From positions 2,398 to 66,397 of the forward strand of contig JACPGX010000002.1 in assembly GCA_016188865.1 (NCBI GenBank): a DNA stretch of 64,000 nt, given 5' to 3'. Source of the DNA: Candidatus Nealsonbacteria bacterium (lineage in GTDB: Bacteria; Patescibacteriota; Minisyncoccia; Minisyncoccales; MHMH01). The translations under genes were made by a program, and so were the position numbers. Below, piece by piece: positions 1 through 64,000 of the stretch; positions within the stretch are counted from its first letter, which is position 1, and the number at the start of each line of letters is the position of its first letter. A model generated the notes under the pieces. That model did not search any database and had not been told where the DNA came from. It saw nothing but the letters and a program-made list of their open reading frames with translations.

Positions 1-70
1 TCCGCCGGCAAATAGTCGAAAAAGCCTTAAAAGCTTTGCAGACAAAAGTTGAAAATCAAACAATCTTCTA
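1..70 (+). CDS. 3' end of an unidentified upstream ORF (partial, runs off the window)
   Basis: Frame open from the window edge, ending ...ALKALQTKVENQTIF then TAA at 68-70, followed by a terminator. Too short to name. Confidence 0.25.
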
Positions 71-71
71 A

Positions 72-95
72 AGCAGCCTTCGGGTTGCTTTTTTC
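72..95 (+). terminator. Rho-independent terminator
   Basis: Stem AGCAGCC / GGTTGCT around loop TTCG, followed by a T-run. Confidence 0.6.
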
Positions 96-154
96 TTTAA
101 TTTTTGTTATTTTTTCTAGACAGTTGCCCTTTAAAAATATTATAGGAGGCGGGA

Positions 155-481
155 ATGATAATAGAAGTGACAAAAGACAATTTCGAAACTGAAGTGCTGA
201 AAGAAACGGGAAAACCGGTAATGGTTGATTTCTGGGGACCTAAATGTTCTCACTGCCTGATTTTAATGCCTCACGTTGAAAAACTGGCCCATCAATATTC
301 AGCTAAGATAAAAGTGGTCAAAATGAATATGACCGGCAACGTTTTGTTTTGCGCAAAAGCCGGATTGAGAATCATGGGCCTGCCTACATTCATCTTTTTT
401 GAAAACGGCAAAGAAGTAAAAAGATTGACCGGGCAGGTAACCGTAGAAGAGCTGGAAAAAACCATGGAGGAAATATTATGA
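155..481 (+). CDS. trxA: Thioredoxin-family protein with an atypical redox motif (W-G-P-K-C-S-H-C)
   Basis: 108 aa with thioredoxin-fold layout (DFWGPKCSHC ... GLPTFIFF). AGGAGG RBS upstream. Stop overlaps the next gene's start (ATGA). Confidence 0.8.
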   Translation: MIIEVTKDNFETEVLKETGKPVMVDFWGPKCSHCLILMPHVEKLAHQYSAKIKVVKMNMTGNVLFCAKAGLRIMGLPTFIFFENGKEVKRLTGQVTVEELEKTMEEIL

Positions 482-1953
482 AGCCGGTAATTAAAAATTA
501 CGCTTATACTATGTATCACGTTCCGAATCTCGTAAGGTACGGCTCGAAACCAATGCGAGAGATAGAAAAAAATCCTGAGCTCTATCCCAAAATTCATGAG
601 CTGCTAAGAAGCTACTTTGAAGCGGTGTCTTATCCGCCTAATCAAGTTTTCATCGGCAACATTAAGCCCGATGATTTGAGAGCAATTCCCAGGCCATGGT
701 TCAAAAATCCTGCCGGCGCTTTTCGCTCCGGAAAATTCGGCGAAATATTTTCAGAAGACGAATTTTTGGGCCTATTAAAAATTGCTGATGTCCATGATTA
801 CGAGTTGATCTGGCTGGAAAAGACTTTTACCGCGCACGTAAAAAATGTTTTAAATGAAAATCCCATACTGCAGGAAACCGATCTCCAGAAAATCGGCGAA
901 GGCAAAAGCATTCAGGAAATAAAAGAAAAATTGGAAAAAGGCGAAAATTTTAGCCTTCCGCTTTTATACGAAAACATTTTGGTAGGGTGCTTCAATCGGT
1001 CAAAAGACGTCCACGCCCAAGAAGATGAGGCCCTAAGCCCCCACCATCTGATGGAAGGGCTTGTTGCCAAAGCCTCGGGAGCTTTAGCCCTAAAACATCT
1101 TATTAGAAGAGAAGGCATTGGTCCTGAAGAAATAGATTTTATTCTTAGCTGTTCGGAAGAAGCCATTGGCGACAGGTACAATCGAGGAGGCGGGAGTTTA
1201 GCCAAAGCTATGGGAGAAATGTGCGGCTGCCAAAATGCAACTGGCTCCGACATTAAATCATTTTGCGTCGGCCCAGTTTATGCTATAGTTTTTGCAGCCA
1301 GTTTGGTTAAAGCAGGGGTCGTTAAAAACGTGGCAGTAGTGGGCGGAGGATGCCTTGCAAAACTTGGAATGAAATTCCAGGGGCACCTTGCAAGCGGCAT
1401 GCCGATTATTGAAGATACCTTGGCGTCATTTGCCTTTCTGATTGCTGGAGATGACAAAAAAAGCCCGATCATCAGGCTGGACGCTATCGGAAAAAATAAT
1501 ATAAAAAACGCTGCGAAACCCGAAAGTGTAACAAGAGCAGTAGTTTTGGAACCGCTGCAAAAATTAGGCAAAAAAATTACCGACATTGATAAGTATGCAG
1601 TGCAGCTGGAAAACCCGGAAATTACAGAACCATCTAAAACCGGCGACGTGCCGAGAAAAAATTACGACACGATTGCGGCTTTAGCAGTTATGAATGGAGA
1701 AATTACTCCGGCCGATATGCCGGCTTTCAGGGAAAAACACGGCATGCCTGGATTTTCGCCAACGCAAGGCCATGTGCCCGCGGCCGTCCCTTATGTCGGA
1801 CACGCAGTGGAGGCAATGGAAAACGGCGAAATTAAAAACGCCATGTTTGTCGCGAGAGGCAGTTTCTTTCTGGGAAGAATGACCCAATTGGAAGACGGAA
1901 TGTCATTTATTATTGAAAAAAATCCGAAAAGAAAGGAGGTGAAAAATGTTTAA
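478..1953 (+). CDS. grdC: Glycine reductase complex component C beta-subunit-like protein (thiolase/FabH-like)
   Basis: The N-terminus (PVIKNYAYTMYHVPNLV...NPELYPKIHELLRSYFEAVSYPPNQVFIGN) matches my recollection of GrdC N-termini. Sits between trx and grdA and is translationally coupled to both. Confidence 0.6.
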   Translation: MKPVIKNYAYTMYHVPNLVRYGSKPMREIEKNPELYPKIHELLRSYFEAVSYPPNQVFIGNIKPDDLRAIPRPWFKNPAGAFRSGKFGEIFSEDEFLGLLKIADVHDYELIWLEKTFTAHVKNVLNENPILQETDLQKIGEGKSIQEIKEKLEKGENFSLPLLYENILVGCFNRSKDVHAQEDEALSPHHLMEGLVAKASGALALKHLIRREGIGPEEIDFILSCSEEAIGDRYNRGGGSLAKAMGEMCGCQNATGSDIKSFCVGPVYAIVFAASLVKAGVVKNVAVVGGGCLAKLGMKFQGHLASGMPIIEDTLASFAFLIAGDDKKSPIIRLDAIGKNNIKNAAKPESVTRAVVLEPLQKLGKKITDIDKYAVQLENPEITEPSKTGDVPRKNYDTIAALAVMNGEITPADMPAFREKHGMPGFSPTQGHVPAAVPYVGHAVEAMENGEIKNAMFVARGSFFLGRMTQLEDGMSFIIEKNPKRKEVKNV

Positions 1954-2419
1954 GGGAAAAAAGATAATAATCTTTGGGGAAAGAGATGAAATTCAGGGCG
2001 CATCAATTGAAAATTGCCTTAAAGCAGCCGGAGTCAAAGAGGAAAACATTATTTCTTCCATAACTGAATGTTTTGTCTGAACAGCGGCTGGGGCAATGAG
2101 TCTGGAATACCAAAACGCCGTCAAAGATCTGGCTTTTAAATATGGGCCAGAAAACTTAGTGGTTATGCTCGGCTTCCTGGATATGGACCTTATTGAAATC
2201 CAGGCCATAACCATGACTGATGGCGATCCTTCCGGAGTTGGCTCATTGTCTGGAGTCGCGTTGCGGCTCAAAGTCTATCATATTCTGGAACCGGAAATAA
2301 AATCGCAGATTCCTCAAGACGTTTATCAGGAACAAATCGGCCTGATGGCAATCACCGCAGGGCCTGAAAAAATAGCAAAAATAAGCGAATTATTGCAACA
2401 ATTAAGAACCACCCGATAG
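1946..2419 (+). CDS. grdA: Glycine/sarcosine/betaine reductase selenoprotein A (GrdA), with in-frame UGA (Sec) at 2078-2080
   Basis: ATG at 1946 after a GGAGGT RBS. Translation MFKGKKIIIFGERDEIQG...ITECFV-U-TAAGAMSLEYQNAVKDL...GDPS..G.L.GV.L.L.VYHILEPE matches the GrdA hallmark CFVUTAAGAM. The ORF track reports only the part after the UGA (2096..2419). Confidence 0.9.
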
Positions 2420-2430
2420 GTGGTTCTTTT
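2406..2430. terminator. Bidirectional terminator between grdA and prs
   Basis: GAACCACC / GGTGGTTC hairpin followed by TTTT. The grdA stop codon (TAG) lies in the loop and stem. Confidence 0.6.
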
Positions 2431-3280
2431 ACTTGAGATTATCGGCAATTAAACGGCTTATATCAACGTTCGCTTCTTTGATTTTAACAGTATTGGTTAA
2501 ATAAAGTTTAAAAAACTTATTTTTCACTCTTTTAACGCCCGCTTTAAAGGGAGCGTGAGTGATTAAAGCAATTACCTTAGAAGCTCCGGAAGCGCTGGCA
2601 TAGTCGTAGAATTTGGAAAGGGTGCCTCCGGTTGCCAGAATGTCATCGATAACACCTATTACTCCTCCCCGAAAAATGATTTGCGATGGATAAAAATCCA
2701 CCCCAAAAGAATCAATCCTCTTTTTGTTTAAACCTGAAATTCCGGTCCTTCTTTTCCCGCCCCTGTCCGGAGACAAAAATAATATATCCTGGCCGAAGTC
2801 TTCTCTGGCTTTTTGCATCAAAAGATGGGCCGCTGAAACGCTTATTACCGGATATTTTTTAAGCCAGGGCATTTTCCCAAAATGCGGATCAATTGCATAA
2901 ATTTTCCTGACCTTGTAATATTTTACTGCTTTTTTTATAAGATTTTCGGCAGCGTTAGTTTCTCCGCGCTGAAATACTTTATCCTGCCGGCTATAGGGAA
3001 AATATGTAAAAAATAACTCTGGCCTTATCTTATGGTCTTTTAAAATTTGCAAAATCAAATCCAATTCCATCAAACCGTTGTTGGGATTGGGAGCTCCCGA
3101 ATGCAAAACAATTATCCTTCTATTTTTAAAACTGTTTATCCCAGATAATCTCATGTAAACTTCCCCGTCGGGAAAAAAACGCTTGCCTTCCTTGTTTTTT
3201 TCGGGAAAAATCAATTCAAAACTTTCTAAGTTTTTCGCCAAATGTTCAGCCGCAGATGTAAAAATTATAAGAGGCCTCAT
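2429..3280 (-). CDS. prs: Ribose-phosphate pyrophosphokinase (PRPP synthetase)
   Basis: Motifs FPDGE, PYSRQDK and the PRPP-binding loop VIDDILATGGT. Confidence 0.8.
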   Translation of the reverse strand: MRPLIIFTSAAEHLAKNLESFELIFPEKNKEGKRFFPDGEVYMRLSGINSFKNRRIIVLHSGAPNPNNGLMELDLILQILKDHKIRPELFFTYFPYSRQDKVFQRGETNAAENLIKKAVKYYKVRKIYAIDPHFGKMPWLKKYPVISVSAAHLLMQKAREDFGQDILFLSPDRGGKRRTGISGLNKKRIDSFGVDFYPSQIIFRGGVIGVIDDILATGGTLSKFYDYASASGASKVIALITHAPFKAGVKRVKNKFFKLYLTNTVKIKEANVDISRLIADNLK

Positions 3281-3810
3281 TAATATTGCAGCAAAGATCT
3301 TATTTTTTGCCCCTTAATATTTTTTCTTCCTTTTAAATAAGTCAACTCAATAAGAAAATTAACTCCCACAATTTTTCCCTTAAGCTGTTTGACTAGATCA
3401 ATAGCGGCTTTCATTGTTCCGCCGGTAGCTAAAACATCGTCAACAATGACAACTTTTTCTCCCGGCAGAATAGCATCTTCATGCATTTCAAGAACATTGC
3501 TGGCATATTCCAGAGAATATTCCCTGGAAACAGTTTTAGCCGGAAGCTTTCCTTTTTTTCTGACAATCGCTAACCCCGTCTTGAATTTATAAGCTGAAGC
3601 GGCAGCCAGTATAAAACCTCTAGCGTCAATGCCGACAATCTTATCAACTTTTTTCCCGGAATAAGGAGCAATCAAAAAATCAATCATTTTATGGAAAAGA
3701 TTCTTATCCTGCAGCAGGGGGGTGATATCTTTAAAATTAACTCCTTTATGCGGCCAATCGGGAATTTCCCTGATTTTAGATTTAATTTCCGAAAGAAGTT
3801 TTGTCCGCAT
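3280..3810 (-). CDS. apt: Adenine phosphoribosyltransferase
   Basis: 176 aa. VVIVDDVLATGGTMKAAIDLV PRTase motif and typical Apt N-terminus (IPDWPHKGVNFKDITPLL). Confidence 0.9.
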   Translation of the reverse strand: MRTKLLSEIKSKIREIPDWPHKGVNFKDITPLLQDKNLFHKMIDFLIAPYSGKKVDKIVGIDARGFILAAASAYKFKTGLAIVRKKGKLPAKTVSREYSLEYASNVLEMHEDAILPGEKVVIVDDVLATGGTMKAAIDLVKQLKGKIVGVNFLIELTYLKGRKNIKGQKIRSLLQY

Positions 3811-3815
3811 TCTAT

Positions 3816-4898
3816 TTAAATCTTAAAACTTTTAAACACCTCTTTGCAAAAATTGTGATTTCTTTTAACTTTTGGTAAAAAATAGAAGTTATCCCTAAGA
3901 TTTTCGTAATCATCTGGGATGATTCCGTATTCTATATCTTTTTTTATTTGCTGAGGCGCCTCAATGCCTCTTACCCACGTTCTAATGGTTGCCCAGTTTA
4001 CTTTTTGATGACGCGATAAGGCCCTAAATGACATTTGCTTCTTTCCAAAAACACGCAAACAATCCCAATATAGATTAGTATCATAAGTGTACTTTCGGAG
4101 GCATCTTACCATCTCTGTTAATTTATTTCTTTTATAAGCAATACTAAAGTTAATCAATTCTCTATACTTTTTAAGGTTACGATACAAAGAAACAACTAAT
4201 TGATCTGGATTATTTTTCTTATGGTATGTCTTGCTTTGAATGCCAAGTTCTAATAATAATTTTTGGATTTTTTTTAAAATTATCTCGTCATTTTGCGTTA
4301 TAACAATTTGATGTCTGTGGTTAGTGTTATCAACGCAACCCTCGGCATCGGCGAATCCTCGAATAAAGTTTGCTTTTACTTTTTTATTTCCATTTATTAT
4401 ATAATTGGGTATTGTTCTAGAATCTCCCATCATCTTTTTAATTCTTTTTACTACCAAAACCCTGTGGACATCGCAAATAAAAATACCCTCTCCTCCTCTA
4501 AGAATTGGTTCTAAACGATAGGCCTTTTTTATATATCTAGCAAATTTATCTCTAAAGTCTTTTTGAGTAACTTTAAGTCGAACGCCATTAGAACTCAGGT
4601 GTCCATCTCCCATCACTGCCCCAATAATATAAGCTTCGGCTACTTTTTCTTCAGTAGAATAAGGATGGTGAAATGATTTTGGTAAATTTTTTTTATTAAA
4701 TCTGCCGCGGAAATATGCAAATTTCTGAGCTTCCGCATTGTCTCTAATTTTTATGCCTGCTTTTCTAAGTTTATTGTAAATAGTTACCTTATTGATACCC
4801 AATTTCTCAGCGATTTCAACGCCAGTCATTCGTTGATAAAGTTTTCCTATGGAAATAGAAAAAGAGTCTTTGGTGTGATTTTGAAGTTTATTTAGCAT
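3816..4898 (-). CDS. Free-standing LAGLIDADG-type homing-endonuclease-like protein with flanking HTH segments
   Basis: Two LAGLIDADG motifs (YIIGAVMGDGHL and FIRGFADAEGCV). N-terminal HTH (VEIAEKLGINKVTIYNKLRKAG) and a C-terminal HTH-like segment. Confidence 0.8.
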   Translation of the reverse strand: MLNKLQNHTKDSFSISIGKLYQRMTGVEIAEKLGINKVTIYNKLRKAGIKIRDNAEAQKFAYFRGRFNKKNLPKSFHHPYSTEEKVAEAYIIGAVMGDGHLSSNGVRLKVTQKDFRDKFARYIKKAYRLEPILRGGEGIFICDVHRVLVVKRIKKMMGDSRTIPNYIINGNKKVKANFIRGFADAEGCVDNTNHRHQIVITQNDEIILKKIQKLLLELGIQSKTYHKKNNPDQLVVSLYRNLKKYRELINFSIAYKRNKLTEMVRCLRKYTYDTNLYWDCLRVFGKKQMSFRALSRHQKVNWATIRTWVRGIEAPQQIKKDIEYGIIPDDYENLRDNFYFLPKVKRNHNFCKEVFKSFKI

Positions 4899-5706
4899 CT
4901 TTAAGAATGTTTCGACAGGGGCAAACCCTCTGAGAAGGAATTTTTAGTATTGATTGCTTAAGAATCTCCCGAAGTTTCACCATATTTGTCTTCATCGTGT
5001 TTAAAATTCTTTCCCAACTGACTTCTCTCCCCGTCTTCCAGACATCCCAATCGGTAACGCTGGCAAGAGATGAATAACAAATTTCCAATTCTCTAGCTAA
5101 ATTGACTTCGGGGATTAGGGTCATACCAACGATATCGGCGAAATTCCTGAAAAACTTTGATTCCGCCTTAGTTGAAAATCTTGGTCCTTCGATGCAAATG
5201 TAAGTTCCATTTTGATGAATAGAAATATTTAATTTTTTACCTGCTTGGTAAAGAAGTCTAGCTAATTCAGGACAAAAAGGATCGGCCGATGTAATATGAA
5301 CTGTCTCCTTGTCGTAAAAAGTATAATCTCTCTTTTTGGTAAAATCGATGAACTGGTCAGAAGTAACAATATCTCCCGGCTTAAATTCCCTTTTAAGGGA
5401 ACCGACTGCTCCGACTCCAATAATTCTTTCCACTCCCAACTTCTTCAAAGCCCAGATATTCGCTCTTTGGGGAACTTTGTGTGGAGGAAACTGGTGTTTT
5501 TTCCCATGGCGGGATAAAAAAGCGACCTTCTTCCCGTGAAAATCAGCGATGGTAATCGGCGATGATGGATAACCGAAAGGAGTTTTGATATTAACCTCTT
5601 TAATCTTTTTGAAGAATTTCGGATCCTCTAATCCGCTTCCGCCAATAATGGCAATTTTGGGATTAGATTTTAAATAATTTTCTGGCATTTTGAGTTGTGG
5701 CATCAA
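4888..5706 (-). CDS. mtnP: S-methyl-5'-thioadenosine / purine nucleoside phosphorylase
   Basis: PNP/MTAP family pattern (IAIIGGSGL ... FLSRHG..H...P..V..RANIWALK.LGV). The start may be a few codons downstream, since the ORF overlaps tatD. Confidence 0.8.
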   Translation of the reverse strand: MMPQLKMPENYLKSNPKIAIIGGSGLEDPKFFKKIKEVNIKTPFGYPSSPITIADFHGKKVAFLSRHGKKHQFPPHKVPQRANIWALKKLGVERIIGVGAVGSLKREFKPGDIVTSDQFIDFTKKRDYTFYDKETVHITSADPFCPELARLLYQAGKKLNISIHQNGTYICIEGPRFSTKAESKFFRNFADIVGMTLIPEVNLARELEICYSSLASVTDWDVWKTGREVSWERILNTMKTNMVKLREILKQSILKIPSQRVCPCRNILKDAK

Positions 5707-6400
5707 TTATTTCTTCATAACTCAAATTTTTAACTTTGGCAATCTTTTCTGCAATATATTTTGTATAAATAGGCTCATTGCGACCGAATACTGAAGGAGG
5801 CGTTAAATATGGGCAGTCCGTTTCCAGTAAAATTTTATCTAAAGGAGCTTTGGCAATAACCTCGTCTAAATTCATCTTGAAAATTATTCCATTAAATCCC
5901 AAATATAGCCCCATATCGATATATCTTTGCGCCTCTCCCCATGTTCCGGTAAAACAATGGATGACTCCTGTTCGAATGTTCGATTGTTCGAGTGTTCGAA
6001 TGAGATCGTTGTGGGCTAATCGGCAATGGAAAATTACCGGCAAATTCACTTCTCTTGCCAACTCCACCTGCCTCAGCAAGACTTCTTTTTGTTTCTCCTT
6101 AAAAGGCAAATATTCTGCTTTATAGTCAAGGCCAATTTCTCCAACTGCCACCGCTGAATTAGCCAGTTCTTTATATTTTTGGTATTCAAACTCCTCTCCC
6201 ACATGAATCGGATGGAGCCCCACTGCCGCATATACCCCTTCTTTATATTTTCCAGCTATTTCCACCGCGCGCTTGCTCGTGGTGTATTGCGAGCCGACAT
6301 TAATCATCCAAATATTTTCAGCCAAAGACCGCCGAATCACTTCTTCGGAATCATCTTTATAGGCGTTGAAATTAACGTGAGCGTGAGTATCGATAATCAT
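5663..6400 (-). CDS. tatD: TatD-family metal-dependent hydrolase
   Basis: MIIDTHAHVNF, GEIGLDY, HCR, HCFTG and ETDCPYL motifs. Confidence 0.85.
   Translation of the reverse strand: MIIDTHAHVNFNAYKDDSEEVIRRSLAENIWMINVGSQYTTSKRAVEIAGKYKEGVYAAVGLHPIHVGEEFEYQKYKELANSAVAVGEIGLDYKAEYLPFKEKQKEVLLRQVELAREVNLPVIFHCRLAHNDLIRTLEQSNIRTGVIHCFTGTWGEAQRYIDMGLYLGFNGIIFKMNLDEVIAKAPLDKILLETDCPYLTPPSVFGRNEPIYTKYIAEKIAKVKNLSYEEIIDATTQNARKLFKI
5969..6000. repeat. Octanucleotide tandem repeat (TGTTCGAN x4) inside tatD
   Basis: tgttcgaa tgttcgat tgttcgag tgttcgaa. Encodes IRTLEQSNIRTG in the variable linker of TatD. Confidence 0.9.
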
Positions 6401-6476
6401 ACTTAAAATATTAACAAAAATTTATACAAATAAAAGGGGGGTCGTCTAAGACTATACCCCCCTTTTGCCGAATTTT

Positions 6477-7124
6477 TTATGGAAATTCTACGCGAGGACA
6501 ATACTTTTTGTAGAATACGTGCACCATTAAAGCAATGGTGTATATTATATCTTTAATTCCCCTAAATAATACCTTAAGAACTGTCCATGGCAAGAAAAGT
6601 ATCTTGCGAATGACGGATGATCGTCTCGGCTTTGCTTGTTTTGAGGCCGACACTGCCAGTCGTTTTTCATGTTTTCTCTGTTTTTCTTCTTCTTTTTCCA
6701 AATACCACCTTGTATGTTTAACTCTTTCGATCGCAAATGATATTGCAAACGGTAAACTGATAAATGCTATGACAGCGCCTAACCATATCAGCGTTTTCAG
6801 CCAATCTTCCCTTGCCAAAACTACTATCAAACCAAGGAGTGTCAATCCGACCAGCACATAAAACAACACTAGTAGAATTTTGCCCGTTACTCTCATCGGC
6901 TTGCTGCCAAAGAATCTGCGAGCGCGGCCTTGGCCGAAAACCAATCTGATGAGCCAGCCCAATAAAACAACCGGCAAACCGGGGACTATCCCCACAAAAG
7001 CTACCCAGAAGGGACCGCAGAAATTAGCCGGCCAAGGATGGGGAACCGTTGCGCCAAATCCTCCGGCAACAAATCTGTAAACTGCCCCGATAACGGCAAC
7101 TATCCAATCAGGAACTCTATGCAT
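6477..7124 (-). CDS. Hypothetical multi-pass membrane protein
   Basis: Several hydrophobic helices plus a K/E/R-rich segment. No recognisable family. Confidence 0.5.
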   Translation of the reverse strand: MHRVPDWIVAVIGAVYRFVAGGFGATVPHPWPANFCGPFWVAFVGIVPGLPVVLLGWLIRLVFGQGRARRFFGSKPMRVTGKILLVLFYVLVGLTLLGLIVVLAREDWLKTLIWLGAVIAFISLPFAISFAIERVKHTRWYLEKEEEKQRKHEKRLAVSASKQAKPRRSSVIRKILFLPWTVLKVLFRGIKDIIYTIALMVHVFYKKYCPRVEFP

Positions 7125-7192
7125 TTCTTGCTCCTCCTATATTATATTTATTACTAAGAAAGTGTACCAAAAAATAATAATTCTGTCAAGGT

Positions 7193-8344
7193 CTAAAGTT
7201 TGCCAACTAAAATATCTTTTCTGATTTTTTGCATTAAACCGAGAGTGAAATAAAGATTATGAATAGTGGCTAATCTATAATATAGGAGTTCTTTGGCTCT
7301 AAAAAGATGCGATAAATAAGCCCGGGTGAAATTTTGACAGGTATAACAACCGCACTTCTTCTCAATGGCATGGAAATCTTTAATATATCGGGAATTTCCT
7401 ATATTCAAGCGGCCATTTTTTATCAGTAAAGTTCCTCTTCTGGCTAATCTTGTGGGCCAGACGCAATCAAATAGATCCATACCGTGCTTTACGCAATTTT
7501 CCAAATCTTCCGGCCGGCCTATACCCAAAAGATGGCGAGGTTTTTCTTCAGGCAATAATGGCGTAATCCACTTTAAAATTTTAAACATGTCTTTTTGTGT
7601 TTTTCCCAAAGAACCGCCAATGCCAATGCCATCAAAAGGCAAGGATGAAATGAATTTAGTGCTTTCTTCTCTTAAATCTTTATACTCTCCGCCTTGGATT
7701 ATCCCAAACAAAGCCTGTTCCCGCTTTTTTTTAACCTTTAAGCACCGCAAGGCCCAATTATGCGTTTTTTTTAAAGATTTTTTAGTATATTCATAATCAG
7801 CTAAAGGAGAGGTGCATTCGTCAAAGGCAAAAATAATATCGGCTCCCAAATCTTCTTGTATTTTAATGGATTTTTCCGGAGTAAAAATATGCTTTGAGCC
7901 GTCTAAATGAGAGGTAAATTCTACGCCATCGTCAGTAATTTTTACCAATTTAAGAGGTCCGACCTCCCGAGGAGGTCGGACCTCCTCATATCCCGGAAAC
8001 CACCCAATTTTTCCTATCTGGTGTACCTTGCCCCAGCCTAAAGAAAAAACTTGAAAACCTCCGCTGTCAGTAACCATCGGTCCCGGCCAGTTCATGAATT
8101 TATGGAGCCCGCCGGCTTTTTTTATAACATCCGCTCCCGGTCTCAAATAAAGATGATAAGTATTGGCTAAAATAATTTCGGCTCCCAAATTTTTCAAGTC
8201 TTCGGGCGTTAAACTCTTAACGCTGGCTTGCGTAGCTACTGAAACAAAAGCAGGAGTTTCAATCCTGCCGTGAGGCGTCTCTAAAATACCAGCTCTCGCC
8301 CAAGACTTCTTAGATTTTTTAACAATTTTAAATCTAAATTGCAT
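7193..8344 (-). CDS. tgt: Queuine tRNA-ribosyltransferase (tRNA-guanine transglycosylase)
   Basis: TPAFVSVATQASVK, VTDSGGFQVFSL and the C-terminal Zn motif CGCYTC. Confidence 0.9.
   Translation of the reverse strand: MQFRFKIVKKSKKSWARAGILETPHGRIETPAFVSVATQASVKSLTPEDLKNLGAEIILANTYHLYLRPGADVIKKAGGLHKFMNWPGPMVTDSGGFQVFSLGWGKVHQIGKIGWFPGYEEVRPPREVGPLKLVKITDDGVEFTSHLDGSKHIFTPEKSIKIQEDLGADIIFAFDECTSPLADYEYTKKSLKKTHNWALRCLKVKKKREQALFGIIQGGEYKDLREESTKFISSLPFDGIGIGGSLGKTQKDMFKILKWITPLLPEEKPRHLLGIGRPEDLENCVKHGMDLFDCVWPTRLARRGTLLIKNGRLNIGNSRYIKDFHAIEKKCGCYTCQNFTRAYLSHLFRAKELLYYRLATIHNLYFTLGLMQKIRKDILVGKL
7954..7985. repeat. GC-rich palindromic element (short form), in-frame inside tgt
   Basis: GAGGTCCGACCTCC-cga-GGAGGTCGGACCTCC. 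Read on the minus strand it encodes EEVRPPREVGPLK. Confidence 0.85.
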
Positions 8345-9754
8345 TTAAATTCGAGGAAATAACGGCTGGCTTTTTTGCGTTTTCAATTGTTCTAAAATTT
8401 TTTCCGATGTTTTGGGCAAAAATGGTTCCAGTAATTTGGCTATTTCGCCTACGGCAAATAACAAATTGCCGATTACTTCTTTTTGGTTTTTGCTCTCTAC
8501 CCATGGTCTTTCTTTTTCAATATATTTATCGCACCAGCTAATTATTTCCCATATAGCCATCAACGCCTCATTAAACTCAAATCCATCAAGAAAACTATAG
8601 CATTCTTTTTGGGTTTTATTGATGAGTGATTTTAAATTTTTATTTGTAATTTTGGTTTTTGAATTTTTAATTTCTAATTTAGCAGCCATAGTAATAACTC
8701 TGGCAACGAGGTTACCCAGACCGCTTGCCAAATCGGCATTATATCTTCCCTCAAACTTTTCCTGTGTAAAGTCTCCGTCTTCCGTCGGCGGAATTTCCCG
8801 CAAAAGAAAATATCTTACTGCATCTGTTCCGTATTTTTTAATCAGTTCAAACGGGTCAACCACATTTCCCAACGACTTAGACATTTTCTGCCCGGCAACC
8901 GTAATAAAACCGTGGACAAAAATAGTTTTTGGCAAAGCTAATCCCAAAGATAAAAGCATTCCCGGCCAAATTAAAGAATGAAATTTTTGGATATCTTTGC
9001 CTATGCACTGGACATCTGCCGGCCAACGCCCGGGAGCGCCCGATAGATAATTTATTAACGCGTCAGCCCAAACATATATCGTTTGGGTTTCGTCGTCGGA
9101 AACTGGAATTCCCCACTTTAAATCTTTTCTGGGTCGCGAAAAACTGATATCCTCTAAACCATCTTTTAGGAAACTTAGCATCTCATTCTTTCTAGATGCG
9201 GGGATTATTTTAATTTTATCTTTCTTCAAAATTTCTTCAATATTTTTAGAATATTTTGAAAGCCGGAAAAAATAATTTTCTTCCTCCACAACTTCCGGTT
9301 CTTTCAAGTGAATGCGGCACCTTCCATCAATTAAATCTTTTTTCGTAATAAAAGCTTCGCAGCCCACGCAATACAAACCTTTATACTTTTTCTTATAAAT
9401 ATCTCCATTTTCCAGCAATTTTAACCATACCCCCTGAACTTTTGACCAATGTTTTTCCCTATCAGTGGTTCTGATAAAGTAGTCATTTGACAAATTAAAA
9501 ATTCTTGTCAATTCTCTAAATTTTTCAGAAACCATGTCAGTAAAATCTTCTGGAATTTTCCCGGCTTGCTCGGCAGCTTTTACCACTTTGGCTCCGTGTT
9601 CATCGGTGCCGGTTAAAAAGAAAACATCCTCGCCTAGAATACGGTGATATCTTGCTAAAACATCCGCTTGGACGATTTCCAATGCATATCCTAAATGCGG
9701 GAGAGCGTTGACATATGCTATGCTGGTTGTGATATAAAACTTTTTTCTTGCCAT
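8345..9754 (-). CDS. metG: Methionyl-tRNA synthetase (short form, no C-terminal tRNA-binding domain)
   Basis: HIGH-region variant NALPHLGYA, KMSKSLGN, and CxxC...C knuckle. Confidence 0.95.
   Translation of the reverse strand: MARKKFYITTSIAYVNALPHLGYALEIVQADVLARYHRILGEDVFFLTGTDEHGAKVVKAAEQAGKIPEDFTDMVSEKFRELTRIFNLSNDYFIRTTDREKHWSKVQGVWLKLLENGDIYKKKYKGLYCVGCEAFITKKDLIDGRCRIHLKEPEVVEEENYFFRLSKYSKNIEEILKKDKIKIIPASRKNEMLSFLKDGLEDISFSRPRKDLKWGIPVSDDETQTIYVWADALINYLSGAPGRWPADVQCIGKDIQKFHSLIWPGMLLSLGLALPKTIFVHGFITVAGQKMSKSLGNVVDPFELIKKYGTDAVRYFLLREIPPTEDGDFTQEKFEGRYNADLASGLGNLVARVITMAAKLEIKNSKTKITNKNLKSLINKTQKECYSFLDGFEFNEALMAIWEIISWCDKYIEKERPWVESKNQKEVIGNLLFAVGEIAKLLEPFLPKTSEKILEQLKTQKSQPLFPRI
8644..8678. 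repeat. Degenerate heptanucleotide tandem repeat inside metG
   Basis: ttgtaat tttggtt tttgaat ttttaat ttctaat. Encodes LEIKNSKTKITNKNLK. Confidence 0.5.
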
Positions 9755-9791
9755 ATATGATGTGTTATAATAATCATATCATTAAAACTTT

Positions 9792-10244
9792 ATGATTTTA
9801 AGCGCTCATCTTCTTGCTGGGGCAGTTATCGCCTCAAAAATATCCAATCCGATCCTTGCTCTTCCCTTAGCTCTTTTAAGCCATTATTTTTTAGATTTGC
9901 TGCCCCAAACAGAATACTCAATCTCAAATATTAAAGCAAAACGTTGGAGTAAATCTCTTTTAGATTGGTCTAAAGTTTTTTTGGATATTTCCTTTGGAAT
10001 TTTATTAATTTATTTATTTTCCGATAAAAGCCCCCTAATCTTTATTGGAGCTATTCCAGCCATAATCCCGGATGGAATGACTTTAGTCTATATTCTTTTC
10101 CCCGGAAAAAAACTAATAAAACTGCATCATAAATTCCACCAAACCGTGAATAATGTCTACGATACTGAAACTAAAAGAAAACCCGCTCTTTGGGGCATTT
10201 TTATGCAGATTATCATAGCTCTAATAGCTATTTTCCTATTATAA
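9792..10244 (+). CDS. Small membrane protein (possibly a DUF457/YdjM-like membrane-bound hydrolase)
   Basis: Four hydrophobic segments and an N-terminal SAHLLAG...SHYFLDLLP pattern. Family assignment is tentative. Confidence 0.35.
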   Translation: MILSAHLLAGAVIASKISNPILALPLALLSHYFLDLLPQTEYSISNIKAKRWSKSLLDWSKVFLDISFGILLIYLFSDKSPLIFIGAIPAIIPDGMTLVYILFPGKKLIKLHHKFHQTVNNVYDTETKRKPALWGIFMQIIIALIAIFLL

Positions 10245-10923
10245 CCACAAATTCTCCCCTGATCTCTTCTTTTTCAAGCTGTTCCAAAACATCCTCAATC
10301 GTGCCCCGATAAATAGTTTCAAACTTTTTAGTTAACTCGCGGCAGACTACCACCGCTAAGGAACTTAGTTCCTTAGCCCTTAAGGAACTAAGTTCCTTAA
10401 GGGTTTTTATTATTCTATAAGGAGATTCGTAAAAAATTACCGGATATTTTGAATCCGCCAGCTGGCGAACTGCTTCCTCAAAAAACTTTTTTCTTTTATT
10501 TTTTACCGGCGGAAAACCCAAAAATAAAAACCTATCCATTGGCAAGCCAGAAATGGAAACTGCGGCAGTCAAGGCGCTCGGTCCCGGTATGGGCACAATT
10601 CTTATTAATGGATATCGGACATCCATTATTCTCCTAACCAATTGATTGCCGGGGTCGGAAATGCCGGGAGTGCCGGCATCGGAAACTAATGCCAAATTTT
10701 TACCTTCTTTCAAAAGCTGAAAGATATATTCAGCTTTATTTAATTTAGAGTGCTGATGATAACTTATGGTTTTAGTTTTAATCTCGTAATGATCCAGCAA
10801 CTTTTGAGTTTGCCTGGTATCTTCGCATAAAATTAAATCAACCGACTTTAAAATGTCGATTGCCCTTAATGTGATATCGCCAAGATTGCCAATTGGCGTA
10901 GCGACAATATAAAGAGTAGCCAT
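10228..10923 (-). CDS. rsmI: 16S rRNA (cytidine1402-2'-O)-methyltransferase
   Basis: LYIVATPIGNLGDITLRAI..L..VDLILCEDTR and SDAGTPGISDPG motifs. Confidence 0.9.
   Translation of the reverse strand: MATLYIVATPIGNLGDITLRAIDILKSVDLILCEDTRQTQKLLDHYEIKTKTISYHQHSKLNKAEYIFQLLKEGKNLALVSDAGTPGISDPGNQLVRRIMDVRYPLIRIVPIPGPSALTAAVSISGLPMDRFLFLGFPPVKNKRKKFFEEAVRQLADSKYPVIFYESPYRIIKTLKELSSLRAKELSSLAVVVCRELTKKFETIYRGTIEDVLEQLEKEEIRGEFVVIIGK
10355..10403. repeat. Two abutting perfect-arm palindromes inside rsmI
   Basis: GCTAAGGAACTtAGTTCCTTAGC overlaps CCCTTAAGGAACTaAGTTCCTTAAGGG. Encodes LKELSSLRAKELSSL. Confidence 0.85.
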
Positions 10924-10924
10924 G

Positions 10925-11953
10925 TTAGAGCACTACTGCTTTTTCTTCCTTTTTTTTCTTTAAGAAGTCTTTTAAAAATTCAAAGAAAATCCCGGCAACC
11001 GGAATAGCCAAAAGCGCTCCCATCAAACCCCATAACTTTCCTCCGACCAATAAAGAAACCAGCACTAAAACCGGCGGCAAGCCGATGAATTTTTTAGCCA
11101 AGATTGGGGTTAAAATATTGCCTTCAATTTGCTGGATTAATATAAAGGCAACTGTGAAAAACACTGCCTTTAGCCAAACTGCAGAGGCCACGATAACTGC
11201 AATAACTGCTCCCGAGATAATTGGACCGACAATAGGTATAAAATTAAAAACACCTGCAAAAATACCGAAAGAAACCGCGTAGTCGATATTCAAAACGTAG
11301 CAAATCAAAAAAGTCATTAATCCAATAAAGAAAGAGGTCAAAATTCTCGTGCCAAACCAACCAGAAACCTTCCATTGGCTCTTTGCTAAAATATTCAAAA
11401 CTACAGCTTCATACTTCTTCGGAGTAAGAGCTCGTATTACTTTCTCAAACCCCTCTTCTTCCAAAGAAAGAAAGATGGCAATAGATAGAATGGTGAGAGT
11501 AGAAAATAATCCGCCGAAGATAACCCCTATGGCATTAAACACGCTGGAAGAAACAGCAGAAAGCTCGCTTTCCATAGTTTTAGTAAATTTCTCAAAACTT
11601 TCAAAAGCTTCTATGCCCAAGCCCCTAAAAGTTGGAGACACTCTTTCAAAATAAACAGGGAAAGATTGGGAAAACTGTTTAATTTCTGCAACAAAAATGG
11701 GGGCTACTAAATAAATAGAAATACCCACGATACCGAAAATAGCCACATAAACTAAAATCACGGCTAAAGCCCGAGGCATAAATTTCTTCAAAAAATTAAT
11801 AGCCGGATTAAATAGAATAGAAATAATAAGAGCAAAAATAACCCAAATTAAAATATCCCTTATTAAATAAAGAAGGTAGAAAATGCCTCCGGCAATGGCA
11901 ATCTTTAAAATTGTCTGCCAGGAAATATCTAATACTTTTGTATCATCAGCCAT
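10925..11953 (-). CDS. AI-2E family transporter (PerM/UPF0118-like permease)
   Basis: 342 aa with about 8 TM segments and a family-typical C-terminal half (FNFIPIVGPIISG ... QQIEGNILTP). Confidence 0.7.
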   Translation of the reverse strand: MADDTKVLDISWQTILKIAIAGGIFYLLYLIRDILIWVIFALIISILFNPAINFLKKFMPRALAVILVYVAIFGIVGISIYLVAPIFVAEIKQFSQSFPVYFERVSPTFRGLGIEAFESFEKFTKTMESELSAVSSSVFNAIGVIFGGLFSTLTILSIAIFLSLEEEGFEKVIRALTPKKYEAVVLNILAKSQWKVSGWFGTRILTSFFIGLMTFLICYVLNIDYAVSFGIFAGVFNFIPIVGPIISGAVIAVIVASAVWLKAVFFTVAFILIQQIEGNILTPILAKKFIGLPPVLVLVSLLVGGKLWGLMGALLAIPVAGIFFEFLKDFLKKKKEEKAVVL

Positions 11954-11960
11954 ATATTAT

Positions 11961-13223
11961 TTATTTTAATATTTTTAAAAAAGAAGCTTTCTCTCTAAAG
12001 GGGCCGATTAAAGCCAGGTTCAGTTTGCCCGGCTGAAAAATATCTTTGGCAACCAGCAAAACGTCATTAGCTGAAACTTTATTAATTTTAGCATACATTT
12101 GCTCTGGCGTTAAAATTTCTTTCTGCAGAAGTTCTTCGCTGCCGTAAAAAGAAGCCAAGGCATCCGATGATTCCAGGAGCAGAGCCATTTTGCCCGTAAT
12201 ATAATCTTTAGCTTTTTTTAATTCATTTGCCGGAACTTTTTTCTCTGATATTCTTTTATATTCTCTTAAAATAACCGAGACAGCTTTTTCTGTGTTTTTA
12301 TTATCTACGCCGGCCTGGGTAACCAAATATCCTGTATCCGGATTGGCATCGGCTTCAGTTCTAATGTAGTAAGCCAATCCCAAATTATCCCTAACCTCCA
12401 TAAAAAGGCGGGAACTCATCATCCCTCCCAAAATCACTCCCAAAACATCCTGAACATATTTTTTAGGATGGAAAAGATTATATCCCCTAACCCCGAAACA
12501 AAGATGAGTTTGATCGGTTTCTTTAAAATGTAAAAGGCATTCTGGCTGAGTTTGGCGTTCTATAACCGCCGCTTTTGGATTAAAAGCGGCTGATTTAATA
12601 CCGGAAAAATATTCTCTAATTTTATTTATAGCGTGGGAATTTTCTATCTTGCCTGCCACGCAAATAACGGTATTGGAGGCGACATATTGGCTTTTCATAT
12701 AATCTGCCAGTTTTTGCTGCGTCATTTTTGCGACAGTTTCTTTGGTACCGGCAATATCCCAGCCGGCCGGCTGGTCGCCATACAAAAGTTTGGACCATAA
12801 AATACCGACATGCGCCATGGGATTGTCATAAATCATATTGATCTCTTCGGTAATCACGCCTTTCTCTCTTTCGGCTTCTTTTTCCGGAAGCAAGCTATTC
12901 AAAAAAATATCCGAAACCCAATCTAAGGCCAATTCGAATTTTGAAGCTTCAACTTTGGCGAAATACCCAGTATAATCTTCACCGGTGAAAGCGTTGTATA
13001 TTCCCCCCACCTTATCTAAGGTTTCGGCAATCTCCAGTTTATTGGGCCTTTTTTTTGTTCCCTTAAAAAACATGTGCTCCAAAAAATGGGAAATACCGGA
13101 AATGTCTCTTTGCTCATACTTGGAGCCCGTTCCCACCAATACTAAAACAGTTACCGCCTGCGTGCTCTTTTGCGGCACCGTAATAATCCTCAAACCGTTT
13201 TTTAAAGTGATTTTTTTATGCAT
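11961..13223 (-). CDS. M16-family (pitrilysin/insulinase-like) zinc peptidase
   Basis: Inverted zinc motif HFLEHMFFKGT (HxxEH) near the N-terminus. Length is typical of the family. Confidence 0.85.
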   Translation of the reverse strand: MHKKITLKNGLRIITVPQKSTQAVTVLVLVGTGSKYEQRDISGISHFLEHMFFKGTKKRPNKLEIAETLDKVGGIYNAFTGEDYTGYFAKVEASKFELALDWVSDIFLNSLLPEKEAEREKGVITEEINMIYDNPMAHVGILWSKLLYGDQPAGWDIAGTKETVAKMTQQKLADYMKSQYVASNTVICVAGKIENSHAINKIREYFSGIKSAAFNPKAAVIERQTQPECLLHFKETDQTHLCFGVRGYNLFHPKKYVQDVLGVILGGMMSSRLFMEVRDNLGLAYYIRTEADANPDTGYLVTQAGVDNKNTEKAVSVILREYKRISEKKVPANELKKAKDYITGKMALLLESSDALASFYGSEELLQKEILTPEQMYAKINKVSANDVLLVAKDIFQPGKLNLALIGPFREKASFLKILK

Positions 13224-13251
13224 AACTTATTTAATTATACTCTATCTTATG

Positions 13252-13284
13252 AAAAATAAAAGTAGAGGATATTTTCCTCTACTT
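13252..13284 (-). terminator. Rho-independent terminator of the 13305..14897 gene
   Basis: AAGTAGAGG / CCTCTACTT hairpin, followed by a T-run on the minus strand. Confidence 0.6.
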
Positions 13285-13304
13285 TATTGTTTCTTCAAAA
13301 GTTA

Positions 13305-14897
13305 TTATTTTTCCGGCAAAGAAGGCAGCAGCCGCTCCAGCCGATCAGTCAGTTCCTTTAACTGCCCAATCACTTGTCGAAGCTCTTTTTGAGAAAGTTT
13401 ATCAACCGTCTGATTGATTATCTGGCCTGTCGCATCAATGATTGGGCTTTCGCCAATGCCCGCTATGCGTCCCTTCTTTTCTCCAAGCAGGAAACCGATC
13501 ATTTCTTGGTAATTGGAGCCCAAGCTTAACACTTCGTTTGTCTGGGAATTGACCAATACCGTATCAACAATGCCGGCAAAAGTATTGGGCGTCAGGGTGA
13601 ACATCCAGTACAGAACGCCCTGTTTCATTATTGGCCTGGGCTCGAGCACCAGAATTTGATCCCACTTAAATGCTGGATAAGCCCGGACAACGTAATCGCG
13701 AGCCCTTATTGGACCGATTAAAGTGCTATCTCCCGACATGGTTAACAACTCAACTTTACCAGTAATGGCATCTACGAAAAATAGTCGATAGATACCCTGG
13801 GCTCCCCAAGCATTAGCCGCAACCACCCACTTCTGGCCAAGATCAGTTGGCAAAAGAAATGGCATCTCATTAACCAAGTAGCCAGTTTCTGAAGGACCGA
13901 CTGAAGGAATTTCGATCTGATCTTGATGCTTAAAAATGGTGTTAGCAATGCCGTTTTTGTAAGCATAGGCCTCAACGTAAAGCCTGGCCAATTTCTCAGG
14001 AAATATGCGCGCATCTTTTAACAAATGATTTTGCATAGCCTCTTGAGGAGTTAAGTCTTCAACCGAGCCGTTGCTGTGGACCAGGAAGACTCCGCCGAAA
14101 TGAGGCACCATCACAGGAAACTTAAACGAATAATTCAAATATGGGGCTACCGCTACGACCTCTTCTTTTTCGCTCTGGATGTAATAAATCTCGGTGACTT
14201 CAGACCAGTATCTTTTCTGCCGCAGCTTCCAAAGAATGTGATCGCTGCCCAGCATGCCTTCGCCGATCGTCATTTTTTGCCGAATAGTTGAAACATCACC
14301 TCGGCTATCAACAATCGTGAAGCCGTCGCTATTGCGCAATGCTTCATTCCAAAAGCCCCGTGGCGCACGAGTCAAAATCCAGTGCATTTCATTTCCTTTA
14401 ATAACCGGATCGGCGTCTACATGCTGAACCATCGGCTCCTGAAGACGATTTTCGCCATACCGCCAAGCAACTTCCAGGGGTAGGTAACGAACAGCAGTTG
14501 TATTTGGCATAATTTCGACCTCTTCATAAGCTAGAGATTTATAAATATTCTGGCGAGTCCAGGAAGAATTGAAAGAGCCGAAAATTATAAGCCAAATGAC
14601 AAAACAAATTAAAAAATAAACGCCAGATGCTCCCCAGCTCTTTACTATCAAGCCAATGAACGCAGCGCTAATCAAAATTAGCGACAAAACTATCCAAAAA
14701 CCGAGGACACCATAAAACAGATAAAAGAACATCGGCTGGAAGAACGGCAACCAAGCAATCAGCCAGAAAAGAGTCAAAACAAGAGAAACAAAAAACAATA
14801 TAACCGATGTTTTTTTATCGTAATTGGAGATCGTCGCCCAAAAAGCAATCCAAGTGATGCAACTCATGAGAAAGACCACCAAAGCAAAAACTATCAT
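13305..14897 (-). CDS. Hypothetical membrane protein (N-terminal TM bundle, large soluble domain, C-terminal coiled-coil-like tail)
   Basis: 530-aa uninterrupted ORF. N-terminal hydrophobic helices. No family recognised. Confidence 0.5.
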   Translation of the reverse strand: MIVFALVVFLMSCITWIAFWATISNYDKKTSVILFFVSLVLTLFWLIAWLPFFQPMFFYLFYGVLGFWIVLSLILISAAFIGLIVKSWGASGVYFLICFVIWLIIFGSFNSSWTRQNIYKSLAYEEVEIMPNTTAVRYLPLEVAWRYGENRLQEPMVQHVDADPVIKGNEMHWILTRAPRGFWNEALRNSDGFTIVDSRGDVSTIRQKMTIGEGMLGSDHILWKLRQKRYWSEVTEIYYIQSEKEEVVAVAPYLNYSFKFPVMVPHFGGVFLVHSNGSVEDLTPQEAMQNHLLKDARIFPEKLARLYVEAYAYKNGIANTIFKHQDQIEIPSVGPSETGYLVNEMPFLLPTDLGQKWVVAANAWGAQGIYRLFFVDAITGKVELLTMSGDSTLIGPIRARDYVVRAYPAFKWDQILVLEPRPIMKQGVLYWMFTLTPNTFAGIVDTVLVNSQTNEVLSLGSNYQEMIGFLLGEKKGRIAGIGESPIIDATGQIINQTVDKLSQKELRQVIGQLKELTDRLERLLPSLPEK

Positions 14898-14936
14898 TTT
14901 TTCCGCCCCCTTATCAAAGAACTTTTTTACTACAAT

Positions 14937-14965
14937 AGGATATCATTTAATATAGAAAATGTCAA
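14937..14965 (-). promoter_or_regulatory. Putative sigma70-type promoter (TTGACA-N17-TATCCT, with TGA directly upstream of the -10)
   Basis: Minus-strand sequence TTGACAttttctatattaaatgaTATCCT, 40 nt upstream of the 14897 start. Confidence 0.45.
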
Positions 14966-15017
14966 GACAAAAAAACCGCGCCGGGCGAGGTTGAAAAAAT
15001 CTTATTTTAAGAAAATT

Positions 15018-16343
15018 TTATTTTTCTAATTTTTCTTTAAGAATTTCTAACAAATTATCTATTTTAACTCTGTCTTGTTTCATAGTGTCGCGGTCGCGGA
15101 TGGTTAAATCGTCTTTTTCTAAAGTTTCAAAATCTACAGTCAGACAAAATAACGTGCCGATTTCGTCCTGACGGCGGTACCTGCGGCCGATAGAGCCGGC
15201 TTCGTCGTATTGGCAGGCAAAATTATTTTTTAATAAATCAAAAACCTCCCTGGCCTTTTTGACTAATTCCGGCTTATTTTTCAGCAAAGGCAAAATAGCC
15301 ACTTTTACCGGAGCCAAAGATTTATGCAATTTTAACATCACTTCAACTTCTTTTACGGCTTCCGTTGTTTCCGTTCTGCCGCCCCTTATTTCCTCATAAG
15401 CATCTATTAAAAAAGCTAAAAAGCCTCTGTCTGCCCCTCCCGATGTTTCTATAATATGGGGGTAGTAACCTTCATATTTTAATTCTTTGCCGCAGTGCTT
15501 AGAATGATTAGACAAGTCCCAATCTCCCCTATTGTGAACGCCTTCAATTTCTTTCCAGCCAAAAGGAAACTTATACTCAATATCAACTGCTCTTTTGGCA
15601 TAATGAGCCAATTCTTCTTTATTAACTTCCCTGAATCTTAAATTTTCTTTTTTAATGCCCAAATTTAAATACCATTTCATTCTCTGCTCCTTCCAGTACT
15701 CAAAAAATTCCGGGGCTGTTTTGGGCTCGCAAAACCACTGCATTTCCATCTGCTCAAATTCACGAGTTCTGTAAATAAAATCCTTGGGAGTAATTTCGTT
15801 TCTAAATGATTTGCCAATTTGCGCCACCCCAAAAGGAATTTTTAAGCGCATTGAATTCACGATATTCTCAAAATTAACATAAATACCCTGACAGGTTTCG
15901 GCCCTTAAATAAGCCATAGCTGAATCTTCTTCTAAGGCGCCGACAAAAGTTTTCATCATCAAGTTAAACTTTCTGGGCTGAGTAATTTCTCCGCCGCAAT
16001 CCGGACATTTGTCTTTTTCCAAAAAATCTTTCCTAAACCTGTGGTGGCACTTTTTGCATTCCACCAACTCATCGGCAAAACCGGCTGATAAATGCCCGGA
16101 CGCCTGCCAAACTTTAGGGTTCATCATAATGGCGGAGTCCAGCCCCACAACAATTCCGCCAGCTGGCGGATTCTGCTTCCTTAACATTTCATCGCGCCAA
16201 GCATTTTTAATGTTATTTTTCATTTCCACGCCCAAGGGACCAAAATCATAACTCGATCCAAAACCGCCATAGATTTCAGACGATGGAAAAATAAAACCTC
16301 GGCGTTTGGATAAAGATATTATTTTTTGCAATAAGTCTTCCAT
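15018..16343 (-). CDS. glyQS: Glycyl-tRNA synthetase (class II, dimeric GlyQS type)
   Basis: RRGFIFPSSEIYGG, WQASGH, and the class II motif 3 region. Confidence 0.95.
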   Translation of the reverse strand: MEDLLQKIISLSKRRGFIFPSSEIYGGFGSSYDFGPLGVEMKNNIKNAWRDEMLRKQNPPAGGIVVGLDSAIMMNPKVWQASGHLSAGFADELVECKKCHHRFRKDFLEKDKCPDCGGEITQPRKFNLMMKTFVGALEEDSAMAYLRAETCQGIYVNFENIVNSMRLKIPFGVAQIGKSFRNEITPKDFIYRTREFEQMEMQWFCEPKTAPEFFEYWKEQRMKWYLNLGIKKENLRFREVNKEELAHYAKRAVDIEYKFPFGWKEIEGVHNRGDWDLSNHSKHCGKELKYEGYYPHIIETSGGADRGFLAFLIDAYEEIRGGRTETTEAVKEVEVMLKLHKSLAPVKVAILPLLKNKPELVKKAREVFDLLKNNFACQYDEAGSIGRRYRRQDEIGTLFCLTVDFETLEKDDLTIRDRDTMKQDRVKIDNLLEILKEKLEK

Positions 16344-16344
16344 A

Positions 16345-17967
16345 TTATTGAACTACTTGAGCCGTATTTATGACCGCTGCTTCTCCTCGAACGATTGATC
16401 CGGTAAACTGGTCCTCTCCGACAATTTCTGCTTTGCCAATCAAATCCTTGCTTACCAAACCTTGAGGCGTTATGGCTATCTGGAAAGCTGCGCTTGGCCC
16501 CTCTCCGCCAAAAACTCCCCTGCCGGCTGATAAATTATCTAATTTCCAAATAACCTCCCGGGAATTGGAATCAAAAGTTAACAAAGTATTCTCTGGAAAA
16601 ATCTTACCGGTTAAGTTAACTCCTTGGCCCAAAACTGCTTTTACTCGGGCGTTATTTACATCATTATAATAATTCTTTGCCTGCCAAATTATAGTATAGC
16701 TTGTGCGGCTGCCTGCTTGCGGCGGCAAGGGACCGGAATTTCCGAAAACTTCATCTTGGTAGTATCCTTTTTGGGTTATTTCTATTTTAGAATTGACTTT
16801 AGTGATAAATTCTTGGCTGGCCTGAGAAAGATAAACTCTGTTTCTTATTGTCGGGTTTGCGTCCTGCAGGCTATTCATGTTCCAATTTTCTTTCAAATTA
16901 ATCCAAAATTCTATTTTTCCCTCATCGCCTGACTCTAAAAATCTAAGGTTAGAAACCTTTCGCCAATCAAAAATTACAGAATTATCGCCAACCTCAAACT
17001 CGCCCAAGGGGGCCTTTAGTGTTTGGAAATCAAAAGCTTGGCCCTCCAATTTGGCTATTAAAAATAAATTATTAAAAGGTTCTGGGCCGATATTCCTGAA
17101 GAAAATCTCGTAATGCAAATTATCTCCCGGATTGGCGACATACTGGGGATTGTTATTAATTAACTGTGAAATATATATGGAAGGAGTGGCGATCTTAACT
17201 GCCCTTACCGATTCCTTTAAAACAACGAATGTCCCGGATTGCCAAATGCCTGCCTGGGCTTTAAACATTTTTTCTTCTTCCAACTCTCCCTTGAGGTTGC
17301 CCGTAATTTCAATTCTGCCGCCCTCGGCTTTATTCAAAAGGCCGATTTCCCATTCATTTACCCCTAAGGTTTTAGGATTGGAACTCATAAATTCGAAGTT
17401 TGACGGATATTCAATTTTAATGCCCAAACCGGAAAGAGGATAATCAGCATTTGAAAAATAATTCAGGCGAAATCTTATTTCTCCGCCAGACTCAACTTTC
17501 GATGGCAAATCGAACTCAAGAACCAAAGGCACTGACTTAATTTTTGCCGTATGGGAGGTTTCCGATTCGTAACGTGCTTTTAAATTTTTGGGCTTGTAAC
17601 TCAACCAAGCTCTGGCTTTTTTAATATCTCCCTGCTTGCCCAGAAGCCTGCCCTTAAAGTAAAGGGTGTCTGATTGTCCCGGGTAAATATCTTCTAAAAT
17701 GACTTCCTGCCTCAGCGGTTTTCCCGCTTCTAAAATGGAAAATTCAGGATACTCGAAAATAAGCCGAGGCTCTTCCAGCCGAATATCTCCATTATTTTTG
17801 TACCTCACGGCATACTCTACATCTTGAGCCGTATCTGCTTCATCGGGCCCCAAAATTTCCAATTTTAAAATATCTTTGGAGTAGATATTCCTCTGATAGT
17901 ACCAAAATCCTAAAATACCCACCAAGACGGCTAAAATGATAATGGTTAGGGTAAGTTTATTCTTCAT
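16345..17967 (-). CDS. Hypothetical N-terminally anchored, beta-rich extracytoplasmic protein
   Basis: Single N-terminal TM (LTLTIIILAVLVGILGFW) followed by repetitive beta-strand-like sequence. No family assigned. Confidence 0.5.
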   Translation of the reverse strand: MKNKLTLTIIILAVLVGILGFWYYQRNIYSKDILKLEILGPDEADTAQDVEYAVRYKNNGDIRLEEPRLIFEYPEFSILEAGKPLRQEVILEDIYPGQSDTLYFKGRLLGKQGDIKKARAWLSYKPKNLKARYESETSHTAKIKSVPLVLEFDLPSKVESGGEIRFRLNYFSNADYPLSGLGIKIEYPSNFEFMSSNPKTLGVNEWEIGLLNKAEGGRIEITGNLKGELEEEKMFKAQAGIWQSGTFVVLKESVRAVKIATPSIYISQLINNNPQYVANPGDNLHYEIFFRNIGPEPFNNLFLIAKLEGQAFDFQTLKAPLGEFEVGDNSVIFDWRKVSNLRFLESGDEGKIEFWINLKENWNMNSLQDANPTIRNRVYLSQASQEFITKVNSKIEITQKGYYQDEVFGNSGPLPPQAGSRTSYTIIWQAKNYYNDVNNARVKAVLGQGVNLTGKIFPENTLLTFDSNSREVIWKLDNLSAGRGVFGGEGPSAAFQIAITPQGLVSKDLIGKAEIVGEDQFTGSIVRGEAAVINTAQVVQ

Positions 17968-17989
17968 CGTGATTTTTTTATTTTAAATT

Positions 17990-18622
17990 TTATTCATGTA
18001 TCTTTATACTATACCATTCTGAGATATTTTTTAACAACACTAAATGATTGACCATGATTTTCAGTTTGAATAGAATATTCCAATCTTTTTTTAAAATTAA
18101 TTTAATAATTTTAGCGATATCGCAATCTACTTTTTTCCCCCGGACAGAGCATCCTGCAATATCGGGGTAATATCCCAAAATGGCGACTAGATTCCAAAAA
18201 AAATAATAATACATCAGCCTTAAATCATAAATCTTAAATCTTAAATCATTCATTTTACCTAAAACCTCGTTTAGGAGTTGCCAGATTTTTTCGTCTTTTT
18301 CTTCTTTGTGGGCCAATTCATCAAGAATTCTGACAATCCCATGAACAACATGCAATTTCCCCAAATTTCTTCTGATATTGATAAAGTTTTCTATCAAAAT
18401 AGCATCTGTAAGTGTTTTATGAGTTTTTCCCTGTATGAATTCAATTTCGGATAAATAAAAAAGCCCGGCGCCGCCTCTCAGCTTTGAGTTAATTTTTCTA
18501 ATTGCTTTTCCTAAAACTTTTATTTTCCCGAAATCTTCCGTATAAACAGTGAAAAGCTGATCCGCTTCTTTAAGATCAGCTTTTCTCAAAAAAATACCCC
18601 GAGTTCTGTAATGAACTGCCAT
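17990..18622 (-). CDS. recO: DNA repair protein RecO
   Basis: N-terminal OB-fold pattern typical of RecO (GIFLRKADLKEADQLFTVYTEDFGKIKVLGKAIRK). Confidence 0.8.
   Translation of the reverse strand: MAVHYRTRGIFLRKADLKEADQLFTVYTEDFGKIKVLGKAIRKINSKLRGGAGLFYLSEIEFIQGKTHKTLTDAILIENFINIRRNLGKLHVVHGIVRILDELAHKEEKDEKIWQLLNEVLGKMNDLRFKIYDLRLMYYYFFWNLVAILGYYPDIAGCSVRGKKVDCDIAKIIKLILKKDWNILFKLKIMVNHLVLLKNISEWYSIKIHE
18221..18248. repeat. Heptanucleotide tandem repeat (TAAATCW x4) inside recO
   Basis: taaatca taaatct taaatct taaatca. Encodes NDLRFKIYDLRL. Confidence 0.85.
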
Positions 18623-18636
18623 GAATTTTTATTAAG

Positions 18637-19074
18637 CTAAAATCCCTTCTTCCATTGTTCGAACACTTTTATCTTATCCTCCAGCGCCTTTTTTTCTTTA
18701 AAAGTTTTGGCATACATCTTTTCTTTTTTCATTTTACCTAAAACAGCATTAAGTTTTTCTGATGAAAGGCCGTATGTTTGGCCCATCTTTTTGGCTCTTG
18801 TCTGCAGTTCCTGTATCATGCCCACTCTTTGTTTCTGCCCAAGTTTTCTGAAGGTGCCGGGTATGGGGGCATAGGGAGCCTTCCTGGCAAATTGTCTTAA
18901 CTCCAAAAAACTCTTATACGTCTTTCCACCGAAAAGACCTTTTGACTGGGGCGCAGCTTGTGGTTTTGGCTCTAGTTTGGGCGCAGGTCTTGTTATCCCC
19001 AACCTCTCAAATATGCTGGATACCGCTGGTTTCTGTGGAGAGGGGCTTGGTTTTGGCGCAAATGGCATGGGCAT
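18637..19074 (-). CDS. Hypothetical protein (Pro-rich N-terminus, basic C-terminus)
   Basis: 145-aa ORF in an operon-like position between ileS and recO. No family recognised. Confidence 0.4.
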   Translation of the reverse strand: MPMPFAPKPSPSPQKPAVSSIFERLGITRPAPKLEPKPQAAPQSKGLFGGKTYKSFLELRQFARKAPYAPIPGTFRKLGQKQRVGMIQELQTRAKKMGQTYGLSSEKLNAVLGKMKKEKMYAKTFKEKKALEDKIKVFEQWKKGF

Positions 19075-19098
19075 AATTATTGGTTAATTATATCATAT

Positions 19099-22000
19099 TT
19101 ATAATTTCTTCACCGCAAGACTAAGTTTTTGCCGATCAACATTTATTTCCTTCTCGCCTTTACCCGGCTTAAAATCCTTAGCCTTAATTTCAGATAAAAT
19201 AAACTTTTTATTTTTACCTAAAATTCTATTTAATTCTGACGCACCGGAATACTGGACAAAAATTTTATCTTTTGGCTTAAAGCCGGCTTCCTTTCTCATC
19301 TCATTAATCTGGCGAATAACTTCTCGAATAATTCCCTCTTCTTTAAGCTCTGGGGTAATTTTCGTATCCAATATTAAAATATTGCTGAAAATAATTTTCT
19401 TGACGTTAACTTCTTCTTTTATGAACTCTGATAAACCTTTCTCCATTTTCTCGGGAATCACAAGAGAAGTTAGGGGTTGGCGAACTTTTATGCCAGTCTT
19501 AGCTCTTTCGGCCAAGGCCAAAGCCACAATTTCCCTGACCCTCGTCATTTTCTGATTTAATTTTTTATTAATCAATTTTTTATTAGCCTTGGGCCAATCA
19601 GCCAAGTGGATACTGCGAGAACGCTTCTCGTAATGACGAGAAACGTTCTCGTAAATTTGCTCGGAGAGGAAAGGAATAAAGGGGGCGGTTAATTTTGAAA
19701 CCGTTTGAAGAACCAAGGTCAGAGTGCCGACAGCTTCGTTAAAACGCTTGCGCGACCTTCTGATATACCACAAAGACAGATCGTTAACCACAAAATCTTC
19801 AATAGCTCTGGCCGCTCCTGTTACGTCGTATTTATCAAGATTATAAGTAGTTTCTGCAATTAACTCATTTAATCGGGAAACCACCCACTTATCTAATAAG
19901 TTTTTAGTTTTTAGTTTATAGTTTGTAGTTTTAATATTATAAGTTTTGTAGAAAGTAAAACAATTCCACAAAATCAAAATAAACTTTTTCAAAGCTTGGT
20001 CTATGTCTTTTTCTGTAAAAAGTTTTGAATCGCCGGACTGATTAACTGTGTAAAAATACCACCTAACAGCGTCGGCGCCATATTTTTCAACAATATACCA
20101 AGGGTCAACGACATTGCCCCTTGATTTTGACATTTTCTCTCCTTTCTCGTCTAAAACATGGCCAGTAGAAATTACATTTTTATAGGGCGCGCCTTTTCCC
20201 AAAAGTGTGGAAACCGCCAAAAGTGTATAGAACCAGCCGCGAGTCTGATCGATAGCCTCTGAAATATAATCAGCTGGAAATATGGCTCCGGAAGCGAACG
20301 GCATACTGCCCGAATCAAACCAAACATCGCAAACTTCCGAAACCCTTGCCATTTTTTCTCCGCATTTAGAGCAATAGAATTTAATTTCATCTATATAAGG
20401 CCGATGAAAATCAACCCTCCCCTCTTTATCCAGGGGTAAATTTTTAAAATCCAGCTTGCGCCACTCTCCGGTCTTTATGTCTTTTTTAGCTAATTTTATT
20501 TTCAATAATTTTTCGTCAGACAAACCCTTGACTGCTCCTTCTAAAAGCCACAATGGATCGCAATGGCTGACAATTAAAATAGTTTTATTTTTATGCTTTT
20601 GATCAATATCGCTTATAAAGCTCATCATTCTTTTTCTAACTTCGCCCCAATTTTCCCCGCCTTCGGGCTTTCTCCCGTAAAAACTGTCTACGCTTTTCGG
20701 AAAATCTTTAAAATATTTTTCTTTCTTTTTACCCTGATAAATGCCAAAATTCATATCTCTTAAGCGCATATCAGAAATTATTTCTGCGCCAAGTTCTTCA
20801 TTAACGAGCTGGGCTGTCTGACGGGTTCTGTTCATATCTGAAAAATAAATTATATCTATTTTCTTTATTTTAAGTTCTTTAGCGGCTTTTCTTACATCGC
20901 TCTCCCCACCCTTGCTTAATAATATGGGACTTTTTTCCGGCCAAGGATAAATATAATCTCCATTATTAACCTGATGGTTATTTTGGCCGTGCCGCATAAT
21001 ATAATATTTATTGGCTGAAAATTTTTGACCCAATAAATCATTTTTACCACCGATAACTTCCTTGAGCCCGCAACTCTGACAGCTCCAAATCGGCAAAGGT
21101 GTTCCCCAATATCTCTCTCGGGAAAAAGCCCAATCTTTCAGTTCTTTTAGCCACTCGCCGAATCTCCCGTCTTTTAAATGCGAGGGCACCCAATTGATTT
21201 TTTGGTTGTTGCCGATCAGGTCTTTTTTTACGTCCTGCATTTTTATAAACCAGCTCTCTTTGGCGTAATAAAGAAGCGGCGATTTGCAGCGCCAGCAGAA
21301 AGGATAATCATGCTCGTATAATTCTTCTTTAAAAAGAACTCCCCTCTCCTGCAGGTCTTTAATAATCAACGGGTCCGCATCTTTAACAAACATTTCATTC
21401 CACTCATAATCCGGCGTTATCATTTTGCCTTCTTCATTAACGGTCACTAATACTGGCAAATTATTCTCTTTTCCTACCTTCATATCATCCTCGCCAAAAG
21501 CCGGAGCAATATGCACCAAACCTGTACCGTCTTCCATGGAAACAAAATCGCCGGCAACTACGCGATATTTCGATGTCCGACCTCCCGACAAATCTGACGG
21601 GAGATCGGACATCCCAAATATCCGTTCATATTCTAATCCAATTAAGTCCCTACCCTTAAATTCTCCAACGATTTCTCCAACTATGCCGACTGGCTTCATT
21701 CTATCTTTAGCTAAAATCAGATATTCCTCACCAACTTTTATTTTTACATAAGTAAATTCCGGGTTTACCGCTACCGCAACATTCCCGGGCAAAGTCCAGG
21801 GCGTCGTCGTCCACACGAGCAAAGAAGAGTCCTTGAATTTTAAATTTTTAATCTTAAATCTTACATAAATTGAATTTTCTTCAATTCTTTTGTACCCCTG
21901 CGCCACTTCATGGGAAGACAAACTTGTCCCACACCTCGGACAATACGGCACTACTTTGTAATCTTTGTACAAAAGCCCTTTTTGATAAATTTGTTTTACT

Positions 22001-22467
22001 ATCCACCATAAAGTTTCGATATATTCATTTTCATAGGTGACATAAGGGTGCTCCATATCTAACCAATAGCCAATCCTTTCGGTTAATTTCTCCCAATCTC
22101 GCTTGTATTGCCAAACCGATTCTTTGCATTGCTTATTGAATTCAGCGATACCATATCTTTCAATGTCTTTTTTATTTTTTAAGCCCAGCTTTTTCTCAAC
22201 TTCCAGTTCTACGGGCAAACCATGGGTATCCCAGCCGGCTTTTCTCAAAACCCTAAAACCCTGCATGGTCTTATAGCGGCAAATAATATCTTTGAAGGCG
22301 CGGCTTAAAACATGATGAATACCCGGCTTCCCATTAGCCGTCGGCGGTCCCTCGTAAAACACAAAATCCCGCGCCCTAGCGCGCTGTTTGATGCTTTTCT
22401 CAAAAATCTTCTTTTCTTTCCAGAACTTCAATATCTCTTCTTCTTTCTGGGAAAAATTTAACTCCAT
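19099..22467 (-). CDS. ileS: Isoleucyl-tRNA synthetase (type 2) with an inserted histidine-phosphatase domain
   Basis: HIGH (PPTANGKPGIHHVLSR), KMSKS, editing-domain TTPWTLPGN and WFDSG motifs. A PGAM-type domain sits at about aa 486-686 (YIMRHGQ ... IVSHCDPL). Confidence 0.95.
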   Translation of the reverse strand: MELNFSQKEEEILKFWKEKKIFEKSIKQRARARDFVFYEGPPTANGKPGIHHVLSRAFKDIICRYKTMQGFRVLRKAGWDTHGLPVELEVEKKLGLKNKKDIERYGIAEFNKQCKESVWQYKRDWEKLTERIGYWLDMEHPYVTYENEYIETLWWIVKQIYQKGLLYKDYKVVPYCPRCGTSLSSHEVAQGYKRIEENSIYVRFKIKNLKFKDSSLLVWTTTPWTLPGNVAVAVNPEFTYVKIKVGEEYLILAKDRMKPVGIVGEIVGEFKGRDLIGLEYERIFGMSDLPSDLSGGRTSKYRVVAGDFVSMEDGTGLVHIAPAFGEDDMKVGKENNLPVLVTVNEEGKMITPDYEWNEMFVKDADPLIIKDLQERGVLFKEELYEHDYPFCWRCKSPLLYYAKESWFIKMQDVKKDLIGNNQKINWVPSHLKDGRFGEWLKELKDWAFSRERYWGTPLPIWSCQSCGLKEVIGGKNDLLGQKFSANKYYIMRHGQNNHQVNNGDYIYPWPEKSPILLSKGGESDVRKAAKELKIKKIDIIYFSDMNRTRQTAQLVNEELGAEIISDMRLRDMNFGIYQGKKKEKYFKDFPKSVDSFYGRKPEGGENWGEVRKRMMSFISDIDQKHKNKTILIVSHCDPLWLLEGAVKGLSDEKLLKIKLAKKDIKTGEWRKLDFKNLPLDKEGRVDFHRPYIDEIKFYCSKCGEKMARVSEVCDVWFDSGSMPFASGAIFPADYISEAIDQTRGWFYTLLAVSTLLGKGAPYKNVISTGHVLDEKGEKMSKSRGNVVDPWYIVEKYGADAVRWYFYTVNQSGDSKLFTEKDIDQALKKFILILWNCFTFYKTYNIKTTNYKLKTKNLLDKWVVSRLNELIAETTYNLDKYDVTGAARAIEDFVVNDLSLWYIRRSRKRFNEAVGTLTLVLQTVSKLTAPFIPFLSEQIYENVSRHYEKRSRSIHLADWPKANKKLINKKLNQKMTRVREIVALALAERAKTGIKVRQPLTSLVIPEKMEKGLSEFIKEEVNVKKIIFSNILILDTKITPELKEEGIIREVIRQINEMRKEAGFKPKDKIFVQYSGASELNRILGKNKKFILSEIKAKDFKPGKGEKEINVDRQKLSLAVKKL
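19901..19935. repeat. Heptanucleotide tandem repeat (TTTNTAG-like x5) inside ileS
   Basis: tttttag tttttag tttatag tttgtag ttttaat. Encodes YNIKTTNYKLKTKNL. Confidence 0.75.
21572..21613. repeat. Palindromic element (diverged full-length copy), in-frame inside ileS
   Basis: GATGTCCGACCTCCCGACAAATCTGACGGGAGATCGGACATC. Encodes MSDLPSDLSGGRTS on the minus strand. Confidence 0.8.
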
Positions 22468-22479
22468 AAATCTATTTCC

Positions 22480-22508
22480 AGAATATCATTTTATCTCATT
22501 TTTATCAA
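22480..22508 (-). promoter_or_regulatory. Putative ileS promoter (TTGATA-N17-TATTCT, preceded by TGA)
   Basis: Minus strand reads TTGATAaaaatgagataaaatgaTATTCT. Only 12 nt separate the -10 from the ATG, which would imply a very short leader. Confidence 0.3.
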
Positions 22509-22511
22509 AAT

Positions 22512-22559
22512 AAAACCCTCTGTCGCATCGCAATATGCTTAGCGAGAGAGGGCTTTTTT
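22512..22559. terminator. Long hairpin terminator (A-run / T-run on both sides) downstream of the 22574..23068 gene
   Basis: CCCTCTGTCGC ... GCGAGAGAGGG: 11-bp arms with one mismatch and a 15-nt loop. Confidence 0.55.
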
Positions 22560-22573
22560 CTAAGTACCGAAAA

Positions 22574-23068
22574 TTACTTGCGAAGAAAACGGAAGACCAA
22601 TAATCTGTCGGAATCAAAAAAATTGTTAGAAAATATTAAACCGCTACTGAGCCAAAATATCGAAACATCGCGCTCCATGCAGAATATGCCTCGGCGACCA
22701 TACGGATCGTCAGGAATAAGAATCGGTTCCATGGCGATTGGCAACCAGTCGTTTTTAGGCTGGTCTGGATACTGCTCGCGCAGAGCGGGGCCAACTTCGC
22801 TTGGGCATCTTTGAAGGCCATTCTCTAGAGCGCAATTGCAAATGACATCAAAGTGCGCATATCCTTCAAGGCCCAGTTCCCGACTCGTCGCAAGCACCAA
22901 ATCCACCTCTATCGCTTCTTGACTAATCGGAATTTTATCGAAAAACTGATCAGCGTGGTAGTAGCGAATGCGATACTTCCTGCCCCTGAGGACCCTGCGG
23001 TACTCCTCGGATGATTTATGAAGGCCGAGCTTGATTGTTCTCCAAATCTTGAATTTGGAAGTTATCAT
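22574..23068 (-). CDS. Conserved hypothetical protein (visibly GC-richer than its neighbours)
   Basis: 164-aa ORF with GGAGG RBS. The segment ELGLEGYAHFDVICNCALENGLQRCPSEVGPALREQYPDQPKNDWLPIAMEPI resembles a widespread uncharacterised family that I cannot name. Confidence 0.5.
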   Translation of the reverse strand: MITSKFKIWRTIKLGLHKSSEEYRRVLRGRKYRIRYYHADQFFDKIPISQEAIEVDLVLATSRELGLEGYAHFDVICNCALENGLQRCPSEVGPALREQYPDQPKNDWLPIAMEPILIPDDPYGRRGIFCMERDVSIFWLSSGLIFSNNFFDSDRLLVFRFLRK

Positions 23069-23160
23069 TAACGTTTCCTCCTTTCAAAGAGCAACTTTAA
23101 CTTTAAAATGATAGCATATTCTAATTTTTCTATCAAATTATTTTAGTATAAAAACTAAAT

Positions 23161-23194
23161 ACGTATGAATTAAACTATGGTTTTTTTCATACGT
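23161..23194. promoter_or_regulatory. CCATGG-type long palindrome (copy L1), abutting the stop of the PaaX-like gene
   Basis: ACGTATGAATTAAACTATGGTTTTTTTCATACGT, with outer arms ACGTATGAA / TTCATACGT. Confidence 0.6.
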
Positions 23195-23196
23195 AA

Positions 23197-23769
23197 TTAT
23201 ATTTTAAAAATTTCCCTTAGAAAATCATCATTTTCTATATTCTCGGCGGTGATTAAACGAACTTCGCGCTGTCCCAACCCAAAGAACTCCCTCAATAACT
23301 CTACCTCATCTTTGCAGGGATAAGGATTAATCCAAACGCTTTTCTGCAAAGGCAAAAAACCTAATTCCCTTAATTTTCCCCTGAAAGCATTCCGTTGTAG
23401 ATTTTTAAGCTGAATGATATCAAAAATTACTATTCGCCATTTTTTATCCCATTTTTTCGGCTTATTTATATTCAAACTGTCAATTTGAAACCTGCCGGCC
23501 AATTTTCTCCCTTTTTCCGTCAAAGAAATATAAATTTGATGATTTTTATTTATAATTTTAATACATCCTTGCCTTCTAAGATTATAAAAGGTGTCGGAAA
23601 CTTTTTTCGCTTTATACTTGTCTTTATTTTGAAATCCTTTAATAATATTCGTGGCAAAATGGGGAGAGGTAGCAGCGATGCAAACCGCACCGGCAACGGC
23701 CAGCCACTTAAAAACATCTTTGGTGATTTCTGATTTCGGTTTTCTAAAATAATATTTATATTTACTCAT
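23197..23769 (-). CDS. PaaX-like / Cas2-fold domain protein with N-terminal hydrophobic segment and wHTH-like middle (paralogue 1)
   Basis: KWRIVIFDI...LRNAFRGKLRELGF.PLQKSVWINPY resembles the Cas2-like ferredoxin-fold core of PaaX-family proteins. Paralogue at 62063..62635. Confidence 0.6.
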   Translation of the reverse strand: MSKYKYYFRKPKSEITKDVFKWLAVAGAVCIAATSPHFATNIIKGFQNKDKYKAKKVSDTFYNLRRQGCIKIINKNHQIYISLTEKGRKLAGRFQIDSLNINKPKKWDKKWRIVIFDIIQLKNLQRNAFRGKLRELGFLPLQKSVWINPYPCKDEVELLREFFGLGQREVRLITAENIENDDFLREIFKI

Positions 23770-23777
23770 AGTCTAAT

Positions 23778-23813
23778 AACGTATGAATAATACCATGGTT
23801 TTATTCATACGTT
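23778..23813. promoter_or_regulatory. 36-bp near-perfect palindrome (copy R1), 9 nt upstream of the PaaX-like start: candidate operator
   Basis: AACGTATGAATAATACCA|TGGTTTTATTCATACGTT, with one mismatch between the half-sites. Confidence 0.65.
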
Positions 23814-23845
23814 ATTTTATATTACTATATTAACGGGCTTTAATC

Positions 23846-23876
23846 AAAAGAAAAAGCTCGGAATTAACCCGAGCTT
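23846..23876 (-). terminator. Rho-independent terminator of argS
   Basis: AAGCTCGG / CCGAGCTT hairpin, followed by a T-run on the minus strand. Confidence 0.6.
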
Positions 23877-23901
23877 GATTTTGGCATCATCGCGCGCCTT
23901 T

Positions 23902-25413
23902 CTACATTTTCTCCGGAGCGGAAATACCCATAAGAGAAAGGGTATTCTTTAAAACGATTTGGGTTGCTAACGACAGGGCTAAGCGGGCTTGAGTTAAATT
24001 TTTATCCTCGGAAATCACGTGGCAATCTCTGTAAAATTGATGGAAAACAGTCGCTAACTCCATTGCGTATTGAGGCAACCTTTGAAGCTGGTAATCCTTG
24101 GCAGTATCTTCAATAACTTCCGGCAATTTAATCAGCTGTTTAATTAAATCCAATTCACTTGCATGCGTTAATAATTTCACGTTTTCGGATTTCGGATTTC
24201 GGATTTCGGATTTCGCCAAAATACTGCATATTCTTGCGTGAGCGTATTGAACATAATATACCGGGTTTTTCTCCGACTGCTCTTTTGCCAAATCCAAATC
24301 AAAATTCAAATGGCTGTCATGGCTGCGGGTTAAAAAAAAGAATCGGGCAACATCCAATGAAACTTCTTCGATAAGTTCATCAATAGTTACGAATACTCCA
24401 GTCCTTTTAGACATTTTAACTTCTTTGCCAGCCTCAATTAACCTTACTAACTGATAGACAATCGGAGTAATTTTTTCTTTATCATATCCTAATGCCTGTG
24501 CTGCGGCCTTCAAGCGAGGGACGTAGCCGTGATGCTCTGCCCCTAAAAAAATTACTAACCAATCAAATCCTCTTCCAAATTTATTTTTTAAATAAGCGAT
24601 GTCAGAAAGGAAATAAGTTTCTTCTTCATAGGTCGTTTTCTTTTCCGCCCTAACCAAAACTCGATCTTTATCGTCGCCAAATTCCGTAGATTTAAACCAA
24701 ATAGCTCCATCTTTTTCATAAACAAGGCCTTTTTTCTTTAAAAAACCGGAAACTTGTTTTGCTTCTTTGGGATATAAAGATGTTTCATAAAACCATTTGT
24801 CAAATTTAATTCCCATTATTTTTGCCGTATTTTCTATTTTTTTAACAATATACTTTACTGCTTTATCAATGTCTTTTTCGCCTTTTTTAATCAACTTTTC
24901 GGTATATTCATTTTTATAGCCCTGCTTTCCCTCAAGAGTATCCTGCAGAACCTTAATTTGCCTGCCCCGGTCGTTAACATAGTATTCACGCCAAACCCTG
25001 TATCCGGCTTTATTAAAAACATTGGCTAAAACATCTCCGCAAAAGCCGCCTCGCGCATTGCCAACGTGAAGAGGGCCGGTAGGATTGGCTGAAATAAATT
25101 CCACGTTTACTTTTTTATTTTGGCCAATTTTTAAATTACCGAAATTATTTTTTTGTTTTAAAATTTCTCTGACCTGCTTTTGCAGATACTCTTTGGAAAT
25201 AAAAAAGTTAATGAAGCCGGGGCCGGCTGCTTCAACTTTTTCAAAAAGATTGGATTTCAGTTTGTTGATTATTTCTTTCGGGTCTTTTTTTAATCTAAAG
25301 GCGATGTTGGTTGAATAATCTCCATATTTTTTATCTTCCGGAGTTTCCAGTCTGACATCCTCTTCTCCGGTTGCTTTTTGAACCAATTTTACTATTTCTT
25401 GACGTATCATCAC
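23902..25413 (-). CDS. argS: Arginyl-tRNA synthetase
   Basis: SANPTGPLHVGNARG (HIGH region), the MSKRTG variant of KMSKS, and C-terminal YVQYAHARICSI. Confidence 0.95.
   Translation of the reverse strand: MMIRQEIVKLVQKATGEEDVRLETPEDKKYGDYSTNIAFRLKKDPKEIINKLKSNLFEKVEAAGPGFINFFISKEYLQKQVREILKQKNNFGNLKIGQNKKVNVEFISANPTGPLHVGNARGGFCGDVLANVFNKAGYRVWREYYVNDRGRQIKVLQDTLEGKQGYKNEYTEKLIKKGEKDIDKAVKYIVKKIENTAKIMGIKFDKWFYETSLYPKEAKQVSGFLKKKGLVYEKDGAIWFKSTEFGDDKDRVLVRAEKKTTYEEETYFLSDIAYLKNKFGRGFDWLVIFLGAEHHGYVPRLKAAAQALGYDKEKITPIVYQLVRLIEAGKEVKMSKRTGVFVTIDELIEEVSLDVARFFFLTRSHDSHLNFDLDLAKEQSEKNPVYYVQYAHARICSILAKSEIRNPKSENVKLLTHASELDLIKQLIKLPEVIEDTAKDYQLQRLPQYAMELATVFHQFYRDCHVISEDKNLTQARLALSLATQIVLKNTLSLMGISAPEKM
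24183..24217. repeat. Heptanucleotide tandem repeat (TTTCGGA x4 plus 1 degenerate unit) inside argS
   Basis: tttcgga x4 then tttcgcc. Encodes AKSEIRNPKSEN. The same unit occurs in the archease gene. Confidence 0.9.
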
Positions 25414-25439
25414 TTAAATTTTATCTCATTATCCACCGT

Positions 25440-25468
25440 TTGACAAATTTCCCATTCTCTGATATCCT
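25440..25468 (+). promoter_or_regulatory. Putative promoter of the P1-P2 unit (TTGACA-N17-TATCCT, preceded by TGA)
   Basis: TTGACAaatttcccattctctgaTATCCT. The conserved leader starts 7 nt downstream. Confidence 0.5.
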
Positions 25469-25474
25469 ACTTTA

Positions 25475-25498
25475 TCTAGCAACTTGAAAATTTAATCG
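25475..25498 (+). promoter_or_regulatory. Conserved 5' leader box, copy 1 (TCTAGCAACTTGAAAATTTAATCG)
   Basis: Near-identical to 29290-29312 and at the same distance from a TTGACA-N17 promoter. Confidence 0.55.
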
Positions 25499-25521
25499 TA
25501 AGGTAGGGAAGAACGGCAAAA

Positions 25522-25833
25522 GTGGAAAGTATAATTGTCATACTCGTAGTTGCAGTTTCGTTTTTCATCATACCTATAGTCGTATTAATAGCAAACCAAA
25601 CTCATCCTAAGCCCAAGAAACCAAAAATCCTCTATTACAGACGGGAGCCAAATCCTAATGCTAGCTGGGATATTGCAAACCCCTATGACTACATTCCCGT
25701 TTATGAAGAGCAGAACGACAAAAATGTTTTAATCAACCCCTGGGAACCGGTGGATATTCCGAAAGAAAAAAGCGATAAACAAAATCACCCAATCAATCCC
25801 TGGGAAAAGAAAGTTTTGGAGGCAGGAAAATGA
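25522..25833 (+). CDS. Tail-family protein P1: single-pass membrane protein ending in the double-NPWE tail
   Basis: GTG start. One N-terminal TM followed by KPKKPK (tail predicted cytoplasmic). C-terminus is INPWEPVDIPKEKSDKQNHPINPWEKKVLEAGK. Stop overlaps the P2 start (ATGA). Confidence 0.65.
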   Translation: MESIIVILVVAVSFFIIPIVVLIANQTHPKPKKPKILYYRREPNPNASWDIANPYDYIPVYEEQNDKNVLINPWEPVDIPKEKSDKQNHPINPWEKKVLEAGK

Positions 25834-26327
25834 AACAAGATAGTGTTTTAACCGAAATGATTATAAAATTGTTAATAATTCTCTATAAAATATTTATTTT
25901 TTGGCCAATAAGGATTATCATTGCGCTTATTTACTACTTTATTCTTTACCCCTGGTTGGCTGCAATAAATGGTAAAGGCATAGATCCTCCCTTTGAAGCT
26001 TTAGCTTTGGATGATATGGATAGTTGTATATGCGCGCTCGTGGCGGACTTTTTTGTGATGATAACGATGATAATTATGCTGTACCAGAGTGCTCTTTGGG
26101 CGCCATTGGGCTATTTTATCTTCCGATTATTTTCTTATTTAGTTCCGTTGGCTTACTGCAAAGTGAAAGAGGAACAAATTTCTCTCCAGTCGCAACCCAA
26201 ACCTCAAGTGCAGTCTCAACCCAAGGCAACCAACCCCTGGGAGCCGGTGGATATTCCGAAAGAAAAAAATGATAAACAAAATCCCCCGATTAATCCATGG
26301 GAAAAGAAAGTTATAGAAATTAACTAA
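25830..26327 (+). CDS. Tail-family protein P2: multi-pass membrane protein ending in the double-NPWE tail
   Basis: Three to four TM segments. C-terminus is TNPWEPVDIPKEKNDKQNPPINPWEKKVIEIN. Confidence 0.7.
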   Translation: MKQDSVLTEMIIKLLIILYKIFIFWPIRIIIALIYYFILYPWLAAINGKGIDPPFEALALDDMDSCICALVADFFVMITMIIMLYQSALWAPLGYFIFRLFSYLVPLAYCKVKEEQISLQSQPKPQVQSQPKATNPWEPVDIPKEKNDKQNPPINPWEKKVIEIN

Positions 26328-26331
26328 CAAA

Positions 26332-26351
26332 GAGCCTCAACAAAGAGGCTC
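26332..26351 (+). terminator. Hairpin after P2 (GAGCCTC / GAGGCTC), duplicated after P3
   Basis: Same hairpin and flanks as 26852-26873. The T-run is weak. Confidence 0.4.
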
Positions 26352-26369
26352 CTTAATCAGCTGGACGGA

Positions 26370-26398
26370 TTGAACGAATGGGTGCGGGTGTATATTGT
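26370..26398 (+). promoter_or_regulatory. Putative promoter of P3 (TTGAAC-N17-TATTGT)
   Basis: TTGAACgaatgggtgcgggtgtaTATTGT, 30 nt upstream of the 26429 ATG. Confidence 0.35.
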
Positions 26399-26428
26399 AA
26401 TGTTGTACAAGAAATGAAGGGGGAAAGG

Positions 26429-26848
26429 ATGAATAATTCAGAATTATTGAGGGTAGTCACTGAAAGAACTAGGAGCGGGAAACTTCAGTGGCTTCAAAGG
26501 AAAAATACGTGGTGGTGTGATGTACGGCATGCTGAATTTGAATGTTATGGTTTGTCGCTGATATACTACCCCACATCTACCCCCTCGGATTTATGCCTGC
26601 GCATTGAGAATTACCAAAAATATATTGAATTAAGAGATAGAGGGTTCCGATTTTTTTCAAAACCAATTCATAAATTGTACGATCTGATCCGATATAAAAA
26701 TTTAATCCCGCCACAAACACTAAATCCGCATTCCAAAGATAGGCCTCAAGATCTTAATGTTTGGGAACCGGTCAATATCCCAAAAACTGCCAAAGAAAAA
26801 ATAGAAATCATCAACCCCTGGGAGAAGAAAGTGGCGGAAATCAACTAA
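26429..26848 (+). CDS. Tail-family protein P3: soluble protein ending in the double-NPWE tail
   Basis: ATG at 26429 preceded by GGGGGAAAGG. The track's 26378 start lacks an RBS. C-terminus is LNVWEPVNIPKTAKEKIEIINPWEKKVAEIN. Confidence 0.65.
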   Translation: MNNSELLRVVTERTRSGKLQWLQRKNTWWCDVRHAEFECYGLSLIYYPTSTPSDLCLRIENYQKYIELRDRGFRFFSKPIHKLYDLIRYKNLIPPQTLNPHSKDRPQDLNVWEPVNIPKTAKEKIEIINPWEKKVAEIN

Positions 26849-26851
26849 CAA

Positions 26852-26880
26852 AGAGCCTCAATAAAGAGGCTCTTTAAATT
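26852..26880 (+). terminator. Hairpin terminator after P3 (AGAGCCTC / GAGGCTCT)
   Basis: Duplicate of the P2 hairpin, followed by TTTAAATTTTT. Confidence 0.45.
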
Positions 26881-26881
26881 T

Positions 26882-26910
26882 TTGACAAAAATCTAAATTG
26901 GTGCTAAGGT
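26882..26910 (+). promoter_or_regulatory. Putative promoter of the vWA unit (TTGACA-N17-TAAGGT)
   Basis: TTGACAaaaatctaaattggtgcTAAGGT. Its position argues that the real vWA start is the ATG at 26972. Confidence 0.45.
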
Positions 26911-26971
26911 AATGCGTCTGAATGATTCAGATATTTTTGAGTACTTTAAAAATAAGGCGGGGAGGGCGAAT

Positions 26972-28672
26972 ATGTCTCCTGAAGATGAAAGATTAAGCCA
27001 GGTTATTGATTTCAGGGTCGGCAGAGGGGCTAAGGGAAAATATCCCATTGAAAGAAGGCCCCTTATTCCCGCTCCCTCAACTGATGGAAAAAAGATTTTT
27101 ATTCCAACGCCATTTCCTTTTTCCCAAGAAATGCTTATAGACACCATACGCCACGAAGCTGACCACATTAAAGAAATGGAAGACCTGTCGAGAAAAATCT
27201 CCAATAACCCAGCAACCGACGCCGCCAAGGAATATATTGAGAAATTTTTCTGGCGCAAGGAAGTTGAAGAAAACCCAACTCTAGCTTTTGAGATATTGAA
27301 TATCGTCTGGGATAACAGCATTGACGCTGCGGCCATAAAAGAATTGGCTGGTTCAAAAAGAATTTTTGAAAAAGAAAAACCAGGTATTTTAGCCAAAAGG
27401 CCGTCAACCGCTAGATTTAATGATTTAGATAAATTCCGCGAGCTATTCCTGCAAAAAACTCTGCTTGGCCAAACAAAGGAAGTAGTGCCGGAAAAATGGC
27501 AAACTCTGCTTGAAGAATGCGTTAATTATGCCAAAAATGCCCAAGGAAAAGATATTCCGGCTTACTTGGAGACTACTCAAAGCATATACCAAAAATTCAA
27601 GGAAAACTTTGATATCAAACAAAAACTCCAGAGATTGCCTCCTTTGCATGGCCGAGGAAAACCGGTAGAGGGTTTCCAAATTCCCCAAAATTATCGGGAA
27701 GAAGAAAATTCCAACCAAGGCAACGGCAAAAAAACATCCAAAAAGCCCAAAGAAAAAGAATCAAAAGAAAAAACGAACGAAACGCAAGAGAAAAACAAAC
27801 CACGGGAAAAATCTGAGGGGCGAAAAGAGCCAAAAGATAAGCGGGGAGAACAAAAGGAAACTCCCTGGCTGAATGAAGACAGAGATATTCTCAATCCAGC
27901 TCTTTTGGAACTTGAAGGCCGGGGAAAAGTCGGCGAAATAATCGGCAAACATTCTGGCGAGATTGAAAGAATGATTAAAATCTTCCGCCATTTAAAGCAA
28001 GAGGCCATGCTGCCCAAAAGGAAAAGGGACGGCCAAGAACTTGAGCTTGATGAATACATCCAGTCGGAATTGAAAAAAGAGGCGACCGGCGTTGATTCTC
28101 AAGAACCCATGTTTCTAAACGAAATAAAGAAAAAACCTAATCCAGCCTGGGCAATTTTGCAGGATATTAGCGGTTCAACCTCCGGCATCATCGAAGAACT
28201 GAAAGCCGCTTCAATCATTCTCGGCGAAACCATGAAAAGATCAAATTACCATTTCGGATTATATGCTTTCAACTCTGATGCTTCCGGCAAGGATTACCTG
28301 TATCCATTGAAAGACTTCGAAGAGAAATATTCTTTAGATTCTCTCAAAAAAATCCTTAACCTTCAAAGCGACGGCGGCACCGGCATGGCTGACGCCATTA
28401 AGTATCTTACGGAAAAACTGCTGAAACTACCCGGCTTCCCGCGAGGATTAATCGTAGTAACCGATGGAATGCCCAATAGGTTAGCTCCCGTTGAAAGAGT
28501 AATCAAGGAAGCTGCTTCAAGGGGCGTAATCGTAATTTTTGTCTGCGTTGGACAGCATTTGCCGGAAATAAGCAAAATCGTTAAAGAATATATTTCAATC
28601 AAGAACGAGGAAATTCATAAACTCCCGCAGGAAATGCTGGCAATTTTCAGAAAATACCGGCTGGCGAGGTGA
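26972..28672 (+). CDS. HExxH (putative metallopeptidase) plus K/E-rich linker plus vWA(MIDAS) protein, DUF2201-like architecture
   Basis: ATG at 26972 after GGGGAGGG (alternative upstream ATG at 26912). HEADH motif in DTIRHEADHIKEM. Low-complexity KE-rich stretch. MIDAS residues: DISGSTSG, SDGGTG, VVTDGMPN. Confidence 0.75.
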   Translation: MSPEDERLSQVIDFRVGRGAKGKYPIERRPLIPAPSTDGKKIFIPTPFPFSQEMLIDTIRHEADHIKEMEDLSRKISNNPATDAAKEYIEKFFWRKEVEENPTLAFEILNIVWDNSIDAAAIKELAGSKRIFEKEKPGILAKRPSTARFNDLDKFRELFLQKTLLGQTKEVVPEKWQTLLEECVNYAKNAQGKDIPAYLETTQSIYQKFKENFDIKQKLQRLPPLHGRGKPVEGFQIPQNYREEENSNQGNGKKTSKKPKEKESKEKTNETQEKNKPREKSEGRKEPKDKRGEQKETPWLNEDRDILNPALLELEGRGKVGEIIGKHSGEIERMIKIFRHLKQEAMLPKRKRDGQELELDEYIQSELKKEATGVDSQEPMFLNEIKKKPNPAWAILQDISGSTSGIIEELKAASIILGETMKRSNYHFGLYAFNSDASGKDYLYPLKDFEEKYSLDSLKKILNLQSDGGTGMADAIKYLTEKLLKLPGFPRGLIVVTDGMPNRLAPVERVIKEAASRGVIVIFVCVGQHLPEISKIVKEYISIKNEEIHKLPQEMLAIFRKYRLAR

Positions 28673-28675
28673 AAA

Positions 28676-29218
28676 ATGGAGTGGTTAATTAGGAGTTCAA
28701 AAGAAAAAAAAGAGCTGGAGATATTTGCGGTCGGAGGAAAGGACAAAAAGCTGGTTGCCAAAATTCTTGATGACTTTGTTTTGCAAAAACCGGAAGTCTT
28801 GCCCAAAAAAGCGCAAATCCAAAACTTAAATGGAAAAACCCTGGGTTTCATCGAAGCTTTTTATCCGGAAAAAGATGAAATTACAATTCTCTCCAGTCGG
28901 GGAAATTTGATCTCGCAACTCCAAAAAGGCAATAACCATCTGAAGGTTAGAGCAAGATTAAAGATGGGTTTCGTTTCTGGCGCTGTTAAGAAAGAAAAAT
29001 TCGAAATTATACCTTTGGCGCAGGCAGTTTTTAAAGAAAACTTAGGCGCCGGCATCCAGCAAATTTATTCTTTTGGAAAAGAAAAAATTTATTACTTTGA
29101 GAAAGACGATGAGATAGCCATTACCGTGAGAGGCGGAGCAAGATTTTTGAAATTTTTACCTCTTTTGCTTGCCCAAAGGGTTTGGCGGCAAGAGGAGATA
29201 AAAAAACTCTTATCATAA
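28676..29218 (+). CDS. Hypothetical 180-aa protein, apparent stand-alone homologue of the N-terminal domain of the neighbouring AAA ATPase
   Basis: By-eye alignment: KKLVAKILDDFVLQKPEVLPKK...GKTLGFIEAFYPEK versus KSPIAKVVFPDIAQNEVFLPVV...EEKIGEIQTWLPEE, and later EKFEI versus EKTFEI. Confidence 0.55.
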   Translation: MEWLIRSSKEKKELEIFAVGGKDKKLVAKILDDFVLQKPEVLPKKAQIQNLNGKTLGFIEAFYPEKDEITILSSRGNLISQLQKGNNHLKVRARLKMGFVSGAVKKEKFEIIPLAQAVFKENLGAGIQQIYSFGKEKIYYFEKDDEIAITVRGGARFLKFLPLLLAQRVWRQEEIKKLLS

Positions 29219-29235
29219 AACTAGAGATAAAAAAA

Positions 29236-29269
29236 ACCTTGTCAGTCACACACATTGACAAGGTTTTTA
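29236..29269 (+). terminator. Rho-independent terminator of the vWA unit
   Basis: ACCTTGTCA / TGACAAGGT 9-bp stem followed by TTTTT. The right arm doubles as the -35 of the next promoter. Confidence 0.7.
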
Positions 29270-29283
29270 TTTTCTGCTAAGCT
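29255..29283 (+). promoter_or_regulatory. Putative promoter of the P4-ATPase unit (TTGACA-N17-TAAGCT)
   Basis: TTGACAaggtttttattttctgcTAAGCT. The conserved leader starts 7 nt downstream, with the same geometry as at 25440-25498. Confidence 0.5.
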
Positions 29284-29289
29284 ATTTTG

Positions 29290-29312
29290 TCTAGCAACTT
29301 AAAAATTTAACG
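29290..29312 (+). promoter_or_regulatory. Conserved 5' leader box, copy 2 (TCTAGCAACTTAAAAATTTAACG)
   Basis: Matches 25475-25498 except for one substitution and one single-base indel. Confidence 0.55.
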
Positions 29313-29327
29313 AACGGGGTAAAAGAA

Positions 29328-29732
29328 ATGACGAAGACTAAAGAGCGGGGAATAACAAAAAATATCTGCATAATTTTGGGTATTACGGCTTGCGTTTATC
29401 TGTGGATGTTGATGGGTTTTTCTGATCATAAAAATCAATGGTGGGGCTGGGAGAAACCATGGAAATCGACAGAGGAGCATGCGATCGTTTATAAAATAGT
29501 GAGCATCCTATCCCCCTCGCCCTACCCTTACATCGGCAATTTCGCTACTGGAAATTATACTACTGGCAATACAATAATTCCTCCAGACCGAAAGGAAACT
29601 CTCGAAGAACCAGAAAAATGGAAAGAAACTTTAACCAATCCTTGGGATCCGGTGAATATTCCGAGGGAGGGCAAAAAGAAGGAGCCCCCAATCAATCCGT
29701 GGGAGAAGAAAATTTTGGAGGCAGAGCAATGA
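29328..29732 (+). CDS. Tail-family protein P4: single-pass membrane protein ending in the double-NPWE tail
   Basis: One TM (ICIILGITACVYLWMLMGF). C-terminus is TNPWDPVNIPREGKKKEPPINPWEKKILEAEQ. Stop overlaps the ATPase start (ATGA). Confidence 0.7.
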   Translation: MTKTKERGITKNICIILGITACVYLWMLMGFSDHKNQWWGWEKPWKSTEEHAIVYKIVSILSPSPYPYIGNFATGNYTTGNTIIPPDRKETLEEPEKWKETLTNPWDPVNIPREGKKKEPPINPWEKKILEAEQ

Positions 29733-31291
29733 AAGATTACCTGATTGTTTTTGAGGAAAAGGGAGTTTTTATTTTTGAGAGAGACACAAAAAAAAGTCCC
29801 ATAGCTAAGGTGGTTTTCCCCGACATCGCCCAAAATGAAGTTTTTCTGCCTGTAGTTTATCCGGTGTTATCGGCTAGCGAAGAAAAAATCGGCGAAATTC
29901 AAACTTGGCTACCCGAAGAGTGTCTATTCCGCAGCCGGATTAATTCCAAAATGTCCGAAACAATTAAAGACCAAAAAGTAATAAAAATAAAAGTAAAAAA
30001 CCTGATAGATGGAACGGAGAAAACGTTTGAAATCTATGGTCGGAACCGGCAAAACTTATCAAAAGAAGAGGCCGATAAATTAAAAGAGTACGGTTTTACC
30101 CGAGGTTTGGATATTATTCGAAACGAAAAAGTTGGCGCGATCGATTTTTACGAAAAAAAGGAAGGGCAAAGAGCGCTCTTAAAGCTTGCTGACAATCTAT
30201 CCTGGGAAGAATTCGCGATTTTAGCGGTGCTTGATAAAATTAATAATCAGCTCAAGGGCAAAAAAATAGCCGAGGAATTGATTAAGGTGACTGCCCCGAC
30301 AAGAGCTAAAACTAAAATTGTTTATAAAACACCGGAAAAAGAGGATGAGGAAAGGAAGGAAGTGGAGAAACACGCCGAGGCGGCGGATAGCTATCGAGAA
30401 TTTGTTGCCTCCCTTCCAGCTACCAGACAAGAAAGAGCAACTGAATATATCGACCAAAACGGCGAGTGGGATATTTTTAATGAATTCATGGATAGGCAAA
30501 AACCAGTTTTGATTAATGGCCCGACGGGCAACGGCAAATCAACGATGATTAAGTGGTATGCTAAAACTCGCGGCCAATCCTATTTTAAATATACCGGTCA
30601 CCGAGATACGGCCCTGAAAGATTTAGTCGGACTCTGGGTGCCGACTAGCGGAAAGCCCATTAAAGCTCCGGGTCCCCTAACTCTAGCTATGGTTCATGGA
30701 GGCATATTCCATTTTGAAGAAATCGGGCCGGTCAGCCAGGAAGTTCTTGAGGGCATTCATACCGTCCTTGATGATAAAGAAATCATTCTTGATTCCCAGT
30801 TCGGTTTTGAAGTGATAAAAGCTCACCCAGAATTCAAGATGGTATCCTCGGGAAATCTAAACAGGGGCTACACAGTGAATGAATTCAATGCCGCTTCCAT
30901 GGAGAGGTGGATTCAAATACGGCTGGGCTACCCGAATAAAGAAAACACTACTGAAATCATCGCTTCGGTAACCGGGATCGACAGACAAATCGCTGGAAAA
31001 TTGACTGAGATTACTTTTGAAATGAGAAATTTTCTCTTTCAAAACTACCAAATGGATTTCGGCTTGCGAGGCCCGGTAGCTGTGGCCGAGGCTTTCATGA
31101 ATAACTCCAATCAGCCCTTGATGAGACTAATCGAAGTTTGCATGATAAATCCGAAAGCGACCTATGACGAATCTGATTTGAGAAAAAGGTTAAGAGAAAT
31201 TGTTGAAAAACATTTCAATCTTGCGGATAGCGAACGAACTCCCGGAAACAGCAAAAAATTTGTTCCTCATAATAAGGCCCTGGACTCTTAA
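29729..31291 (+). CDS. AAA_5 (MoxR/CbbQ/NorQ-type) ATPase with an unassigned N-terminal region of about 260 aa
   Basis: Start at ATG 29729, after GGAGG and coupled to P4. The track's 29618 start overlaps P4 out of frame. Walker A is LINGPTGNGKST, Walker B is GGIFHFEEI, followed by SQEVLEGIHTVLDDKEIIL, typical of AAA_5. Confidence 0.8.
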   Translation: MKDYLIVFEEKGVFIFERDTKKSPIAKVVFPDIAQNEVFLPVVYPVLSASEEKIGEIQTWLPEECLFRSRINSKMSETIKDQKVIKIKVKNLIDGTEKTFEIYGRNRQNLSKEEADKLKEYGFTRGLDIIRNEKVGAIDFYEKKEGQRALLKLADNLSWEEFAILAVLDKINNQLKGKKIAEELIKVTAPTRAKTKIVYKTPEKEDEERKEVEKHAEAADSYREFVASLPATRQERATEYIDQNGEWDIFNEFMDRQKPVLINGPTGNGKSTMIKWYAKTRGQSYFKYTGHRDTALKDLVGLWVPTSGKPIKAPGPLTLAMVHGGIFHFEEIGPVSQEVLEGIHTVLDDKEIILDSQFGFEVIKAHPEFKMVSSGNLNRGYTVNEFNAASMERWIQIRLGYPNKENTTEIIASVTGIDRQIAGKLTEITFEMRNFLFQNYQMDFGLRGPVAVAEAFMNNSNQPLMRLIEVCMINPKATYDESDLRKRLREIVEKHFNLADSERTPGNSKKFVPHNKALDS

Positions 31292-31305
31292 GGTCCGGGG
31301 CTTTT
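31277..31305 (+). terminator. Rho-independent terminator of the P4-ATPase unit
   Basis: GCCCTGGAC / GTCCGGGGC stem (one G-U pair) followed by TTTT. The stop codon lies in the loop. Confidence 0.6.
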
Positions 31306-31380
31306 CAATTGCACAGGGGTTGATTTTTATTCAATCTTTGATAATCTCTTGAGAGGACTTTGACAATAAGGGAGGATGGG

Positions 31381-32421
31381 ATGAGGGCGATAGTTAAAAC
31401 TAAAATGGCGCCGGGAGCGGAATTGTTAGATATTCCCATTCCAATGCCGAAGCCAGATGAGGTTTTGGTTAAAATGAAGGCTGTTTCCATTTGCGGCACG
31501 GATGTCCATATATATGAATGGGATTCAGCCGCACAGATGTATATAAAAAATGTCCCGCAAATAATGGGCCATGAATTTGCCGGAGAAATCGTTGAAGTCG
31601 GCAAAAAGGTAAAAAAATTCAGAGTTGGCGACTATGTTTCTGCCGAAACCCATATTTTTTGCGGTAAATGCCTGCAGTGCAAAAACAATCAAAAAAACAT
31701 TTGCGAAAAAGGAGAAATTTTCGGCTTAACCTGCGACGGCTGTTTTGCCGAATACGCGGCAATTCCGGAAATAATCATTTGGAAAAATAACCCGCAGCTT
31801 CCGCCGGAAATAGCCACCCTGCAAGAACCTTTGGGAAATGCAATTTACTGCTCTCTTGCCAATGATAAAAATCTGAATGGGAAAAAAGTGCTGATTATAG
31901 GCGACGGCCCAATCGGCTTGCTGGCAACTGGCGTCTGCTATGCCGAGGGGGCAGAAACGGTTGTTCTTGTTGGCTTGGAAGAAGAACGGCTGAAAATCGC
32001 AAGGCGGATGGGCGCTTTCACGCTCAACGGCGAAAATCCTAACGCGACAAAAATCCTCTTGGATTTCACCAATAAAAGAAAATTTGACGTTGCTCTAGAA
32101 ATGGCTGGAAATGCAAAGGCTAGCGCCATGGCTCTTAACATGGTAAGAAATGGCGGCAGAATGTCGGCCTTTGGCATTTACGGCGGACCATTCTTTATAG
32201 AAAACTATGGAAATTTTGTCAGGAGCGGCATAGAAATACAGGCAATATCCGGCCGAAGAATCTGGCAAACATGGAAAGAAACAAGAAGATTGCTGGAATC
32301 GGGGCTTCTTGATATTACTCCGATTATCACGCATAAACTGCCCTTGGCGGAATTTCAAAAAGGTTTTGATTTAATGATTAAAAGGCCGAAAGTTTCGGGA
32401 AAAGTAATTTTGCTCCCATAG
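31381..32421 (+). CDS. tdh: L-threonine 3-dehydrogenase (Zn-dependent MDR family)
   Basis: ATG at 31381 after AAGGGAGGA. ICGTDVHIYEWD and GHEFAGEIVEVG motifs. Followed by kbl. Confidence 0.85.
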   Translation: MRAIVKTKMAPGAELLDIPIPMPKPDEVLVKMKAVSICGTDVHIYEWDSAAQMYIKNVPQIMGHEFAGEIVEVGKKVKKFRVGDYVSAETHIFCGKCLQCKNNQKNICEKGEIFGLTCDGCFAEYAAIPEIIIWKNNPQLPPEIATLQEPLGNAIYCSLANDKNLNGKKVLIIGDGPIGLLATGVCYAEGAETVVLVGLEEERLKIARRMGAFTLNGENPNATKILLDFTNKRKFDVALEMAGNAKASAMALNMVRNGGRMSAFGIYGGPFFIENYGNFVRSGIEIQAISGRRIWQTWKETRRLLESGLLDITPIITHKLPLAEFQKGFDLMIKRPKVSGKVILLP

Positions 32422-32430
32422 GAGGCGGCA

Positions 32431-33657
32431 ATGTACGAAAAAGGGTTTCAAGATTATCTTCAAAAAGAATTATCCGGCATTCAAGAAAACGGATTGTTCA
32501 AAGAAGAGTGGGCAATTTCTTCTCCGCAAGGAGCAAAGATTATAGTTGATGGCAAAACAATGCTCAACTTCTGCGCCAACAATTATCTCGGGCTGGCAAA
32601 TGACTGGAGATTAAAAATTGAGGCAATATCAGCTATTTTGAAGCGGGGCTACGGCTTAGCTTCAGTGCGTTTTATATGCGGCACGCAGGATATCCATAAA
32701 GAATTAGAAAAAAAGATTTCTGAATTTTTAATAAAAGAAGATACTATTCTTTATTCTTCCTGCGCCGCAGCTAATGAGGGAATCTTTGAAGTTTTGCTGA
32801 ATCATGAAGACGCCGTAATTTCCGATTGGCTAAACCACGCCACGATTATTGACGGCATTAGGCTCTGGCAAAGAATCCACGCCAAGAAACTTCCTGACGG
32901 CAGATATGAACTGCCGACCAGCAGAGTTTACAAACACATGGATATGGATGACCTGGAAAAAGGTCTTCGGGAAACTAAAGATAAACGCTTCAGGGTCATT
33001 GTTACTGACGGCGTATTCAGTATGGACGGCGATATTGCGCCCCTCAAAGAAATCTGCGGCTTGGCTGAAAAATACAATGCCTTAGTGATGGTTGACGATA
33101 GCCATGCCACGGGATTTATTGGAAAAACAGGCCGCGGCACGCCGGAATACTGCGGAGTAATGAATAAAGTTGATATTATTACCAGCACTATGGGCAAAGC
33201 TTTAGGCGGAGCTGCTGGAGGATTTGTCAGCGCTAAAAAAGAAATTGTGGAAATTCTAAGGCAGAGATCGCGACCCTATCTTTTCTCCAATACATTGCCG
33301 GCTGTGATCGTCGCTGTCACCATCAAAGTTCTTGATATGATTAAGGATAACACTGAGTTGAGAGATAAATTGGAAACAAATACTACTTACTTTAGAAAAA
33401 AAATCAGGGAATTGGGTTTTGATGTCAGAACGGGAACCCACCCCATAGTCCCGATTATGCTGTATGACGCCAAAAAGGCAGCGGAAATGGCTATCAGGTT
33501 GAAGCAGGGGGGAATTTATGTCAAAGCTTTCAGCTATCCAGTTGTCCCCGAAGGCCAAGCTAGAATTAGAGTACAAGTCTCAGCTGCCCACACCAGAAAA
33601 GATTTAGATTCAGCTCTGGAAAAATTCGCCAAAGTAAAAAATAAACCGCAATCGTAA
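32431..33657 (+). CDS. kbl: Glycine C-acetyltransferase (2-amino-3-ketobutyrate CoA ligase)
   Basis: Alpha-oxoamine synthase pattern (NNYLGL, DDSHATG, PLP-lysine context TSTMGKALGG). Operon partner of tdh. Confidence 0.9.
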   Translation: MYEKGFQDYLQKELSGIQENGLFKEEWAISSPQGAKIIVDGKTMLNFCANNYLGLANDWRLKIEAISAILKRGYGLASVRFICGTQDIHKELEKKISEFLIKEDTILYSSCAAANEGIFEVLLNHEDAVISDWLNHATIIDGIRLWQRIHAKKLPDGRYELPTSRVYKHMDMDDLEKGLRETKDKRFRVIVTDGVFSMDGDIAPLKEICGLAEKYNALVMVDDSHATGFIGKTGRGTPEYCGVMNKVDIITSTMGKALGGAAGGFVSAKKEIVEILRQRSRPYLFSNTLPAVIVAVTIKVLDMIKDNTELRDKLETNTTYFRKKIRELGFDVRTGTHPIVPIMLYDAKKAAEMAIRLKQGGIYVKAFSYPVVPEGQARIRVQVSAAHTRKDLDSALEKFAKVKNKPQS

Positions 33658-33670
33658 AGATTGCGGTTTT
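33644..33670 (+). terminator. Rho-independent terminator of tdh-kbl
   Basis: AACCGCAATC / GATTGCGGTT 10-bp stem plus T-run. The stop codon lies in the loop. Confidence 0.75.
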
Positions 33671-33686
33671 ATGATAAAATAAAAGC

Positions 33687-34136
33687 ATGAAATCGCTTGC
33701 GGAAAATAAAAAAGCGTATTTTAATTATGAAATTCTGGAAAGATTCGAAGCCGGGATGGTTTTGACCGGACAAGAAGTAAAATCAATCAAATCGGGCAGG
33801 ATAAACTTGGCTGGCTCTTATGTGGTTATAAAAAACGAAGAGGCTTTTTTGCTTAATGCCGACATCCCGCCGTATCAGCCGAAAAACGCGCCGCCCGATT
33901 ACGATTCCACTCGCCTGAGAAAACTGCTTTTAAATAAATCGGAAATTAAATACCTTATCGGCAAATCGCAGGAAAAGCGCTTGACTTTAATACCCCTTAA
34001 GGTATATACTAAGAAAGGTAAAATTAAGCTGGAATTCGGATTAGCTAAGGGCAGACAAAAAGCGAGTAAAAAAGAATTATTGAAAAAAAGAGATGTCAGG
34101 AGAGAGATAGAAATCGAATTAAAAACAAGGGGGTGA
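33687..34136 (+). CDS. smpB: SsrA-binding protein
   Basis: NKKAYFNYEILE...GQEVKSIK.GR.NL..SY and a basic C-terminal tail. Confidence 0.9.
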   Translation: MKSLAENKKAYFNYEILERFEAGMVLTGQEVKSIKSGRINLAGSYVVIKNEEAFLLNADIPPYQPKNAPPDYDSTRLRKLLLNKSEIKYLIGKSQEKRLTLIPLKVYTKKGKIKLEFGLAKGRQKASKKELLKKRDVRREIEIELKTRG

Positions 34137-34457
34137 ATTGCTTCGACAGAAATCTGAGCCAAAATCTGCAAACCTGTCCCGCTCAGCGGGATAATAAAAT
34201 AAGCGCCAACTTATTCAAACAACCTGCTTACGCTTTAGCGTAAGCCATCCAAACCGTTGATTCTCGATAGGTGGCAAGGGTGTTATATTATCGAGATTAG
34301 GCAGCCAGATTGTTTCGACTGGCCGCCAAAATTAAGAAACTAGGAATAAGGGAATTTTGTCTGCTTCATATCCCCTATTCTAAATGGCAAAACAGACTAA
34401 ATTTGTAGACGATTTTTGGCGAAATTTCTGGATTGGGGTTCAAACCCCACACCTCCA
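34129..34457 (+). ncRNA. ssrA: tmRNA (SsrA), one-piece. Tag reading frame 34205-34243 encodes ANLFKQPAYALA-stop
   Basis: 5' GGGGGTGAATTGCTTCGAC. 3' T-arm GGGGTTCAAACCCC, then acceptor strand CACCTCC and discriminator A. The acceptor pairs with the 5' end through a G3:U wobble. No ORF of 60 aa or more in 34137-34383. CCA is not encoded. Confidence 0.85.
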
Positions 34458-34491
34458 CACTTCGACAAAGCTCAGTGTAAACACAACCAAC

Positions 34492-34995
34492 TTGCAAAAA
34501 CCATTAGTCAACAGACAAATAAGGGCAAAAGAAGTAAGGCTTATTGATGAAACCGGAAAACAGGTGGGTGTTGTTGCTTTGGAGCAGGCTATTCAAATGG
34601 CCCTAGACAGCGGTTTGGATTTAATCCAGGTAACAGAAATGGTGGAGCCGCCGGTATGTAAAATAATGGACTTTGGGAAATATCTGTATCAGCAGAGGAA
34701 AAAAGAAAAGGGAGCGAAAACCGGCGGCAGCGAAATAAAGGGCGTAAGACTGGGTTTTAACATGGCCTCGCATGACTTGGAGGTTAGGGCCCATCAAGCG
34801 GAAAAATTTTTAAAAGAGGGGGATGCAGTGAGAATTGAAATGAGACTAAAGGGCAGAGAAAAAGCTTTGGGGGACTTCGCCAAAGAAAAAATAAATAAAT
34901 TTTTAGAACAACTTCAGAATTTAATGCCTTATAAAATAGAAAGAGAACTCAAGCGCGACCCCAGGGGATTCTCAATGATTATCGCTAAAAAATAA
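34492..34995 (+). CDS. infC: Translation initiation factor IF-3 (start uncertain; proposed TTG at 34492)
   Basis: IRAKEVRLIDETGKQVGVV onward is canonical IF-3. The track's ATG at 34384 lies inside the tmRNA. IF-3 genes commonly use non-ATG starts. Confidence 0.8.
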   Translation: MQKPLVNRQIRAKEVRLIDETGKQVGVVALEQAIQMALDSGLDLIQVTEMVEPPVCKIMDFGKYLYQQRKKEKGAKTGGSEIKGVRLGFNMASHDLEVRAHQAEKFLKEGDAVRIEMRLKGREKALGDFAKEKINKFLEQLQNLMPYKIERELKRDPRGFSMIIAKK

Positions 34996-34998
34996 AAT

Positions 34999-35184
34999 AT
35001 GAAAACACGAAAATCAATAACAAAACGATTCAAAATTACAAAAAACGGAAAAATCTTACGAAGACTTTCCGGCCAGGATCACGCCTTAGCCAAAAAAAGC
35101 GGGGGCAGGAAAAGAGCCGGCCGGAAATGGATTCAGGTTTCTAAATCAGAAATAAAAAGAATTAAAAAACTTTTAAATTTTTAA
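34999..35184 (+). CDS. rpmI: 50S ribosomal protein L35
   Basis: 61 aa, basic, in the infC-rpmI-rplT gene order. Confidence 0.9.
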   Translation: MKTRKSITKRFKITKNGKILRRLSGQDHALAKKSGGRKRAGRKWIQVSKSEIKRIKKLLNF

Positions 35185-35196
35185 TTATCAATCATT

Positions 35197-35544
35197 ATGG
35201 TACGCATAAAACGAGGCAAAATAGCTTTAAGAAAAAGAAAAAGGATTTTCCAGCAAGTCAAGGGTTTTCGCTGGGGCAGAAAAAACAGGCTAAGATTGGC
35301 TAAAGACGCCTTGCGCCATGCCATGGCGCATGCTTATATCGGCCGCAAAAATAAAAAAAGGGATATGAGGCAGTTCTGGCAGCTGCAAATTAATGCGGCT
35401 TGCAGAGAAGCCGGCCTCTCTTACAGTAAATTCATTTACGGACTCAAAAAAAACAAAATAGAACTGGACAGAAAAATCCTATCGGAGTTAGTCAGAAACC
35501 ACCCCGATATCTTCAAAAAAATAGTAGAAAAAATCTCGGTTTAA
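35197..35544 (+). CDS. rplT: 50S ribosomal protein L20
   Basis: MVRIKRG...R.R.K.....KGFRG and typical length. Confidence 0.95.
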   Translation: MVRIKRGKIALRKRKRIFQQVKGFRWGRKNRLRLAKDALRHAMAHAYIGRKNKKRDMRQFWQLQINAACREAGLSYSKFIYGLKKNKIELDRKILSELVRNHPDIFKKIVEKISV

Positions 35545-35560
35545 AAGCCGAGATTTTTTT
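35531..35560. terminator. Bidirectional terminator between rplT and the convergent 35571 gene
   Basis: AAATCTCGG / CCGAGATTT hairpin plus T-run. The rplT stop lies in the loop. Confidence 0.65.
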
Positions 35561-35570
35561 ATTGAATAAA

Positions 35571-36395
35571 CTAAAAGAAAACTAAAATTACCCAAAAGAT
35601 AAAGACTGCGAAACCGGCAAAGGTGACGGCGGCAGCTAAAAGATCTTTTATTACTTTTACGCGCGGATCAAATTTGGATTGAATCAAATCCGATAAACGT
35701 TCGATGGCTGAATTAAATATTTCCAAAGCATTAAAAATGCCGAATCCTAGAAGCAAGATACCGGTTTCCACAAAGGTTGCGCCCTGCCAAATAGCGACTC
35801 CTATCAAAAGGGCTTGGAGCGCTAAAAACATTTTTAAGTTTTTCTCGTACCTGAAAGCATAAACTAGCCCCTCGAAGGCAAAAATCAAATTAAGAAATCT
35901 TTTTAAATACAGCAAAAAAATATTTTTCTCTTTAAAACCGGCGAGGACCTTGCTGGCGCTGGTTTGAATATACAACCGCCAAAACCAATTTGCCTGCCAC
36001 AACTTCATTTCCTCCAGGGCTTCTTTAAGATGCCACTTCTGCCGCCCCAATCTATAAAGAGCTATCATAGCGCCAGTTCGATCTTTGCCTCTCCAGCAAT
36101 GAATTAGTATGGGACCGCTGTCAAAATCCTCTAAAAGATCCAGATACCATTTAACTTCTTCCACTTCCGGCCAGCGCCGCCAACTCTTCATTGGCAATTG
36201 AACTAACTGAATATTATTCTTTTGGCAAAATTCTTTTTCTCCATCATCAATATGTGTTCTCAAAACAATAACGGTTTTAATACTGTAATGTCTTTGCAAA
36301 TATTCCAGAAATTCGCCATTCGGCTGGGAACTGCGGTAAAGCTTATCTGGAACTACTGTCCCAAAGTTAAATTTCTTCTCTAGCCCGCTATCCAC
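35571..36395 (-). CDS. Fusion protein: Cys-based (CX5R) dual-specificity/PTP-like phosphatase plus DgkA-type lipid kinase membrane domain
   Basis: N-terminal half carries IHCWRGKDRTGAM (the HCxxGxxRT P-loop). C-terminal half has 3 TM segments with the prokaryotic DAG-kinase motifs EIFNSAIERLSD and IKDLLAAAV. Confidence 0.7.
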   Translation of the reverse strand: MDSGLEKKFNFGTVVPDKLYRSSQPNGEFLEYLQRHYSIKTVIVLRTHIDDGEKEFCQKNNIQLVQLPMKSWRRWPEVEEVKWYLDLLEDFDSGPILIHCWRGKDRTGAMIALYRLGRQKWHLKEALEEMKLWQANWFWRLYIQTSASKVLAGFKEKNIFLLYLKRFLNLIFAFEGLVYAFRYEKNLKMFLALQALLIGVAIWQGATFVETGILLLGFGIFNALEIFNSAIERLSDLIQSKFDPRVKVIKDLLAAAVTFAGFAVFIFWVILVFF

Positions 36396-36452
36396 ATTTC
36401 ACACTCCTCTATCAAAGAACTTCTGCCAGCATAACAAAAAGCCGTGATTTTG

Positions 36453-37877
36453 TCACGACTTTATTGGATAATTACCGGTAAAGCAGGCGGTGCAAAAATC
36501 GCAAGGTTTAAGTTTACCGGTTAAATCAGACTCTACCACTGCTTTAATGGTGCTTTCCAAGCTCAAATAGCCTAAATAATCAGCGCCAATTTTTTCCCTT
36601 ACCTTTTCAATATCGCCCTTGCATTGGCCGGCAATCAGCTCGCCCTCATAGCGCCAGGTATCTATGCCGTAATAACAGGGATACAAATAAGGAGGGGCCG
36701 TTACTAGCATGTAAACTTCTTTTGCGCCCTGATAAATTTTTCCCATCAACTTCTTGGGGGTTTTCAAAAGTTTAACCAATCTTGGGGCTGTCGTTCCTCT
36801 GACGATAGAATCATCTATCAAGATAACTCTTTTATTTTCTATATCAAAAAGCACTGGATTAAATTTAAGCGAAACTCCGAACTCTCTTGAATCCTGCGTT
36901 GAGGCAATAAAAGTTCTGCCAAACGTGAAATGGGCTCGGAATAAAGCTTCGTAAACAAGCAGGATATTAGTGCAGTCGCGAAACCCTAGGGCTGCCAAAA
37001 GCCCTGAATCCAAGGCCGGAACAATTGCCTGCCCGGAAAGAATCTTGGGCGAATGCTCGCAAGCTAAATAACAACCCATTTTTCTGCGAGCGCGATGAAC
37101 GGGCACTCCGTCAATAACGCTGTCCGGCCTGGCAAAATAAATATACTCAAACAGACAGATTTTCTTTTTTGTCTGCAAAATCCACGATTTAGATTGAATT
37201 CCATAGCGGTCAATGATAATCAGTTCGCCTGGTTTTACTTCTCTTAACAATTGAATATTCAAATGATCCAAACTGCAGCTTTCCGAAGAAACGGCATAAT
37301 ACTGCTCGTTTTCGCCAAAGCAAAGCGGCCTCACGCCAAACGAATCTTTAGCAGCAATAACTTTATCCCGGTAAAGAATAACCAAAGAAAATGCTCCTCT
37401 TAATTTGAGGAGGGAATCCTCAAGCGCCTCAAGAAAATCTTGTTTGATAGAAATTTCAATCAGTTTAACGATAATTCTGGTATCTGACACTCCTTCTTCA
37501 AAAACAGCGCCGCAGTCTTCAACGATTTTTTTTAACTCTAGGGTATTAGTTAAATTACCGTTGTGGGCTAAAGCAAAAGGTATGCCGCGAAAACTTCCTT
37601 GAATTGGCTGAATATTTTTTTTATTAACTCCGCCGGTAGTGGAATAACGATTATGGCCGATGCCGGCATTGCAGCAAACTGCCATGCCGCTGCTGTCCTG
37701 TCCCCTGTGCTGCAGCCCCTTTAGGGCAAAAAAAATCTGGAAAGCCAGCTTCCCCATCCTTTTTAGGGCAGTATCGCTATAAGCCTTGTCTACCTGGCCT
37801 AATCCATGATGTATTTTGAAATTTCTCTGCCTTTCTCTTTTTTCAACTATGCCGAAAACCCCGCAGGACTCTTGCAT
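36453..37877 (-). CDS. purF: Amidophosphoribosyltransferase (Fe-S type) with non-canonical order of N-terminal segments
   Basis: Propeptide plus CGVFGI, LQHRGQDSSG, GIGHNRYST, LAHNGNL, PRTase loop LIDDSIVRGTT, and Cys ligands (CLFEYIYF, PCYYGIDT, CDFCTACFTG). Confidence 0.9.
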   Translation of the reverse strand: MQESCGVFGIVEKRERQRNFKIHHGLGQVDKAYSDTALKRMGKLAFQIFFALKGLQHRGQDSSGMAVCCNAGIGHNRYSTTGGVNKKNIQPIQGSFRGIPFALAHNGNLTNTLELKKIVEDCGAVFEEGVSDTRIIVKLIEISIKQDFLEALEDSLLKLRGAFSLVILYRDKVIAAKDSFGVRPLCFGENEQYYAVSSESCSLDHLNIQLLREVKPGELIIIDRYGIQSKSWILQTKKKICLFEYIYFARPDSVIDGVPVHRARRKMGCYLACEHSPKILSGQAIVPALDSGLLAALGFRDCTNILLVYEALFRAHFTFGRTFIASTQDSREFGVSLKFNPVLFDIENKRVILIDDSIVRGTTAPRLVKLLKTPKKLMGKIYQGAKEVYMLVTAPPYLYPCYYGIDTWRYEGELIAGQCKGDIEKVREKIGADYLGYLSLESTIKAVVESDLTGKLKPCDFCTACFTGNYPIKS

Positions 37878-37943
37878 TAAGACCTCCTTTTAAAAGAACG
37901 CCTTCTTTTTGCAATAGCTCAATTTTGCTTTTTTGTCCACGAT

Positions 37944-38360
37944 TTATCTGGATTCCAAATATCCGTTTGCTTTTTTAAGAACTTTCTTGGCATTAACGAA
38001 AGTTAATTGCTTTAGCGCCTTTTCGTAAGGCAGCCACTCATAACCTTCGTGCTCAAAAGATATTTTGACTTCTTTGGTTTTTGTTTCTGCCAAAAAGAAA
38101 ATAACTGTTTTGAAAAAAATTTTACTGCTGCGTTTATAAAAATACTTTATGGTTTCTTTAAAGCCGGCGATGAACTCGACATCTTTAATCCCGGTTTCCT
38201 CAAAGATTTCCCTAATTGCCGCTTCTTCAGGAGTTTCCCCTTTTTCAATGTGACCCTTGGGCAAATCCCAATGCCCGGCACTGTAATGCAATAATAAAAA
38301 TAGGGTCTCCTTGCCCTCTTGTTTAAATATTACTGCTCCGGCTGATTTTTCAATCGGCAT
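37944..38360 (-). CDS. NUDIX hydrolase
   Basis: Nudix box: LPKGHIEKGETPEEAAIREIFEETG. Confidence 0.85.
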   Translation of the reverse strand: MPIEKSAGAVIFKQEGKETLFLLLHYSAGHWDLPKGHIEKGETPEEAAIREIFEETGIKDVEFIAGFKETIKYFYKRSSKIFFKTVIFFLAETKTKEVKISFEHEGYEWLPYEKALKQLTFVNAKKVLKKANGYLESR

Positions 38361-38363
38361 TTA

Positions 38364-38906
38364 TTATTTGCTAATTATTTCTTCTAAAATAGAATAAGTT
38401 AAAGTCTTTTTTGCCCAACCCTTAATATAATTTAAATTCGGCTTTGAAATTTCTATAATTGACCTGATGTCCTCCATGTGTTTATCGCTTCGAGATTCTT
38501 TAATCCAGAGTAATTTTTCTAATATTAAATCTTCTGGAGAAATAATATAAATGTACTTTCCAAAAATCTTCTTCTTTAGTTTTCGCTTAAATTCCATTAT
38601 TCTGAAGGAATCTTTTTTGCTTAACCAAAAATCTACCTTAAGCCCCTCTTTCAAATGAATAATATTAAAAGTAAATCTTCGTTCGATGGCATCTGATAAG
38701 GCGATTTCTGAAATATAAAAATCTTTTTTGAAGATATTTAAAATTTTCTCCCGATCTTCTTCGTGGGCATCAATCACGATATCAATATCGTGAGTACTCC
38801 TGGAAGATCCCCAAAAACTCACGGCCAAACCGCCGGTAAGAACGTAGGGAATTTTAAGTTTTTCCAATCTACGAACGACTAGCTTTAGTAATGCCACTAG
38901 TTCCAT
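38364..38906 (-). CDS. Nucleotidyltransferase-fold protein (MNT/AbiEii-like; start uncertain between 38906 and 38963)
   Basis: IPYVLTGGLAVSFWGSSRSTHDIDIVI matches the G[GS]...D.D pattern of minimal nucleotidyltransferases. Confidence 0.55.
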   Translation of the reverse strand: MELVALLKLVVRRLEKLKIPYVLTGGLAVSFWGSSRSTHDIDIVIDAHEEDREKILNIFKKDFYISEIALSDAIERRFTFNIIHLKEGLKVDFWLSKKDSFRIMEFKRKLKKKIFGKYIYIISPEDLILEKLLWIKESRSDKHMEDIRSIIEISKPNLNYIKGWAKKTLTYSILEEIISK

Positions 38907-39093
38907 ATATTCTCTCCTGAAGTTTTTTACGTAATTCTTCAGAAGAAATCTTCGGATTTGCATCCATAATTGCCGTTTTGGCTAATTCCAAAACCGCGGT
39001 CCTCAATTGCATAGCGATTTTAAATCTTTCCTGTCCACTTTTTTTTCTCATTATCTCAAAATATTTTTCCTCGGCATCAGAAATCATAAACAT
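38869..39093 (-). CDS. Small helical protein upstream of, and overlapping, the nucleotidyltransferase (possible antitoxin-like partner)
   Basis: 74-aa ORF whose 3' end overlaps the NTase ORF in another frame. No family recognised. Confidence 0.35.
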   Translation of the reverse strand: MFMISDAEEKYFEIMRKKSGQERFKIAMQLRTAVLELAKTAIMDANPKISSEELRKKLQERIYGTSGITKASRS

Positions 39094-39138
39094 TTTTACT
39101 TATTTTACTCCAAAAATCTAAAAACTTAAGATGTTTAG

Positions 39139-40863
39139 TTATTTAAGATATTTTAACATTTTTTCCAGCGGCCAGCAATTGGCGATGTCTCCTTTCTCGG
39201 CCCAGCCCCTTCGGGCTTGGGCAACGCCAAATTCCATAAGTCTTAACTGATCTTTTCGGTGAGAATCGGTATTGATTATCATTTTAACGCCAACTTTCTT
39301 GGCTTTTCTGATATTTTGATCGTTTAAGTCCAATCTTTCCGGCCAAGCGTTAATTTCCAAAATAGTGCCGGTTTCTTTCGCCGCCCGCAAAACCTTATCA
39401 AAATCAATTTGATATTCATCTCTCTGTTTCAAAATTCTGCCGGTGGGATGGGAAATAATATCAACATTTGGATTTTGCATAGCCCGAATCATTCTTTCTG
39501 TCATTCTATTTTTATCAATTTTCATACTAGAATGAATACCGGCTATAACGTAATCCAGCTTTGCCAAAAACTCATCTTTGATATCTATTGAACCATCTTT
39601 TAAGATATTAGCCTCGCAGCCCTTCAAAATACGGAATTTTGAATTTTGAATTTTGAATTTTGAATTTAAATCATCTATTTCTTTATTGCGTTTTTCTAAC
39701 TGCTTCTCATCAAGGCCGTGCTCAATGTGCAAAGCCTTAGTATGATCGGCTATGCCAATGTACTCATAACCCAAAACCATAGCTGCTTTAGCCATTTCCT
39801 CAATAGAATCATCGCCTCCATCCCAATCAGAATGGGTATGGAGATCGCCCTTTATATCGTGGTGCCCAATGATTTTCGGCAACTTTCCGCTTAAAGCGGC
39901 CTCGATTTCTCCCTGATTTTCACGCAATTCCGGGTCAATCCACAAAAGACCCAGCATTTTATAAATTTCTTCTTCGGTTTGGCCGCCAATCATTTTATTG
40001 CCTTTGAACAATCCGTACTCTGATAATTTTAATCCCTTATCCATGGCAATGCGCCGAGTGGCAATATTGTGTTCTTTGGAACCGGTAAAATACTGCAAGG
40101 CAGAACCGTAAGACCTTTCGGGGACTACCCTGATGTCCATATCAAAACCATCTTTCATTCTCACCGATGCCTTGGTGGTTCCCTTGCCCCAAATTTTTAC
40201 TATACCCGGCAATTTAACAAAAAAATCTATCACTTTAGATGGATAATTAGAAATTGCCAAAAAATCAACGTCACCGATGGTTTCTTTTCTTCTTCTGGCA
40301 GAGCCAGCAATATCAGCTTGCTCCACCTCTCTTAAATTTTGCAATTTTTCTAAAACTTCTTTGGCTTTAAGTAAAATATCTCCTAAAAGAAATCTTCCCT
40401 TGCTTCTTTTTACGAAAGCGATTCCCTCTAAAATATTCTTTTCCGTCTTTTGGCCGAAACCGAATAAGGGAGCAATCTTATGGGCTTTAGCTGCTTTTTC
40501 TAAAGTCTTTAAATCTCTAATCCCTAATTTTTGATAGAGAACTTTTACTTTCTTGGGACCCACCCCCTCTACGGAAATAAGCTCTTCCAAATTCAATGGA
40601 AGCCGTTTCTTGAATTGCTCATAATGTTTTATTTTTCCAGTTTTCAAATATTCCTCTATGGCCTTGGCAAGGCCTTCGCCGACACCGGTAATTTCTTTTA
40701 AGGCTTCAATACCTCCCCTTTTGTAAATCTCCTCAACGTCCTCTTCTGTCGATTCCAAACCGATAGCCGCCTTCCGGTAAGCGTAGGGCTTAAAAGCCAC
40801 CTCATCCATCTCAAGATAATCGGCTATTCTATAGAATATTTTAGCTATTTCTTGGTTAACCAT
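39139..40863 (-). CDS. polX: DNA polymerase X family protein with C-terminal PHP domain
   Basis: N-terminal HhH pattern (IAKIFYRIADYLE...FKPYAYRKAA), Pol beta-like core (GSARRRKETIGDVDFL), and PHP motifs (GDLHTHSDWDGG). Confidence 0.9.
   Translation of the reverse strand: MVNQEIAKIFYRIADYLEMDEVAFKPYAYRKAAIGLESTEEDVEEIYKRGGIEALKEITGVGEGLAKAIEEYLKTGKIKHYEQFKKRLPLNLEELISVEGVGPKKVKVLYQKLGIRDLKTLEKAAKAHKIAPLFGFGQKTEKNILEGIAFVKRSKGRFLLGDILLKAKEVLEKLQNLREVEQADIAGSARRRKETIGDVDFLAISNYPSKVIDFFVKLPGIVKIWGKGTTKASVRMKDGFDMDIRVVPERSYGSALQYFTGSKEHNIATRRIAMDKGLKLSEYGLFKGNKMIGGQTEEEIYKMLGLLWIDPELRENQGEIEAALSGKLPKIIGHHDIKGDLHTHSDWDGGDDSIEEMAKAAMVLGYEYIGIADHTKALHIEHGLDEKQLEKRNKEIDDLNSKFKIQNSKFRILKGCEANILKDGSIDIKDEFLAKLDYVIAGIHSSMKIDKNRMTERMIRAMQNPNVDIISHPTGRILKQRDEYQIDFDKVLRAAKETGTILEINAWPERLDLNDQNIRKAKKVGVKMIINTDSHRKDQLRLMEFGVAQARRGWAEKGDIANCWPLEKMLKYLK
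39634..39668. repeat. Heptanucleotide tandem repeat (GAATTTT x4 plus 1 degenerate unit) inside polX
   Basis: gaatttt x4 then gaattta. Encodes NSKFKIQNSKFRI. Confidence 0.9.
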
Positions 40864-40865
40864 AT

Positions 40866-41489
40866 TTAAAATGGTTTTTCCAATGGAGGCAGGCGAGGAA
40901 CAAAATGGTCTTTAGGAAATATATTTTTCCTGATTAATAAAAGGGTTGAAGAAGAAAGCAGGCCGAATAAACTCACTAAAACAAAAACCACCTTAAACCC
41001 CAAAATACTGACTAAAATTCCTCCAAGGGCCCCCGCTGCTCCAGCGGCAAAGCCAATGCCAGTGCTTTCCAGGCTCCAGGAAAATGCCTCCCTGCCTTTA
41101 TCTATATGCCTTGTGAAAATACCCGACCAGGTCGGTATGACGCAAGCCATGGCCAAACCTCTGACAACTTCCAAGGTAAAAATATGCCATGGCTGGGTAG
41201 AAAAAATATAACCCAAGGGAATTAAATTGGCTACATACATTCCTATGACCAAAAATTTAAAATCATCTTTTTCGCCATGATTTTTATCTAATTGATGGGC
41301 AATAAGGGGCTGAACAATCGACTTTGTTATCCAATAGGTAGTCGCCACGAAACCTACCATTTTAATGTCGCCTCCCTGAATTTGTTTGGTCAAAAAAATA
41401 GCGAAAATCGGACCGGAAAGACCCCAGCCAGCCTGAAGAAAAAAATCTGAAGTTATTAAAATCTTAATAACCCTATTAATTTTAATCAC
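40866..41489 (-). CDS. Six-TM membrane protein resembling half of an MFS transporter
   Basis: 207 aa, hydrophobic throughout. Could be a half-size or truncated transporter. Confidence 0.4.
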   Translation of the reverse strand: MIKINRVIKILITSDFFLQAGWGLSGPIFAIFLTKQIQGGDIKMVGFVATTYWITKSIVQPLIAHQLDKNHGEKDDFKFLVIGMYVANLIPLGYIFSTQPWHIFTLEVVRGLAMACVIPTWSGIFTRHIDKGREAFSWSLESTGIGFAAGAAGALGGILVSILGFKVVFVLVSLFGLLSSSTLLLIRKNIFPKDHFVPRLPPLEKPF

Positions 41490-42502
41490 TGCTTTATTTT
41501 AATTAATTTTGCTATTTTTTTAAATACTATCGATTCCATCATTTGAATCCCAAACCTAAAGAAAAAAATTAGTCCCAGCAAAGCCACCGCTAATTCCGCG
41601 CCCCTGACAATAAACACGAAGGCCATGCCGATGTTGGCGCCCAAACCAAATGCATTAAAAACAAAAGACTGCACCGCTTCATGCGAGCCAAGAGCGGCGG
41701 GTATCGGTAAGGTAATAGCCAAAAAAGAAAAAGCGACAACAGCTGTCGCCCCCAAAAAACTAATTTGTTTGCCTAAAAATAAAACTAAGAAAAATGTTCT
41801 GGCAGTTAATATCAATTGGGTTATTAAACTCAAGCCGAACCCTTGCCACATTGTTTTTTTATTCGGCCCAAAATATGCGAATATTTCTTTTTCGACATCG
41901 ATCATCGTATCAGCCCCGTTGTTATGTCTAAGATTAAGTTTTTTCAGAAAAAATTTAATGATGCTTTCTTTGCGAAAGCTTTTGAAATAAAAAACGACCA
42001 CCGCTATGGCGGTGGAAATTGCCAATAAAAATAGGGCTATTCCAATTTTTTGCGAAAGAAAACTTACTTTTGAAAATAAAAAAAATATGCCAAAGATTAT
42101 AACTATGGCATTGATTGTTATTTCTAAAAATCTGTCTATAAAAACCGAGGCGATTGATTTTGGCCATGGCACAGAATACTTTTCTTTTAAATCATATCCT
42201 CTAAAGATTTCTCCGCCCAAAATTACCATTGGGAAGAAAAATCCTATCGCATTACCAGAAAGATAGTATTCTATGATTCTTAGGGTGGGGATATTATATC
42301 CCTGACTCTTTAAAACCATCTTCCATCTCCAGGATCTCACAAAAAAAGATAAAATCGTTAATAATAAAATTATTAAACCTGCCTTAAGGGAAAATGTTTT
42401 AAGGGCTAATAAAATTTCCTCCCATCCAACGTTATTTATAATAAAAAGAAAAAGGGCTGCGCCTATTAAAAGAGAAACCAGAAACAGGAAAAACTTTTTC
42501 AT
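41486..42502 (-). CDS. Lysylphosphatidylglycerol-synthase-TM-region / UPF0104-type flippase-like membrane protein
   Basis: 338 aa with about 8 TM segments and an N-terminal pattern typical of the family (SWRWKMVLKSQGYNI). Confidence 0.55.
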   Translation of the reverse strand: MKKFFLFLVSLLIGAALFLFIINNVGWEEILLALKTFSLKAGLIILLLTILSFFVRSWRWKMVLKSQGYNIPTLRIIEYYLSGNAIGFFFPMVILGGEIFRGYDLKEKYSVPWPKSIASVFIDRFLEITINAIVIIFGIFFLFSKVSFLSQKIGIALFLLAISTAIAVVVFYFKSFRKESIIKFFLKKLNLRHNNGADTMIDVEKEIFAYFGPNKKTMWQGFGLSLITQLILTARTFFLVLFLGKQISFLGATAVVAFSFLAITLPIPAALGSHEAVQSFVFNAFGLGANIGMAFVFIVRGAELAVALLGLIFFFRFGIQMMESIVFKKIAKLIKIKQ

Positions 42503-42559
42503 AAATACGTTTCTATTATATCAAAACTAGCCATTTTTAGAAAGGCGCGCCGCGAACGC

Positions 42560-42588
42560 TAGACAAACCGGTTATTAGCTACTATGAT
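42560..42588 (+). promoter_or_regulatory. Putative promoter (TAGACA-N17-TATGAT) overlapping a 12-bp direct repeat
   Basis: ATTAGCTACTAT occurs twice (42574-42585 and 42591-42602), upstream of the 42619 ORF and the pilin gene. Confidence 0.35.
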
Positions 42589-42618
42589 ATATTAGCTACT
42601 ATAATAAAGAGGTGGGTT

Positions 42619-42867
42619 ATGCTGGGCAGGATTAAAATTTATTGGACAGATCTCGGCTTAAAAATCGAGAAGTTAGGAAATCTTTCACTAGCTGGAGGGA
42701 AAACCTACGTTTTGAAAGAGGGAGCGCAGGAGATATTAATCATAAAAGTGGAACACAGCGATGAAGTAATTACGCCCGAAATGTTCTTGATAAAACAGTT
42801 CTTTCATAAAGATGACGTAAAGATATGTGATGTCTTTCTGGCTCAACAAGAAGAAATTTGGAGGTGA
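42619..42867 (+). CDS. Hypothetical 82-aa protein
   Basis: ORF with AGAGGTGG RBS, directly upstream of the pilin gene. Confidence 0.4.
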   Translation: MLGRIKIYWTDLGLKIEKLGNLSLAGGKTYVLKEGAQEILIIKVEHSDEVITPEMFLIKQFFHKDDVKICDVFLAQQEEIWR

Positions 42868-42957
42868 TAAAAATGAAACCCCAGCCGCTTGACAATAATT
42901 GATGCTTTTGTAATACTGCCGATAGGAATGGATCTTTTAAAAAAGGAGGAGAAAATC

Positions 42958-43635
42958 GTGAAAAAAATGATTAGAAGACTCTTTGGCCTTAAGGGTAAAA
43001 ATGAAAGAGGTTTTACCCTAGTTGAATTAATGGTGGTTGTCGCCATTTTAGCCGTCTTGGCTGGCATAATATTTGTTGCCATAACTTCAAGCAGCGGAAA
43101 GGCAAGATATGCTGCGGCTAAAACTGACGTTGAGGAGATGCAAAAAGCTCTGGAAATGTTTACTGGAGATTTAAACGAATTTCCAACCCGTTTAAACAAA
43201 ACTACTGCTGACCAATACACTCTTTTGTTTACCGGCATGTATGATGGGGCGGCTCAAATATCTGTTACCATGAACGATCTGCAGGCAGCCGATAAAAGCC
43301 AAGCAAACTATTTGGACCTTACCGACTTCCCCCTGGCTAACCGCGATAATCTATACAGTCATTTTTCGATCAACGGCCGAGAATACGGAAAATATGTAGG
43401 AAATCCGGAAAATCCTTCCCACGGCTGGCACGGCTCATACTTAAAACTCAAAGGAACCATGTATGATCCTTGGGGCAACAGCTATATCGTCACTTTTAAG
43501 AGTTTAGGCGACGGGAGCTATCGAATTTTCATACTTTCAGCCGGAGAAGACAGGGTGCTAGACACCGATCCGGCCACCGCTACCGGTATTGACGACAGCG
43601 ATATCGGCATAACTTGGATTGGCAGGCCGAAATAA
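42958..43635 (+). CDS. Type IV pilin-like protein (prepilin-type N-terminal cleavage/methylation domain)
   Basis: GTG at 42958 after AGGAGG. Class III signal GFTLVELMVVVAILAVLAGI. Confidence 0.8.
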   Translation: MKKMIRRLFGLKGKNERGFTLVELMVVVAILAVLAGIIFVAITSSSGKARYAAAKTDVEEMQKALEMFTGDLNEFPTRLNKTTADQYTLLFTGMYDGAAQISVTMNDLQAADKSQANYLDLTDFPLANRDNLYSHFSINGREYGKYVGNPENPSHGWHGSYLKLKGTMYDPWGNSYIVTFKSLGDGSYRIFILSAGEDRVLDTDPATATGIDDSDIGITWIGRPK

Positions 43636-43676
43636 AATCAGTAAAACGCCGAAAGTTGTTAAAACTTTTGGCGTTT

Positions 43677-44498
43677 TTATTTATAAAAAGCGATTGCCCC
43701 GTAGCCCACTACTTTTGATTTACCCCTCCCACCAAAATTTTGGTGAGGGGGTTTATCGCCAGCAGTATCTCCGGAGTTAGCGTATTTTAGCAAAGATGCT
43801 TTGCCGCCTAAAAGTTTGGTTGTTTCAATTAGCGTTTTTACTGAATCAATGGCGCAAATATTTAAATTGCTCACCCGAAGATTTAAAATGTTTTTTAGAG
43901 TTTTCTCATCAATATCTTTTGCTTCTTTATAAGATAAATAATGCGATAAATCTGCAGAAGCTATAATTAAAACTTTCCTATTTTTTATATTTTTAAAAAT
44001 CACTCTGGCCAGCAATTGCCAGTCTTTATTTTCCGAACCAAAAATAATCGGCAGAATTTTAAAATTTTTGACAGAGATCCTCTGCAAAAAAGGCAGCTGG
44101 ACCTCGATCGAGTGTTCCCAAAGGTGGGCAGAATCTCTCCTAAAAAATCTTCTTGAACTGTCGAGAACCGTTCTCGTCAGTTTTTTATCAACCATTACCT
44201 TGCCGAGAGGTGTCTCCCAAAATCCCTCTTCTGACCATACAGCAACTCCGTCAAATCTCTCGTAGTGAGAGTCGCCCATAATAATGACCGTATCAAATTT
44301 TTTACCGATAATAGCTTTAAAGCCATACGCTGCTACTTGTCCGGAATAAGCATAGCCCGCATGAGGCAAGAGCAAACCGAAAATTTCTCCTTTAATCTTG
44401 GGGGGATTGGCCCGATCTAAAAGTTTATTTATTATTCCAGATAATTCCTTGTTATTTTCCGGATAAAATTCTCCGGCTAATGCAGCCGACCTTAACAT
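43677..44498 (-). CDS. AmmeMemoRadiSam system protein B (Memo-like)
   Basis: AGEFYP, LLPHAGYAYSGQVAAYGF and the C-terminal VVGYGAIAF pattern. Confidence 0.8.
   Translation of the reverse strand: MLRSAALAGEFYPENNKELSGIINKLLDRANPPKIKGEIFGLLLPHAGYAYSGQVAAYGFKAIIGKKFDTVIIMGDSHYERFDGVAVWSEEGFWETPLGKVMVDKKLTRTVLDSSRRFFRRDSAHLWEHSIEVQLPFLQRISVKNFKILPIIFGSENKDWQLLARVIFKNIKNRKVLIIASADLSHYLSYKEAKDIDEKTLKNILNLRVSNLNICAIDSVKTLIETTKLLGGKASLLKYANSGDTAGDKPPHQNFGGRGKSKVVGYGAIAFYK
43722..43752. repeat. Palindromic insert (related centre CAAAATTTTG), in-frame in the Memo-like gene
   Basis: ACCCCTCCCACCAAAATTTTGGTGAGGGGGT. Encodes KPPHQNFGGRGKS just before the conserved VVGY terminus. Confidence 0.7.
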
Positions 44499-44854
44499 GT
44501 CAAATGGAAGAGTCCTATTACTTTTTCTAATTTACCGTCTTCTTCCTGCGATTCCTCTTTTCTGATATTGAAAGTCTTAATCGCTTGTTCTGTGTGGTCA
44601 ATATATAATTTAATTCCCCTGTCTGTAATTAATTTTTTAGCGGCATCGGTAATTTTGGCCATGCCCGATTGACCTGTTCCGATTACGATGCTTTCCGGAT
44701 TCTGATCTACTATATCTAATATGTCTTCAACATCAATAATATGCGACTCTTTACGCCACCAGTCAAAAACATCGCCAGTCCAAAAAACCTCAATGTCATG
44801 AGTGTAAATTTCTCCGTCAATGGTGATTGAGCCGAATTGATAGTCCTCGATCAT
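44492..44854 (-). CDS. Mth938-like domain protein
   Basis: Proposed start is the ATG at 44854 (MIEDYQFGSITIDGEIY...). The track's TTG start at 44884 lies inside the palindromic element. Confidence 0.55.
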   Translation of the reverse strand: MIEDYQFGSITIDGEIYTHDIEVFWTGDVFDWWRKESHIIDVEDILDIVDQNPESIVIGTGQSGMAKITDAAKKLITDRGIKLYIDHTEQAIKTFNIRKEESQEEDGKLEKVIGLFHLTC

Positions 44855-44863
44855 CGGATTTAG

Positions 44864-44906
44864 GGAGGTCCGACCTCCACTCAAATTTGAGAGGAGATCG
44901 GACCTC
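44864..44906. repeat. 43-nt palindromic element, intergenic copy (EndoQ / Mth938-like spacer)
   Basis: GGAGGTCCGACCTCC-ACTCAAATTTGAGA-GGAGATCGGACCTC. Confidence 0.9.
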
Positions 44907-44914
44907 TTTTGTCT

Positions 44915-46180
44915 TTAAAACAACGTTTTCTGCTTCAAAATATCTTTCCTTTCGCTTTGGGAGAAAATCATAACCTTTCCGTATACCCCGTCGTAACCAG
45001 GCTCGATGGAAACCCTGCCCTCTCTTACCCTTATAATGCCTTCTGCTATTTCCGGCAAGGCGGCAGATTCTAATTCCTGTCTGGTGGCATCTAATAAAAT
45101 CTTAAACTCATTGCCAAAATTTTTAATTATATTTTTGTATTCTTTTTGTACTTGCTTACTGGCAACGCCAACACCCAAACTTTCAGCGATTATTTCTCCC
45201 AATGGGACTAAACTTTTAAAGGAAACGGCATTTTGAGGTTTACCCGCCGAAGATTTATCGAAGGCGGGCCTGTCGGCTAATTCCTCAACTCTATTCATCA
45301 CTCCGATAGTTAAAGGTTTCCCACAGGTTGGGCAAATGTTGTTGTATTTTTTTGATTCTTCGGGAGATAAAACAATTTCACAACTGCGGTGGCCGTCGTA
45401 GTGATATTTTCCTTCTTCCGGAAAAAACTCAATGGTGTGTAAAAAATTTTGCGGGTCCTTAGTTTTTATGGCGGTAATAATCGAATCATAGCTTAAAAAT
45501 GGCAAATCAAAGACATTGGCCTCCCTGCCTATTTTTGAGGGACTGTGAGCATCGCTATTGGAAATCAGGGCAATTTTATCTAATGCTGAAAGCCGCCAAT
45601 TCATTGCAGGATCGCTGCTCAATCCCGTCTCTATCGCATAAATATATTTTGAATAATCTTCAAAACACTCTTCAATTGAATTGAAGCCGGATTTTGAACC
45701 GAATACGGAAAACCAGGGAGTCCAAGCATGCGCGGGCACCACCAAACAATCTTCGGAGGCTCCTAAAACAATTTTAGCTAATTCTTTGGCATCCAAGCCC
45801 AAAATTGGCCGGCCGTCTGACTTTAAATTCCCAATCCACCCCAAACGAGCATTAATATTATCAACCGCCTCAAAAGAGGGAGCAAAAACTATAATATGAA
45901 TTTTCCTGACTCTGTTATTTTTTGAGTAGATACAGCTAATTTCGGCAGTTAAGATAAAACGCGTTTCCGAATTACCGCTTTTTAACTGAAAAAGCCCGGC
46001 TTCCGCGGATTTCAATTTTTCTTTCAGACTCTTAAACCATTCGGGATGCGTGAAGTCGCCCGTACCCAAAACCTTGATTCCCTTGATTTTTGCCCACTTA
46101 TCTAAATTTTCCAAGTCCATATCGCGGCTCGTCGCCCTTGAGTATTTGCTATGTATATGAAAATCCGCAATAAACCTCAT
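44915..46180 (-). CDS. Endonuclease Q-like PHP-domain protein
   Basis: MRFIADFHIHSKYSRATS N-terminus and a C-terminal Zn-finger-like CPTCGKPL, as in the EndoQ/TIGR00375 family. Confidence 0.75.
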   Translation of the reverse strand: MRFIADFHIHSKYSRATSRDMDLENLDKWAKIKGIKVLGTGDFTHPEWFKSLKEKLKSAEAGLFQLKSGNSETRFILTAEISCIYSKNNRVRKIHIIVFAPSFEAVDNINARLGWIGNLKSDGRPILGLDAKELAKIVLGASEDCLVVPAHAWTPWFSVFGSKSGFNSIEECFEDYSKYIYAIETGLSSDPAMNWRLSALDKIALISNSDAHSPSKIGREANVFDLPFLSYDSIITAIKTKDPQNFLHTIEFFPEEGKYHYDGHRSCEIVLSPEESKKYNNICPTCGKPLTIGVMNRVEELADRPAFDKSSAGKPQNAVSFKSLVPLGEIIAESLGVGVASKQVQKEYKNIIKNFGNEFKILLDATRQELESAALPEIAEGIIRVREGRVSIEPGYDGVYGKVMIFSQSERKDILKQKTLF

Positions 46181-46185
46181 GCTAA

Positions 46186-47304
46186 CTATCTAGCAAAAAA
46201 ATAGTAAATTTCAAAGAAAATGCCGAGAACGAAAAAAACAGGCAAAATATACATTAAGGGATTCATCGCTCTGGCAAATTTTTTAAGTAAAAAGGCGCGA
46301 TATAAAAATACAATAATTATTGCCTCAAAGCCCAAAGAAATAGCTCCGGTCAAACCGATAACGGCAATAAATTCTTTGAGGCCCAAGAAAAAGAGAATCA
46401 GCGGCAAAAAACAGGCGATAAGCCAGGACAATCTTCTCGGTAAACCGAAATCATACCAGAGAATTTTTTTAAAAGTCAGTCCCAAAGTGATAAAAGAGGT
46501 GAAGCAGGTAATCACTCCGAAAATAAATCCCAAACGAATTATGCCGTTGCCTAGAGTATTGGCCAGCCCGGAAATTGCTTCCTTGGAGGTATTTTGCCCG
46601 GTCGCGCCCAAAACCATGAAAATAAAAAATAAGTAAGTGACGACAGAAAGCAAAATTCCCGATACGATTACTCGTTTTAATAACTTCTTGGCGTCTGAAC
46701 CCAGCATTTCCTCCAATTCAGGTATCAAAGACGAACCCCATATGGCAAAGAGAATCACTCCGTAGGGCAAAGCGATAAAAGATAAATCGGTTTTTTGAAA
46801 ATTGCTAAAATCTATAAAGGGCGCGGCTTTAACAAAAATAACAATCAGAATGGCGAAAAAAACGAGGAGAAGCGAAAATTCCACCCGGGAAATATGTTTG
46901 ATGCCCCTTAAAATCAGGTAAGCGCCCGCGCCAAAAAAAAGAAGGGTGTAAATAAGATTATTGCCGCCAAAATAGGGGGCAAAGAAATATTCCAGAAATG
47001 TTCCCCCGACAATCAAATAAGCCAATATAGCGCCGACTAACCCAGAACCAATTGTCAGCAAAGTGATTTTTTTCCAATTAGGGCCCATATATTCCCCCGC
47101 AAATCCCGGTAAACGGTAAAGAGTTTCCGTGCCCAAGGCGACCTTGCCGAAAAGCAGATGAATCAGGATGGCGATAGTAGACATCGCTAAAAAATATATA
47201 AAAACAACAAAAAAGCCGGCCCTAGAAGCAATGTAGGGCAGGCCAAAAATTCCTACCCCGATGATTGTGCCGACAAAAACAGAAAGCGCCCTTATGAATT
47301 TCAT
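46186..47304 (-). CDS. Amino acid permease (aromatic/hydroxy amino acid transporter-like, 11 TM)
   Basis: 372 aa, hydrophobic throughout. N-terminal FVGTIIGVGIFGLPY motif. Confidence 0.6.
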   Translation of the reverse strand: MKFIRALSVFVGTIIGVGIFGLPYIASRAGFFVVFIYFLAMSTIAILIHLLFGKVALGTETLYRLPGFAGEYMGPNWKKITLLTIGSGLVGAILAYLIVGGTFLEYFFAPYFGGNNLIYTLLFFGAGAYLILRGIKHISRVEFSLLLVFFAILIVIFVKAAPFIDFSNFQKTDLSFIALPYGVILFAIWGSSLIPELEEMLGSDAKKLLKRVIVSGILLSVVTYLFFIFMVLGATGQNTSKEAISGLANTLGNGIIRLGFIFGVITCFTSFITLGLTFKKILWYDFGLPRRLSWLIACFLPLILFFLGLKEFIAVIGLTGAISLGFEAIIIVFLYRAFLLKKFARAMNPLMYILPVFFVLGIFFEIYYFFAR

Positions 47305-47637
47305 TTATTTTAACAGCTTAATCCCCAATCCAGCTATCTGGCCGCCGCCAAATATAAGAATTCCGGCGAAAATCGACCAACTCATCAAATTCAAAAGCCC
47401 GGGGATTGAGTCCGTCGGCAGTAAACCCTTTAGCTGATCTTGAAGGAGATTTTGCAATTGAGCTTCTACGCCTTGCTGGGCATTGGGAGTCGCTTTAACC
47501 TGCTCAAATTTAAAAATATCCGGAGCTGAAGTTTTGGCAGTAAAAATATTATAAGAAGAATAAAGGCTGTAAAGAATAATCGCCAAGCCAGCCAAAAGCA
47601 AAATTAAGCCAATAAGTTTCTTAACGGAGTTCATCAT
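47305..47637 (-). CDS. Hypothetical small membrane protein
   Basis: Two hydrophobic segments flanking a Q-rich linker. Confidence 0.4.
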   Translation of the reverse strand: MMNSVKKLIGLILLLAGLAIILYSLYSSYNIFTAKTSAPDIFKFEQVKATPNAQQGVEAQLQNLLQDQLKGLLPTDSIPGLLNLMSWSIFAGILIFGGGQIAGLGIKLLK

Positions 47638-47971
47638 AAAACGAAGATTTTTTAATTATTATTTTATAAATATTCTCTATAAAATCGCCGCCGGCGTATC
47701 CAATAATAAAAGCCAGTACCCCGCTGAAATTTCCCAAAAGAGTAAAGCCTATTTCTTTAACGGCCAATGTCGACAAAAGCCCGACTACTCCGGAAATAAA
47801 CATGGTTGCTAAAAAATAACGAGGCCTGAATTTTACTTCTTTATAGGAAAACATATATTTTACAAAACCAACCAAACCTCGCAGGATTCCTCCGGAAAAA
47901 CCGGCGAAAAAAATTAAAATCATAATTAAGATAATTATTTTACTCCTTGCCTTTAATAAATTTTTCTTCAA
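47621..47971 (-). CDS. Hypothetical small membrane protein
   Basis: Three TM segments. Overlaps both neighbouring genes in an operon-like arrangement. Confidence 0.4.
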   Translation of the reverse strand: MKKNLLKARSKIIILIMILIFFAGFSGGILRGLVGFVKYMFSYKEVKFRPRYFLATMFISGVVGLLSTLAVKEIGFTLLGNFSGVLAFIIGYAGGDFIENIYKIIIKKSSFYDELR

Positions 47972-48368
47972 CCGGCCTTAAAACAGCTAACACTAAAATA
48001 GCTAAAATAGCAGCGAAAATTGCCGGCATATAAAGCTTAATCCCCACCGCAGTTCCAATGGCTGCTGTTATCCAAAGGCCAGCTGCGGTAGTCAGCCCGC
48101 TGATATGAAACTCGCGATGAATAATGGAACCTGCGCCGATAAAGCCAATGCCTAAAACTATCTGGCCAATAATTCTGCTGGGGTCAAAGCCGGTAAATCC
48201 CGCAAAAAGCTTAATTGATTCAAAGGCAATTATTGTAAAAAAGGCCGCTCCCAAAGAAGCTAAAGCATAGGTCCTCAAGCCCGCTTCTTTTCTGCTGAAC
48301 TCTCTTTCTAAACCAACTAACCCGCCCAGCAGGGTAGCTAAAACTAATTGCCAAAACATCTCTAGCAT
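47940..48368 (-). CDS. MgtC/SapB family membrane protein
   Basis: LLGGLVGLEREFSRKEAGLRTYALASLGAA matches the family signature. Confidence 0.8.
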   Translation of the reverse strand: MLEMFWQLVLATLLGGLVGLEREFSRKEAGLRTYALASLGAAFFTIIAFESIKLFAGFTGFDPSRIIGQIVLGIGFIGAGSIIHREFHISGLTTAAGLWITAAIGTAVGIKLYMPAIFAAILAILVLAVLRPVEEKFIKGKE

Positions 48369-48382
48369 TTTAAAATTGGAGA

Positions 48383-48640
48383 TTAGAGTTTATAAACTTT
48401 ATATCCTTCCCTGACTTTTTGGTCAACTTTCAAGCCGACAGAATCGCCCTTCTTGGCTTTTTTAACTTTATCGCGCTCAATCTGCATTGATTCTACTTTC
48501 TGGGAAAAATCAGTTTCGCCGCCGACAATTCTTATTTCATCGCCTTCTTCTAATTTATCCGACAAATCAATCACTCCCACGCTAATGTTGCTGAAATAAT
48601 GGCTTATTTTGCCTATTAATTTTCCTTCTTTTTCTTTCAT
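48383..48640 (-). CDS. Small EF-Tu domain-2-like beta-barrel protein (translation elongation factor-like protein)
   Basis: 85 aa. GKISHYFSNISVGVIDLSDKLEEGDEIRI ... GDSVGLKV pattern. Confidence 0.5.
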   Translation of the reverse strand: MKEKEGKLIGKISHYFSNISVGVIDLSDKLEEGDEIRIVGGETDFSQKVESMQIERDKVKKAKKGDSVGLKVDQKVREGYKVYKL

Positions 48641-48656
48641 AAAAAATATAAATTTT

Positions 48657-49220
48657 TTACTTCGACCTTTTTGTTTTTTTAATAGCTGCGATTAATTTCT
48701 GAACTAATTTCTTCGGGTCGGTATCATACACAATAGGACCTCTTTTGGTATGGGGACGGGCTAGAATTATTTTGAGAAGGTCAGCTGTGCCTCCGGAGCC
48801 TTCCAAAACGCCAATTGGCTTTCTATCTTCATAGGCAATGGTAAATTCATTTAAGGTTCCCATCCTCCCGCAAACGACAATTACGCCGTCTGCTGCTCTA
48901 GTTAGTAAAAGATTCCTGCCGGAGTAATCAAACCCGGTATAAATTATGATATCAAATTGATCTAATGGAAGTTTATATACTTTTTTATGGGCCAACTCAG
49001 AAGCTGCCGGCGAAAATCCGATGCTGAATCCCCCCACCTCCTTGCATCCCACAGCAGCAAAATAAGGAACGCCGGTAGTAGCTCCGGTAAGTAAAAAACA
49101 ATCCTGCCAGAAAATCTGGCGGCCAACTTCTTTGGACAATTCTTCAATATTATTGCAGCAATGGCCAACTGCAGCTGCTCCAGAAACTGCTATCTTATAT
49201 TTTCCGGGATCGGGTGACAT
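48657..49220 (-). CDS. TIGR00725/LOG-like Rossmann-fold protein
   Basis: IAVSGAA...LLTGATTGVPYFAAVGCKEVGGFSIGFSP pattern. Confidence 0.55.
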   Translation of the reverse strand: MSPDPGKYKIAVSGAAAVGHCCNNIEELSKEVGRQIFWQDCFLLTGATTGVPYFAAVGCKEVGGFSIGFSPAASELAHKKVYKLPLDQFDIIIYTGFDYSGRNLLLTRAADGVIVVCGRMGTLNEFTIAYEDRKPIGVLEGSGGTADLLKIILARPHTKRGPIVYDTDPKKLVQKLIAAIKKTKRSK

Positions 49221-49243
49221 ATTATTTATTATACCATACTTTG

Positions 49244-49316
49244 TGCGCCCAACTGGAGTCGAACCAGTAATCTTTGGCTTCGGAGGCCAATGTTTTATCC
49301 ATTAAACTACGGGCGC
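49244..49316 (-). tRNA. tRNA-Arg (anticodon CCG)
   Basis: Manual cloverleaf: GCGCCCG-TA-GTTT-AATGGATA-AAAC-A-TTGGC-CTCCGAA-GCCAA-AGATT-ACTGG-TTCGACT-CCAGT-TGGGCGC-A. 73 nt, CCA not encoded. Confidence 0.9.
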
Positions 49317-49326
49317 TTTAATATTA

Positions 49327-49369
49327 GGAGGTCCGACCTCCACTCAAATTTGAGAGGAGGTCGGACCTC
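49327..49369. repeat. 43-nt palindromic element, intergenic copy (10 nt upstream of the tRNA-Arg 5' end)
   Basis: GGAGGTCCGACCTCC-ACTCAAATTTGAGA-GGAGGTCGGACCTC. Confidence 0.9.
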
Positions 49370-49453
49370 TCGCCATCTTTACAAATTAAAATATCTATGA
49401 TATACTCTATTGTATAGTAGCTTAAAAACTCGGCCCTGGAAAGGAGCTTTAAG

Positions 49454-49807
49454 ATGGATTTTGATAAAATAGCCGTATTCTTTTACTGCGCAACGTTGAA
49501 CCATTTCCTGGCTGACTTTCTCTCTCATCGCAAAAAGAAGGGAGCCTTCATTTTCCTGCATTGTTTTCTCTACGCCATGTTATTCATGCCCCTGTTCTGG
49601 TGGCTAGGGGTTAACCTTCTATGGCTATTTCTTCTTTTCTCTTCTCACTTAGCGATTGATTCCCAGTGGAAAAGACTGCTCTCGTTCTTTAACAATCAAA
49701 CCAAGGAGCAAGAAAAACTAAGCCAAACTACCCTAATAATTTTCACCGTAGGACTAGATCAGGTACTCCACCTCTCGATGCTGGTTGTTATTGCTTTCAC
49801 TTTTTAG
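49454..49807 (+). CDS. Hypothetical membrane protein (possibly DUF3307-like)
   Basis: 117 aa with 3-4 TM segments and conserved His residues. Family assignment is tentative. Confidence 0.35.
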   Translation: MDFDKIAVFFYCATLNHFLADFLSHRKKKGAFIFLHCFLYAMLFMPLFWWLGVNLLWLFLLFSSHLAIDSQWKRLLSFFNNQTKEQEKLSQTTLIIFTVGLDQVLHLSMLVVIAFTF

Positions 49808-49817
49808 GGAGGGAAAA

Positions 49818-50012
49818 TTGGATAAAAAAACTGGGAAACATCATTTCCATATCCGATTTGAAATAGAAAAAGTGGGAATTTTCGAAAGATGGGCTTGGTA
49901 TAAAAACCGAGACAGCTTTGTCAAATCCTTGGCCATAGAATTCGAAAAGAGACTCCGCCGCAAGATTTTCATTAAAGTTCTTACCTTTGAAGAAATCCCC
50001 CACCCCGCATAG
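49818..50012 (+). CDS. Hypothetical small protein
   Basis: TTG start after GGGAGGG. The track gives 49785. A hairpin terminator follows. Confidence 0.3.
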   Translation: MDKKTGKHHFHIRFEIEKVGIFERWAWYKNRDSFVKSLAIEFEKRLRRKIFIKVLTFEEIPHPA

Positions 50013-50085
50013 GTTTGGGGGATTTTAATTCAAGATTATATGAGCATACCTTAGCGAATCAAGGTTCTCGCCAGGGGCGAGGTTC

Positions 50086-50781
50086 TTATTTTTCGGCGAC
50101 TAAATAAATATTCTGCCGTTTTTTATTTTTGCTTTTCGCAAAACCTATTTTTTTTACTTTTAAACCAACTTCCTCTATCGGTTTTGCTAATTCTTTTTTT
50201 GAAAACCAATGATAATATCTTTTAACATTCGTTTTGCCCCAGGGGTCCAAAACATCGCCAAAATCCAATTTTGATAAACCAAGTAATTTTTGAAGCGTAT
50301 ATTTTAAAAGCAAAAAGCGCATTTTGGGCTGAGAAAACTTCCAAACTGTCAAAATCAAAAGGCCGTTCGGCTTCAATACCCTTCTTGCTTCTTCTAAAAA
50401 CATCGAGCGCGATTCGCTTGATGGAATATGATGAAAAACAGCGATACTGTAAACTTTATCGAAAGAATTATCTGGGAAAGGCAGCTGCATAGCGTCGCCA
50501 ACCTGAAATTTCGCTTGGGGGTATCTGGTTTTAGCTATTTCAATAAGTTTCTCGGATGGGTCAATTCCCAAATAGTCTACATTTTTATTCATGCAAAATT
50601 CAAAAAATCGCCCATTACCGCAACCCAAATCTAAAACTTTATCGCCTGAAGCCAAATAATCATCAAATAGAAACTTGAGCTCGGGCCAAGGCTCTCGCCT
50701 TTTCCCGGAAAATTCTTCGGCAATCAAATTATAATCCTCTTTAGTTTTTCCCAACAAATATTGCGCGTAATTTTTATCCAT
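50086..50781 (-). CDS. Class I SAM-dependent methyltransferase
   Basis: Motif I: VLDLGCGNGRF. Post-I: acidic residue in YLGIDPS. Confidence 0.8.
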   Translation of the reverse strand: MDKNYAQYLLGKTKEDYNLIAEEFSGKRREPWPELKFLFDDYLASGDKVLDLGCGNGRFFEFCMNKNVDYLGIDPSEKLIEIAKTRYPQAKFQVGDAMQLPFPDNSFDKVYSIAVFHHIPSSESRSMFLEEARRVLKPNGLLILTVWKFSQPKMRFLLLKYTLQKLLGLSKLDFGDVLDPWGKTNVKRYYHWFSKKELAKPIEEVGLKVKKIGFAKSKNKKRQNIYLVAEK

Positions 50782-50818
50782 GGTATATTCATTTTAGCAT
50801 ATTTATAGGAGGCAAAAA

Positions 50819-51409
50819 ATGGCTGTCGGCAGAGTAGAATTCGAGAAAAAACTTAAAGAAAAAATAGATTTAACGCCAAGGGAATTTCAACTGATAATGC
50901 TTGCGTACAAGCTTGCCAAATACGGCCATGGCCACAAAGGCCAAATGCGTGATGACGGGAAAATCCGTTATTTTGAACATCCCAAAGCAGTAGCCCTTAT
51001 ATTAATCGAAGAAAATACGCGGTTTATCGTGGTTAAGCCATGGCAGATTGTCGCAGCTTTGCTGCACGATATTAAAGAGAATACTTTCATTCTATCGTGG
51101 AAAGATATCGAATTGATTTTTGGCAAACGAGTTAGAAAAAGCGTGAGAATTATGACTAAAGACGAGGTATTTCGTGGCGAAGTCTATTTCAAAAGGCTAT
51201 CTATGGCTTCATCGGAAGATATAGATAACAAACTTGCTGACCGCCTCCACAATATGCGCACTCTCGGTGATTGCTCTTCGGAAAAACAAAAAGAATATCT
51301 CAAAGAAACTGTTGATTTTTATCTGCCTCTGGCAAAAAAACGCAACGGTTATCTCTATTTCTTGTTAGAACAAGAATGCAAAAAATACGCCAACAAAGAA
51401 CTGCCCTAA
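50819..51409 (+). CDS. HD-domain protein, SpoT/Mesh1-like (p)ppGpp hydrolase family
   Basis: HKGQMRDDGKIRYFEHPKAVA and ALLHDIKENT motifs. Confidence 0.65.
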   Translation: MAVGRVEFEKKLKEKIDLTPREFQLIMLAYKLAKYGHGHKGQMRDDGKIRYFEHPKAVALILIEENTRFIVVKPWQIVAALLHDIKENTFILSWKDIELIFGKRVRKSVRIMTKDEVFRGEVYFKRLSMASSEDIDNKLADRLHNMRTLGDCSSEKQKEYLKETVDFYLPLAKKRNGYLYFLLEQECKKYANKELP

Positions 51410-51460
51410 ACAGTTCTTTTTATTTACAAAACCCCTCGGAAAACATATAATAATTAGGTT

Positions 51461-53017
51461 ATGAATACTGCCGAAATAATGATTATGGAAATTATGAAAA
51501 ACCGGCTGAAAACTCCGGAGGATTTGGCATCTGTAAAAAGGAAAATGTCAAAAAAATACAAAGTCCCCTGTCCCAGCAATATTAAACTGTTAGAAACTTA
51601 CCGTAAAATGCTTGAGAATAAAAAAATTAAAAAAACTCCGCTGATTGAAAAATTACTGCGAACCCGGCCGGTAAGATCGCTTTCCGGCATTGTAAACATT
51701 TCGGTTTTAACCAAACCCTACCCTTGCCCCGGAAAATGTATTTATTGTCCCACCGAAAAAGGCATTCCCAAAAGCTATGTCTCCGGAGAACCAGCCGTAG
51801 AAAGAGCAAAAAAATTAAATTTTGACCCCTATTTACAGGTAAAAAAAAGAATTGAAACCTTGGAAATGGAAGGCCACCCTACGGATAAAATAGAGCTGCG
51901 CATAGTTGGTGGAACATGGTCTTATTACCCAAAAAAATACCAGGAATGGTTCATCAAGCGCTGCTTTGAATCTTGCAATAATGGTCGGACGTCGGGTTTC
52001 CGACCAACTCAGAGGTTCAATGAGCGAGCTCGGCACCGTATTGTCGGACTATCTATAGAAACTAGACCAGACTTTATAAATCTCGGCGAGATTAAATGGC
52101 TTAGAGAACTTGGCGTAACAATGGTTGAGCTGGGGGTTCAATCAATTTACGACGATGTTTTAAAATTCAATAATCGCGGCCATGGGGTGAAGGAGATAAG
52201 CGAGGCCACCAAACTCTTAAAAAATGCTGGCTTCAAAATCCTTTATCAAATGATGCCCAATCTGCCCGGCTCAACTTCAACTCGTGATTTAAAAATGTTC
52301 GGAGAACTGTCCTCTGATTTTCGATTTAAGCCAGATTTATTAAAAATATATCCGTGTGCTTTAGTTAAAGGAGCGCCGCTTTACAAATTATGGAAAAATA
52401 AAAAATATAAACCGTATACTGAAAAACAACTAATAAATTTAGTGAAATCAATCAAAAAAATCATCCCCTATTATGTGAGGATACAAAGAATCACCAGAGA
52501 CATTCCTTCTCATAGCATAGCGGCCGGGCCTGCAAAAATATCAAATTTACGGCAAATAGTTTCCGGTAATTGTAAGTGCATCCGCTGCCGGGAAGTGGGG
52601 GCAAATTACGATCCCAAGGAAAAATTATATTTATTCCGCCAAGATTACAACGCCTCCGGCGGCAAGGAGATTTTTTTATCTTTTGAAAACAAAAATCGAA
52701 GCAAACTTTACTCCCTACTCCGCCTTCGTCTATGTAACGGGTCGTACCAGTTACATGGGGCAGTTATCCGGGAGCTTCACACTTACGGCCAATCGCTAGA
52801 GGTCTGGCATCCCTCCAAATTTGGGGGAGGTCGGACCTCTCCCTCTCCGCAACACAAGGGATTGGGGAGAAAACTCATCAAAGAGGCGGAAAAAATCTCC
52901 GAAAAAGAATTCGGCTTTAATAAAATTACGGTAATTTCCGGTATCGGCGCAAGAGATTACTATCGAAAACTCGGCTATAGACTGGAAAATACTTATATGG
53001 TAAAAAAATTAAGATAG
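51461..53017 (+). CDS. elp3: Elp3-like radical SAM plus GNAT tRNA-modification enzyme
   Basis: Radical-SAM cluster motif CPGKCIYCP, ELGVQS, and a C-terminal GNAT region (QHKGLGRKLIKEAEKI). Confidence 0.85.
   Translation: MNTAEIMIMEIMKNRLKTPEDLASVKRKMSKKYKVPCPSNIKLLETYRKMLENKKIKKTPLIEKLLRTRPVRSLSGIVNISVLTKPYPCPGKCIYCPTEKGIPKSYVSGEPAVERAKKLNFDPYLQVKKRIETLEMEGHPTDKIELRIVGGTWSYYPKKYQEWFIKRCFESCNNGRTSGFRPTQRFNERARHRIVGLSIETRPDFINLGEIKWLRELGVTMVELGVQSIYDDVLKFNNRGHGVKEISEATKLLKNAGFKILYQMMPNLPGSTSTRDLKMFGELSSDFRFKPDLLKIYPCALVKGAPLYKLWKNKKYKPYTEKQLINLVKSIKKIIPYYVRIQRITRDIPSHSIAAGPAKISNLRQIVSGNCKCIRCREVGANYDPKEKLYLFRQDYNASGGKEIFLSFENKNRSKLYSLLRLRLCNGSYQLHGAVIRELHTYGQSLEVWHPSKFGGGRTSPSPQHKGLGRKLIKEAEKISEKEFGFNKITVISGIGARDYYRKLGYRLENTYMVKKLR
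51983..52005. repeat. Short GGTCGGA...TCCGACC hairpin inside elp3 (possible degraded palindromic element)
   Basis: GGTCGGACGTCGGGTTTCCGACC encodes NGRTSGFRPT. It shares the GRTS reading with other copies. Confidence 0.45.
52799..52840. repeat. Palindromic element (left arm degenerate), in-frame inside elp3
   Basis: GAGGTCTGGCATCCCTCCAAATTTGGGGGAGGTCGGACCTCT. Encodes LEVWHPSKFGGGRTS in the linker before the GNAT motif. Confidence 0.7.
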
Positions 53018-53041
53018 CACCTTGCCATAAAGGAGGCTGTG

Positions 53042-53896
53042 ATGAAAGAGATAAAGACTGTCGGAGTGGTTGGGGCTGGCACAATGGGCCAGGGTATTGC
53101 TCAAATTTGCGGCCAAAAGGGCTTTGTTACGCTTATCCATGATATTGACCGCACCAGGCTCATAAAAGGATCTAATAATATAACAGAAAATCTATACAAG
53201 CTGCGCGACAAAGGCAAAATTACTCAAGAAGAGTGGAACGCCATGGCTGGCAGAATGTATGTTGCTTACGATTTAGAAAACTTAAAAACTGCTGATTTGG
53301 TTATTGAAGCTATTGTCGAAAAGGAAGCGGCGAAAATGGCTTTGTATAAACAATTGAGTGTAATTTGCCCGGAAAAAACAATTTTTGCCACAAACACCTC
53401 ATCAATCTCAATCACCAAACTGGCGAACGCTACAAAAAGGCCAGAAAAATTTATCGGCATTCATTTTATGAATCCTGCGACGATAATGCCGCTGATCGAA
53501 GTCATCAAGGGCTTGCGTACATCGGAAGAAACATTGCAAGCTGCCATGGATTTTTGCAGAAAACTTGATAAAACGCCTCTTTTATCCAACGACTCGCCCG
53601 GGTTCATTGTCAATAGAATCTTAATGCCGATGATTAATGAAGCAATTTTTGCTTTCCAGGAAGAAGTGGCTGATGCTAAAACCATAGATGAAGCAATGAA
53701 ATTGGGCACTAATCAAAAAATGGGGCCGCTGGAACTAGCTGATTTTATCGGACTGGATATTTGTTTGGCCATAATGGAAACTCTCTATCGTGATCTTAAT
53801 AATCCTAAATATCAACCGTGCCCGCTTCTTAGGAAATATGTTGCTGACGGATTCTTGGGCAGAAAAACTGGAAAAGGATTTTATGAATATAAATAA
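53042..53896 (+). CDS. hbd: 3-hydroxybutyryl-CoA / 3-hydroxyacyl-CoA dehydrogenase
   Basis: [18 protein letters not shown]-binding motif, HFMNPA, and GFIVNRIL. Confidence 0.9.
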
Positions 53897-53936
53897 AAAT
53901 AGAAAAGGAGTGATTTTTCAATCACTCCTTTTTTGT

Positions 53937-55103
53937 TTATTCGTTTCCAAAAGCAGAAATGCCGGTAATATCTTTTCCAATAATCAAGAGATGGATATTA
54001 TGCGTTCCTTCGTAAGTAGAAACTGCTTCCAAGTTCATCATATGCCTGACAATTCTGTGATCCAGATGAATGCCATTGGCTCCCAGTAAATCTCTGGCAT
54101 CCCGGGCGATTTTCAGGGCGTGATAAACATTATTCATTTTAGCCATTGATATTTGCTGATGGCGCTCCTTGCCCTCATCCTCCAATCTGCCTAATTGAAG
54201 CGCCAATAATTGACCCTTGGTAATTTCAGTAAGCATTTCTACCAGACTTTTTTGAACCAGCTGAAATGACGCTATGGGTTTGCCAAATTGCTTTCTTTGT
54301 TTGGTGTAATTCAAGGCTATTTCATAACATTCAATAGCTGCCCCTAAAGCTCCCCAGGCAATACCGTAACGAGCTTCATTCAAACACATTAGGATAGCTT
54401 TTAATCCTTCAGCTTTGGGCAGCATATTCTTTTCAGGGACGGCGACATTATCCAAAATCAACTCCGAAGTGACTGAAGCTCTTAAAGACATCTTGCCTTT
54501 GATATCAACAGCCGAAAATCCTTCCATGCCTTTTTCCACCAAAAAACCCCTTATGCCTTTTTGAGTTTTTGCCCAGACAATAGCCACATCGGCAATACTG
54601 CCATTGGTAATCCACATTTTAGTTCCGTTGAGAATATAGTTCTCCCCGTCTTTTTTAGCCGTGGTTTTCATGCTGGCGGGATCGGAACCAGCGTCAGGCT
54701 CGGTTAAGCCAAAACAGCCGATTTTTTCTCCTGAAGCCAGTTTTGGCAGCCAAAAATTTTTCTGTTCTTCAGAACCAAAAGTTTCAATCGGATACATCAC
54801 TAAAGAATTAGTCACGGAAACAAAACTTCGCAATCCGCTGTCGCCTCTTTCTAATTCTTGGCAAACCAGTCCGTAAACCATATTACTGGCTCCCGGACAG
54901 CCGTAGCCTTGAGTTTTTATTCCCAAAAGGCCAAGCTGGGCAAGCTGCGGGATAATCTCCCTTGGAAAGCGATCTTTCTCAAAACAGTCCTTAATAATTG
55001 GCAGATAATTTTTACCTACCCACTTCTGCACTTCATCTCTTATATTTTTTTCATCTTCAGAAAGCGAATCATTTATTCCATAGTAATCAGTCGCCATTCG
55101 CAC
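53937..55103 (-). CDS. Acyl-CoA dehydrogenase (glutaryl-CoA dehydrogenase-like)
   Basis: CFGLTEPDAGSD, the ACAD middle beta-domain, and C-terminal YEGTHNIH. Confidence 0.85.
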   Translation of the reverse strand: MRMATDYYGINDSLSEDEKNIRDEVQKWVGKNYLPIIKDCFEKDRFPREIIPQLAQLGLLGIKTQGYGCPGASNMVYGLVCQELERGDSGLRSFVSVTNSLVMYPIETFGSEEQKNFWLPKLASGEKIGCFGLTEPDAGSDPASMKTTAKKDGENYILNGTKMWITNGSIADVAIVWAKTQKGIRGFLVEKGMEGFSAVDIKGKMSLRASVTSELILDNVAVPEKNMLPKAEGLKAILMCLNEARYGIAWGALGAAIECYEIALNYTKQRKQFGKPIASFQLVQKSLVEMLTEITKGQLLALQLGRLEDEGKERHQQISMAKMNNVYHALKIARDARDLLGANGIHLDHRIVRHMMNLEAVSTYEGTHNIHLLIIGKDITGISAFGNE

Positions 55104-55174
55104 GCCTCCTTAATTTTCAAATTACAAATCTTTCTTATCTTATATAAATTAAAAGAAAAGTCAACCCAGATGAC

Positions 55175-56431
55175 TTATGTTCCTTCCTGCCAACTGGATA
55201 GGTATTTTTTTTGTTCCTCGGTTAGTTCGTCGATCGTAATATCCATAGCTTCCAGCTGAAGTTTGGCGATAAAATCATCTAATTCTTCCGGCAGCATAAT
55301 AACATCTGTCGGTAATTTTCCCTTACTCTTAACTAAATATTCAACCGAAAGCGCTTGGCCGCAAAATGAAGTGGACATTACTTCTGAGGGGTGGCCTTCG
55401 GCAGCAGCCAAATTGACTAATCTGCCTTCGCCGGCAACAAAAATCTTCTTTCCCTGCACCATATATTCATCTAAAGAAGGCCGAACCCGCCTTACAGATT
55501 CCGATATTTTCTTTAATCCCTTGAGATCTATTTCCACGTCAAAGTGCCCGGAATTGGCAAGAATGACTCCGTCTTTCATAACTTGCATATGTTCAGACCT
55601 GACAACATTAAGATCGCCTGTTAGCGTTATAAATATATCGCCGATTTTAGCCGCTTCCTCCATGGGAAGCACCCTAAAGCCGTCGTAAGCTGCCTGAAGC
55701 GCTGGAAAATTCGCCACTTCTGTTACGATAACGTTTGCTCCCATGCCCTTCGCTCTCATTGCCGCCCCCTTGCCGCAGCTTCCATAGCCGGCAATAACCA
55801 CATTTTTTCCGGCCACTAAAATATTAGACGATCTTATAATCCCATCCCAGGTTGATTGGCCTGTGCCATAATAATTATCCAATAAATGCTTAGTTTTATT
55901 ATCATTAACGGCAATTATCGGGTATTTTAAAGCGCCGTCTTTTTTCATGGCTTTTAATCTTACTATGCCGGTGGTTGTTTCTTCGCAGCCGCCGATAATT
56001 TGCGGAATCAAATTTTCATGCTTCTTATGAATTTCCGAAACCAAATCCATGCCGTCATCAATGGTAATGTGCGGTTTAAAATCAATCACGTATTCTAAAT
56101 AGCGATAATAATCTTCGGTTGTTTCTCCCTTATATGCCCAAACATTGACGCCATCTGACGCCAAGGCGGCTGCTACATCGTCTTGAGTGCTTAAGGGGTT
56201 ACACCCGGTAATAGCCACTTGGGCGCCGCCAGCCATAAGAGTTTTAACTAAAACAGCGGTTTCTTTAGTAACATGAAGGGCCAGACCCACTCTTATGCCC
56301 TGAAGCGGCTTTTCTTTTTCAAAGCGTTTCTTTATTTTCATCAAGGCACCCATATGCATCTCTGCTAATTCTATATTTAATTTTCCCTGCTCGGCTAATT
56401 TTATATCTTTTACTTCGTGCATAAATATCAA
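55175..56431 (-). CDS. ahcY: Adenosylhomocysteinase
   Basis: ALHVTKETAVLVKTL, CNPLSTQDDVAAAL, and the NAD motif GYGSCGKG. Confidence 0.95.
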   Translation of the reverse strand: MIFMHEVKDIKLAEQGKLNIELAEMHMGALMKIKKRFEKEKPLQGIRVGLALHVTKETAVLVKTLMAGGAQVAITGCNPLSTQDDVAAALASDGVNVWAYKGETTEDYYRYLEYVIDFKPHITIDDGMDLVSEIHKKHENLIPQIIGGCEETTTGIVRLKAMKKDGALKYPIIAVNDNKTKHLLDNYYGTGQSTWDGIIRSSNILVAGKNVVIAGYGSCGKGAAMRAKGMGANVIVTEVANFPALQAAYDGFRVLPMEEAAKIGDIFITLTGDLNVVRSEHMQVMKDGVILANSGHFDVEIDLKGLKKISESVRRVRPSLDEYMVQGKKIFVAGEGRLVNLAAAEGHPSEVMSTSFCGQALSVEYLVKSKGKLPTDVIMLPEELDDFIAKLQLEAMDITIDELTEEQKKYLSSWQEGT

Positions 56432-57000
56432 ATTCCGATAATTTTAAAAGCCTCGCTGGCCCTCGTCTCCACCGCCCCCCTTAATTCGTGATGCTTTATA
56501 TCATGCAAATGCAAAAATTTATCAATTCGATTGGAAATTTCTTCTATTTTGTCGGTATAAAGACGAACGCCGTCTTTTTCTGCGGGAATTTCCGGCGGAA
56601 GAAAAAACACGAAATCGTAGCTGTTTATATCGCCTTTAATCTCCTGCCAGAGTTTATTTTCAATCTTTTTCAGTATCTCTGCTTCTCTTTTATCAATAAC
56701 ACCGTCATTTAAAAAATGAAAGTAAACATGGGAAAGAAAAGCCGGCACATCGCAAACAACAAATTCAGGATTACTGCTACAAGCAGTTTTCTCTTTTTCT
56801 TTTTGCCCCTTAACTATTAAAAGCTGATCTTCCGGGCCTTTTATGCCTCCTTTCTCAACGATAAAATCTCTGGCAAACTCGCTCACAAATTCGGCCGTAT
56901 AATTTTTCTTTGCTAATTCCTCCGTCAAATATTTAGCCAAGGTGCTTTTTCCAGTGCTGGGCCCGCCTACAAAACAAATTTTCTTCGGCTTTGCATCCAT
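56428..57000 (-). CDS. P-loop ATPase/kinase (NadR-type ribosylnicotinamide-kinase-like)
   Basis: Walker A: GGPSTGKSTLAKYL. Size and layout of a small nucleoside/nucleotide kinase. Confidence 0.5.
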   Translation of the reverse strand: MDAKPKKICFVGGPSTGKSTLAKYLTEELAKKNYTAEFVSEFARDFIVEKGGIKGPEDQLLIVKGQKEKEKTACSSNPEFVVCDVPAFLSHVYFHFLNDGVIDKREAEILKKIENKLWQEIKGDINSYDFVFFLPPEIPAEKDGVRLYTDKIEEISNRIDKFLHLHDIKHHELRGAVETRASEAFKIIGI

Positions 57001-57049
57001 TACTTTATTCTAACAAAAAAAGCCGCCATAAGCGACCGCCGAAATATCC

Positions 57050-57093
57050 GGAGATCCGATCTCCTCTCAAATTTGAGTGGAGATCGGATCTCC
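57050..57093. repeat. 44-nt palindromic element, intergenic copy in inverted orientation with compensatory arm substitutions
   Basis: GGAGATCCGATCTCC-TCTCAAATTTGAGT-GGAGATCGGATCTCC. Confidence 0.9.
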
Positions 57094-57099
57094 CGAATA

Positions 57100-58044
57100 T
57101 TAAATTCGTTTTACTCTGATTAGTCCTGAACAGGGAATAATTTCAATGCCCTGTTTTTCTAATTCATCTAAAAATAGATTCACTCCGATAGAATCTGAAG
57201 AAATGTGTCCGGCAATAACAATATTAATATTGGCGGTTTCCGCTTCTTTTTTATGTTCTTCGGAAACATGCATGCCAACTACGGTGCCGATGCCCGCCTG
57301 CGCCATTTTTTCATAAAGCTTGGGCGAGCCCTCTGTGCCGCCGGTAAGTTCGGTTAAGGCTATTTTTCCGCAACGGCTTTCCGGAGAACCAACAAAAATC
57401 TTGGGGCCTGCCCCGATTCTCATAGCCTCTTTATATTCCGGGACTTCTTTAAGTAATTTCATCAAATCATCGATTCTTTCCACTTTTGCCGAATCGATTT
57501 TATCTTTTAAAAATTTGGCTACTAAATTATCGCAAGGAGTGTGGGCATTCATCAAATTAAAACCTAAAAGTTTGGCGGCGTCTACCGTTCTTTGATGATT
57601 TTTAGCGTTAATTCCTCTGGCTACTTCTGATATCTTTTCCCGCATCAAACCCTCGGCCACATTTATCGGCACGCCGTATAAACTGAAAATTTCGCACTGC
57701 ATATCCATCACCTCGTGAAGATTGGCCAGCCCCTTGCCCAAAGGATGATGGGCGATAATCAAATCAATGCCGCCCAATTCTTTGGCAATCAAAATTTCAG
57801 CCGGCTCAATATCTATGCCAACCAAAACTTTTTTAATTTCTTTGTCATCGGCAATATTATAAATCCTGGAGTCCAAATAGGGATTTTCCAATGCTTCTTT
57901 GTCAAATTCTTCTTTTTTTGCTGCAGCTAGATTGTCATATTGCTCCTTTTTTCTGCTTAAAAGTTTCTCTACGGCTTCTCTTCCCCGCAAATCAGAATCA
58001 ATGCCCATTTTTATCGCCAAATTGTATATGTCTTGTGTTCGCAT
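57100..58044 (-). CDS. NIF3 (DUF34) family dinuclear-metal-centre protein
   Basis: DLIIAHHPL and NAHTPCDN motifs. Confidence 0.7.
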   Translation of the reverse strand: MRTQDIYNLAIKMGIDSDLRGREAVEKLLSRKKEQYDNLAAAKKEEFDKEALENPYLDSRIYNIADDKEIKKVLVGIDIEPAEILIAKELGGIDLIIAHHPLGKGLANLHEVMDMQCEIFSLYGVPINVAEGLMREKISEVARGINAKNHQRTVDAAKLLGFNLMNAHTPCDNLVAKFLKDKIDSAKVERIDDLMKLLKEVPEYKEAMRIGAGPKIFVGSPESRCGKIALTELTGGTEGSPKLYEKMAQAGIGTVVGMHVSEEHKKEAETANINIVIAGHISSDSIGVNLFLDELEKQGIEIIPCSGLIRVKRI

Positions 58045-58048
58045 AATT

Positions 58049-59494
58049 TTATTCTCCTTTGATGACGGCTAATGGCACTAATCTTGCCACTTTCTTGGAT
58101 AGTCCTGCATTATGGACGACATCCACTACGCTGTCAACATCTTTATACGCTAAAGGTGCTTCTTCGGCAATGCCCCGATAACTCCAGTATTTTACGATAA
58201 TGCCTTTTTTCTCCAATTCTTTAACTACTTGTTCTCCCGATACACGCCTCATTGCTTCATGCCGCGACATCATGCGGCCAGCGCCATGGCAAGAAGAAAA
58301 CCAAGAATCTTTGCCCGAATCCTGACCGACCAATATATAAGAAGCGGTGCCCATGGAGCCCGGTATTAAAACCGGCTGGCCAACCGACTGATATTTCAGG
58401 GGAATTTCTGGATGCCCGGGTGGAAAAGCACGAGTAGCGCCTTTCCTGTGAACTATTAATTTTATATTTTGACCGCTGATATTATGCTCTTCAATTTTAG
58501 CTATATTATGCGCAACATCATAGAGCGAAATGAGTCGAGAACCGTTCTCGCCCAAGATTGATTCCCAAGCCTTGCGCACAAAGTGGGTAATCATCTGACG
58601 ATTGGCCCAAGCGTAGTTCGCTCCGGCGCACATTGCAGAAAAATATCTTTTACCTTCAAGAGAATTAATGGGGCAAGCGGCTAATTCCCTATCGGGCAAT
58701 CTAATGCCGTATTTTGGCATAGCTTGCATCATCACTCTAATGTAATCGGTGGCAATTTGATGACCCAGGCCCCGAGAGCCGGTATGAATCATTACAACGA
58801 CCTGATCTTTAAATAATCCGAAAACTTCGGCAACTTTTTCATCAAAAATTTCTTCAACTTTTTGAACTTCCGAAAAATGATTTCCGGAGCCTAGGGTGCC
58901 TACCTGGTCTCTCCCGCGATTTTTAGCATGATCGGAAACCAAAGAAGCATCGGCTTGAAGCAGTTGACCGCTTGACTCGCAATTTTCCAAATCTTCAGAT
59001 TGACCATAGCCTTGCTCCACTACTCTTTTGGCTCCGCCTTCTAAAATTTTATCCACCTCGGCAATACTTAATTTTATCTGCCTTCCCTTGCCTAAACCCG
59101 AGGGCACTTCTTTTTGAATTTCCGTGGCAATTTTATCTAAATGAGGCCTTAAATCTTTCTCGGAATAATCTGATTTTAAAAGCTTCATCCCACAGTTGAT
59201 ATCGTAGCCGACTCCGCCGGGTGAAATCACACCATCGGCTGTCCGCATTGCCGCTACGCCTCCAATGGGAAATCCATAGCCTTCGTGCATATCGGGCATA
59301 GCCATTGAATAATTTACCACTCCGGGCAAGGTGGCGACGTTTATTAATTGTTCGAGTGATCTGTCTTTAAAAGTGTCCTCCAGCATTTCTTCCGAGATAT
59401 AAGCTCGAGCCGGCACTTTCATGTCTGGCCTGAAACCCCTTGGTATCTCCCATAGCCAATCTGTATTTTTTTTAAAATCTTTTTTATTCAACAT
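58049..59494 (-). CDS. rtcB: RNA-splicing ligase RtcB
   Basis: GGVGYDINCG, HTGSRGLGHQ and SCHGAGR motifs. Confidence 0.95.
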   Translation of the reverse strand: MLNKKDFKKNTDWLWEIPRGFRPDMKVPARAYISEEMLEDTFKDRSLEQLINVATLPGVVNYSMAMPDMHEGYGFPIGGVAAMRTADGVISPGGVGYDINCGMKLLKSDYSEKDLRPHLDKIATEIQKEVPSGLGKGRQIKLSIAEVDKILEGGAKRVVEQGYGQSEDLENCESSGQLLQADASLVSDHAKNRGRDQVGTLGSGNHFSEVQKVEEIFDEKVAEVFGLFKDQVVVMIHTGSRGLGHQIATDYIRVMMQAMPKYGIRLPDRELAACPINSLEGKRYFSAMCAGANYAWANRQMITHFVRKAWESILGENGSRLISLYDVAHNIAKIEEHNISGQNIKLIVHRKGATRAFPPGHPEIPLKYQSVGQPVLIPGSMGTASYILVGQDSGKDSWFSSCHGAGRMMSRHEAMRRVSGEQVVKELEKKGIIVKYWSYRGIAEEAPLAYKDVDSVVDVVHNAGLSKKVARLVPLAVIKGE

Positions 59495-59556
59495 ATTAAA
59501 TTTTTATCATCTTATTATTAGATTAACATAAAGGTTTCCAAAACAAAAAGTCTCGC

Positions 59557-60963
59557 TTATGGCGAGACTTTTATTTGCATCTTTGGCTTCCAATAGCCGA
59601 TTTTAAATAAAACAATCAGGCTCAAGCCATAAAAAATCATACCGATTAGAATGGCAATCCACACGCCATTAATTCCTAATCCCCAGTATTTAGGGAGAAG
59701 AAATGCCAGCCCCAGCTGAAGTACTATCGCAATCCAATAAATTAGCATGGGCGTCTTAGTGTCCTTGGCGCCGGCAAAAGCTCTTTGTAAAATTTGTCCT
59801 GCGGCAAAAAAAACATAACCCAAACCACAAAGAGTGGTAATGCGAAAATAAGTAATGCCAATAGTTAAAATTTCCCGATCCTTGCTAAAAATGCCGATAA
59901 TCTGACCGGCAAAGATAAAAAATATTAAGCCCAAAATCCCCAAAATTCCGACATTAATTCCAGAAATTATCCAACCGCTTTTTTCTGCCCGCCTAATATC
60001 TCCGACTCCAAGATTATTTGAAACGGTAATTGCAGTAGTTTTACCAAAATCCACCCCCAGCATAGAAGCATAACCTAAAAATCGTTGGCCAATCGAAGAA
60101 GCGGTAAGAACCTGCGTCCCAAAAGACGCAACGATAGCCAGCATAGCCATGCCGGCGATCGTTCTGGTTAACCCCTCTAACGTATCAAAGCCGGCAATCG
60201 CAATAATTTCTTTTATCGTCTTGAATTTAATCTTGAAATCACGCCACTTCCTGAGGTCAATCTTAATAAAAAGCCTGCCGCTTGCCAGCATAAAAAATCC
60301 AATCAAAGCGCCGATTGTCGTTGCGCCAGCTAAACTTAGTCCGGCTCCCACCACTCCCATTTCGGGAAATCCTAAATTGCCGGAAATTAACAAAGAATCG
60401 AAAACACTGCGTAAAACAAAAATCAAGCCCGTAAAAACCGCTGGCCTTAACATATCTCTAGTAGATCTAATCATGTCACCAATCGGCCAAAACAGGAAAG
60501 AAATTACGCCACCGATTAAATTGATCCTTAAGTAACTTACGGCAAGAGAGCTTACTTCCGATTCTGCCCCAAAAAATCGTATCAGAATTGGAGCAAAAAA
60601 ATATCCAAAAATTGCCAATAAAACAGAGGTGAAAAAGGTAAAGGCTAAAATTTGCTTGACTAGCCTATCTAAACCGGGCTGATCCGCCCGATTAAAACTC
60701 CCCACTAAGCCAACTGTCGCCGTAATAATCCCCACAATCGGCACCATCATCACCATAAGGGAAATCTCCCCGATGGCTACTGCGGCGATAGCCCTCTCGC
60801 CGATCTTCGATAACCAAAAAAGATTGAGCAAATTAACAACAATCCCGAGGCCTGTCACGATCCACAAAGTGGCGGTCATCGACAGGGCATTTTTGAAAAT
60901 GCTCCCCTGGGTCGGATCTCTTTCCCTAAAAATATTAGGGATATTCATTCGACTCGCCTCCAA
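59557..60963 (-). CDS. MATE family efflux transporter
   Basis: 468 aa with 12 TM segments and MATE-like internal duplication. Confidence 0.75.
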   Translation of the reverse strand: MEASRMNIPNIFRERDPTQGSIFKNALSMTATLWIVTGLGIVVNLLNLFWLSKIGERAIAAVAIGEISLMVMMVPIVGIITATVGLVGSFNRADQPGLDRLVKQILAFTFFTSVLLAIFGYFFAPILIRFFGAESEVSSLAVSYLRINLIGGVISFLFWPIGDMIRSTRDMLRPAVFTGLIFVLRSVFDSLLISGNLGFPEMGVVGAGLSLAGATTIGALIGFFMLASGRLFIKIDLRKWRDFKIKFKTIKEIIAIAGFDTLEGLTRTIAGMAMLAIVASFGTQVLTASSIGQRFLGYASMLGVDFGKTTAITVSNNLGVGDIRRAEKSGWIISGINVGILGILGLIFFIFAGQIIGIFSKDREILTIGITYFRITTLCGLGYVFFAAGQILQRAFAGAKDTKTPMLIYWIAIVLQLGLAFLLPKYWGLGINGVWIAILIGMIFYGLSLIVLFKIGYWKPKMQIKVSP

Positions 60964-60990
60964 TTTAAGTTGTTTTCAATGAACTATATA

Positions 60991-61398
60991 TCAAACATCA
61001 AATAGCACGGTTGCTTCAAAAAGTCCATCTTTATTTTTACGAATATCTAATCCGTGATAAGTGACGGCCTTGATATCTTCGCCGAATATATCAACTTTAT
61101 GACCGGAGAGCCCGGCCTCCAATCCCGTATCAGAGAATTTCTTGAATTTTATTTTATCGTAAACCTCTTTGTTCGTTTGAATCAAATACAAAATCTCGTT
61201 CAAAAAATCCACCAACAACGCATTTAAATCCAATGATTTTACTTTGATGTTTCGGATTTCGGATTTCGTGCTTCGGATTTCCGGCCGAAGGCCGGCTATC
61301 ATTCCCAGCATCGCATTCAAAAACAGCTCTTCTTTGGTTTTAGCCCAAACCCTAATCTTAAAATCTCCTGTATGTTCTAAAACTGCATACTGCTTCAT
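60991..61398 (-). CDS. Archease (RtcB activator)
   Basis: LEHTGDFKIRVWAKTKEELF N-terminus and VTYHGLDI near the C-terminus. Confidence 0.85.
   Translation of the reverse strand: MKQYAVLEHTGDFKIRVWAKTKEELFLNAMLGMIAGLRPEIRSTKSEIRNIKVKSLDLNALLVDFLNEILYLIQTNKEVYDKIKFKKFSDTGLEAGLSGHKVDIFGEDIKAVTYHGLDIRKNKDGLFEATVLFDV
61250..61284. repeat. Heptanucleotide tandem repeat (TTTCGGA-type, 5 units) inside the archease gene
   Basis: tttcgga tttcgga tttcgtg cttcgga tttccgg. Encodes PEIRSTKSEIRNIK. Same unit as in argS. Confidence 0.85.
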
Positions 61399-61469
61399 AT
61401 ATTTTTATGTTATCAATTGCTGTTATTGACATCAAGCTGAATTAAGTTAATCTCTAAATAACGAGGGAG

Positions 61470-61961
61470 GTGATCATTGAAATGATGGATAAAGAATCTT
61501 TAAGAAAACAATTTACGGAGAGAGAGCCGTTTGCTCGATTGCTTAAGATAAGACTCTTGAATTTAATTGATGGCCGCGCCGAAATGGAGCTTCTCGTCAC
61601 GTCTCGTTTATTAAACGCGAACAACGTGGTTATGGGCGGGGTGATAGTCGTCTTAGCGGATATGGCAGCACCCTACGCAGCGATGACTTTACTCAATAAT
61701 GACGAAGTGCTCGCAACAATTCGGGCAAGTGTAAAATTTATCAAGCCAATAATACTCCAAGATAATGGATTAATAGCAATAGCATTAGCTGGAAAACTCA
61801 AACTTGAAAAAGATGACAAACAGCGAATCCAAAAAATAATAGATGTTAAAGTAGAAATTATTTCCAAAAAAACTAATGCCCAAAAAGCTCTTTATGGGGG
61901 AACTTTCTTGGTTTTACCTAAACTCATAATGAAAAAAATTATCGAGCGAGAACAGAGTTAA
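61470..61961 (+). CDS. PaaI-type hotdog-fold thioesterase
   Basis: NANNVVMGGVIVVLADMA core pattern. The start codon is uncertain (GTG at 61470 or ATG at 61482). Confidence 0.7.
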   Translation: MIIEMMDKESLRKQFTEREPFARLLKIRLLNLIDGRAEMELLVTSRLLNANNVVMGGVIVVLADMAAPYAAMTLLNNDEVLATIRASVKFIKPIILQDNGLIAIALAGKLKLEKDDKQRIQKIIDVKVEIISKKTNAQKALYGGTFLVLPKLIMKKIIEREQS

Positions 61962-61994
61962 TATAAAAAGGTGACGAAATCGTCACCTTTTTTA
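61961..61994. repeat. Terminator hairpin, left copy of a 34-nt duplication flanking the PaaX-like cassette
   Basis: ATATAAAAAGGTGACGAAATCGTCACCTTTTTTAT. Repeated at 62703-62736 with only the loop changed (AAA versus TTT). Confidence 0.85.
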
Positions 61995-62028
61995 TTCCAA
62001 AATCTGCCAAAAAATTAAATATCTAAAT

Positions 62029-62064
62029 AACGTACAATTCAAACCATGGTTTCAATCTTACGTT
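62029..62064. promoter_or_regulatory. CCATGG-type 36-bp palindrome (copy L2), overlapping the stop of PaaX-like paralogue 2
   Basis: AACGTACAATTCAAACCA|TGGTTTCAATCTTACGTT. Confidence 0.6.
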
Positions 62065-62635
62065 ATTGTATTTTGAAAATTTTTCTTAGGGGACTGTCGT
62101 CTCCCATGTTTTCGGCGGTAATTAAGCGAATCTCCTTTTCGCTCAAGCCGAAAAAATCTCTCAGGAGGTCTATCTCATCCTTACAGGGATAGGGGTGGAC
62201 CCAAACACTTTTTTGAAGAGGACAAAAACCCAATTCTTTCAATTTACCCCTGAAGGCATTGCGTTGCAGATTTTTAAGCTGGGCGATGTCAAAAATTACT
62301 ATTCTCCATTTCTTGTCCCATTTTTTAGGTTTATTGATTTTCAGGCTATCAATCTGGAATATTTCCGCTATCTTTTTTCCTCTATCGGTTAGAGAAATAT
62401 AAATTTGGTGGTTCCTTTCTTTTGCAATAATACACCCCTGCTTTTTAAGATTATAAAAGGCGTCGTAAACTTTTTTTCTTTTATATTCTGGCTTCTTCAA
62501 ATTCTTCACCAAATTAATAGTGAAATATGGGGAGCCAGCTGCGATACAAACCGCGCCAGCTGCTGCCAGCCCCTTTAAAATATCTTTGGCAATCTCCGAC
62601 CTTGGTTTTGCAAAATAATATTTATATTTACTCAT
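62063..62635 (-). CDS. PaaX-like / Cas2-fold domain protein (paralogue 2)
   Basis: Aligns end to end with 23197..23769 with a single one-residue indel. Most positions are identical, including KWDKKWRIVIFDI.QLKNLQRNAFRGKL.ELGF.PLQKSVW. Confidence 0.6.
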   Translation of the reverse strand: MSKYKYYFAKPRSEIAKDILKGLAAAGAVCIAAGSPYFTINLVKNLKKPEYKRKKVYDAFYNLKKQGCIIAKERNHQIYISLTDRGKKIAEIFQIDSLKINKPKKWDKKWRIVIFDIAQLKNLQRNAFRGKLKELGFCPLQKSVWVHPYPCKDEIDLLRDFFGLSEKEIRLITAENMGDDSPLRKIFKIQ

Positions 62636-62664
62636 ATTTAATAATTATAACACAATGGCATGAC

Positions 62665-62700
62665 GACGTAAATTTGCAACCATGGTGTGAATTGTACGTT
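62665..62700. promoter_or_regulatory. CCATGG-type 36-bp palindrome (copy R2), upstream of PaaX-like paralogue 2
   Basis: GACGTAAATTTGCAACCA|TGGTGTGAATTGTACGTT. The right half-site matches the L2 left half-site. Confidence 0.55.
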
Positions 62701-62702
62701 AA

Positions 62703-62736
62703 ATATAAAAAGGTGACGATTTCGTCACCTTTTTTA
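62703..62736. repeat. Terminator hairpin, right copy of the 34-nt duplication
   Basis: ATATAAAAAGGTGACGATTTCGTCACCTTTTTTAA, directly after the korB stop. Confidence 0.85.
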
Positions 62737-62738
62737 AT

Positions 62739-63587
62739 TTATGATTGATTAATTTTTCTTATTCTTTCAAGATAACCCTCTCTTTCTGGCGCCCTGTAAA
62801 TAATTCCGTAATATGGCCTTTCTTTCAAAGCGACTTCCACCAGCTTTCTGGCCAAATCTTTATTGCCGGGATCATGAAGCCACTTTTCGCCATTGGGCAG
62901 CTCAATTATTTCTCCTTCTTTGAGATAGCAGCAATTTTGCTTTAAGTGAGAAATCCAATCCCCTTCCTGAAAAGAAACGCACTGGCTTTGCACATTAACG
63001 AAAGAAAAACCCTTATACGTTATCGCCGCTTTAAGTATTCCCACCAAATGCGGCACATTGGTAGCCAACCCCTGCGCAAGGAAACCCGTGCCGAATGTCA
63101 ACATATCCAGCAACGGGTCAACCGGCGGATTCAAACTATGGGAAGTTAAAATATCTTCCTTGTAGGGAGTAGTCGGGCTTGTCTGGCCTTTAGTCATGGC
63201 GTAAACCTGATTATCAAGCATGATGCAGGCAATATCAACATTTCTTCTGACTGCATGCGGCAAATGCTCAGTGCCGATGCTGAATAAATCCCCGTCTCCG
63301 CCGATAGCCAACACCGTCAAATCCAACCCCAAGCTCTCTGCGGCAAGTTTTGCTCCCTGGCTGATAGGCAAAGCCCTCCCGTGAATCCCGTTAATGCCGT
63401 AAGTTTTCAAATAACCCACTACCCTGGAAGAGCAGCCAATGCCGGTAGCAACAAATAGTTTATGGTTGGGAATTTTAAGTTCGGAAAATGTTCTAGCTAA
63501 GGCGCTTAGGAAGCCGTAGTCTCCGCAGCCCGGGCACCAAATAGGCTTCAGCTCATTGAGATAGCATTTGGGATCGCACTCTGTCAT
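62739..63587 (-). CDS. korB: 2-oxoacid:ferredoxin oxidoreductase, beta (TPP-binding) subunit
   Basis: WCPGCGDYG N-terminal motif and the GDGD TPP-binding motif (IGGDGDLFSIG). Confidence 0.9.
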   Translation of the reverse strand: MTECDPKCYLNELKPIWCPGCGDYGFLSALARTFSELKIPNHKLFVATGIGCSSRVVGYLKTYGINGIHGRALPISQGAKLAAESLGLDLTVLAIGGDGDLFSIGTEHLPHAVRRNVDIACIMLDNQVYAMTKGQTSPTTPYKEDILTSHSLNPPVDPLLDMLTFGTGFLAQGLATNVPHLVGILKAAITYKGFSFVNVQSQCVSFQEGDWISHLKQNCCYLKEGEIIELPNGEKWLHDPGNKDLARKLVEVALKERPYYGIIYRAPEREGYLERIRKINQS

Positions 63588-64000
63588 CTTAGCGCCTCCT
63601 CAAAAAAATCCACCATCTCTTTCCTGGACCAAGGCCTTCCGCCAGCTCGCTTCAGGGGATAAATCTTTTTCGGAAAATCAAAGTAGCGTCTCAAATATCT
63701 GCGGTACTGGCCTGAATAATTCATTTCAACAATGATAAGTTTTTGCAGGCCCTTTAGAAATTGGCCAATCGCATTTATCGGTATAGGCGCTATAATCTCC
63801 GGGATGCAAACCTTAATTTTATTTTCCAGGCCCATGCTCTTTATGGCGCCCAACGATGCCTCACCGGAAGACCCCCAGGAAATTAAGCCGATTTTTGCTT
63901 TTTCTGGACCAAAAATCTTTACCAAATCGCTGCGATCTCTTAGGGGGTCGAGTTTTTTGGTAATCTTTTCCTGCATCTTTTGGTGCCACTCCGAAGAATT
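63584..64000 (-). CDS. korA: 2-oxoacid:ferredoxin oxidoreductase, alpha subunit (C-terminal part; gene runs off the window)
   Basis: The frame stays open to the window edge (..NSSEWHQKMQEKITK..). Overlaps the korB start by 4 nt. Confidence 0.75.
   Translation of the reverse strand, partial: NSSEWHQKMQEKITKKLDPLRDRSDLVKIFGPEKAKIGLISWGSSGEASLGAIKSMGLENKIKVCIPEIIAPIPINAIGQFLKGLQKLIIVEMNYSGQYRRYLRRYFDFPKKIYPLKRAGGRPWSRKEMVDFFEEALR

What the first reader, a model, noticed from the sequence alone, without database searches (positions are those of the whole stretch)
20410..21012. A complete histidine-phosphatase (PGAM-type) domain is inserted into isoleucyl-tRNA synthetase
IleS residues of about 486-686 read YYIMRHGQNNH...FSDMNRTRQTAQ...RLRDMNFGIYQGK...ILIVSHCDPLWLL. 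This has the RHG catalytic motif, the middle R/E region and the second His (SH) of the histidine phosphatase superfamily.

The domain sits between the first knuckle (WSCQSCG) and the second (HRPYIDEIKFYCSKCG...DVWFDSG) of the IleS zinc-binding region. In the IleS sequences I know, these are only a short linker apart.

The reading frame is intact and all IleS catalytic motifs are present, so this is a domain insertion and not a gene fusion artefact. A phosphatase embedded in an aaRS is, to my knowledge, undescribed. Possible roles include acting on phosphorylated nucleotides or alarmones, or a moonlighting regulatory function.
Basis: partly seen in the sequence, partly recalled or inferred. Interest (0 to 1): 0.7.

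Follow-up and report, generated by a model that had tools for sequence, protein, structure and literature searches.

The report
Active phosphatase domain nested inside isoleucyl-tRNA synthetase
In a large group of tiny uncultured bacteria (Parcubacteria), the enzyme that loads isoleucine onto tRNA carries a complete, apparently active phosphatase inside one of its surface loops or has the same phosphatase encoded right next to it, which points to an unknown phosphate-removing step linked to tRNA charging.

Summary
The 1122-aa IleS (window 19099-22467, minus strand) scores above the ileS equivalog cutoff and contains a full His_Phos_1 domain (E=3.6e-33, aa 486-673). The domain sits in the CP3 zinc-knuckle loop (C463/C466 ... 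C699/C702), where Thermus IleRS has about 10 residues.

It is not an assembly artefact. All 120 closest IleS homologs from independent assemblies carry it, as do 58 of 80 sampled GTDB species loci and about 135 of the best 150 50%-identity cluster representatives.

The catalytic set (R492, H493, R547, E/D571, H635) is invariant. The fold is PhoE/PspA-like phosphatase, not mutase.

New finding: in sister lineages, including the cultured Minisyncoccus archaeiphilus, the same phosphatase is a free 190-aa gene translationally coupled directly upstream of an insert-less ileS. Trees need at least 6 embedded/free switches, and the phosphatase co-diverges with IleS. Other variants include IleRS with two phosphatase domains at different sites and an ArgRS-phosphatase fusion.

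I conclude it is a dedicated, catalytically active accessory phosphatase of the synthetase. Its substrate is unknown. Nine full-text literature searches found no description.

The parts
19099..22467 (-). ileS: composite isoleucyl-tRNA synthetase, 1122 aa (type-2 / Thermus-like), including the stop codon
   Evidence: ORF. TIGR00392 scores 905 bits against a cutoff of 621. 1ile E=1.2e-259. Identical protein P0112 from an NCBI Nealsonbacteria MAG.
21031..22467 (-). IleRS N-part, aa 1-479: Rossmann N-half with the GIHH (HIGH-type) motif at aa 49-52 (22312-22323), the CP core Zn site C176/C179 + C391/C394, the CP1 editing domain, CP2, and the start of CP3
   Evidence: Aligns to Tt IleRS 7-477. Motifs and invariant columns.
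21070..21081 (-). First CP3 zinc knuckle, C463-Q-S-C466
   Evidence: Equals Tt C461/C464. Invariant in 86 homologs. The CP3 Zn motif of Tt IleRS is described in PMC7191050.
21013..21030 (-). N-side linker, aa 480-485 (GQKFSA)
   Evidence: Homologous '..QK-F(S/T)x' linker in all embedded clades.
20449..21012 (-). Histidine phosphatase (His_Phos_1, PhoE/PspA-like) domain, aa 486-673. It corresponds end to end to the free-standing 190-aa proteins.
   Evidence: Pfam 9.6e-35. AF2 domain model pLDDT 94.2, pTM 0.90. Foldseek TM 0.70-0.77 to 4ij5, 1h2e, 4qih, 9mmh and 6nru. 50-54% identical to free proteins.
20986..20994 (-). RHG catalytic motif (R492, nucleophile H493, G494)
   Evidence: R and H are 120/120 in embedded forms; 107/108 and 105/108 in free forms. 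Codons read.
20827..20829 (-). R547, second phosphate-pocket arginine
   Evidence: 120/120 embedded, 108/108 free.
20755..20757 (-). D571, general acid position (Glu in canonical members)
   Evidence: Only E or D at this position: 65 E/55 D embedded, 67 E/41 D free.
20563..20565 (-). H635, second catalytic histidine
   Evidence: 120/120 embedded, 108/108 free. Codon read.
20413..20448 (-). C-side linker, aa 674-685 (DFKNLPLDKEGR)
   Evidence: Homologous '(F/Y)xxxP(Y/L/H)Nxx.E' linker in all embedded clades.
20362..20373 (-). Second CP3 zinc knuckle, C699-S-K-C702
   Evidence: Equals Tt C502/C504. Invariant.
19102..20412 (-). IleRS C-part, aa 686-1122: end of CP3, second Rossmann half (DVWFDSG, DQTRGW, KMSKS at aa 778-782 = 20122-20136), anticodon-binding domain, and the DUF5915 C-terminal domain
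   Evidence: Aligns to Tt 488-821. Pfam Anticodon_1 and DUF5915.
23902..25413 (-). argS, the conserved upstream neighbour. In relatives the free phosphatase gene lies between argS and ileS, and in one lineage it is fused to ArgRS.
   Evidence: Pfam. Synteny in L001-L004. ArgRS::phosphatase fusion P0372/L085.
17990..18622 (-). recO, a conserved downstream synteny marker for the same block
   Evidence: Pfam RecO_N/RecO_C. Same order in L001, L003, L004 and L085.

Best explanation
This is a genuine, long-established composite enzyme. A catalytically competent PhoE/PspA-like histidine phosphatase (aa 486-673) is nested in the tip of the CP3 zinc-knuckle subdomain of a type-2 IleRS from a Nealsonbacteria (Parcubacteria group, Patescibacteria) genome. 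Both enzymes are intact.

Shown: the phosphatase belongs to one family that is always kept with the synthetase. It is either embedded in CP3 (most lineages) or is a separate 190-aa gene whose stop codon overlaps or abuts the start of an insert-less ileS (translational coupling). The two arrangements have interconverted several times. The domain co-diverges with its IleS, and its catalytic residues never change.

Inferred: all embedded forms come from one ancient insertion, because they share the insertion point and homologous linkers. The free forms are secondary extractions.

Inferred mechanism: the domain performs the standard two-step phospho-histidine reaction. H493 attacks a phosphomonoester held by R492, R547 and H635; D/E571 protonates the leaving group; then the phospho-enzyme is hydrolysed. 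It acts as an accessory hydrolytic module of the synthetase, in 1:1 stoichiometry and close proximity. This is analogous to the way aaRS editing modules exist both as inserted domains and as free trans-acting proteins.

The substrate is not known. My leading guess (about 0.3) is a nucleotide-type phosphomonoester common to class I charging, such as a blocking 2'/3'-phosphate on the tRNA CCA end or a phosphorylated adenine nucleotide. The guess rests on the phosphatase also being found fused to ArgRS. A protein-phosphatase role on the synthetase itself is second.
For: Both enzymes are real and intact.

Not an artefact and widespread:
- 120/120 nearest IleS homologs (58-76% identity, 1103-1246 aa, four source archives) carry PF00300.
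Of the best 80 loci, 58 are embedded, 18 are free directly 5' of ileS, and 4 are free with no ileS seen, one of which ends 50 nt after the gene.
- 210 cluster representatives at E<=1e-30. About 135 of the best 150 span both CP3 flanks plus the insert.

Catalytic competence:
- R492, H493, R547, H635, S543, G575 and R613 are invariant in 120 embedded proteins and essentially invariant in 108 free ones. Position 571 is only E or D.
- The rest of the domain evolves faster than the IleRS body (47% vs 63-79% identity).
- Contrast: a degenerate tandem paralog (L010 copy 2) has lost RHG (RPG), KMSKS and CP1 together.

Fold: pLDDT 90-97 within the full-length model. The domain model has pLDDT 94.2, and the best PDB neighbours are 200-aa phosphatases.

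Functional coupling:
- The free gene sits between argS and ileS in the same synteny as the window.
- Stop/start overlaps ATGA or ATGAATAA, or gaps of 0-16 nt.
- Present in cultured M. archaeiphilus.
- The IleS tree needs 6-7 state changes in 100/100 bootstraps, and the two large free clades never unite.
- The phosphatase tree needs 4-10 changes. Mantel r=0.41 against a permutation maximum of 0.22.
- Shared linkers and a clean excision scar: L024 vs clade A.
- Additional independent acquisitions: IleRS with two phosphatase domains, either tandem in CP3, after the second knuckle, or before the anticodon domain. Two of these are seen in two independent assemblies each.

CP3 is a variable peripheral subdomain that can plausibly accept insertions (PMC7191050).
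Against: - No substrate, activity or physical interaction has been shown. Everything about function is inference from conservation and gene arrangement.
- Adjacency of the free gene could partly be a historical relic of how it was extracted, so it is not independent proof of coupling.
- The association with IleRS is not absolute. Three or four free copies lie elsewhere, next to MazG-like, NYN and PD-(D/E)XK genes. In L085, ileS is missing from the block and the phosphatase is fused to ArgRS.
- Trees are neighbour-joining on p-distance or BLOSUM distances with short internal branches. The number and direction of transitions could change under better models or with recombination.
- The full-length model is poor in parts of the Rossmann fold (pLDDT 31-49 for aa 25-84).
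Confidence: 0.6

Rival explanations
1. Hitch-hiker. The domain is an ordinary housekeeping phosphatase (for example a broad-specificity PhoE-like or phosphoserine-type enzyme) whose chemistry has nothing to do with tRNA charging. It happens to reside in the conserved argS-ileS-recO block. It became fused into a tolerant surface loop of an essential, constitutively expressed gene in genomes under strong streamlining. The fusion only secures its expression.
For: The nearest solved structures and HMMs are small-molecule phosphatases. The same gene has also fused end-to-end with the other neighbour, ArgRS, in a locus lacking ileS. A few free copies sit elsewhere. CP3 is variable and peripheral. 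Synteny of this block is very stable, so adjacency may persist without selection.
Against: Neutral fusions of neighbours are normally end-to-end. Here the domain is internal to an essential enzyme. It has been retained across hundreds of species-level lineages, has been duplicated within IleRS and placed at two further internal sites. When extracted, it is re-installed with overlapping stop/start codons directly 5' of ileS in at least 5 separate lineages. It co-diverges with IleS. No second copy occurs in the 64-kb window.
Confidence: 0.27
2. Protein phosphatase acting on the synthetase. The module reverses inhibitory phosphorylation of IleRS (or ArgRS), for example by HipA/HipT-like kinase toxins that are known to target class I synthetases (GltX, TrpS). 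This would give built-in immunity. It is a specific sub-case of the accessory-module idea.
For: The superfamily includes protein phosphatases (SixA, PGAM5, Sts-1: established knowledge). TIGR00249 SixA is a weak hit at 1.7e-06. Stoichiometric tethering to the putative target, and association with two class I synthetases, fit a cis-acting protector.
Against: No kinase is conserved in the neighbourhood. The closest relatives by sequence and fold are small-molecule phosphatases, not SixA/PGAM5. There is no PADLOC defence match. No phosphorylation of IleRS is known.
Confidence: 0.08
3. Non-catalytic module. The fold is kept as a structural, phosphate-binding or tRNA-binding appendage (a pseudo-enzyme) that stabilises CP3 or adds an RNA contact.
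For: aaRS often acquire non-catalytic appended domains (established knowledge). The domain body evolves faster than the IleRS core.
Against: All five catalytic positions plus S543, G575, G604, E605 and R613 are invariant in 228 sequences in both arrangements. Invariance of the acid position as E/D only is hard to explain by binding alone. A truly degenerating copy (L010 copy 2) does lose the catalytic His.
Confidence: 0.04
4. Artefact or selfish insertion. The insert would be a chimeric assembly, an intein-like element or a mobile-element insertion in this one contig.
For: (insert-only search) listed only short free proteins, and the exact protein is absent from the contig index. At first this looked like a singleton.
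Against: The whole-protein search shows the identical NCBI protein and 119 homologs with the same architecture. The insertion is also found in the GTDB and representative surveys. There are no flanking direct repeats, no intein junction residues and no endonuclease. Composition is within the range of the gene. The copy is single and co-diverging.
Confidence: 0.01

Closest known systems
Small phosphatase-type members of the histidine phosphatase superfamily, branch 1: PhoE (1h2e/1ebb), PspA phosphoserine phosphatase (4ij5), GpgP Rv2419c (4qih), riboflavin-pathway HFP (9mmh), CobC (6nru)
   Same: Same fold (TM 0.70-0.77) and about the same size (~200 aa). Same RHG / R / E(D) / H catalytic constellation. 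HMM match well above the Pfam threshold.
   Different: Only 20-28% identical. It is below every NCBIfam equivalog cutoff (CobC 77.7 vs 162.9; PspA 72 vs 350), so no substrate can be transferred. The known members are free-standing metabolic enzymes. This one is embedded in, or translationally coupled to, an aminoacyl-tRNA synthetase.
Type-2 (Thermus/eukaryote-like, MupA/MupB-like) IleRS
   Same: Full set of domains and motifs. Best PDB hit is T. thermophilus IleRS. Both Zn sites are conserved. It has the DUF5915 C-terminal domain.
   Different: The CP3 inter-knuckle segment is 232 aa instead of 37, because it holds a second enzyme. The HIGH motif reads GIHH.
aaRS editing modules that occur both as inserted/fused domains and as free-standing trans-acting proteins (CP1 of Ile/Val/LeuRS; ProRS INS vs YbaK/ProX; AlaRS editing domain vs AlaX; split ThrRS-cat/ThrRS-ed). 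Named from established knowledge.
   Same: A hydrolytic domain inserted into the class I Rossmann fold. The same module is found either covalently inside the synthetase or as a separate protein in related lineages. This is the closest functional analogy.
   Different: Unrelated fold and chemistry: phosphomonoester hydrolysis through phospho-histidine, not aminoacyl-ester hydrolysis. There is no known phosphorylated error product in isoleucylation.
Other synthetase or nucleic-acid-enzyme fusions: NCBIfam NF040702 'ileS_w_GNAT' (IleRS with an acetyltransferase domain) and NF005567 bifunctional RNase H/acid phosphatase (Rv2228c-type)
   Same: These are precedents for IleRS carrying an extra enzyme domain and for a CobC/PhoE-like phosphatase being fused to an enzyme of nucleic-acid metabolism. 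Both models give partial hits.
   Different: ileS_w_GNAT scores 314 against a cutoff of 1999 and lacks a phosphatase. The RNase H fusion is end-to-end rather than nested, and only its phosphatase half matches (74 bits against a cutoff of 326).

Membership tests
Histidine phosphatase superfamily, branch 1 (Pfam PF00300) | Significant profile match above the curated threshold | tested here: met
   115.3 bits in the whole protein and 120.4 bits for the excised interval, against a cutoff of 21.7.
Histidine phosphatase superfamily, branch 1 (Pfam PF00300) | RHG motif with nucleophilic His, plus second Arg, second His and a carboxylate general acid | tested here: met
   R492-H493-G494, R547, H635 and D571. 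These are invariant (E/D at 571) in 120 embedded and 108 free homologs.
Histidine phosphatase superfamily, branch 1 (Pfam PF00300) | Alpha/beta fold superposable on solved members | tested here: met
   Domain model pLDDT 94.2, pTM 0.90. Foldseek probability 1.00, TM 0.70-0.77, rmsd 2.7-3.7 A to 4ij5, 1h2e, 4qih and 6s2q.
Histidine phosphatase superfamily, branch 1 (Pfam PF00300) | Phosphomonoesterase (or mutase) activity through a phospho-histidine intermediate | not testable with these tools
   Needs an enzyme assay with an H493A control.
Cofactor-dependent phosphoglycerate mutase (dPGM / 'PGAM-type') | Score above the equivalog/subfamily cutoffs for dPGM models | tested here: not met
   dPGM_arch 77 against a cutoff of 225; TIGR01258 pgm_1 35.9 against 81.7; PRK14115 and similar models 25-28 against cutoffs of 305-401.
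Cofactor-dependent phosphoglycerate mutase (dPGM / 'PGAM-type') | About 240-250 aa with the mutase-specific cap and C-terminal tail | tested here: not met
   The domain is about 188 aa, the same length as the free 187-195-aa proteins. Mutase structures align only at rmsd 5-7.6 A, against 2.7-3.7 A for the 200-aa phosphatases.
Specific phosphatases: alpha-ribazole phosphatase CobC (TIGR03162) and PspA phosphoserine phosphatase (NF045917) | Equivalog-level score | tested here: not met
   77.7 against 162.9, and 72.4 against 350.
Isoleucine--tRNA ligase (TIGR00392) | Equivalog-level score over both halves | tested here: met
   905.3 bits against a cutoff of 621.4 in two stretches interrupted by the insert. 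1ile E=1.2e-259.
Isoleucine--tRNA ligase (TIGR00392) | HIGH-type and KMSKS signature motifs, the CP1 editing domain threonine-rich motif, and Zn-knuckle cysteines | tested here: met
   GIHH 49-52, KMSKS 778-782, W219-TTTPW-224, C176/C179/C391/C394 and C463/C466/C699/C702. All are invariant or nearly invariant in 86 homologs.
Isoleucine--tRNA ligase (TIGR00392) | Isoleucylation of tRNA-Ile | not testable with these tools
   Needs an aminoacylation assay. No second ileS is present in the 64-kb window.
Intein or mobile-element insertion | Splicing junction residues, a homing endonuclease, or flanking target-site/terminal repeats | tested here: not met
   The junctions read ..QKFSA|NKYY.. and ..EGRV|DFHRPY... 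No repeats bracket the insert. The only Pfam family in the interval is His_Phos_1.
Accessory synthetase module occurring both in cis and in trans (works like editing factors) | The same module is found covalently in the synthetase in some lineages and as a separate, co-expressed protein in others | tested here: met
   58 embedded against 18 free and adjacent among 80 GTDB loci. Overlapping stop/start codons. At least 6 switches. Co-divergence.
Accessory synthetase module occurring both in cis and in trans (works like editing factors) | Physical or functional interaction with the synthetase reaction | not testable with these tools
   No coordinates were returned for the models, and no multimer prediction or assay was available.
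Known anti-phage defence systems (PADLOC) | Match to a defence-system protein model | tested here: not met
   0 families for the insert, P0005 and the M. archaeiphilus protein.

The most novel reading that the evidence does not exclude
The phosphatase is a previously unrecognised extra catalytic activity of class I aminoacyl-tRNA synthetases in Parcubacteria. It would be a repair or gate-keeping step that removes a blocking phosphate so that charging can proceed. Candidate targets are a 2'/3'-phosphate or pyrophosphate on the tRNA CCA end (left by RNases or toxins), a phosphorylated adenine nucleotide, and a toxin-installed phosphate on the synthetase itself. Its repeated embedding, duplication and re-coupling to IleRS (and ArgRS) would then reflect strong selection for doing this chemistry at the synthetase.
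Probability: 0.3. Interest if true: 0.85.

Novelty: new variant of a known kind. Interest (0 to 1): 0.7.

Why it matters
Aminoacyl-tRNA synthetases are among the best-studied enzymes. Their known chemistries are activation, transfer and editing.

Here a second, unrelated and apparently active enzyme is nested inside IleRS. It is conserved across a major part of the Patescibacteria, which is a large share of bacterial diversity. This implies a phosphate-removal step linked to tRNA charging that nobody has characterised.

The alternation between the fused and unfused forms is a natural Rosetta-stone experiment that nominates a specific partner pair. The free form occurs in the only cultured member, Minisyncoccus archaeiphilus, so the question can be tested directly.

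The locus is also a clear example of enzyme-in-enzyme domain insertion and reversal. It is relevant to how proteins gain and lose domains in streamlined genomes, and to annotation: NCBI names many of these proteins only 'class I tRNA ligase family protein'.

Tried and rejected
1. Singleton or chimera. The insert-only homolog search returned only free proteins of about 190 aa, and the exact-protein contig look-up failed. This briefly suggested a unique or chimeric gene. The whole-protein search overturned that. The one search list evidently missed long proteins because of how candidates are selected.

2. P0031 (245 aa, 68% identical over half the insert) as a fragment of another composite IleS. 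Its N-terminal half is unrelated and it ends abnormally. It looks like a chimeric or mis-called ORF and was not used.

3. Differential loss from an ancestor carrying both a free and an embedded copy. No locus has a free copy upstream of an embedded one. The phosphatase tree is not two clean clades, needing 4-10 changes. Not supported.

4. Split IleRS (N-half plus phosphatase-C-half). The 650-700-aa proteins that start near the phosphatase have non-Met or 'MRHG' starts at scattered positions, so they are contig-end fragments. Rejected.

5. A conserved RNA hairpin at the N-junction (window 21006-21038). It is unusual in this gene but absent from 51 other embedded loci. Not part of the design.

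6. The small ORF downstream of ileS as a conserved partner. It is only 20-32% identical and has no Pfam match. Left as a side note.

7. Defence-system or phage origin. There are no PADLOC hits, and the only PHROG hit is a generic family of unknown function.

8. Inter-domain geometry. The structure tools returned no coordinates, and the afdb50 library was unavailable. I could not measure the orientation of the phosphatase pocket relative to the synthetic and editing sites.

9. Literature. Nine full-text searches found no description. The M. archaeiphilus description paper does not mention it.
Full report
**1. The observation**

The finding lies in one ORF on the minus strand, 19099..22467, encoding 1122 aa.
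- Pfam finds the class I synthetase catalytic domain (6.9e-112), Anticodon_1 and DUF5915. Between the two halves of the catalytic domain it finds His_Phos_1 at aa 489-662 (E=3.6e-33, 115 bits against a cutoff of 21.7).
- NCBIfam calls the protein IleRS at equivalog level (905 against 621 bits).
- Against T. thermophilus IleRS (1ile), residues 2-479 align to Tt 7-477 and residues 685-993 to Tt 488-821. About 205 residues therefore stand where Thermus has about 10.
- The flanking cysteine pairs C463/C466 and C699/C702 correspond to Tt C461/C464 and C502/C504 in that alignment.
- This Zn-binding element is the CP3 subdomain. [quoted passage not shown] CP3 is thus a variable, peripheral element.
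- All IleRS signature motifs are intact: GIHH 49-52, KMSKS 778-782, the CP1 'WTTTPW' motif, and both Zn sites.
- The base composition of the insert (GC 0.34-0.37) lies within the range of the gene (0.32-0.45).

The only correction is that 'PGAM-type' is too specific (section 3).

**2. Not an artefact: a conserved architecture**

A search with the insert alone listed only free-standing proteins of about 190 aa (best 54% identity), and the exact protein was not in the contig index. That briefly suggested a singleton. Wider searches overturned this.
- The whole-protein search found the identical protein from an NCBI 'Candidatus Nealsonbacteria' MAG (196-kb contig). All of the best 120 homologs (58-76% identity, 1103-1246 aa; NCBI, JGI, ENA and Logan sources) carry PF00133 plus PF00300.
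Named lineages include Nealson-, Colwell-, Lipton-, Harrison-, Yanofsky-, Terry-, Kaiser-, Staskawicz- and Magasanikbacteria, Spechtbacterales, Paceibacterota and Minisyncoccales. Nealson- and Magasanikbacteria map to NCBI's Parcubacteria group.
- Many third-party assemblies in that scan are labelled 'Saccharibacteria'. Their IleS cluster with the window's, so I treat that label as generic.
- An exhaustive HMMER search of 1.84 billion cluster representatives used a junction-spanning query (aa 440-740). It found 210 hits at E<=1e-30. About 135 of the best 150 match in a single stretch across both CP3 flanks and the insert.

**3. What the inserted domain is**

- *Catalytic residues.* In 120 composite IleRS, the catalytic residues of the superfamily are invariant: R492, H493, R547 and H635 are 120/120. 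Position 571 (the general acid) is only E (65) or D (55). G575, S543 and R613 are also invariant. The same holds in 108 free homologs.
- *Rate of evolution.* The rest of the domain evolves faster than the IleRS body: mean identity to the window is 47% against 63-79%. The fixed catalytic set therefore reflects selection, not recency.
- *A negative control.* Locus L010 has a tandem, degenerate IleS paralog. It has lost the CP1 editing domain, KMSKS, and the phosphatase His (RHG has become RPG) all together.
- *Fold.* AlphaFold models the domain with pLDDT 90-97 inside the full-length protein and 94.2 (pTM 0.90) alone.
- *Structural neighbours.* Foldseek's best PDB neighbours are the 200-aa phosphatases: PspA phosphoserine phosphatase, PhoE, glucosyl-3-phosphoglycerate phosphatase, the riboflavin-pathway HFP, CobC and mycobacterial hydrolases (TM 0.70-0.77, rmsd about 3 A, 20-28% identity). 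The 240-aa mutases align at rmsd 5-7.6 A.
- *No substrate assignment.* No NCBIfam equivalog cutoff is reached: CobC 77.7 against 162.9, dPGM_arch 77 against 225, PspA 72 against 350.

It is therefore a phosphatase-branch member of unknown substrate, not a phosphoglycerate mutase.

**4. The key context: the same phosphatase is a separate gene next to ileS in sister lineages**

- *End-to-end match.* The free 190-aa proteins match the insert from 'N-x-Y-(F/Y)-I-L-R-H-G' near their N-termini to 'G-E-L-R-K-L' at their C-termini.
- *Position.* In three independent genomes the free gene lies between argS and an insert-less ileS (942-965 aa). The block is the same as in the window: smpB, argS, phosphatase, ileS, small ORF, recO, a DUF7619 protein, and a class II synthetase. 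That IleS has an ordinary short CP3 loop, and in L003 it is 65% identical to the window's outside the insert.
- *Frequency.* Among 80 GTDB loci, 58 have the embedded form. 18 have the free gene directly 5' of ileS. 4 have a free gene with no ileS seen, and one of those contigs ends 50 nt after the gene.
- *Coupling.* In the free form the stop and start codons overlap (ATGA or ATGAATAA) or are 0-16 nt apart. This is typical translational coupling.
- *A cultured example.* Minisyncoccus archaeiphilus PMX.108 has this arrangement, with an intact catalytic set.
- *No second copy.* The window has no second copy of the phosphatase.

**5. Evolutionary dynamics**

- An IleS tree built without the insert (74 sequences, 897 columns) needs 6-7 embedded/free changes in all 100 bootstrap replicates. 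The two large free-form clades never join.
- The phosphatase tree needs 4-10 changes. Its distances co-vary with the IleS distances (Mantel r=0.41; the maximum of 500 permutations was 0.22). The two proteins have therefore been inherited together.
- All embedded forms share the insertion point and homologous linkers on both sides. Free-form clade A ('ELKKRA-VSG|PHRPW') matches its embedded sister L024 ('EMISKA-VSD[domain]..EIE|PHRPY') at the scar.
- I infer one ancient insertion followed by several extractions. This rests on neighbour-joining trees with short internal branches and needs confirmation.
- A model of differential loss from an ancestor with both copies is not supported. No locus has both copies, and the phosphatase tree is not two clades.
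- How an internal domain becomes an upstream gene is unclear. Tandem duplication followed by reciprocal degeneration is possible, and tandem duplication of the composite gene does occur (L010).

**6. Further architectural variants**

- *IleRS with two phosphatase domains.* In P0373, P0375 and P0364 the two are tandem within CP3. In P0371 the second copy follows the second Zn knuckle. In P0347 it sits between the catalytic core and the anticodon-binding domain. RHG is present in each copy. P0373 and P0371 are each encoded identically in two independent assemblies. P0347 is on one contig.
- *ArgRS fusion.* P0372 is an ArgRS whose normal C-terminus '...GIFAPEHM' continues directly into the phosphatase. 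In its locus (L085) the usual block runs smpB, argS::phosphatase, recO and onward, with ileS missing.

The phosphatase is thus recurrently tethered to IleRS, but the partnership is not exclusive to IleRS.

**7. Mechanism**

*Shown:*
- There are two intact enzymes in one chain.
- The catalytic residues are strictly conserved.
- The phosphatase is inherited with the synthetase in either a fused or a translationally coupled arrangement.
- Internal tethering to IleRS has happened repeatedly.

*Inferred:*
- The domain is an active phosphomonoesterase using H493 as nucleophile. R492, R547 and H635 form the phosphate pocket, and D571 is the acid.
- It serves the synthetase as an accessory hydrolytic module, at 1:1 stoichiometry and close range. 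The nearest analogy is the aaRS editing modules that occur both as inserted domains and as free trans-acting proteins (established knowledge).

The substrate is unknown. The phosphatase also fuses to ArgRS, which argues against an isoleucine-specific substrate. I therefore favour something common to class I charging: a phosphate blocking the tRNA CCA end, or a phosphorylated adenine nucleotide (about 0.3). Dephosphorylation of the synthetase itself is second (about 0.08). These probabilities are judgement, not measurement.

The main rival (about 0.27) is that an ordinary housekeeping phosphatase merely hitch-hikes on an essential gene in a very stable gene block. The ArgRS fusion and the few unlinked copies favour this rival. 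Those unlinked copies have MazG-like, NYN and PD-(D/E)XK neighbours. The internal position, the duplication, the multiple insertion sites and the repeated re-coupling argue against it.

Non-catalytic and artefact explanations are very unlikely.

**8. Comparison with known systems, and novelty**

- The domain is a member of PF00300 (all testable features met). It is not a dPGM, and it does not reach equivalog level for CobC or PspA.
- The host is a bona fide type-2 IleRS.
- Precedents exist for IleRS with an extra enzyme domain (NCBIfam ileS_w_GNAT) and for a CobC-like phosphatase fused to RNase H (NF005567). Neither is the same thing.
- There is no PADLOC defence match. There are no mobile-element or intein features.
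- Nine full-text searches found no description of a histidine phosphatase in or with an aminoacyl-tRNA synthetase. The M. archaeiphilus paper does not mention it.
- The sequences and their Pfam labels are public, and NCBI often names them only 'class I tRNA ligase family protein'.

I rate it a new variant of a known kind (a synthetase with an acquired accessory catalytic domain), with interest 0.7. It would be a real surprise for synthetase specialists, it is phylogenetically broad, and it is now testable in a cultured organism.

**9. Limits**

- No model coordinates were available, so the orientation of the phosphatase pocket relative to the synthetic site, the editing site and the tRNA path is unknown.
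- The full-length model is weak in parts of the Rossmann fold.
- The trees are distance-based.
- The GTDB sample is the best-scoring 80 of at least 441 loci, so the proportions are indicative only.

Noticed in passing
L085:6001-8070 (ENA ERZ27256796 k141_1091711); protein P0372: ArgRS with the same phosphatase fused in-frame to its C-terminus ('...GIFAPEHM|FNNSYFFLRHG'). In this locus ileS is missing from the otherwise conserved smpB-argS-...-recO block.
   Followed up: partly
P0373 (L086:1228-5634, L087:2069-6475), P0371 (L089:1711-4974, L090:1570-4833), P0347 (L088:1932-6191), P0375, P0364: IleRS proteins carrying two histidine-phosphatase domains, at up to three different sites: tandem in CP3, after the second Zn knuckle, and before the anticodon-binding domain. 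RHG is present in each copy. P0371 also ends before the anticodon-binding domain.
   Followed up: partly
L010:4531-8073 and L010:8092-11121: A tandem pair: a full composite IleS followed by a degenerate 1009-aa paralog. The paralog lacks the CP1 editing domain, has KMSKS changed to LLSFS, and has the phosphatase RHG changed to RPG. It looks like a pseudo-synthetase that keeps the overall architecture.
   Followed up: partly
window:21006-21038: A 16-nt near-perfect inverted repeat centred exactly on the N-terminal junction of the insert (14 paired bases; the background in this gene has mean 5.8 and maximum 9). It is not conserved in 51 other embedded loci.
   Followed up: yes
window:22574-23769: Two extra minus-strand ORFs lie between argS and ileS and are absent from this slot in the related loci examined. 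One is a 190-aa PaaX_M (Cas2-like domain) protein. The other is a 164-aa ORF with no Pfam match, in a stretch of higher GC (0.46-0.51 against about 0.33-0.40 around it). This may be a local insertion.
   Followed up: partly
window:22312-22323 (IleRS aa 49-52): The class I HIGH signature reads G-I-H-H (GxHH) instead of HxGH. G49, H51 and H52 are nearly invariant among the composite IleRS. From memory, this resembles the altered motif reported for hyper-mupirocin-resistant IleRS2. L010 copy 1 has HYGT instead.
   Followed up: no
window:18637-19074 (-); L001:11481-11873; L003:11434-11751: A small basic ORF (105-145 aa, no Pfam match) sits immediately downstream of ileS in all three loci, with abutting stop and start codons in L001 and L003. 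It is only 20-32% identical between loci.
   Followed up: partly
L035:6001-6525 and L035:6578-7150: Two tandem free-standing phosphatase genes. The contig ends 50 nt later, so it cannot be known whether ileS follows.
   Followed up: no
L044:6602-6952; L064:5377-5877 and L064:6591-7361: Free phosphatase copies that are not next to ileS sit beside a MazG-like NTP pyrophosphohydrolase (L044), and beside an NYN-domain RNase plus a PD-(D/E)XK nuclease (L064). These are nucleotide or nucleic-acid enzymes, which may be a weak hint about the substrate.
   Followed up: partly
P0278 (1066 aa): An IleRS-like ORF with an IS200-type transposase domain inside the N-part, a His_Phos domain, and a C-terminal GNAT domain in place of the IleRS C-half. 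It is probably a disrupted or chimeric gene.
   Followed up: no
window:34129-34458 (+) and window:8345-9754 (-): A tmRNA gene (tag peptide ANLFKQPAYALA), and another class I synthetase-like ORF of 469 aa that shares 29% identity with the IleRS C-part. Neither was examined further.
   Followed up: no
P0031 (245 aa, ENA): Its C-terminal half is 68% identical to part of the window's insert, including 'YFSDMNRTRQTA'. Its N-terminal half is unrelated, alanine-rich sequence, and it ends abnormally. It is likely a chimeric contig or a mis-called ORF from a close relative.
   Followed up: no

Follow-up and report, generated by a model that had tools for sequence, protein, structure and literature searches.

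Heptamer simple sequence repeats (SSRs) are in excess in some prokaryote lineages, and a slippage origin, with the polymerase footprint setting their period, was proposed (Mrazek et al. 2007, as relayed in PMC4692102). At the time of that later account, heptameric repeats had yet to be studied in detail, and the cases that it treats are intergenic (PMC4692102). They include the STRR heptamers of cyanobacteria and the GGGAATC/GGGGA(C/T)T repeats of Xanthomonas/Nostoc, which are lineage-specific and vary in length and sequence between related species, the STRR/GGGAATC-type repeats being G-rich, quadruplex-capable, and present in up to 26 copies (PMC4692102). A translated heptanucleotide repeat is known from neuO of Escherichia coli K1 and phage CUS-3, where (AAGACTC)n gives a full-length product only if the number of units is a multiple of three (PMC13001214). 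The gene is accessory and carries the repeat, of 3 to 53 copies, at its 5' end, where it acts as an on/off switch between and within strains, 66% of genomes being out of frame (PMC13001214).

In the literature that we searched, heptamer arrays had not been described for CPR/Patescibacteria. Here, we describe such arrays in a 64,000-nt stretch of Candidatus Nealsonbacteria DNA (the window) and in related contigs. They fit the class of head-to-tail heptanucleotide SSRs in that they display both a tandem excess and a lineage excess specific to the 7-nt unit.

Heptamer arrays in the window and in related genomes

Tandem Repeats Finder and direct reading identified nine short tandem arrays in the window, eight with a period of 7 nt and one with a period of 8 nt, all inside minus-strand ORFs (Table 1). 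The seven runs listed in a prior reading made from the letters alone (the sequence-only reading) were all recovered, and the second ileS array and the weak array at 23724-23745, which it had missed, were added. Host genes were identified by Pfam as those of ArgRS, IleRS, MetRS, RecO, PolX, TatD, and archease. The sequence-only reading had also stated that translation in all three phases yields peptides with a periodicity of 7 or 8 residues, which is borne out by KSEIRNPKSEN, NSKFKIQNSKF, and LIRTLEQSNIRT. Every base of the unit thereby takes first, second, and third codon positions in turn, which leaves no synonymous site free. The recO unit contains TAA, and the copy in which this triplet would be in frame reads TAT.

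Table 1. Tandem arrays of the window and the hairpin adjoining one of them
Feature	Position	Strand	Repeat or motif	Core	Product and location
argS array	24183..24217	-	coding strand (CGAAATC) x4.7 perfect, plus one degenerate unit	24183-24215: TTTCGGA, 4.7 copies, 100% matches (Tandem Repeats Finder)	KSEIRNPKSEN, residues 399-411 of ArgRS ORF 23902-25413
polX array	39634..39668	-	coding strand (AAATTCA) x4.9, perfect	39634-39667: GAATTTT, 4.9 copies, 100% matches (Tandem Repeats Finder)	NSKFKIQNSKF, residues 399-410 of ORF 39139-40863
archease array	61250..61284	-	GAAATCC type, 4.6 copies, 3 substitutions	61250-61281: 4.6 copies, 76% matches (Tandem Repeats Finder)	PEIRSTKSEIRN, residues 39-50 of ORF 60991-61398
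ileS array 1	19896..19951	-	AAAACTA-type units	19899-19932: 4.9 copies, 88% matches	YKTYNIKTTNYKLKTKNLL, residues 839-858 of ORF 19099-22467
ileS array 2	21832..21863	-	TAAGATT/AAATTTA units, 4.6 copies, 80% matches		VRFKIKNLKFK, residues 202-212
recO array	18219..18249	-	GATTTAA x4.1	18221-18249: 90% matches	NDLRFKIYDLR, residues 125-135 of ORF 17990-18622
metG array	8629..8680	-	degenerate, period 7/14, 69-73% matches		KLEIKNSKTKITNKNLKS, residues 359-376 of ORF 8345-9754
tatD array	5969..6002	-	period 8, coding strand TTCGAACA x4.2, 88% matches		LIRTLEQSNIRT, residues 133-144 of ORF 5663-6400
weak array	23724..23745	-	3.1 copies AGAAATC/CGAAATC		near N-terminus of PaaX_M-like ORF 23197-23769
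GC-only hairpin	61281..61295	-	CCGGCC-GAA-GGCCGG		adjoins archease array

Four sites of the window reached at least 23 of 28 self-matches at lag 7, versus none in 40 dinucleotide shuffles, and the other periods from 4 to 21 gave 0 to 1 site each in the same test. In 80 related Parcubacteria contigs (884 kb), we found 62 strong period-7 arrays versus 0 to 3 arrays at periods 4 to 6, 8 to 13, and 15 to 21, the 14 matches at period 14 being the period-7 arrays again. The negative control, 65 non-CPR bacterial loci dominated by Bacillota (1.27 Mb), contained no period-7 array. Period-7 arrays are a clade-wide trait. The sequence-only reading had left room for such repeats being no more frequent than in shuffled sequence; what Tandem Repeats Finder returned is a large excess, with 66 arrays of 30 to 35 nt observed for 0.8 expected from shuffles and 12 arrays of 50 to 56 nt for none expected, while short two-copy matches of 14 to 16 nt stayed near the shuffle level (162 observed versus 130 expected). 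A diffuse, genome-wide templated substitution at lag 7 was rejected because lag-7 autocorrelation equaled background once the discrete arrays were masked.

Reading frame, coding strand, and orthologous sites

In 1.2 Mb of related DNA, the lengths of period-7 arrays cluster at 30 to 35 nt and 50 to 56 nt, and the gap of 21 nt between the two modes, i.e., 3 units or 7 codons, holds both inside and outside ArgRS. The nine non-coding arrays are spread over 21 to 43 nt with no quantization (Fisher p=0.024). Since coding lengths are quantized and the few non-coding arrays are not, selection appears to act on the reading frame, and the idea that a one-unit change would frameshift the host gene is consistent with it. 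Enrichment in ORFs, which the sequence-only reading had raised, was not supported: 113 of 123 arrays (92%) lie in long open frames, while coding sequence makes up a fraction of 0.906 (p=0.76), the coding arrays (n=113) being those whose open frame has 100 codons or more. Of these 113 arrays, 103 (91%) have more A than T on the coding strand versus a baseline of 0.625 (p=7e-12). The units are composed of 54% A and 6% G; 68% are stop-free versus 48% expected, and all perfect arrays (16/16) have stop-free units. Would-be in-frame stops were disrupted in 30 of 30 cases, a count that is circular, as arrays had been assigned to open frames, and that is not used as evidence. With one and the same unit, AAAATCA, the ArgRS loop measures 22 residues in L147 (36-nt array), 28 residues in L161 (52-nt array), and 27 residues in L002, where more units, now degenerate, come after a core array of 32 nt.

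Arrays recur at the same sites of orthologues with units that differ between lineages. The (CGAAATC)-type unit of argS is present at the same ArgRS site in L083, L113, L132, L133, and L097, GAAATCC units occupy the site of ileS array 2 in L152, and relatives carry other units at the same length at the polX site and, in most of them, in the recO segment (CAATTTA, TTTACAG, and GGAAATT). At the hot spots of PolX, RecO, and archease, units differ while the length stays constant. The runs had been taken for insertions located in linkers, and neither part of this view holds as stated. Relative to array-less homologues, net length changes have modes at 0, +1, +2, +4, +5, +7, +9, and +13 residues. The archease array shows no gap versus structures 4n2p and 1jw3 (net 0), the tatD array is 2 residues shorter than the matching segment of TatD 1j6o with no insertion, and the argS array, which in the AF2 model runs from the end of one helix through a loop into the next helix, is a net gain of 1 residue. 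For polX, the gain is of 4 residues, against both Thermus PolX 3au2 and array-less relatives. Compared with relatives that have no array, ileS array 2 adds 2 to 4 residues, and the region of ileS array 1 varies in length among relatives. As for linkers, the archease array is a predicted beta-hairpin (pLDDT about 89) whose homologues have the same segment length in 82 of 119 cases, with 7-residue periodicity, and the tatD array aligns to a structured segment of 1j6o between two conserved core motifs. Arrays, therefore, mostly overwrite the native loop or hairpin and do not extend it.

Orthologous arrays of relatives with 84 to 89% identity (L105/L106, L134/L140, and L148/L151) differ by changes repeated in most units, which argues for concerted evolution. 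In contig pairs with at least 99% identity, which are few, the arrays are identical (L106/107, L099/101, L162/163, and L116/118), and neither OFF alleles nor copy-number variants were found among the 113 open-frame arrays or in these near-identical contigs; high slippage rates are, therefore, not demonstrated. Steps of ~3 units were seen only between distant lineages (L147 versus L161), and between L111 and L117, the whole array is present or absent as a 36-nt block. Two simple models were rejected. Insertion of 21 nt misfits some sites, net changes being not always of 7 residues, and purely in-place change misfits L111/L117 and ArgRS hot spot 1 (+7 residues).

The archease array and its adjoining GC-only hairpin (48 nt together) are identical to those of L164, in proteins that are 74% identical, with the same codons at 16 of 16 positions versus 39 of 81 outside (p=4.5e-5). 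For ArgRS, the codons are the same at 10 of 10 positions in the array versus 157 of 327 outside (p=8e-4). When all arrays are pooled, codon identity is 59% versus 49% outside; this is weak and could be explained by lysine AAA usage, and a general conservation of arrays at the nucleotide level was rejected. If both arrays are perfect and encode the same peptide, their DNA is identical, and selection on nucleotides is needless. GAAATCC arrays that are nucleotide-identical across lineages with saturated synonymous sites would need homogenization together with peptide constraint. The RNA folds of the arrays showed nothing beyond shuffles (z = 0.3 to 0.75), and Rfam returned only tmRNA and one tRNA over the window, with no array family. 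In relatives, GC-rich hairpin mini-inserts of 21 to 63 nt lie in frame inside heptamer arrays with termini common across genes, and the insert LP[IR]RQAGE is common to ArgRS and archease arrays.

Origin of the arrays

The unit shared by argS and archease had been read as favoring a copy-and-insert process or a common template. The spectrum of units is A-rich and narrow (37 types among 63 arrays), and the probability that 8 to 9 arrays include one or more pairs with a common unit is 0.54 to 0.63, so that the argument is not significant. Moreover, orthologues in other lineages bear an identical or related array at each of the two sites. This gives no support to copy-and-insert inside this genome, and the comparison with orthologues indicates that the argS and archease arrays were inherited in place. 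The common template proposed along with copying fails in its single-template form, given 37 unit types in 63 arrays; a weaker form keeps some ground, as GAAATCC and AAATTCA mark array-rich genomes far outside the clade. At least two heptamer arrays were found in 13 of 22 loci with (GAAATCC)x3 and in 21 of 56 loci with (AAATTCA)x3, versus none of 15 loci with the composition-matched control GACATCA, which marks isolated arrays only (two control units were scanned). These two AT-rich units are also found in array-rich phage contigs of 56 to 68% GC, a hint of sequence preference beyond composition; a search for (GAAATCC)x4 in viral contigs gave no match. Altogether, the translation in all phases, the frameshift risk, and the excess over shuffles stand from the sequence-only reading, while the ORF enrichment, the shared unit, the copying, the linkers, and the insertions do not.

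We consider that the argS run is probably one of many clade-wide, frame-filtered heptanucleotide microsatellites that arise in Parcubacteria genes via slippage or template switching. A process acting on DNA would create and homogenize tandem copies in a 7-nt register, the likeliest being slipped-strand mispairing or a switch of template while DNA is replicated or repaired. The products would then be filtered by selection, retaining lengths that keep the frame (~4.7 or 7.7 units, with 21-nt steps), units that lack stop triplets or have the in-frame stop mutated, arrays whose A-rich strand is the coding one (giving peptides rich in K/N/I/S/L), and protein sites that tolerate change. The array would take over the native loop or hairpin and subsequently evolve in concert. 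Existence, period, clade specificity, length quantization, and strand bias were observed directly, as were the recurrent hot spots, replacement over insertion, unit-wide divergence, and stability in near-identical contigs. Most likely, the arrays have no function of their own; they would be a hazard of mutation that the cell tolerates and by which short stretches of protein are rewritten as well. Some observations count against slippage: a seed of at most two units has to make a three-unit jump, as intermediates of 3 to 4 units frameshift essential genes, net length changes are not always of 7 residues, and the L111/L117 array is present or absent as a whole.

That last observation would be expected if a dedicated process wrote blocks of about five heptamer units, favoring GAAATCC and AAATTCA, by cassette insertion or from a common template. 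We hold this to be unlikely; its candidate agents would be a mobile mini-element, transposon footprints with a 7-bp target duplication, RT/polymerase stuttering at breaks, or end-joining filler synthesis. The typical size of 30 to 35 nt across many genes, lineages, and GC-rich phage contigs would fit such a process, as would the variable amounts of native sequence replaced by arrays, the marking of multi-array contigs by the two favored units but not by the control, and the mini-inserts shared between ArgRS and archease. However, the diversity of units leaves no single template, shared flanks, inverted termini, and target duplications are lacking around arrays, the second length mode is exactly 21 nt higher with non-coding arrays unquantized, and the unit-wide substitutions in close relatives fit in-place evolution, to which are added the sharing of the argS and archease arrays with orthologues, hence not copied within the genome, and the scan of only two control units. 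In a bolder version, a sequence-biased generator (an enzyme or a tiny element, possibly tied to the hairpin mini-inserts) would write such cassettes in several unrelated lineages, among them Parcubacteria and the hosts of 56 to 68% GC phages, overwriting loops of essential proteins. We regard this as quite improbable; if true, it would be a new route of protein-segment diversification or erosion, distinct from ordinary slippage.

The arrays could also be functional elements, either through the periodic peptide that would serve the protein as a flexible or charged spacer or hairpin or as DNA/RNA binding, regulatory, or phase-variation signals similar to neuO, which we judge very unlikely. The codon identity of the archease and ArgRS arrays at otherwise saturated synonymous sites, the persistence of arrays at the same sites throughout the clade, the confident beta-hairpin predicted for archease, and the proof given by neuO that translated heptanucleotide repeats can function (PMC13001214) speak for it. 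But lineages vary freely in the unit and the peptide that they have at one site, codon identity weakens on pooling to a level that AAA usage could explain and follows anyway where perfect arrays encode the same peptide, there is neither RNA structure nor Rfam family, and on/off switching would be senseless in essential single-copy hosts, near-identical contigs having no copy-number or out-of-frame variants. Low complexity by chance, or an assembly artifact, in an AT-rich genome has practically no likelihood: the genome is lysine-rich with 38 to 42% GC and its 14- to 16-nt matches are near the shuffle level, but shuffles never attain the arrays seen, only period 7 is in excess, and the arrays are shorter than a sequencing read, leave ORFs uninterrupted, and are found again at orthologous sites in assemblies made independently in many studies.

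Significance and relation to known repeat systems

If our preferred reading of slippage or template switching followed by frame selection holds, these small, streamlined genomes of a major group of uncultured bacteria would carry about one frameshift-prone 7-nt array per 10 to 15 kb (extrapolated from the window and related contigs), many of them in essential genes. The arrays would thus be both a measurable mutational hazard and a source of rapid concerted change in loops and hairpins, and would offer a natural experiment on how frame constraint shapes microsatellite evolution. They would also mark a clade-specific replication or repair behavior open to biochemical search. Low-complexity peptides such as KSEIRNPKSE and FRISDFGF confuse alignments and annotation.

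As to miniature mobile elements, the arrays have no shared flanks, inverted termini, or fold, and the mini-inserts that share termini are a separate feature. Very small dispersed repeats that lie within heptamer arrays of Nostoc were reportedly described by Elhai and colleagues in 2008, and Rickettsia palindromic elements are inserted in frame in ORFs. Both formally resemble the GC-rich mini-inserts of the relatives, while the heptamer arrays themselves differ from them. A likeness to the SSRs of Mrazek et al. 2007, as far as these are relayed in the later account, is that tandem 7-nt units outnumber those of other sizes in certain lineages. The heptamers of that account are intergenic (PMC4692102), whereas the Nealsonbacteria/Parcubacteria arrays lie for 92% in ORFs, including those of essential genes, with ~4.7 or 7.7 copies at orthologous sites. 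STRR and GGGAATC repeats are likewise lineage-specific families of tandem heptamers, but the present arrays are short and translated, with an A-rich coding strand. With neuO, they share a coding 7-nt unit that is translated in all three phases and whose copy number sets the frame. Neither a dispensable host nor adaptive switching was found among the housekeeping hosts of the window, from ArgRS to archease. Unlike neuO, the arrays have 4 to 8 copies, are internal to housekeeping genes, are always in frame, and are identical in near-identical contigs.

Excess and spread of the heptamer arrays

Period-7 tandem arrays exceeded chance both in the window, where four strong sites (at least 23 self-matches out of 28 at a given lag) were found at lag 7 and none in 40 dinucleotide-preserving shuffles, and in the CPR DNA sampled. 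In the same scan, periods 4 to 6, 9, 10, 12, 13, and 15 to 21 gave no strong site in the window and periods 8, 11, and 14 gave one each, that of period 14 being the polX array again. As comparison, we took the sequence around ArgRS homologues from a genome collection (15 CPR loci, 235 kb; 65 non-CPR loci, 1.27 Mb, mostly Bacillota) and a metagenome collection (80 Parcubacteria loci, 884 kb, ArgRS 51 to 72% identical). The former held six period-7 arrays in its CPR loci and none in its non-CPR loci; the latter held 62, versus three each for periods 8, 12, and 21 and 0 to 1 for other periods, with 14 period-14 matches being the period-7 arrays again. Over the 1.2 Mb of CPR DNA, Tandem Repeats Finder returned 66 arrays of 30 to 35 nt and 12 of 50 to 56 nt, against 0.8 and 0 expected from five shuffles. 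Heptamer arrays are thus a clade-wide trait. Masking the arrays abolished the lag-7 autocorrelation; the process thus yields discrete arrays and no diffuse periodicity.

The window belongs to a Patescibacteria (Parcubacteria) genome, its ArgRS matching best, at 71 to 72% identity, uncultured Parcubacteria. Its archease has a 100% identical counterpart at NCBI, encoded on a 196-kb contig of a Candidatus Nealsonbacteria MAG. Tandem Repeats Finder recovered every run listed by the sequence-only reading and added two, so that nine arrays, all in minus-strand ORFs, were assigned by Pfam to TatD, MetRS, RecO, IleRS (two arrays), a PaaX_M-like protein, ArgRS, PolX, and archease. Translation remains open through all nine, with peptides including KSEIRNPKSEN, NSKFKIQNSKF, and LIRTLEQSNIRT; the recO unit GATTTAA includes TAA, and the sole copy placing it in frame reads TAT instead.

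Coordinates of arrays, inserts, and neighboring genes (bare numbers, window; L numbers, loci of relatives or viral contigs)
Feature	Location	Detail
argS array	24183-24215	plus strand TTTCGGA x4.7, zero mismatches; Tandem Repeats Finder, direct reading
Additional ileS array	21832-21863	Tandem Repeats Finder
Additional weak array	23724-23745	Tandem Repeats Finder
Archease array	61250-61284	
Archease hairpin	61281-61295	GC-only CCGGCC-GAA-GGCCGG, abutting the array
IleRS ORF	19099-22467	1122 aa; His_Phos_1 at residues 489-662
His_Phos_1 gene	L082:2920-3510	
PaaX_M gene	23197-23769	
PaaX_M gene	62063-62635	
PaaX_M gene	L082:553-1134	
PaaX_M gene	L168:4749-5207	
PaaX_M gene	L169:5423-6007	
tgt ORF	7193-8344	minus strand
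tgt palindrome	7956-7990	GAGGTCCGACCTCC-CGA-GGAGGTCGGACCTC
ArgRS-loop mini-insert	L084:2887-2979	
ArgRS-loop mini-insert	L116:5005-5100	
ArgRS-loop mini-insert	L011:11252-11377	
ArgRS-loop mini-insert	L140:4579-4662	
ArgRS-loop mini-insert	L137:4563-4694	
ArgRS-loop mini-insert	L081:11270-11398	
ArgRS-loop mini-insert	L082:2538-2660	
Second ArgRS hot spot array	L003:10173-10207	
Second ArgRS hot spot array	L104:3448-3482	
Second ArgRS hot spot array	L114:287-321	
Second ArgRS hot spot array	L115:9571-9605	
Second ArgRS hot spot array	L134:5405-5439	
Second ArgRS hot spot array	L141:723-757	
Second ArgRS hot spot array	L143:3331-3365	
Second ArgRS hot spot array	L156:7981-8015	
Lambda-like phage array	L182:3197-3298	
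Lambda-like phage array	L182:11539-11573	
Lambda-like phage array	L182:13760-13794	

A complete histidine-phosphatase (His_Phos_1) domain lies in the middle of the IleRS ORF and splits the synthetase catalytic domain match into two halves; in the relative L082, a His_Phos_1 protein has its own gene, flanked by argS and the next large gene. Also encoded in the window are two small PaaX_M proteins (Cas2-like fold) that are paralogs of each other, one gene adjoining argS and the other 0.7 kb from the archease gene, and relatives likewise have a PaaX_M gene beside argS or the archease gene.

Sites, size, and coding constraints

While the sequence-only reading took the arrays for insertions confined to linkers, they mostly replace native sequence. 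The archease array aligns without gaps to structures 4n2p and 1jw3, the tatD array matches a structured segment of 1j6o while being 2 residues shorter, and the polX array adds 4 residues relative to 3au2. The ArgRS loop counts 21 residues in the window, 19 to 20 in array-less Parcubacteria, and 22 to 26 in Bacillota; over all arrays, net size relative to array-less homologues has modes at 0, +1, +2, +4, +5, +7, +9, and +13 residues. Nor are all runs in linkers, since AlphaFold models place the archease array in a strand-turn-strand hairpin (mean pLDDT 93.6; strands at residues 39 to 45 and 49 to 54) and the ArgRS array from the end of one helix over a loop into the start of the next.

The array-bearing protein sites are common to many lineages, with differing units. 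The ArgRS loop carries GAAATCC, AAATCAA, AAATTCA, AAAGTTC, ATACAAA, AAATCCC, AATTTTC, and others; the PolX site carries AAATTCA, AAATACT, ATACAAR, CAAATTG, and GTTTCAC at a single length, an array-less short class having four residues less; and the RecO site carries GATTTAA, CAATTTA, TTTACAG, and GGAAATT, also at a single length. The archease segment is 17 residues long in 82 of 119 homologues, with a residue identity of 0.29 at lag 7 versus 0.05 at lags 6 and 8. ArgRS has a further hot spot around residues 66 to 77, where the N-terminal domain meets the catalytic domain. Arrays there mostly add 7 residues compared with homologues devoid of one, and the window ArgRS carries none at this site.

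Long open frames (stop-free, at least 100 codons) contain 113 of 123 arrays and cover 0.906 of the DNA, so that the arrays are neither enriched nor depleted in ORFs relative to spacers, an enrichment that the earlier reading had raised. The coding strand is the A-rich strand in 103 of these 113, against 0.625 for random coding windows (p=7e-12); A makes up 54% of unit bases, and K accounts for 25% of peptide residues, N for 12.5%, I for 11%, S for 10%, and L for 9%. Units lacking a stop triplet in any phase account for 68% of arrays versus 48% expected from composition, and for all 16 perfect arrays.

Period-7 arrays become fewer with length beyond 14 nt, down to a minimum at 26 to 29 nt; they form one peak at 30 to 35 nt, are few at 36 to 49 nt, and form another peak at 50 to 56 nt, both within ArgRS and elsewhere. 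The spacing of 21 nt, i.e., three units or seven codons, answers at the between-species level whether only multiples of three are tolerated. Nine arrays outside long frames (21, 23, 25, 26, 32, 35, 39, 40, and 43 nt) are unquantised (coding versus non-coding, Fisher p=0.024, a small sample with nine non-coding arrays). For unit AAAATCA, the ArgRS loop has 22 residues in L147 (36-nt array), 28 in L161 (52-nt array), and 27 in L002, where more degenerate units follow a 32-nt core array.

Hairpin mini-inserts were observed in the ArgRS loop of relatives: GC-rich, 21 to 63 nt, in frame within A-rich heptamer arrays, and with termini in common (CTGCC-loop-GGCAG-GCAGGC in L084, L116, and L011; CCCCGAAGCAGA...CGCTACGGGGCA(G/A)GC in L140 and L137; CC(C/A)(G/C)CCTACGC...GGCGGGCA(G/A)GC in L081 and L137). 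The peptide LP[IR]RQAGE follows "KS" in both an ArgRS array (L084, protein P0002) and an archease array (homologue P0185), HAYRQAGE replacing it in the archease array of P0195. The mini-inserts look like a family of tiny elements targeting, or tolerated in, arrays. In the window, a perfect 16-bp GC-rich palindrome (as RNA, -32.6 kcal/mol, z = -4.3) lies within tgt, the queuine tRNA-ribosyltransferase gene, where the Pfam TGT match breaks into two stretches, and may be a similar in-frame hairpin insert.

Common units and concerted change

The unit common to argS and archease had been read as arguing against purely local slippage and for a copy-and-insert process or common template. Among 63 non-redundant arrays, we counted 37 unit types, the commonest being AAAAATC (7 arrays) and AAATCCG = GAAATCC (6 arrays); two random arrays agree with a probability of 0.027, and at least one pair among 8 to 9 arrays with 0.54 to 0.63, so that the common unit is not significant. 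GAAATCC arrays occupy the argS-array loop in L083, L113, L132, L133, and L097, and in L164 and L167 the archease hairpin likewise carries a counterpart of the archease array; each was thus inherited at its own locus, and there is no support for copying from one gene to the other within this genome.

The archease proteins of the window and L164 are 74% identical, yet 48 nt spanning hairpin and array are identical, with the same codons at 16/16 positions versus 39/81 outside (p=4.5e-5), where synonymous sites are saturated; the imperfect unit AGC ACG is kept in L164 and also in L167. The ArgRS array of the window and L083 likewise has the same codons at 10/10 versus 157/327 outside (p=8e-4), the excess pooled over all arrays and homologues being small (59% versus 49%). 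In a 7-nt array, each unit base takes the first, second, and third codon positions in successive copies; homogenisation would thus tie "synonymous" sites to non-synonymous ones, and two perfect arrays with an identical peptide necessarily have identical DNA. This argument does not cover the imperfect archease unit or the GC hairpin.

Contig pairs at least 99% identical have identical arrays; at 94 to 96%, copy number is unchanged with few substitutions; at 84 to 89%, unit differences are present in most copies (L105 ATACAAA x4.9 versus L106 ATTCCAA/ATTCAAA; L134 AAAATAC versus L140 AAATCTC; L148 AAAACTC versus L151 AAAATCC), the signature of concerted evolution. The array at L111:6135 is missing from L117 as one 36-nt block.

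Origin of the arrays and occurrence outside the clade

The account with the best support comprises four elements: arrays would be made by a DNA-level process in a 7-nt register; selection would keep those with a preserved frame, no stops, acceptable peptide chemistry, and a tolerant site; an array would displace native sequence at tolerant sites because total length would be under stabilising selection; and, once in place, it would evolve in concert. From the tandem structure and a precedent (PMC4692102), we infer that slippage or template switching is the probable origin. The three-unit gain is hard for this account, as the route would pass through frameshifted intermediates, and AT-rich units in GC-rich genomes and the period of seven itself are remaining difficulties; the main rival is a cassette-writing process. 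A function as contingency loci is unlikely, the hosts being essential genes and near-identical contigs showing no variation, and a function as RNA structure is excluded, as the arrays have no fold and no Rfam family (Rfam matched nothing in the window but a bacterial tmRNA and one tRNA).

Among 2.9 million viral contigs, 22 contain (GAAATCC)x3, most at 56 to 68% GC, and 13 of these 22 loci have at least two period-7 arrays (48 arrays in 212 kb). Phage or prophage contigs of 56 to 68% GC (among L170 to L191) carry several AT-rich heptamer arrays each, with units GAAATCC, AAAATCC/AAAATCG, GTTTCAC, and CTCAGCA, within ORFs and at ORF ends, of about 31 to 33 nt like those of the window; the (GAAATCC)x3 peptides are NPKSEIRNPKSE and, on the opposite strand, FRISDFGFRIS. 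The lambda-like phage L182 (terminase gpA, portal, ClpP protease, capsid E) has about 10 arrays in 13.9 kb. (AAATTCA)x3 occurs in 56 contigs, 21 with at least two arrays, versus 15 contigs and no second array for the composition-matched control GACATCA and 2 contigs for the control unit CAAGTCA. With two control units, this is a lead that the trait occurs in other lineages, GAAATCC and AAATTCA being typical of it.

No description of heptamer arrays with frame-quantised lengths in essential CPR genes came up in a full-text literature search; such arrays are apparently new beside what is already known, namely, the excess of heptamer SSRs in some prokaryotes (PMC4692102) and one translated heptanucleotide repeat, that of neuO (PMC13001214).
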